A stretch of 63,727 bases of DNA, filler included, from Octopus bimaculoides (lineage: Eukaryota): NCBI RefSeq assembly GCF_001194135.2. It is 6 parts of 5 records of this genome, joined end to end, with 100 filler letters (N's around TTAATTAATTAA, not from the genome) between each part and the next. Parts side by side here need not be neighbours in the genome. Positions count along the whole stretch, not along the records: positions 51,913 to 62,238 come from NC_069004.1; 5 more parts are not named here. One strand, given 5' to 3'. Each line of letters starts with the position of its first letter. Position 1 is the first letter of the stretch. Positions 1 through 63,727 of this stretch are shown here, one piece after another. The notes below the pieces were generated by a model. It did not search any database, was not told the DNA's origin, and was given only the letters and a program-made list of their open reading frames with translations. The translations under genes were made by a program, and so were the position numbers.

Positions 1-24719: not shown

Positions 24720-26400
24720 TCCAGATGGGTTTATAAGGAAGTTGATGTGATTTTCATATTTTCAGCCATTCAGTTTGGGGAACAATTTTGCTATAAAGTG
24801 TTGTGCCATATTTTTTCTAAAGAAGGTGTCATTCCTTTGGCATTTATAGAAAGGAAAGATCTTGAATCTTCCTTCTCCACATGTTTCTAAGTGTTTACTT
24901 AGTGGAATATTTGTAGTTCTCCCTCTCAGATATGTTGTCGGTGAATTTTGGATCGTTGGCATAAAGAATTGCAACTCTCACCTATATAGTTCTCCTCGCA
25001 TATGGGACAGGTTATGCAATATATCAAGTTTTGTGTCTTACAATTCATGTTTGCATTTGCTTTGAATGTGTGTCCACTCTTAAATTTTATTTGGTTGTTT
25101 TCTTCAATATTTTTGTAGATGGGGTTACTGCAAATCTTACATCTACTATCTCCACATTCTTTCACAAAGAATTCGGTTTCATTCTCTGATGAGAATTTTG
25201 CTCTTGTCGGTTGTTTTTCAGGTTTTTCTCTTGGCGTTTATTGTTTCTTATGCAGTATTTGTTTAAGAAGTTTCCCATTTTGGGGCTCTGTAGGACTCTT
25301 GGTAAGTTTGATCATATAATTTGAAAGATGTTGGTAACTCCAGTGTTGTGTGTGCTTATGAATAGGATGATGTTCTCTTTGTTTTTCTTTTCTGGAGTTC
25401 TAGGTTGTTGATGTCCAGTTTCATTGCTCTTGAGATTCCGCTTTCCGTTAATTTGAGCGGGTATTTCTGTTCTAGTAGGAAGTTTTAAAGTTCATTTAGT
25501 CTTATTTGGCGTGTTTGTCAGTTTACCACTATGCTGCATATGCGTCTTGCCATATGTGGGATGGGTGGCAGGAGTAGAAATTTAAATATTGGTGTGTGTC
25601 TGATTATTTTGTAGTAGATATCTGTTGTGACGATGAAGTTGTGTATCTTGATGTTGATGTCTAGTAAGGGAAGTTCGTTATAGCTGGTTTCTGTTGTAAA
25701 GTTGATAGATGGGTGCAGTGTGTTGAGGATGTTGTGGAAAGTTCGTAGATCTTCTTCTGATCTGTTCCAAAAAATGAAACAGTCATCGAGGTAGCGTTTC
25801 CACTTTCTCTTGATGTCTTTTCTGAAGTCGTGTTCGAAGATGTTCCCTACTTCCTCGTATAGTTTGTTCTCAAGAAATCCCATAAACAGGTTGGCTTATG
25901 AAGGTGTGAATTTCGTACCCGTAGTCGTGCTCTTTAACTGTCGGTATGTCTTGTTGTTGAATGTGAATGTGCTTTATTCAACTATTAATTGGGTGACTTT
26001 GGTGATAAAGTCTGTTTATCTATGAATTCCCTGTAGTTTATTACCCAGTATTTTATCGCCTCCAGATCCAGGGTCTGTGGTATGTTCGTGTATAAGTTTG
26101 TGACATCGAAACTTGCAGCAATGAGCCTTCGCTAGAACTGTGTATACCACAAACTATAGTTTCAGAATTGGGCGCCCAGTACTTGATATTCCTGATACTA
26201 TTAAGAAATTATTTTTTCCTAGTTTCTCCCACTTTTGGCCAATCAAAATATGTCTAAATGCGTCATCCACAGAATTTTGAACCAGTACCACCTTTGTATA
26301 TAAGATATCGAACTGTCTTAGAATTTAGTTGATCGCTTTAACATTTCTATCAAATATCCGTGGCTGTTAGCTTAAATTCGGTGTATTTCTTCTCTGTAGA
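24720..26400 (-). mobile_element. Penelope-like element (Neptune-type), decayed RT + GIY-YIG
   Basis: GRPI, ASFDVTNLYTNIP, WKRYLDDCFIFW, LNTLHPSINFT, CGDSRCKIC, NLIYCITCPICEENYIGES, spread over several frames. Confidence 0.88.
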
Positions 26401-27879
26401 ATACATTTATGAGTATGCGTGCAACAAGAGATGGACAATTATATCACAGAATTGTCAAGAAAAGCTGTCAGAGTTTGAAATTTCTCTTTTCCAAATAGGG
26501 AAGGTGTAGACACTATAATATAATGCTGGATGCAATATAGCTGGGGAAATAGCGGGAATCTCACGAACAGAACGTTTTTAATCATACGTCACCGGCATCA
26601 GAAATACTTCTGGGATTAATAACAACAAAAGCAACTTTATTAGTTGTAAAACTATGAGAAGATTAACGTCAGTGAATTTTTAAACTAATTATATTTATAA
26701 ATTTAATTAAATAGATTCAATGAAAAATTGAAATTATGTTACAAAATTTCTCATCATATATCATTTTGTATTATGCCTGTTGCTATTTATATGTTAAACA
26801 TTTATTACATGAAAGGTAGTTTCATAATACCTCACGTTACCTCGTCCATTCAGCATGCATTGATTAAAGAAATCGAAAACCTCTTTTATATTGAATACAA
26901 AACTTTGAAATTAAATTAGCTTATTAAATTAGCTTATTTCCTCTACCGTCTCCTTTCATACAGCATTTATTTTAAATTTCCGGTCATCTATCATATGTAT
27001 CCATAAAGAGAGGTAATTATATTCGTCGGATTCTTTATTATGTTCTTATATTAATATCAGTGAATAGCATTTTATATTTAAAATGCTGATCAACTAACTT
27101 GATTTTTCACTTCTTTTGATTGAATCTTACATCCATATCGACTTATCTTAATACCAATCTCAACATCGCAATTCTTTGCTATGGTAGTCACTTTATATTC
27201 AATGTCAATTCTCCCACGTTATGGTCGTGTGAAATATTTGTTGTGGATTTCGTCTGAAGAACAGTGACAATTATTAGTTAGAAAATCTCTTTTGGCATTC
27301 ACTTCTTTGCGTTTCTTTGGTTTCTTTTCATATCACGAGTCTCTTAATGCCGGAAACTTAATACGGGCCTTGTCTTTCCGCTTTTGACGTAGCGCTAAAA
27401 ATGTGTAACACGGTGTTAATTTGGAATATTACAGTGAGGCGGAATGAGCCTTTTTCCCCGCTAAATACTATGTTTTGTTTTACAAATAATCCTTGTTCAA
27501 AAGAGTATGTTCTCCGCATTAAGCACTGGATTCTGATAAATATTTTTCACACAAAGAAGAATCAACTGCAGTTTTCTGCAAAAATCTAAATTTAAGATGA
27601 TGTTTAAAATAATGAAGTGTAGGCTTGAAGATTAATTAATAAATGGAATTTGATAGGATGAAACTGTACGAAAGGCTGTATATTACTTCAGTAAAGAAGA
27701 CCACTAAAACGCCATATGCAGATGCAATGCCAGCTGCATCAGAAGAAACGTTTCAAGTGCAACAGTTGCCATAGTTACAAACGGAATTAAGACATGCACA
27801 CCCACACACAGGACCACCACAAGTAATAGACCCAGAAATACCACCATTTTCTCCCTGCTAATCATCACGCGAATTATAC

Positions 27880-29420
27880 TGCTTAATATTAGAGGCTCCT
27901 GTCAAACGCAAAATTGAGTTCCTGAGGCATGATTCTGCATGCAAACAATACGCATTGCACTTACAGAAACACTTCTGCCTGGATACACAAATGATGTGGT
28001 GATACTAATACCAATGTAGGCTGTGTTTCCGTACAGTAAGGATAGAAAAAGTTGTGGTGAAATAGCAATGTACATCCCTGAAGATGTTACACCATTATTC
28101 CTGTTGTCACATTCAAACACTATTTATGCTACACTCCCAATACATTTAAAGCAACTTGATGTGGTAATATGCTCACTATCTCATCTACCCGATGCCTCAA
28201 CTCACAATGGCAAATTTGAGGAAGGTGTTAAAAGACAAACGAAGTGCTAACGAAACTAGATCACTGCATTAATGTACGGACAAGTTAATTTCAACTTCTC
28301 GTATATCAGATAACTAGAAGGTGGCATAATCTCAGGACTGACATAGAAAGAGCGCAGTCAAGCAGAATCTGTATTTGATCTCATAAAAATTGTATTCATG
28401 AAGTAAACCACACTTTATGCAAGCAACACAATAACATATTAGACCTCACTTTCCCCAATAACATATTAGACCTCACTTTCCCCACAATTTTCGCAGACTA
28501 TAACATAACAGAACTGAACATGCATGGTCCAAAACTAAATAAAGATGTATTTTGTACTGACGGCACCCAAATTCTATCCAGTCGGAACTTCTACTAGGCT
28601 GACTGGAAGTCAGTTCAAAAATAGATACTTAAGTATTAAATATCTATTAAAAATAGATACTTACGTATTATATTCAAGCATTAATCGTCAATTTTTGAAT
28701 TGACTTCCAGTAATATTGGTCAGAGTGAGATGCAACCGAACTCACCAACTGTTTATGATGGAATTCCGACTGTTCTCTTAATGACATGCAAGGAAGCTCT
28801 CGAAAAACTACTGCAGACACCTTTTCAAAGTTTCCTTGCATGTGGTTAACATCCCAAAATCTTAAAAGAAGACATAACATAGGTTTATCTTTATGACTTC
28901 ATATGCTAGCAAAGTCATGGAAAGCATTATCAGAAGGAGATTGATCACGCTCCTAAAAGAAAATAACTGGCTGACAACATGCAACATAACTCCGCTCAAG
29001 GAAAAACTGCTTCACATAGCCAAGGCAGCATTTTATCTGGCTAGTGAAACAAAAGCTCAACCGCTCGAATGTAGATGTGAGGTAAATCGACTTTATGAAG
29101 GCCTTCGACAAAGTTGATCATAAAAGTGATGTTACAAACTGCATGACCCTGGTATCGATGGACACACTAGAAGACTGACTCCATGACTTTATAAAAAGTA
29201 GATGTCAAACAGTTGCTGCCATTGCTGTTCGTTCTATGGAGACAACAATCTTCAGTGAAGTCAATCGGAGACCACTACACTTGTGGTGGCTCTCTCAGAT
29301 ATGCTGTCTGCCATACAGTTAGACACCCTTAGAGTATCGAAGGCGGCCATAGACCCTGATCAGTCCCTAAAACTTCAGAAAAGCCTGCACTAAATACAAA
29401 ATATAAAAATGAGTTGATAT
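27880..29420 (+). mobile_element. Decayed CR1/L2-like LINE (AP endonuclease + RT remnants)
   Basis: KDRKSCGEIAMYIP (APE motif); MTSYASKVMESIIRRRLITLLKENNWL; DFMKAFDKVDH at 29089-29121. Confidence 0.75.
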
Positions 29421-29504
29421 CTTGTTCATATGTAAATGAAGAAACCACATTTAATTCTGAGGAACTCGACTACGTATTATAAATGCATTTTTACATATAT
29501 ATAC

Positions 29505-29669
29505 TCTTTTACTCTTTTACTCTTTTACTTGTTTCAGTCATTTGACTGCGGCCATGCTGGAGCACCGCCTTTAGACATGCAAATCGACCCCAGGACTTAT
29601 TACACACAAACACACATACACACACACATATNNNNNNNNNNNNNNNNNNNNNNNNNNNNNNNNNNNNNN

Positions 29670-29704
<35 letters not shown>

Positions 29705-29862
29705 CACAACGGGCTTCTTTCAGTTTCCGTCTACCAAATCAACTCACAAGGCTTTGGTCGGCCCGAGGCTATAGTAGAAGACACTTCCCCAAGGTGCCAC
29801 GCAGTAGGACTGAACCCAGAACCATGTGGTTGGTAAGCAAGCTAATTACCACACAGCCACTC
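29505..29862 (-). mobile_element. Composite SINE D/A with a shortened tail and internal microsatellite/gap
   Basis: Tail 29520-29600 and head 29705-29862 lie in consistent orientation. Confidence 0.85.
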
Positions 29863-31743
29863 CCGATTTACACACACACTGATGTATGTTTGTATGTATG
29901 CATGTATACATATATATATATGTATGTATATACATATATTATATTTATACACACACACATACATACGTGTGTGTGTGTGTGTGCCTGATTGTGTGTATAT
30001 CTAAGTGTAATGCGAAACGAAGAACAAAATATAAATTAGAAAGACATGAAGACGAGATAAATTCACAATCAATCCAGGCAGCTGAAGCAATAACCAAGAG
30101 CATGGTTCATTCTACCGAGCTATACTGGCTTGCGGGTATGTATATCAATCAATCAGCCGATTGATCAATCGATCTTTCTATTTCTCTATGTCTCTCTCCC
30201 TCTCTCCACACACTCACGCACACAAACACACACACACTCACTTATCTACGTATGTATACATATATACATACATACATATATATANNNNNNNNNNNNNNNN
30301 NNNNNNNNNNNNNNNNNNNNNNNNNNNNNNNNNNNNNNNNNNNNNNNNNNNNNNNNNNNNNNNNNNNNNNNNNNNNNNNNNNNNNNNNNNNNNNNNNNNN
30401 NNNNNNNNNNNNNNNNNNNNNNNNNNNNNNNNNNNNNNNNTATCTCGCTTTCTCCTTCTCCTTCTTACTCTGGTATATCTAATCTTATATATCCAATTTT
30501 ATTTTATGTTTCCCATTCAATTTCTTAATTTCTTCCTCTTTTCGAATGAATCACCAATCACCCTTATTTGTTTTTATGGGTTTTTTTTTCTTTGCTTTTC
30601 TCCCAACCTCAAGCTTTATTGTCAATCAGAAATTGATTCTACTTCTTTCCCGATTTATCATTCATTGTCTTTACAATATCTCAAATTACCTTTGTCTCAT
30701 CTACTACAATTTCTTTCTTACTATTTTTCTCTGTCTCTCTCTCTCTCTCTTTCCTTCTCTTCTTCTTTCTATCTCGTTTTGATAACAACCATATTCATTT
30801 CCAACATCTAGTGTTTATTATTTCCAACATTTTCCGAATACTGGTTCTTTGATTAGATTTTGTTCAACTACATTGTCTTTTTTTTATTTCAATTTATAAC
30901 ATTTCAGCTTTTTCTCGTAAATTTTATAGACGTTATATTTTTTTTCCGCGATATTTCATTCTTCGCGCCATTCTAGTATCAAAAGAATATAAATGACATA
31001 AGTCTTTTCGTTCCTTTTTTTGTGGGAAAAGAACTAAGAATACATTGGTAAAAACTTTCTGATATTTTCATCTTTTACTTGATATTTGTTCTTTATTTGT
31101 AATTAATTTACATCGAATTTACTTTCCTCCAGACGACAGATGACTTTCAATTAGGACGATTAAATACAAATTAAATACAGCTACAACTCAAAGACTGACT
31201 TTATCTTTTCCTGTTACAACGCAGGGGAGTTTAATGTTTCGTTAGTTTTGTTTAAATGTTGTTTTCGTTTCGTTGCTTCACATAAAAAAAGCGACTGGCC
31301 ATTTTGCTTCGAAAAAAGAGAAAGCGGCGTTTGATATTGTTTTATATATTTGATTAGTAGTTCAATATCTGATTATTGAATGTGTTTGATCCTTCATTGT
31401 TTGTTTTATATATGTTATATTTAGATGCATCGCTATAGTTTCTGAATTGGAATCAGGAAGTAGTCGATTGTATTCGGTTTATTCTTTTTCTCTTTCTTAT
31501 CCAATCGATATATTAGATTAGGAGAAAGCATTATACAAGTATCGACTGAATCGTGTAAAATATGAAAGTCATGTATATATATGTGTCTATGTCTATATCC
31601 ATATATATGTATGTGTGTGTGTGTGTTAAGATTTCGTATACACACACAGACATATATATACGTATATATACGTATATGTGTATCTGTGTAACATATAGAA
31701 GTTTGTATACCAATATGTGTGGTATACAAAGATAGTTATAGAA

Positions 31744-31790
<47 letters not shown>

Positions 31791-33888
31791 NNNNNNNNNN
31801 NNNNNNNNNNNNNNNNNNNNNNNNNNNNNNNNNNNNNNAGAGAGAGAGAGAGAGAGCGAATATGAGAGAGAAAGAGATACATGCATGCATACATACATAC
31901 ATATACACATATACATTACATATAAACACGTGTATATATCCGTATATACTTATATGCGCATGCGTGGGTGTATGTGCGTGTGTTTAAGAAATATTAAATT
32001 AAATCTTTATAAATGCATAAGTTAAGATTGATTCAATATGGGACCGAAAAACATTTTTTATGGCGACTTCGAACCGTTGCCAGACTTGACTAGAGGACTT
32101 GTGTACCCTGGAAAAATGATAAAATAAGCCACAACTAGCGTAACATCAAAATACCCATCAGTAGAATCGTAGAAATCTGGGGACTCTTAATAACTTTGTG
32201 GCTAGAACTGAAAGTTATCTCAGAATAACAGAACATTATGGTTAGATCACCCCTATTGTTCAGTGTTTGACTAATGTGAAGTGTAATAAGTAACAAATCC
32301 CACTGTAGCTTTGATTCATGCTGTTTCAGAAGCCAGCTCATTCAATACTACCAATGTTGGGATTTTAAAATCTGAAAAAGTCAAATGTTTCAAACAAAAT
32401 ATAATTTCAAACGAAATTATGATTCATAGTTCTGGATAAACTTCCAACCAGCATACAGTTTTCAAAATGACCGTAAAATTTTACGGATAATGGTAGTTAC
32501 GTTCAAATTAAGATGAGCGATAAAGAATTTGTACGACTTGTGTCATGGAAATAAATTATACAAAAATCACTGCGTGTAAACGTGTATGTGTTCTACTATG
32601 TTACGCGGTCGCTTGTGTATGCGTCTAGATGAAGTTATTTCGGCAGAATGTGTGTGTGTATGTGTGTGTGTTTGTGTGTGTGTGTGATTGACATATCTGA
32701 GACAAAAGCGCTTTTCACAATACATAAATTTTATACATTTTACTGTATGAACTCGATTTGCTGTCGATTCTCTACACCCAAAGAGAATTGATTTCAATAT
32801 CATAAAAATTTCAACTTTATTTTTACATCTCATATCCTCCGTCTGTCCTCCAGGGTATGCGTCTATCTTTCACTCAGTTCGAATTTGTTTCGTGTTGGAA
32901 CACGATTAATCAATGTTCTGCGTGTGTTTGGGTACAAGAGAATTTATACACCAAGTTTCTAGAAATAAAACTGTGGCCCAATATATACGATATATTCTTA
33001 TCTTAAAATATATACTTTGACCTTTTTTTAACTAGTCTGAGAATATGTTTACGTTTTATTTAGCTTGATACTGATATATACATGCGTATGTATATGTATT
33101 TACATATATACATATGTGAGATATCTGTACGCGTGCTTATATCTATTGTTTATGCACTTGTGTATAATATTTATGATTCTTCCTATTGTAAATCATGCCG
33201 ATATATATTTTTTATTTGGAATATTTTACAACAAGCCAGTGAGTTACTATGCATAATATGAATAAATGTAAGTGCTGCCATCTTTGTGTTATACGAACAC
33301 AGTAATTGTTATTACTTTTTTACTGCTTTCTATCATATAGATATTGATGATGGTCTTAGATTTTATATACGAATTAGTTGTTATATATTTAGTTTCCTCC
33401 AAAACTTCCCCAAACAATGCTGTCGCATATCATATCCGGGTGGCATCTATAAAAACTAAAACGTTTCTATAGAAGGTTCTTATAAGGAAATATTAAACAT
33501 CATTGTCTTTTATTATAGCATCGATTTTCATACATTTTATCGTAGCAGTCTGCGTTTTGATAAAGTATTTGTTAGGATTATGTTTTAGTTCTATTATTTG
33601 TGAATGCTGGATACATACAGACAGTAAGCATTTCGAAAATTCTTACGTATTACATATAATGTGATGTTGCCCAGTTTAAGGGCACGAGTATATGGGTAAG
33701 TAAAAGTTAATGAGCACAACAATATGGCTGGTCGACATTACTACTGTTTTAAGTCCGGGCAGATCTCCCGCCAGATGGTTATAGATCCATCTGCACTCTG
33801 TATATATTGCAAGCAGGGATGAGAGCCCCTATCGTTCTCCATCAGATTATCCCCTGCTTGTAATATATAGAGGGTGTAGCTGAATCTA

Positions 33889-34195
33889 TGTGGAGGCGAA
33901 TGGCCCAGTGGTTAGGGCAGCGGAAACGTGGTCGGAGGATCGCGGTTTCGATTCCGAGACTGGGCGTTATGAGTGTTTATTGAGCGAAAACACCTAAAGC
34001 TCCACGAGGCTCCGGCAGGGGGTGATGGTGACCCCTGTTATACTCTTTCGCCCCAACTTTCTCTCAGTCTTTCTTCTTGTTTCTTGAGTAACGCTGCGGT
34101 GGACTGGCGTCCCGTCCAGCTGGGGGAACACATACGCCATAGAAACCGGGAAACCGGGCCCATGAGCCTGGCTAGGCTTTGAAAGGGCGACGTTT
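33889..34195 (+). mobile_element. tRNA-derived SINE (family C head + tail 2)
   Basis: Head nearly identical to 2952; different 3' half containing TGGACTGGCGTCCCGTCCAG. Confidence 0.85.
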
Positions 34196-35103
34196 ATCGT
34201 TTTTATCATAGCTCAATCTATAACCAACTGCTGGAAGATCTGCCTGGGATTAAAACGGGAACTAACATCGAACATTGATGTGGCGATTAACCTTATTTGT
34301 CAGTAGCTACTACTCTCATCTCTTATCGAGATTTCCTAACTGACTACTTTGCTAGTATATGGATGATTAACTATTAATTAATTCCATTTATTAAAGCCTG
34401 ATGTACGCTATGTATAATGAATAAAAACGTATTTACTCCTTTCATTTGTGTAATTATATAAACGAATGGCAATTAGCATAATGCAGTTATGTATAGTATT
34501 AATATAGCATTCATGAACATCACTTAAAGACCATTCTACGAAAAACGATTTTGATTTTAATATTCATTATTTTAATTTCCCAAGTTATTAATAACCATGT
34601 GATTATATCATCCGAACTTTATCCTTAGAGAGGTGATCGACAAATGTCCAACCTCATAACTTGGAATAGACTTTTCGAAGTTTACTTGCTTACGGGGTTT
34701 ACTCACCAACTGTAGCATACCATGCTGATGTATCCTGAAAGAAATACGTGACTGTTGTATCCTCTTTGATGAGAGCAACTGCACGGATAGTGAAGAGTAG
34801 GGGCCAGATACTTTCAGCGTCTGTCGACAACGAAGAAATCGGACGACGCCGACATTTCACTTGATGTTCGACAGAAACATTACATTCATATTGAATTCAA
34901 TACCAAAACTACAACGAAATTACTTTGGGCTTACGGGATGCGTTTCACCAAATATTTGTGCATTTATCCGAAACCAGAAAGTACGCGACAGCATTCTATT
35001 TTCTGTGAAGCATAACTGAACGTTGAGATTAGTTAGATATCTTAGTAACAAATGACTTGAGATTTTATTATTTCTCTTATATTCGAGGGTATCATCGACA
35101 TCT

Positions 35104-35440
35104 TGTGAAGGTGCATGGCTCACTGGTTAGAGCGTCGAGGTTACGATCATGAGGTTGTGAGTTCGAATCCTGGACCGGGCTGCGTGTTGTGTTCTTGAGC
35201 AAGACACTTTATTTCCCGTTGCTCCAGTTCACTCAGCTGTAGAAATGATTGCGACGTCACTGGTGCCAAGCTGTATCGGCTCCTATGTCTTTCCCTTGGA
35301 TAACACTGGTGGCGTGGAGAGGGGAGGCCAGTATGCTTGGGCGACTGCTGGTCTTCCATAAACAACCTTGCCCGGATTGTGCCTGGGAGGGTAACTTTCT
35401 AGGTGCAATCCCACGGTCATTCGTCACTGAGGGGAGTCTC
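35104..35440 (+). mobile_element. tRNA-derived SINE (distinct head, GTGTTCTTGAGCAAGACACTT middle, tail 3)
   Basis: A-box-like TGGCTCACTGG and B box GTTCGAATCC. Confidence 0.8.
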
Positions 35441-35809
35441 AGCATCAACATCCTAAGCCTTCATCAATGCATCAATCAGATATTTAAGCTCCTTAAAGTT
35501 AATATCGTGATTTCCGAGCAGGTATTTCGAAAACGCTTCGGTTTTCTAAATTAAATCAAAGACATTGTGAACAGCTTAACACCTTGCGGATCTTGCAGAA
35601 AACTTCTTTCATATGTCAAATGTAACTTCTGCCGATCGCGAATATTTAAACACAAACAAAGATCCGAAGATATAATCGACGCATTCGCTAAGGCAAGAAA
35701 TTCTTAGTCTGGACGTGGCCAAGCATAAAGTCAGAATTAAATCAATAGATTTACATTGAATTGGGCCGATATGGCTCTGGAACAAAGGGAGACCATGGTA
35801 TTTATCATT

Positions 35810-35960
35810 ATAGCTTAAGGCATGAGTGTGCGGTTCAAAATCTCGCTTTGCAACCATATGGTCTTCGAGTTCAGTACCACTGCGCGACACTTGGGACGAT
35901 AGTCTTGTACTATCACCACGGTTCGATCAATGCCTGGCAGAGGAAAGCTGTTTGAAAGGC
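35810..35960 (+). mobile_element. Highly degenerate SINE D head
   Basis: CAACCATATGGTC..GAGTTCAGTACCACTGCGCGACACTTGGG. Confidence 0.5.
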
Positions 35961-36001
35961 TGCATTTATATGTACATACATGCATACATACATATACATA
36001 T

Positions 36002-36046
<45 letters not shown>

Positions 36047-36146
36047 NNNNNNNNNNNNNNNNNNNNNNNNNNNNNNNNNNNNNNNNNNNNTTAATTAATT
36101 AANNNNNNNNNNNNNNNNNNNNNNNNNNNNNNNNNNNNNNNNNNNN
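36047..36146. other. Artificial scaffold-joining spacer
   Basis: 44 N + TTAATTAATTAA + 44 N. Confidence 0.95.
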
Positions 36147-36859
36147 TATATATATATATATATGCGCGCACACACACACACACATACGTACACACAAGTA
36201 TGCATGTATATATGTAGAAATTAACGAGTCATCTATAGATTAAACTCATAGGATAATAGCATATATTAAGTGTTGTGGTTTAGTTTTTGAGAGTGAGAGT
36301 TAGTTTTGGTTTGGCGAATTTCTGCACACTCCGTTCCAGTCAAAACTGGTAAGTAGCAGTTCAGCGTTTTAAGTAAGTCATATTGGCAGCCATTTAGATA
36401 TTGCACCCGTGGGTTTAATATCTTGTTCGATATTTCATTACCGAACACGAAAGATGTTTACAAAAGCGTGGAGTGTTATTTCTTTACTACCCACAAGGAG
36501 CTAAACATAGAGGGGACGGACAAACAAGGACAGACAAACGGATTAAGTCGATTATGTCGACCCCGGTGCGTAACTGGAGTGTACTACGGCAAAAAATGTT
36601 GTGACTATAACGCCTGTAGCAAGAATAGTTGTCTAAATTTATCAAAGTATGATCATGATAATTGCTTATTTCGGAAATTTAGTAAAAGAAGGAGAAATAT
36701 AACCATGGAATACTTTAAAGCAATACAAAACAATGAGAAGATAACTGTAGTTGTCAAAATATCTAATTCTTGCTCTTGAAGAAATTGTGTATATCGTGAG
36801 AAACCATATCATGCTAAAAGGATTAAAAAAATCTAAAATTATATACAATATATTAAATA

Positions 36860-37080
36860 CAGTCACAAATAATGCATTACATTGTTCTCAAAGGAAATAT
36901 GGCAAACTAAAGATAGAAGTGAGTTTACCGAATTTATAAGGCCTATCTTGAAAAGGAAACACTAAACGATGCAGTTTGTGTTTGACTGAAAAAAAATCAT
37001 ATTGTAAACCAAATTACTCCAACCTTGACACGAAAGATCTAATATCAAATTGTAGACAGTCTAACACATGTAACGTTTAA
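36860..37080 (+). mobile_element. Penelope-like GIY-YIG C-terminal fragment
   Basis: GGAAACACTAAACGATGCAGTTTGTGTTTGACTGAAAAA = GNTKRCSLCLTEK, paralleling GTRLCKLCMAEK in the 11477 element. Confidence 0.55.
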
Positions 37081-37282
37081 CATTTTCGCTGTTTCTTTTT
37101 TCTCCCAGGGTAACAAAAATATCGATAGCCACACAAAAACACGTTATAATATGTCGGTGTCTTGTTTATTGTTTCAACAACTCCGACAGCATCTGTTGAA
37201 TATCAGTGTTTCAAATTTTCCGGATATTATCATGAAACTGTGTACACAAGTAGCTAGAGGCGCAACATATAGACATAAATGC

Positions 37283-37351
<69 letters not shown>

Positions 37352-37352
37352 G

Positions 37353-37384
<32 letters not shown>

Positions 37385-37565
37385 ATCTATCTATCTATAG
37401 ACATATATGTATGTAATGTGAGTGCGTGTCTTAATTCTTATTCCTTGCCTGATTTTTCACCATGCTTGTTCATAAAATGAGATTTCTATGGCTTCTGAGG
37501 TCATTTGATTTCTATCTCTAGCAAAGCTGTTACTTGCCTGCACTGTTCACGCTTTGAATAGCTAA

Positions 37566-37634
<69 letters not shown>

Positions 37635-37703
37635 GTTCGACTAAAAACCCTTCATGACTGTGTCCCAACTTGTCTGCAGTCACATGACCGAAACAAGTTA
37701 AAA

Positions 37704-38051
37704 TACACCTTCACTTCGACTTACGACCGAATTCCATTCCGACTGACAAAGTCGTAAGTCGATCTGGTCGTATATTGGATTTATATTTTTTAACACTATT
37801 TTGATTCAAACACAACTGATGCTCGAAGGCAATTGAGAGAGAGAGAGAGAGAAAGAGAGAGACAGTGACAGGAATTGGATGCCTGAGACTGAGAGTGGCC
37901 TGCGTTACCAGATGCTGCTATAGTTATTGTACGCGCTGCTGCCCAACGTCCGAAAATGGATTTTTCAGTTATTTATTTATTTATTTATTTTTTATTTCCT
38001 TATTTTCTGTGGCCGTAAGTCGCATAGGTCGCAAGTCAAGGAGAAGGTGTA
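37704..38051. mobile_element. pogo/Tigger-like MITE
   Basis: 25-bp TIRs TACACCTTCACTTCGACTTACGACC / reverse complement TACACCTTCTCCTTGACTTGCGACC (4 mismatches, terminal TA); internal 12-bp perfect inverted repeat 37716-37727 / 37751-37762. Confidence 0.7.
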
Positions 38052-39159
38052 CATAAATCCTACAAGTCAAGAATTATTCGTAAATGCTTCTGTGCGCTAA
38101 AATCTACGTGAAATGATCTAAGGCCCTGCGTACTTTATTTCATGCAGATGAGGTCGAATAGAAAGAAACAAGTCACTATGATTAATTACTCCCTTCTTCC
38201 CTAAAGACAAAGTTCAGACTGTCCTGATTAGGATTTGAACTATGCTTGAGTAATTAATTGATAATTTCCCTTGAATATCTCACCTTTCCTTTGAGTGTCA
38301 TTAACAATTGTTCCCAGCTGTTAATGGCAAATTTCAATTAAGAATCATTTGCCTATGGAATTCAGTGTATCACTCTTTAACTTAATTATCCGAATTCACG
38401 CTGCTGGGATTATTATTTTCATTAACTCGTTACAGTATTAATTATATAAAACGAAACGGTGTGTAATTTTCACTCTCTAGTTACTGATATTTACGTTTGC
38501 CCTTCATAAATTCATTTACATGTAAGTATATATGTGTATATGTATGTATGTATGTATGTATAGATGGATGGATGGATGAATGGATGGATGGATGGATGGA
38601 TGGATGGATGGATGGTGGATGGATGAATGGATGTAAATCATTCAATTTTACTTCAAGATTTCTTGCCAATAATGAAAGAGCTGGTTTCTAACCTAGATCC
38701 AAGGCTCCTTCACTGGAATTTCAACAACATCAATAGGATATTTTTGTGTGTGTATATATATATATATNNNNNNNNNNNNNNNNNNNNNNNNNNNNNNNNN
38801 NNNNNNNNNNNNNNNNNNNNNNNNNNNNNNNNNNNNNNNNNNNNNNNNNNNNNNNNNNNNNNNNNNATGTTAATTTATTTCCCTATCATCAGCTTAATAA
38901 TGGTAAATATATTTTAATAAATTCCCAGTTGCTTTTCTAAATTGATTGGAACACTGTCAATGTGTTTCAACAGAAATATAGCAACATACAAGAATGACAT
39001 TTATGAGATGGTAGAACGTGGTTTCAATGATATTTGACTGTTTTATCTATCTGATCGATGACTATACATAAGCTTCGTTATTGATATTAATTCGTTGCTT
39101 AGTTACGCCACCTGTTGTTTAAAGCCCCATTTATGTTTAATTATTAATAGAGTTTCCAA

Positions 39160-39345
39160 CGCAGTGAGCTGGGGGAATCGTAAAGCATGCCGGGAAAATG
39201 TTCAGCGGCATTTCGCCGGTCTTTACGTTCTGAGTTCAACATTGCTTTTCATCCTTTCGGGAGCGATAAAATAAAGTACCAGTTGAACACAGGACGCAAT
39301 GTAGTCGACTTGACTCCCTCCTCTAATTTCAGGCCTCGTGTCTTT
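39160..39345 (+). mobile_element. SINE family B
   Basis: GAGCTGGGGGAATCGTAAAGCATGCCGGG...TTTCATCCTTTCGGGAGCGATAAAATAAAGTACCAG. Confidence 0.7.
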
Positions 39346-52940: not shown

Positions 52941-53569
52941 TTTCTTATTAGTAAATATTATAAGGAACTGTATGAAAAAAAATTGTTGAAATATTTTGTG
53001 TTGTAGAAGCACATTCAATTTAGGCGCATAAATTTTAAGGGCAAAATCTTATTTGGACCCCACTCTCATGGGTCGTTTGGACCTCAGCTGAGAACCACTG
53101 GACAATATATATAAAATATTTGATTACAATGGCGAAGTTTTAGCTTCTACGTGCAAGAGTCTTTGCTCAATTTCTCCTGGTGAAGACTTAATGAGATTCT
53201 CATACATGTTTTTTACCTTCCATACCAACAGTGAAAGCGCCAAAATGAACGCCGTGTGAAGCGTTCATTTTGTGAAAGCTCCAAAATGAACGCCGTGAAA
53301 GCGCCAAAAATGAACGTCTTATTCAAAGAAGTCATCTGCTGGTCTTCAACTAGTTTTCTACTAAACCTTGGCCAGGGTGTATAACTGGCCGAATGATGAG
53401 GATGGTAGTCTTTCGTAGTCCGAGAAAGGTGATTCTGCAATTTCTTGTTGAACAACCTTCACGAATGATTCATTTATCGTGATAAAAGGTTCTTCATTCC
53501 CTTCATCAAATTGGCGTTGCTTGTGCAGGTGCAATGATGTACCACTCGTCAGGTGTCGAAATGGTCACG

Positions 53570-53665
53570 GAACACAGTGAGGTGAAGTGTTTTGCTCAAG
53601 AACACAACGCACCACCAGGTCCAAGAACTGAAACACGATCTCGCGATCGCTTGGCCATGCACCCT
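53570..53665 (-). mobile_element. tRNA-derived SINE 5' fragment (35104-type)
   Basis: GAAGTGTTTTGCTCAAGAACACAACGC is the reverse complement of the shared middle module. Confidence 0.55.
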
Positions 53666-53689
53666 CAGCTGGCGAATCAATCCAAAAAG

Positions 53690-53850
53690 AACCTACCGGG
53701 GACAGCTTCCTCTCGGCCCATTGCCGAGCGAGAGTGACCACCCTACTCGTTATCTCGTTCCAGCTCTTCTCTGTTTGGAGGTCCGGACCAAACCAGACAC
53801 CGAGCAACTCGACCGGACCGTCGGTCCAGCGTCCCACGACGGAGGTCCTG
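53690..53850 (-). mobile_element. L1/Tx1-like LINE fragment (post-RT region)
   Basis: RWTDGPVELLGVWFGPDLQTEKSWNEITSRV..WAERKLS; abuts (GATA)n. Confidence 0.65.
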
Positions 53851-53852
53851 GT

Positions 53853-53895
<43 letters not shown>

Positions 53896-53930
53896 GTGTG
53901 GGCTTGAAAATGTGTGTGTATGTGTGTGTA

Positions 53931-54201
53931 TTCTTTTATTCTTTTGTCTCAGTCATTTGACTGCGGCCATGCTGGAGCACCACCTTTAGTCGAACAAATC
54001 GACCCCAGGACTTCTTCTTTGTAAGCCTAGTACTTATTCTATCGGTCGCTTTTGCCGAACCGCTAAGTTACGGGGATGTAAACACACCGATAGAATAAGT
54101 ACTAGGCTTGTAAAGAATAAGTCCTGGGGTCGATTTGCTCGACTAAAAGGCGGTGCCCCAGCATGGCCGCAGTCAAATGACTGAAACAAGTAAGAGAATA
54201 A

Positions 54202-54204
<3 letters not shown>
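53931..54204. repeat. Fold-back palindrome made of two inverted SINE D/A tails
   Basis: Arms 53949-54046 and 54086-54184 (6 mismatches + 1 indel by manual alignment); 39-nt loop. Confidence 0.9.
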
Positions 54205-54243
<39 letters not shown>

Positions 54244-54465
54244 GTAACTAATTGTTGCTTTTGTACGGAAAAAGTGACGGAAAGATAAGATGGTGGTGCA
54301 AGCGCGCGATTACTAGTTGTCCTCGGTGTTCTGGACGTCATCTGTCACTTCCATGCTTTCATTACAAAGCTGTAACAGGTTGCCGAGATGATGGCTCGAC
54401 GACTCGTAAGACTTCCTTTTCTTGAAAGTATGTTCTGAGTTATGCTAACCTATACTTCAGACAAA

Positions 54466-54496
<31 letters not shown>

Positions 54497-54577
54497 ATCA
54501 TTTGTACCACATACGCTGTGATACATTGTCACGCGTACACATGTGCGTATGTTCTGTTAAGATACACAAAGACAGAC

Positions 54578-54634
<57 letters not shown>

Positions 54635-54899
54635 CAGTTATATAGATAGATATTGACATATATATATATGAATGTTTTAATGTGTGTGTGTGCTTGTGTG
54701 TGCGTGTGTAAAGATAGCGAAATAGAAGAGGAGGGAGGAGAAAGAGCGAGACAATGCCAAAAGTGCACTTTTCACATCCGTACAGAAATAACGTGCCATC
54801 ACACACACACAGACACACACACAGGCACGCACGCACGAACAAACACGCACACATACAGAGGGACACGCGTGCGCAAGCGCAGAAGGGCGCGTGTACCAC

Positions 54900-55490
54900 T
54901 ACGTGGTCGGTCGACGTACTAGAAACAACAACCAAATTAACTGCAATCTCATCCTGTCGTCTTAAAAATTAAGAGGAAGGACATGTTAGAAAATGTAGTT
55001 TTAGATACATTTAAAGAGATGAGGAGGTGGTTATGGTTGGAGCGTCTTTAGTGATAGGTCTTTTCAATCAAGGTTGACCCGAAATTAACAGAAGAAAAAC
55101 AGACGCATACATACATTCATACATGCATGCATACATGCATACATGCATACATACATGAATGCATACATGCATGAATGCATGCATGCATGCATACATACGT
55201 ACGTACATACACACATGCATACATATACACACGTATACATGTACAGACATCAATACACAGACACATGCAGCTAACGGGAGGGCTCGTCTGTGTGGTCGTT
55301 AGGACCGGTTGCTAGAAATAACAACCGGATTTCTTTAATTCACACCTAGTCTTTTAAAAAATAATGTAGGAAAGGACATATTAGACTATATACTCCTAGA
55401 TAGCCTTGAAAAGATTGGATGGTAAAGGCTGGAATGTCTTTTGATCACAGGGTCGGCTCAATCCGGTTTGATCTGGGCCTAAACGACTAG
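54900..55490 (+). repeat. Two copies of repeat family F (54900-55090, 55275-55490) separated by microsatellite
   Basis: GTGGTCG....TAGAAA.AACAACC...GGAAGGACAT.TTAGA shared between the copies. Confidence 0.55.
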
Positions 55491-55979
55491 ACCGCACATA
55501 GATACACATATATACACATACATACACACACTCATAGAGACATACAGACATACCCGCACGCACACAAACACACATGGACTATACACCATAACACGTAACT
55601 GCATACACATACACATACGCGAAGCATAACAAACACAGAAACACCGCCGTCGGTGTTATTATTGTTGATGTTATTGTTGATGTTACTTAAAACAAAGGCA
55701 GCCAATCGTGGCCATCAAGAATTTTTCCTAGATGCAAGGGAAATCCTGGAACACAACATTTAACGTGTCCTTCTAAAACAAACACATACACACACACGCA
55801 CGCACACACACAGACGCGCACACACATACTCAGAGAAAAGTGTTAGGGTGTGGTTTGATGTTTGTCTGCTATTTCTAGCAGACGATAGAACCACGTAGAG
55901 ACATGTGCTGGTGACTCTCAACACAAACACCGTTACACAACAACGATTTCGTGTACCACACTCCGTTATATGCACTAAT

Positions 55980-56049
<70 letters not shown>

Positions 56050-56908
56050 NNNNNNNNNNNNNNNNNNNNNNNNNNNNNNNNNNNNNNNNNNNNNNNNNNN
56101 NNNNNNNNNNNNNNNNNNNNNNNNNNNNNNNNNNNNNNNNNNNNNNNNNNNNNNNNNNNNNNNNNNNNNNNNNNNNNNNNNNNNNNNNNNNNNNNNNNNN
56201 NNNNNNNNNNNNNNNNNNNNNNNNNNNNNNNNNNNNNNNNNNNNNNNNNNNNNNNNNNNNNNNNNNNNNNNNNNNNNNNNNNNNNNNNNNNNNNNNNNNN
56301 NNNNNNNNNNNNNNNNNNNNNNNNNNNNNNNNNNNNNNNNNNNNNNNNNNNNNNNNNNNNNNNNNNNNNNNNNNNNNNNNNNNNNNNNNNNNNNNNNNNN
56401 NNNNNNNNNNNNNNNNNNNNNNNNNNNNNNNNNNNNNNNNNNNNNNNNNNNNNNNNNNNNNNNNNNNNNNNNNNNNNNNNNNNNNNNNNNNNNNNNNNNN
56501 NNNNNNNNNNNNNNNNNNNNNNNNNNNNNNNNNNNNNNNNNNNNNNNNNNNNNNNNNNNNNNNNNNNNNNNNNNNNNNNNNNNNNNNNNNNNNNNNNNNN
56601 NNNNNNNNNNNNNNNNNNNNNNNNNNNNNNNNNNNNNNNNNNNNNNNNNNNNNNNNNNNNNNNNNNNNNNNNNNNNNNNNNNNNNNNNNNNNNNNNNNNN
56701 NNNNNNNNNNNNNNNNNNNNNNNNNNNNNNNNNNNNNNNNNNNNNNNNNNNNNNNNNNNNNNNNNNNNNNNNNNNNNNNNNNNNNNNNNNNNNNNNNNNN
56801 NNNNNNNNNNNNNNNNNNNNNNNNNNNNNNNNNNNNNNNNNNNNNNNNNNNNNNNNNNNNNNNNNNNNNNNNNNNNNNNNNNNNNNNNNNNNNNNNNNNN
56901 NNNNNNNC

Positions 56909-57032
56909 CGAATCCAGTCACAAGGCTTTGGTCAGCCCGGGATAATAGCTGAAAACACTTACCCCAAGATACCGCGCAGTGGGACTGAACCCGGAACCAT
57001 GTGATTGAGAAGCAAACTTCTTAACACGCCCC
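56909..57032 (-). mobile_element. SINE D head
   Basis: CACAAGGCTTTGGTCAGCCCG...CAGTGGGACTGAACCCGGAACCATGTG. Confidence 0.75.
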
Positions 57033-57037
57033 ACCAC

Positions 57038-57084
<47 letters not shown>

Positions 57085-57134
57085 TACGGCATAATATACT
57101 ACACACATACACACACACTAGTAAATTATCGAGC

Positions 57135-57330
57135 GTCCAAATGGTCGCATGACTCTGCTAGAAATAGCAACCAAATCTTCCTCAAATCTGCATATTTACT
57201 GTCTCAGAAAGGAAAGACAAATTGGTGAATGTGATCCTAGGTTATACTACAACTTTAAAAGGAGAGGATGGATGGTCGTTGTTGGCACGCCTTTGTTTAT
57301 AGATTTGCTCAAAGTTGACCAAATAAATAA
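57135..57330 (+). repeat. Repeat family F
   Basis: TGGTCGCATGACTCTGCTAGAAATAGCAACCAAATC. Confidence 0.5.
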
Positions 57331-58208
57331 ACCACTATAAACAACCTCTCTCACACACACAGGCGCACACAAAACAAACGGATCCTGTAAGTGGTCACTC
57401 AACCTATAAGACATAACAACAGTCAAATCTCTATCTATCTGTTTATCTATCGACTTCTGTCAGTGGTCTCACCCACTTTTTTCCAAGGGACCTCTGTGAG
57501 TCCTGTTTTACACAGCGAGGGACCCTCATATATCCATTCCCTGCTTTAAAAAAATCCTATTTTTTGTAATTAAATATTATTAGAAATTGTGTTTATAAAA
57601 ACTGTTAAAATATGTTGTTTATTGCATAAATTTTTACAGCAAAATCTTTTATGGTCACACCAGGAGGACCACTGGCCTAATTAGAAATACGCTGTATGAA
57701 TGTCATAACTGGAACGCCCGTCTTCGATAGTAAGGGCTCGCTCGAACGCAACTGACCTTGGGTTAAATAAATATAACGACCCGTTGAAAGTGGACGTTAT
57801 CGACACGGTTCGTAGCATAAACACACACACACGCACACACACATACACACATATATACACATAGATACATACACACATACCATACACGCACACACATGCA
57901 CCCAAATACATAACACACATCACCAGACAACATAACAGTGACACGCGCCATAGCATAAACACACACACACACATACATACACACACACTCACAACACATA
58001 CATACATATATACATACATACGTACGTACGTACGTACGTACATACACCGACATGCACCGTAACTTACACAGAAATACATATAAACACACGTATATAAACA
58101 CAAACACATCCACACACACACACACACACACAGCCAGACACCGACAGGTGCCGTAACATATACATTAATAGATACAAATACAACCATATCCACACACACA
58201 TACATACA

Positions 58209-58239
<31 letters not shown>

Positions 58240-58269
58240 TATATACACACACACACACATCATAAACAC

Positions 58270-58420
58270 ACTTTCAACCAATCCATGCTGCGCTTTCCAG
58301 GAATGTTTTCAGCTTTTCCCAGTCGCTTCCTATCTGTACCTCCCCTCGTAGCCGAATGGAATCGTCCGCCTATATATATCAGCCTCGCTTTGGCCGTACC
58401 ACTTTAGTTGCTGATTGGAA
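58270..58420 (+). promoter_or_regulatory. Candidate core promoter upstream of the LRAT-domain exon
   Basis: Non-repetitive, GC-richer stretch with CCAAT (about 58277), TATATATA (58371) and Inr-like TTAGTT (A at 58406); motif matching only. Confidence 0.25.
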
Positions 58421-59195
58421 GCTATGCTGTGCGTACCGTAACGCTTGCATTTTATTCGCTCTGCACTTCCACCTTGCGCTTATTATTATTATTAATAATA
58501 ATTGTTATTATTATTATTATTATAAAACTCATGCCGCCTTCTTCTAAAAACAAAATTTGCTTACATTTAACGCCAATGCCATCATTAATTTCTATGATGG
58601 TGATAAATTTTTCCCTTTCACAGTGATTCATAAACCCGCCAAGGAAACTAACTGGATTATTGTTTTGTAATTTTTCCAATTCCCTGTTGGATCTTATTTG
58701 TATCTCTTCATTTTCAATGTTTCGTCCAAGGAGAAACACACTTTGTCATTCGCCTATAACATCTTGTCCAGGACAGTATCTTAATTACAACCTTACAACG
58801 TTAATTGTATAACAAACACCTCATTGCATATCATTAACCAGACATACATACAAATATCTGATATCTCATTTTCACCGTGTTGTGATTATTGATATTTCCC
58901 AAACACACACATATATATATATATATATATTCACCATTCAGTCAAAAAAATCCTCTTTGACATAAATTGTATGTAATAAATATATAATATACACATACAT
59001 TATCACCAGCCATCAAATCACCATACATATATAACATATATATATATATATATACATACATAGTTGTATGTGTATTTATATTATACAATAATATTATTTA
59101 TATTATTATATGATATCAAGCTGACCATTTGATATCGTCTGTTATTCCAGTTGTTATTTCTTATTTTGCGATATTATAAAACAAACGGATTTTCA

Positions 59196-59807
59196 ATGAA
59201 GCCCATCACGTTCTTGGAGAAAATTGAAGAAAAAACTAACAAACTAACCACAACAACACCTGCAACAATAACGAAAACAAACAATCACAATAACAACAAC
59301 AACAACAATAATCACAATATTAACAGCAAACATATAATAATGAAGGAAGAACTACCACGGAATCGGGTTCGAGTGCCAAGCGGGTGCCCATCGCCGAGCA
59401 GCCCCAGCGGGATGTTGACCGGGTTGCGAAGCTTCTGTCGGCCGTCCGACCTGGAAGATGTGGAGCTGGGGGATCTAATTGAGATCGATCGCACAATCTA
59501 CACGCACTGGGGCCTATATGTGGGAGACGGCGAGATTGTGCACGTGTCGGGACCGAAATCGGAAATTTCTTCATCGGAATCGTTCGTCCGGCGCAGTTAC
59601 TTACAGGAGGTGGCCGGTGATTGTTTGGTTCGGATTAACAACAAAGAGGTGCCGGCCAAAGAGCGCGGCCTGGAACCGTTACCTTTAGAAGAAATACTCT
59701 CCAAGAGTTTGATCTCTGTCGGACAGTCTGTACCCTATAATTTCTTAACCAGAAATGTTGAACACTATGTAACAGAATGGCGATACGGTGTTGGCTGGAG
59801 TGACCAG
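59196..59807 (+). CDS. PLAAT-like: PLAAT/HRASLS-family (LRAT domain, NlpC/P60 superfamily) protein, partial; exon 59151-59807; catalytic Cys replaced by Val
   Basis: GDLIEIDRTIYTHWGLYVGDGEIVHV (H-box), VRINNK, YNFLTRNVEHYVTEWRYGVGWSDQ; no stops or frameshifts; acceptor TTCCAG at 59150, phase-0 donor CAG/GTGAGT at 59808; start may be ATG 59196 or 59340; downstream exon(s) not found. Confidence 0.9.
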
Positions 59808-60358
59808 GTGAGTTTTAATCTTTGAACTCCTTAAACTTCGCCCTGATCCCACCCTAACTTATATATATTGTTTATTTATTTTTTTTTACCCGTGTTCCCC
59901 AAACCCATTTTCAGTTATTTCATTTTGTCGTTTTTTATTGTTAGTGTTATTTCTTATCTCTTTTTAATGGATTACACCGTCATTCTTCGATAGACTTGAA
60001 GTTTCGAAACACTAGAATCCTTTCAGAGAAACAAACGCAGGCGGCCGAGAATTTCCTACTGGCACTGCACATTACCTATGTGTGTGTGTGTGTGTATACT
60101 TATATATGTAGGTATGTCTATGTATGTATATATATATATGTATATATATGTAATATATAATATATATATGTAATATATACATATATATATGTGTGTGTAT
60201 ATTATATATATGTGTATTATATATATGTGTATATATATATAGGCATTGTATATATACACACGCACACACACACACCTGCACATGACATACGTTTGTATAC
60301 ACACACACTCACACACCCAGACACACACTCATACACCACAGACACATACACTCACACA

Positions 60359-60390
<32 letters not shown>

Positions 60391-61003
60391 TACACACACA
60401 CATTATACTAATGAAAACATCCTGTTAGTTGTCTTTAGTTCCTTCGTTTTTTTCAAGTCTCTTCTTCCTGTCTTTCAAACAAACGGGATTTACGGTTTTA
60501 AGACATTTTTTCCTTTTTTTTAATCTACATTTCCCCTTCAAAACAAAATTGTGTGTGTGGATACACACCCACACCCAACCAGTTCCCCGTCTTAATCTTT
60601 TCCTCATGAGATTAGTTAATAGCTCCACCACGGTATATTAATATTAAAATGAATTGATTGTTGTGTTGTTAGAAGGAAAACATTTAATTAATTATAAATG
60701 AAACCAATCAGTCAGTCAATCGATCGATCACTGAGATTTTTATCCAGTTCCCTGTTCTCTGTTCAAAAAATATAGATATATACCGAAGGAAAATTCCCAT
60801 CTCTTCTCCTTCCCCCTCTCTCTTTCCTTTCCATCTCTAACATTCTATCTCCATTCCTTTCTCTCTTTTTCACACACTTGTTCACCCACTCTCTCACTCA
60901 CTCTCTCTCTGTTTTTACCTTTTCTACCTTCCTCTTTCGTTTTTTCGCTTTGCCCTCTCCCATCCACTCTCTCTCTCCCTCTCTCTCTCTCCCCCTCTCC
61001 CCC

Positions 61004-61037
<34 letters not shown>

Positions 61038-61956
61038 CACTTTTTCTCTCTCCTTTTTTACCTGTTTATCTATATTTCTCTCTATCTTTTCTATCTGGAT
61101 GTATATCTTATAGCCACGTCTATCTACATCTCTCTGTGTATATCTCTCTCTGTGTATATCTCTCTCTCTATATCTCTCTCTCTATTTATATCTACATCTC
61201 ATTTTCCTTATCTACACCTATCTGTCTACTTGCATATCAACTCAGCCTNNNNNNNNNNNNNNNNNNNNNNNNNNNNNNNNNNNNNNNNNNNNNNNNNNNN
61301 NNNNNNNNNNNNNNNNNNNNNNNNNNNNNNNNNNNNNNNNNNNNNNNNNNNNNNNNNNNNNNNNNNNNNNNNNNNNNNNNNNNNNNNNNNNNNNNNNNNN
61401 NNNNNNNNNNNNNNNNNNNNNNNNNNNNNNNNNNNNNNNNNNNNNNNNNNNNNNNNNNNNNNACACATATATATATAAAATGAATAAATACTATTTATAT
61501 AATTATATATATATGTAATTATATATATAGAAATAATTATGTATATACATATAATTATATATATAATTATTTATATATATATATAAATAACTATGTGTGT
61601 GTGTGTGTGTGTGTGAATATATATACCTCTGTGTTTATAAATATATATATGTGTGTGTGCTGGTGTAATCAATCTACTTGTATTTATATTTTTGCATCAC
61701 CACTGAACTAATTCTTGCTCAGCCTTTCTCTCAGAATTTCTCCCCCAACTCCCACCCATCCACCCACCCACCTCACTCTCTCATTCTTTTATATAACATC
61801 CGTAGTTGCACACTGACGACCACCAGCCAAACACCCCCCCATACACCCACACGCGCACAAACACAAGAATTGTGCTGCAATGTTGGTAAATAGTTGCTTT
61901 AGTGATGCTGCACACCTTGCTACATAATTGCTGCTACCGCCGCCACCACCACCACC

Positions 61957-62008
<52 letters not shown>

Positions 62009-62193
62009 TTACTAAACTATCTATGGCTATGTCTCTGAATGTTACCATTCTTTTCTATAAAATTGTGCGTAGGTATGTGTGTGCTTCAAATCTTTTTATA
62101 TATGTGTGTGTGTATGTGAGTGTATACAAATATAAATTATATACATACATCTTTTACCTTTACGCTTGTTTCAATCATTAGCCATGCTGGGGC

Positions 62194-62238
<45 letters not shown>

Positions 62239-62338
62239 NNNNNNNNNNNNNNNNNNNNNNNNNNNNNNNNNNNNNNNNNNNNTTAATTAATTAANNNNNN
62301 NNNNNNNNNNNNNNNNNNNNNNNNNNNNNNNNNNNNNN
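62239..62338. other. Artificial scaffold-joining spacer
   Basis: 44 N + TTAATTAATTAA + 44 N. Confidence 0.95.
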
Positions 62339-62533
62339 GCCTTCGTGCAGGTGACACATAAAAGCACCTACTACACTCTCTGAGTGGTTGGCGTTAGGAA
62401 GGGCATCCAGCTGTAGAAACTCTACCAAATTTAGATTGGAGCCTGGTGTTGCCATCCAGTTTCACCAGTACTCAGTCAAATCGTCCAACCCATGCTAGCA
62501 TGGAAAGCGGACGTTAAACGATGATGATGATGA
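62339..62533 (+). mobile_element. 3' half of another SINE family ending in (GAT)n
   Basis: GGCGTTAGGAAGGGCATCCAGCTGTAGAAAC...CCCATGCTAGCATGGAAAGCGGACGTTAAACGATGATGATGA. Confidence 0.65.
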
Positions 62534-62565
62534 TATATATATATATACATACATATGTATACACG

Positions 62566-62595
<30 letters not shown>

Positions 62596-62596
<1 letters not shown>

Positions 62597-63727
62597 CACA
62601 GCTGTATCCTCGGTACATGGGAGAAGCCATTGCCAAAAAGACTTACTGACATTATTCATGATTGTTGCTATGTGATGCCTTTGTCTGACATTTATGCCTG
62701 GCCAATCTTCTAGCCATTTTATTATTTACTAGATAACTGTGCTGGCTGGCTGGCTGGCTGGCAGGAGAAACAGGTGCCACCATATGCACTCTCTTAACAT
62801 GTCTTTTCAGACCTCCAACTGAGAGGCACTCCCTTCCACATTTTACACATGTTCTGTTATGAATTTTAATATCCATATAAATGTTTATCATGGGTCGATT
62901 TCTATGAGAATTTTGATGGCTTATCAGGCCTGCACAATTCAAACACCTCCGCCCACAAACCACACACATAAAAAGCAACACTCTCTCACTTTCCACAGCT
63001 TCCCCACTTCTAAGCCCCCTCCTAATTCTCTCATACTTCATTCTCTCCCTCTCAAACCTTGAACAACCATCATGCACTATCTTCCTCCATCCATCACAGT
63101 CTTATGCTTCCCTCTCCCAATTACCAGCTGCAATTTCTGTCTGTATTAGAGCATTTTTAAGGCAATCCTTAAACCTTAGTTTAGGCTTATGCACTGGTCT
63201 CCTGCCATCTTCCAGCTCACCATACAATAGCTGCTTGGGCAGTCGCTCATCACTCATCCTTACTAAATGTCCCCTCCCCCACATCTCAAATGTCTTTGCA
63301 AAATCATTGACTCTATACTTCTACTGTCACTTCTCTCAAGCACCTCCACATCACTAATGGCCATTTTCCAGTTTATCCCCCAAATTTTTCTCAGTATTGA
63401 TGAAATCGTTCCAGTTGCCTTACCTACCTACGGTAAACAACCCATGCCTCACTTCCATATAGCAAAGATGGGAGGACTCATGTGTTATATACCTTAACTT
63501 AAATTTGGAAAGATATATTCTGTTGTTTCCACAGATGCCTACCAAGCCTACCAAAAGCAGTACTAACCCTACTGATTCTGTATGAAATTTCATCATCAAG
63601 ACCAGCAGTGCTCAAGGTACTTCCTAAATAAATAAATCTAGTTACAGTCTCCAACCTTTGATCATTCATAGTTATAAAAGGTTACACATACATCTTGGTC
63701 GGAGCAGGCTGGTACATTATAACAGTT
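62596..63727 (-). mobile_element. RTE-clade (Bov-B-like) LINE 3' end, decayed, continuing beyond the window
   Basis: TVIMYQPAP, FIYLGSTLS, EISYRISRVSTAFGRL, VLPSLLYGSEAW, GHLVRMSDERLPKQLLYGEL..PKLRFKDCLK, then two Cx2C..H zinc-finger-like motifs. Confidence 0.9.

What the first reader, a model, noticed from the sequence alone, without database searches (positions are those of the whole stretch)
59505..59768. PLAAT/HRASLS-family protein whose catalytic cysteine is replaced by valine (NVEHY)
The family uses a Cys-His-His triad, with the nucleophile in NCEHF. Both histidines are present here (CAC 59505, CAC 59541), but the nucleophile codon is GTT (Val, 59757-59759), two substitutions from TGT. 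The frame is intact, the splice sites are canonical and the surrounding motifs are well conserved, which argues for a maintained pseudoenzyme rather than a pseudogene. Vertebrate LRATD1/2 (FAM84A/B) also lack this Cys, so this may be an independent cephalopod or molluscan inactivation. A lipid-binding, scaffolding or dominant-negative role toward active PLAATs is possible. A-to-I editing cannot turn GUU into a Cys codon.
Basis: partly seen in the sequence, partly recalled or inferred. Interest (0 to 1): 0.7.

Follow-up and report, generated by a model that had tools for sequence, protein, structure and literature searches.

The report
Conserved cysteine-less PLAAT-like pseudoenzyme gene
This is the expressed, strongly conserved first exon of a cephalopod relative of the PLAAT lipid enzymes in which valine replaces the catalytic cysteine. 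It belongs to an undescribed invertebrate subfamily that has lost its catalytic residues many times while keeping the rest of the protein almost unchanged.

Summary
Window 59340-59808 (+) is the coding part of a first exon encoding an LRAT/PLAAT-fold domain (Pfam E=2e-24). Both triad histidines are present (59505, 59541), and GTT Val (59757-59759) sits where PLAAT2/3/4 have the nucleophile Cys.

GTT is present in contigs of four DNA runs and four RNA runs. The RNA is spliced at 59808|GTGAGT to an exon outside the piece. Five other cephalopod sequences, including Acanthosepion pharaonis, also have Val (GTT or GTA). dN/dS among them is 0.01-0.03, so this is neither a pseudogene nor an assembly error.

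It is not an LRATD/FAM84 orthologue (20.8 bits against an LRATD profile, 115.9 against a PLAAT profile). It belongs to a distinct protostome subfamily found in molluscs, chelicerates, tardigrades and a nemertean. The subfamily has a conserved KEVPAKERGL loop and a GWSDQ motif and lacks a C-terminal membrane anchor.

Only 17 of 98 members keep His-His-Cys. The nucleophile site is S, C, A, V, G, T, Y, F or N, with roughly 8-16 changes between Cys and non-Cys on bootstrapped trees. Its neighbours are invariant.

Best reading: a maintained non-catalytic binding protein. The function is untested. Whether Cys was lost in cephalopods or earlier in molluscs is unresolved.

The parts
59025..59808 (+). 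Transcribed first exon (5' UTR plus coding part). The 5' limit is approximate.
   Evidence: RNA contigs of X7, X6, X3 and X5 begin at 59025, 59091, 59119 and 59158. All end at 59808 with 0 mismatches, then continue about 200 nt off the piece.
59340..59808 (+). Coding part of exon 1: Met1 to Gln156 plus the first base (G) of the split Ala codon.
   Evidence: Reading of the sequence. The MKEE start is conserved in orthologues, which have in-frame stops upstream. RNA joins 59808 to CCAACATAGCG..., reading ...SDQ|ANIALQTMSM as in orthologue P0003.
59457..59807 (+). LRAT / PLAAT-like (permuted NlpC/P60) domain, residues 40-156.
   Evidence: Pfam PF04970 E=2.2e-24 over residues 40-151. PDB PLAAT2/3/4 E about 1e-20. 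AF2 pLDDT above 90 over the domain, with Foldseek TM 0.85-0.90 to 4dpz, 7zom and 4fa0.
59505..59507 (+). CAC, His56, equivalent to PLAAT H23 (triad base).
   Evidence: Alignment to PLAAT3/4. CAT or CAC in all cephalopod orthologues.
59541..59543 (+). CAC, His68, equivalent to PLAAT H35.
   Evidence: Alignment to PLAAT3/4. Conserved in cephalopod orthologues.
59757..59759 (+). GTT, Val140, in place of the nucleophile Cys (PLAAT C113).
   Evidence: Aligns with the C of NCEHF. First residue of helix 140-149. GTT in four DNA and four RNA runs. GTT or GTA in five other cephalopod loci.
59643..59672 (+). Subfamily-specific loop K-E-V-P-A-K-E-R-G-L (residues 102-111), about 4 residues longer than in PLAAT1-5.
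   Evidence: Across 98 subfamily members K102 is 93%, A106 99%, R109 95% and L111 83% conserved. Vertebrate PLAATs have NNKHDDKY here. Predicted as a short helix, 103-108.
59809..59814 (+). Splice donor GTGAGT (phase-1 intron). Exon 2 lies beyond the piece.
   Evidence: All four RNA contigs leave the genome at 59808. The exon-2 sequence is absent from the window, and tblastn with orthologue tails finds nothing.
59196..59198 (+). Upstream in-frame ATG inside the transcript. It could add a 48-residue N/T-rich extension. It is probably not the conserved start.
   Evidence: The ORF is open from 59151. Transcripts cover it. Orthologues lack it.

Best explanation
The exon encodes the whole catalytic-type domain of a PLAAT-like (LRAT-fold, permuted NlpC/P60) protein that cannot carry out PLAAT chemistry. 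PLAAT/LRAT enzymes work through an acyl-thioester on the nucleophile Cys, and here that residue is Val.

The gene is transcribed, spliced and under very strong purifying selection. The protein therefore does something that does not need the nucleophile. It belongs to a protostome subfamily in which the triad residues are replaceable, mostly by small residues, while the surrounding cleft residues (N139, E141, H142, T145), the KEVPAKERGL loop, GWSDQ and two C-terminal helices are conserved, and there is no membrane anchor.

Most likely it is a soluble or peripheral non-catalytic binding or adaptor module. It would use the preserved former active-site cleft and the basic subfamily loop to hold a ligand, either a lipid or acyl group or a partner protein.

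Shown: fold, Val at the nucleophile site, correctness of the sequence, expression, splicing, selection, and family-wide triad decay.
Inferred: absence of acyl-transfer or phospholipase activity, and a binding function.
For: - Val aligns with the catalytic Cys and starts the nucleophile helix in a confident model that superposes on PLAAT2/3.
- GTT is in four DNA and four RNA runs. The only variant seen is synonymous (59624 T>C).
- Spliced mRNA reads ...SDQ|ANIALQTMSM.
- Omega is 0.01-0.03 among orthologues at dS 0.1-1.4. Against the window species dS is saturated and dN in the domain is 0.07-0.09. The Val codon varies synonymously, GTT/GTA.
- In the subfamily (98 members, domain score 130-180 bits against 116 or less for all other LRAT proteins) only 17 keep H-H-C. 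The nucleophile site is S37, C25, A18, V8, G4, T3, Y1, N1, F1, with entropy 2.3 bits, next to invariant E141 and 95% N139.
- Outside the subfamily 51 of 60 single-domain proteins are H-H-C.
- Bootstrapped NJ trees built without the triad columns give 8-16 Cys/non-Cys changes.
- PLAAT3 C113S is used as a catalytically inactive mutant that still reaches damaged organelles (PMC12017856). FAM84B keeps H23 and H35 but not C113, and the review states without showing an assay that it lacks PLA/AT activity (PMC7140883).
- There is no TM segment in subfamily tails. The full-length orthologue model has two C-terminal helices.
Against: - No biochemical data exist for any member of this subfamily, so inactivity is inferred from the mechanism of the vertebrate enzymes.
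- Both histidines and the neighbouring N, E and H are retained in cephalopods. That could equally reflect structural constraint or some residual chemistry.
- No ligand or partner is known.
- I could not inspect model coordinates, so clustering of conserved residues around the cleft is not demonstrated.
- The subfamily threshold was set with an HMM built from the subfamily itself. New representative-library sequences fall in the same upper mode, which lessens the circularity but does not remove it.
Confidence: 0.78

Rival explanations
1. The protein is still an enzyme. It would use another nucleophile, such as Cys95 in G-D-C-L-V or a Ser, or a His-activated water, so the Val substitution changes the mechanism rather than abolishing catalysis.
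For: Both triad histidines, N139, E141 and H142 are retained in all cephalopod sequences. Cys95 is present in cephalopods and caenogastropods, all of which lack Cys140.
Against: No column shows a Cys that consistently compensates for loss of Cys140. Cys95 follows lineage and also occurs with Cys140 in two sequences. Other subfamily members lose the histidines as well (D/E/Q at His1; T/I/L/M/N/D/Y/V at His2) under equally strong conservation elsewhere. That argues the conserved function does not need the triad at all. Even the conservative PLAAT3 C113S change is treated as catalytically dead.
Confidence: 0.1
2. Loss of catalysis is itself the selected trait. A dead paralogue or orthologue would act as a dominant-negative or decoy, either against active PLAAT-type enzymes or against agents that exploit them. 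Vertebrate PLAAT3/PLA2G16 is a picornavirus host factor (my own knowledge, not checked here).
For: Cys was lost recurrently and independently in many lineages. A review proposes that FAM84B may oppose HRASLS action (PMC7140883).
Against: Omega of 0.01-0.03 shows no sign of an arms race. I could not establish that cephalopods have any Cys-bearing LRAT-domain paralogue to antagonise: none with a cephalopod label appeared. The subfamily lacks the membrane anchor that places PLAATs on their substrates.
Confidence: 0.08
3. The Val is an artefact or the gene is decaying: an assembly or sequencing error, or a young pseudogene.
For: None found. The piece is repeat-rich with three N gaps, which was the only reason to suspect the assembly.
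Against: Identical GTT in independent DNA and RNA runs from several studies. Open frame, correct splicing and expression. Val in five other cephalopod loci, with omega about 0.02.
Confidence: 0.01
4. It is the cephalopod orthologue of vertebrate LRATD1/2 (FAM84A/B), so the Cys loss is shared rather than independent.
For: LRATD proteins also keep both histidines and lack the Cys: NSE[SC]F in real LRATD sequences (PMC7140883). They also lack a TM anchor (my own knowledge).
Against: An LRATD profile scores the window protein 20.8 bits, over the N-terminal third only, while a PLAAT profile scores it 115.9 bits. LRATD proteins score 16-33 bits on the subfamily HMM and PLAATs 82-110 bits. No LRATD-named protein is among the best 120 profile hits. 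There is no Gly2 (the protein starts MKEE). Cys-bearing members occur within the subfamily.
Confidence: 0.03

Closest known systems
Vertebrate PLAAT1-5 (HRASLS / H-rev107 family phospholipase A and acyltransferases)
   Same: Same fold and domain order. Best sequence matches are at E about 1e-20 and 36-41% identity. Best structural matches have TM 0.85-0.90. Shared motifs are GDLIE, HW, VVH, VNNK, N-x-EH and RYG..SDQ, and both triad histidines are present.
   Different: The nucleophile Cys is replaced by Val. The loop after VNNK is 4 residues longer and conserved (KEVPAKERGL). The motif is GWSDQ rather than ARSDQ. There is no C-terminal transmembrane anchor; instead there are two conserved helices. 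A subfamily HMM separates the two groups, 130-180 bits against 82-110 bits.
LRATD1/LRATD2 (FAM84A/B), vertebrate LRAT-domain proteins without the catalytic Cys
   Same: An LRAT domain that keeps H23 and H35 but not C113 (PMC7140883; sequences). No TM anchor. Regarded as non-enzymatic.
   Different: They are not orthologous: 20.8 bits against 115.9 bits for PLAAT. LRATD has Ser at the site within NSE[SC]FAAWCR and a long N-terminal extension starting MGN. The cephalopod protein has Val and starts MKEE. The loss is independent.
PLAAT3 C113S laboratory mutant
   Same: A PLAAT fold without the nucleophile. It is described as catalytically inactive, yet it still relocates to damaged organelle membranes (PMC12017856). 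This shows the fold keeps targeting and binding behaviour without catalysis.
   Different: It is an engineered point mutant that retains the PLAAT3 C-terminal region. The natural cephalopod protein lacks such an anchor and has been shaped by long selection.
RipD (Rv1566c) of Mycobacterium tuberculosis, a non-catalytic NlpC/P60 domain protein
   Same: A naturally dead member of the same superfamily that retains a binding function, according to PDB titles 4lj1 and 4jxb seen.
   Different: It is a bacterial, non-permuted NlpC/P60 domain that binds peptidoglycan. The relationship is weak (Foldseek E about 1).
LRAT (lecithin:retinol acyltransferase)
   Same: Same Pfam family, PF04970.
   Different: LRAT keeps the Cys and has membrane-embedding segments. 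The only LRAT-containing PDB match is the HRASLS3/LRAT chimera 4q95, and it is weaker than the PLAAT matches.

Membership tests
LRAT domain family (Pfam PF04970; permuted NlpC/P60 fold) | Significant match to the family profile over the full domain | tested here: met
   E=2.2e-24, 86.5 bits (cutoff 24.3), profile positions 2-118 of 120.
LRAT domain family (Pfam PF04970; permuted NlpC/P60 fold) | Fold: a beta-sheet carrying the two His, followed by a helix whose first residue is the nucleophile | tested here: met
   AF2 pLDDT 86.8. Strands 55-62 and 65-70 carry His56 and His68, and helix 140-149 starts at residue 140. Foldseek TM 0.85-0.90 to PLAAT2/3.
PLAAT1-5 / HRASLS enzymes | Cys-His-His catalytic triad (H23, H35, C113) within NCEHF | tested here: not met
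   The His residues are present, but the Cys is replaced by Val (NVEHY). Confirmed in DNA and RNA.
PLAAT1-5 / HRASLS enzymes | C-terminal hydrophobic membrane anchor | tested here: not met
   Exon 2 is outside the piece, but its first 10 residues (ANIALQTMSM) match orthologue P0003. The P0003 tail has a maximum 19-residue Kyte-Doolittle mean of 0.94. All subfamily tails are at or below 1.02, against 1.8-2.5 in most vertebrate PLAATs. AF2 gives two soluble-type helices.
PLAAT1-5 / HRASLS enzymes | Phospholipase A1/2 and acyltransferase activity through an acyl-thioester | not testable with these tools
   Requires enzyme assays. Absence of activity is inferred from the missing thiol.
LRATD1/2 (FAM84A/B) | Closer sequence similarity to LRATD than to other LRAT-domain groups | tested here: not met
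   LRATD HMM 20.8 bits, PLAAT HMM 115.9 bits. LRATD sequences score 16-33 bits on the subfamily HMM.
LRATD1/2 (FAM84A/B) | N-terminal extension beginning Met-Gly (a myristoylation-type start) | tested here: not met
   LRATD full-length sequences start MGNQVEKL or MGNHMERL. The window protein and its orthologues start MKEE.
Protostome PLAAT-like subfamily defined here (VRVNNKEVPAKERGL ... N-x-EHYVTEWKYG-x-GWSDQ) | Domain score in the upper mode of the subfamily HMM, plus the extended loop and the GWSDQ motif | tested here: met
   177.9 bits. The distribution is bimodal with a gap at about 117-129 bits. Loop and motif are present. Caveat: the window sequence was in the HMM seed.
Protostome PLAAT-like subfamily defined here (VRVNNKEVPAKERGL ... 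N-x-EHYVTEWKYG-x-GWSDQ) | Conserved tail A-x-I/V-A/T-L-x-x-M ... H-x-x-L-x-x-x-L-x-x-x-L after GWSDQ | tested here: inconclusive
   Only the first 10 residues of exon 2 (ANIALQTMSM) could be read from the RNA loose ends, and they fit. The remainder is outside the piece.

The most novel reading that the evidence does not exclude
The conserved, ancestral job of this whole protostome PLAAT-like subfamily is non-catalytic. The LRAT fold would act as a ligand- or partner-binding module, and the Cys-His-His triad would be a dispensable relic that has been discarded about ten times independently, in cephalopods, gastropods, bivalves, spiders, ticks and several mite lineages. Even the Cys-bearing members would then act mainly as non-enzymes. 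The cephalopod Val form would be a natural 'catalysis-off' version of a still unknown conserved pathway component.
Probability: 0.3. Interest if true: 0.7.

Novelty: new variant of a known kind. Interest (0 to 1): 0.5.

Why it matters
Dead members of enzyme families are known, and LRATD1/2 and RipD are precedents in this superfamily. What is unusual here is the scale of the natural experiment. In one well-delimited subfamily spread across protostome phyla, 81 of 98 members lack an intact triad, yet omega among the cephalopod orthologues is about 0.02. Replacement residues are fixed within large clades: Val in cephalopods, Ser in spiders, Ala in mesostigmatid mites.

This makes a concrete question testable: what does a PLAAT fold do when it cannot make an acyl-enzyme? 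The material comes as ready-made pairs of Cys-bearing and Cys-less orthologues. It also warns that the database names seen for relatives of this protein ('phospholipase A and acyltransferase 3-like', 'HRAS-like suppressor 3') imply an enzymatic function that most subfamily members almost certainly lack.

Tried and rejected
- Exon 2 in the piece. tblastn with orthologue tails and an exact or 3-mismatch search for the RNA-derived exon-2 start found nothing. The intron is also longer than 10 kb in the cuttlefish locus.
- Source contig and species. That it is a cephalopod rests on 85-90% identity to Acanthosepion pharaonis and its unlabelled relatives.
- Orthologues in organisms B and C. Nothing was laid at 80% likeness or above.
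- Taxa of the Cys-bearing sister class with a CRVNNLE..A..GL loop. The listing of cluster members returned no organism names, so I could not test whether cephalopods own an active paralogue.
- Relocated nucleophile. No compensating Cys column was found.
- LRATD orthology: rejected.
- Pseudogene or assembly error: rejected.
- Literature. Searches on PLAAT with pseudoenzyme, on LRAT domain with invertebrates, and on PLAAT phylogeny found no description of this subfamily. One search failed on syntax.
- Rest of the piece. A Pfam scan of a retroelement-like ORF at 53565-53837 gave nothing.
- Codon paths. Val is two steps from Cys and from either type of Ser codon, so codons cannot tell a Cys ancestor from a Ser ancestor.

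Full report
**What is in the sequence.** On the + strand an open frame runs from ATG 59340 to 59808, where the sequence reads CAG G|GTGAGT. It encodes 156 residues. CAC 59505-59507 is His56 in T-H-W. CAC 59541-59543 is His68 in V-H-V. AAT GTT GAA CAC TAT places GTT (Val140) at 59757-59759.

Pfam assigns residues 40-151 to the LRAT family at E=2.2e-24. phmmer against PDB sequences finds PLAAT4, PLAAT3 and PLAAT2 at E=6e-21 to 9e-20. In those alignments the Val is in the column of the Cys in N-C-E-H-F and the two histidines are in the columns of H23 and H35.

An AlphaFold2 model built on a 90-sequence alignment is confident (mean pLDDT 86.8, above 90 across the domain). It puts Val140 as the first residue of helix 140-149, the place of the nucleophile in this fold.

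**Is the Val real, and is the gene alive?** The exon is held with all or nearly all sampled words in 20 public runs of one coded organism. Contigs of four DNA-type runs cover 59330-59830. They show no change at 59757-59759, and the only difference is a synonymous T>C at 59624 (TGT>TGC) in two runs.

Contigs of four RNA-type runs cover the exon with no differing letter. They begin unspliced at 59025-59158 and all leave the genome at 59808. They continue with CCAACATAGCGCTACAGACGATGTCCATGT, which completes the split codon and reads A-N-I-A-L-Q-T-M-S-M. That is the start of exon 2 of transcript-derived orthologues (P0003...GWSDQANIALQTMSMF).

So this is a first exon with a used GTGAGT donor (phase 1). 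Exon 2 is not in the piece. In the cuttlefish locus it is more than 10 kb away.

**Conservation in cephalopods.** The closest database proteins (85-90% identity) are four unlabelled clusters and one labelled Acanthosepion pharaonis. All read N-V-E-H-Y. I fetched their DNA and made a codon alignment.

- The nucleophile codon is GTT in four loci and GTA in two.
- Nei-Gojobori omega among these loci is 0.007-0.033 for exon 1 and 0.008-0.040 for the domain, at dS 0.09-1.45.
- Against the window species, synonymous sites are saturated while dN in the domain is only 0.07-0.09.

A pseudogene or neutrally drifting copy is excluded. Val itself has been held through a divergence deep enough to saturate silent sites.

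**The wider family.** A profile search with the first hits returned about 90 proteins scoring 160-270 bits, followed by a drop to vertebrate PLAATs at 100-130 bits. Labelled members come from these groups:

- Molluscs: Acanthosepion, Batillaria, Littorina, Babylonia, Gigantopelta, Patella, Lottia, Mytilus.
- Chelicerates: Limulus, Tachypleus, Centruroides, four spiders, three ticks, mesostigmatid, trombidiform, oribatid and astigmatid mites, and the sea spider Nymphon.
- Three tardigrades.
- The nemertean Tubulanus.

With a domain HMM built from them, domain scores over all 262 proteins collected are bimodal. Ninety-eight sequences score 130-180 bits and the rest score 116 or less. Sequences found independently by the exhaustive representative search also fall into the upper mode.

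The subfamily is marked by V-R-V-N-N-K-E-V-P-A-K-E-R-G-L, a loop four residues longer than in PLAAT1-5, and by N-x-E-H-Y-V-T-E-W-K-Y-G-x-G-W-S-D-Q. Its tails contain no segment hydrophobic enough for a membrane anchor: the maximum 19-residue Kyte-Doolittle mean is 1.02 or less, against 1.8-2.5 in most vertebrate PLAATs. AlphaFold2 of the full-length orthologue P0003 gives two C-terminal helices instead.

**Triad decay.** Within the 98 subfamily members:

- The nucleophile position is Ser 37, Cys 25, Ala 18, Val 8, Gly 4, Thr 3, and Tyr, Phe and Asn once each.
- The first His is replaced by D, E, Q or Y in 26 members.
- The second His is replaced by N, T, V, I, D, Y, L or M in 19 members.
- Only 17 keep His-His-Cys.

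Position 140 has 2.3 bits of entropy. It sits between N139 (95%) and invariant E141. D45, W57, R98, N100, N101, T145, W153 and S154 are invariant. Among single-domain LRAT proteins outside the subfamily, 51 of 60 are His-His-Cys.

Replacement residues are clade-specific: Val in cephalopods, Ser in spiders, Ala in mesostigmatid mites, Gly or Ser in ticks. Cys remains in horseshoe crabs, scorpion, sea spider, trombidiform mites, tardigrades and the nemertean. An oribatid mite has convergently acquired Val.

A neighbour-joining tree built without the three triad columns recovers these taxonomic groups. It needs 12 Cys/non-Cys changes by Fitch parsimony, and 60 bootstrap replicates give 8-16 with a median of 11. 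These numbers are rough, because the alignment is 112 columns, the method is NJ, and paralogy is uncontrolled. Several independent losses are nonetheless hard to avoid. For example, Cys, Val, Asn, Ser and Ala all occur inside the mite clade that shares the H-Y-L-T-E-W variant.

**Relation to LRATD.** I queried the database with my recollection of the human LRATD2 domain, solely to retrieve real sequences. It returned proteins labelled LRATD2, LRATD1 or FAM84A. [quoted passage not shown]

A profile of these LRATD sequences scores the window protein 20.8 bits, over its N-terminal third only. A vertebrate PLAAT profile scores it 115.9 bits. LRATD proteins score 16-33 bits on the subfamily HMM and PLAATs 82-110 bits. 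The cephalopod gene is thus PLAAT-like, not LRATD-like, and its Cys loss is independent of the vertebrate one.

Whether the loss happened in cephalopods or earlier in molluscs is open. Every labelled mollusc lacks Cys, but the residues differ (S, G, Y, F, V). The sister of the always-monophyletic cephalopod clade was Cys-bearing in 23 replicates, Cys-less in 23 and mixed in 14, out of 60. Codon paths do not help, since Val is two steps from Cys and from either class of Ser codon.

**How it most likely works.** PLAAT and LRAT enzymes act through an acyl-thioester on the nucleophile Cys (established mechanism; triad per PMC7140883). Even C113S in PLAAT3 is used as a catalytically inactive form, yet it still relocates to damaged organelles (PMC12017856). 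With Val the cephalopod protein cannot form the intermediate. No other Cys column compensates across the subfamily.

The conserved features are the cleft neighbours, the basic subfamily loop, GWSDQ and the C-terminal helices. The triad is freely replaced, mostly by small residues, which suggests a steric rather than chemical constraint at the helix N-terminus.

I therefore conclude that the protein is a maintained non-catalytic binding or adaptor module, soluble or peripheral. What it binds is unknown. The fold, the substitution, expression and selection are shown. Inactivity and a binding role are inferred. Residual or altered catalysis (about 0.1) and a selected decoy or dominant-negative role (about 0.08) remain possible. 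I could not determine whether cephalopods have any active LRAT-domain paralogue.

**Novelty and score.** I found no paper describing this subfamily or its triad decay. Database names for members ('phospholipase A and acyltransferase 3-like', 'HRAS-like suppressor 3') imply enzymes. Dead LRAT or NlpC/P60 domains are a known kind (LRATD1/2; RipD), so I rate this a new variant of a known kind. Interest is moderate (0.5): a single dead enzyme is ordinary, but a conserved family with about ten independent triad losses gives a clean handle on a non-catalytic function of the PLAAT fold.

Noticed in passing
window 59196-59339: An in-frame ATG lies 144 nt upstream of the conserved MKEE start, inside the transcribed region. 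It would add a 48-residue Asn/Thr-rich low-complexity extension. Orthologues have stops or no ATG there.
   Followed up: partly
window 59624: Synonymous T>C polymorphism (TGT>TGC, Cys95) in contigs of two of four DNA-type runs. It is the only variant seen in the exon.
   Followed up: yes
window 51913-62238: The piece is dominated by (TG/CA)n and (TA)n microsatellites, at least 13 tracts of 20-64 nt. It has three assembly gaps, at 52355-52364, 56050-56907 and 61249-61462. No other gene was found. Low-complexity RNA contigs pile up on the repeats and create spurious 'joints' in read laying.
   Followed up: partly
window 53565-53837 (-): A 90-residue ORF (…LLGVWFGPDLQTEKSWNEITSRV…) recalls, from memory, the C-terminal part of a non-LTR retrotransposon reverse transcriptase. 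It has no Pfam match at E<=1, so this is unverified.
   Followed up: partly
L010 6001-10844 (Acanthosepion pharaonis CAHIKZ030002212.1): The deposited gene model P0028 (286 aa) joins exon 1 to a low-complexity second exon (TKIFDFFPLSGVIFFF…). This disagrees with the transcript-supported exon 2 (ANIALQTMSMF…), and the real exon 2 is not within about 10 kb downstream. The model is probably mis-annotated.
   Followed up: partly
P0073 (Medioppia subpectinata) and P0148: Val at the nucleophile position arose convergently in an oribatid mite (triad H-D-V, motif NVECYLTEW) and in an unlabelled mite-like sequence (NVEHYLTEW).
   Followed up: partly
P0121-P0132 and others from the representative search: Some proteins have 3-11 tandem LRAT domains (for example P0121, 1125 aa, 11 matched stretches). 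Individual repeats have Ser, Ala or Asp in place of Cys. Their motifs (VNNLLDEKY … NCEHFA.EMRYGKAESRQ) resemble the fish protein P0090 (Solea). This is a different, PLAAT-type lineage with its own partial inactivation.
   Followed up: no
P0189, P0196, P0206, P0216, P0217, P0222, P0225 etc.: A further class has an extended loop (CRVNNLE.AA.K.GL) and NCEHF.T.CRYG.GFS.Q. It nearly always keeps the Cys and scores just below the subfamily (about 100-110 bits). It may be the active sister group, but no organism names could be obtained.
   Followed up: partly
P0041 (Pipistrellus nathusii, 284 aa): A bat 'unnamed protein product' scored 225 bits in the profile search and has NYEH (Tyr for Cys) in the domain that was aligned. 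Its length and score suggest two LRAT domains. It was not examined further.
   Followed up: no
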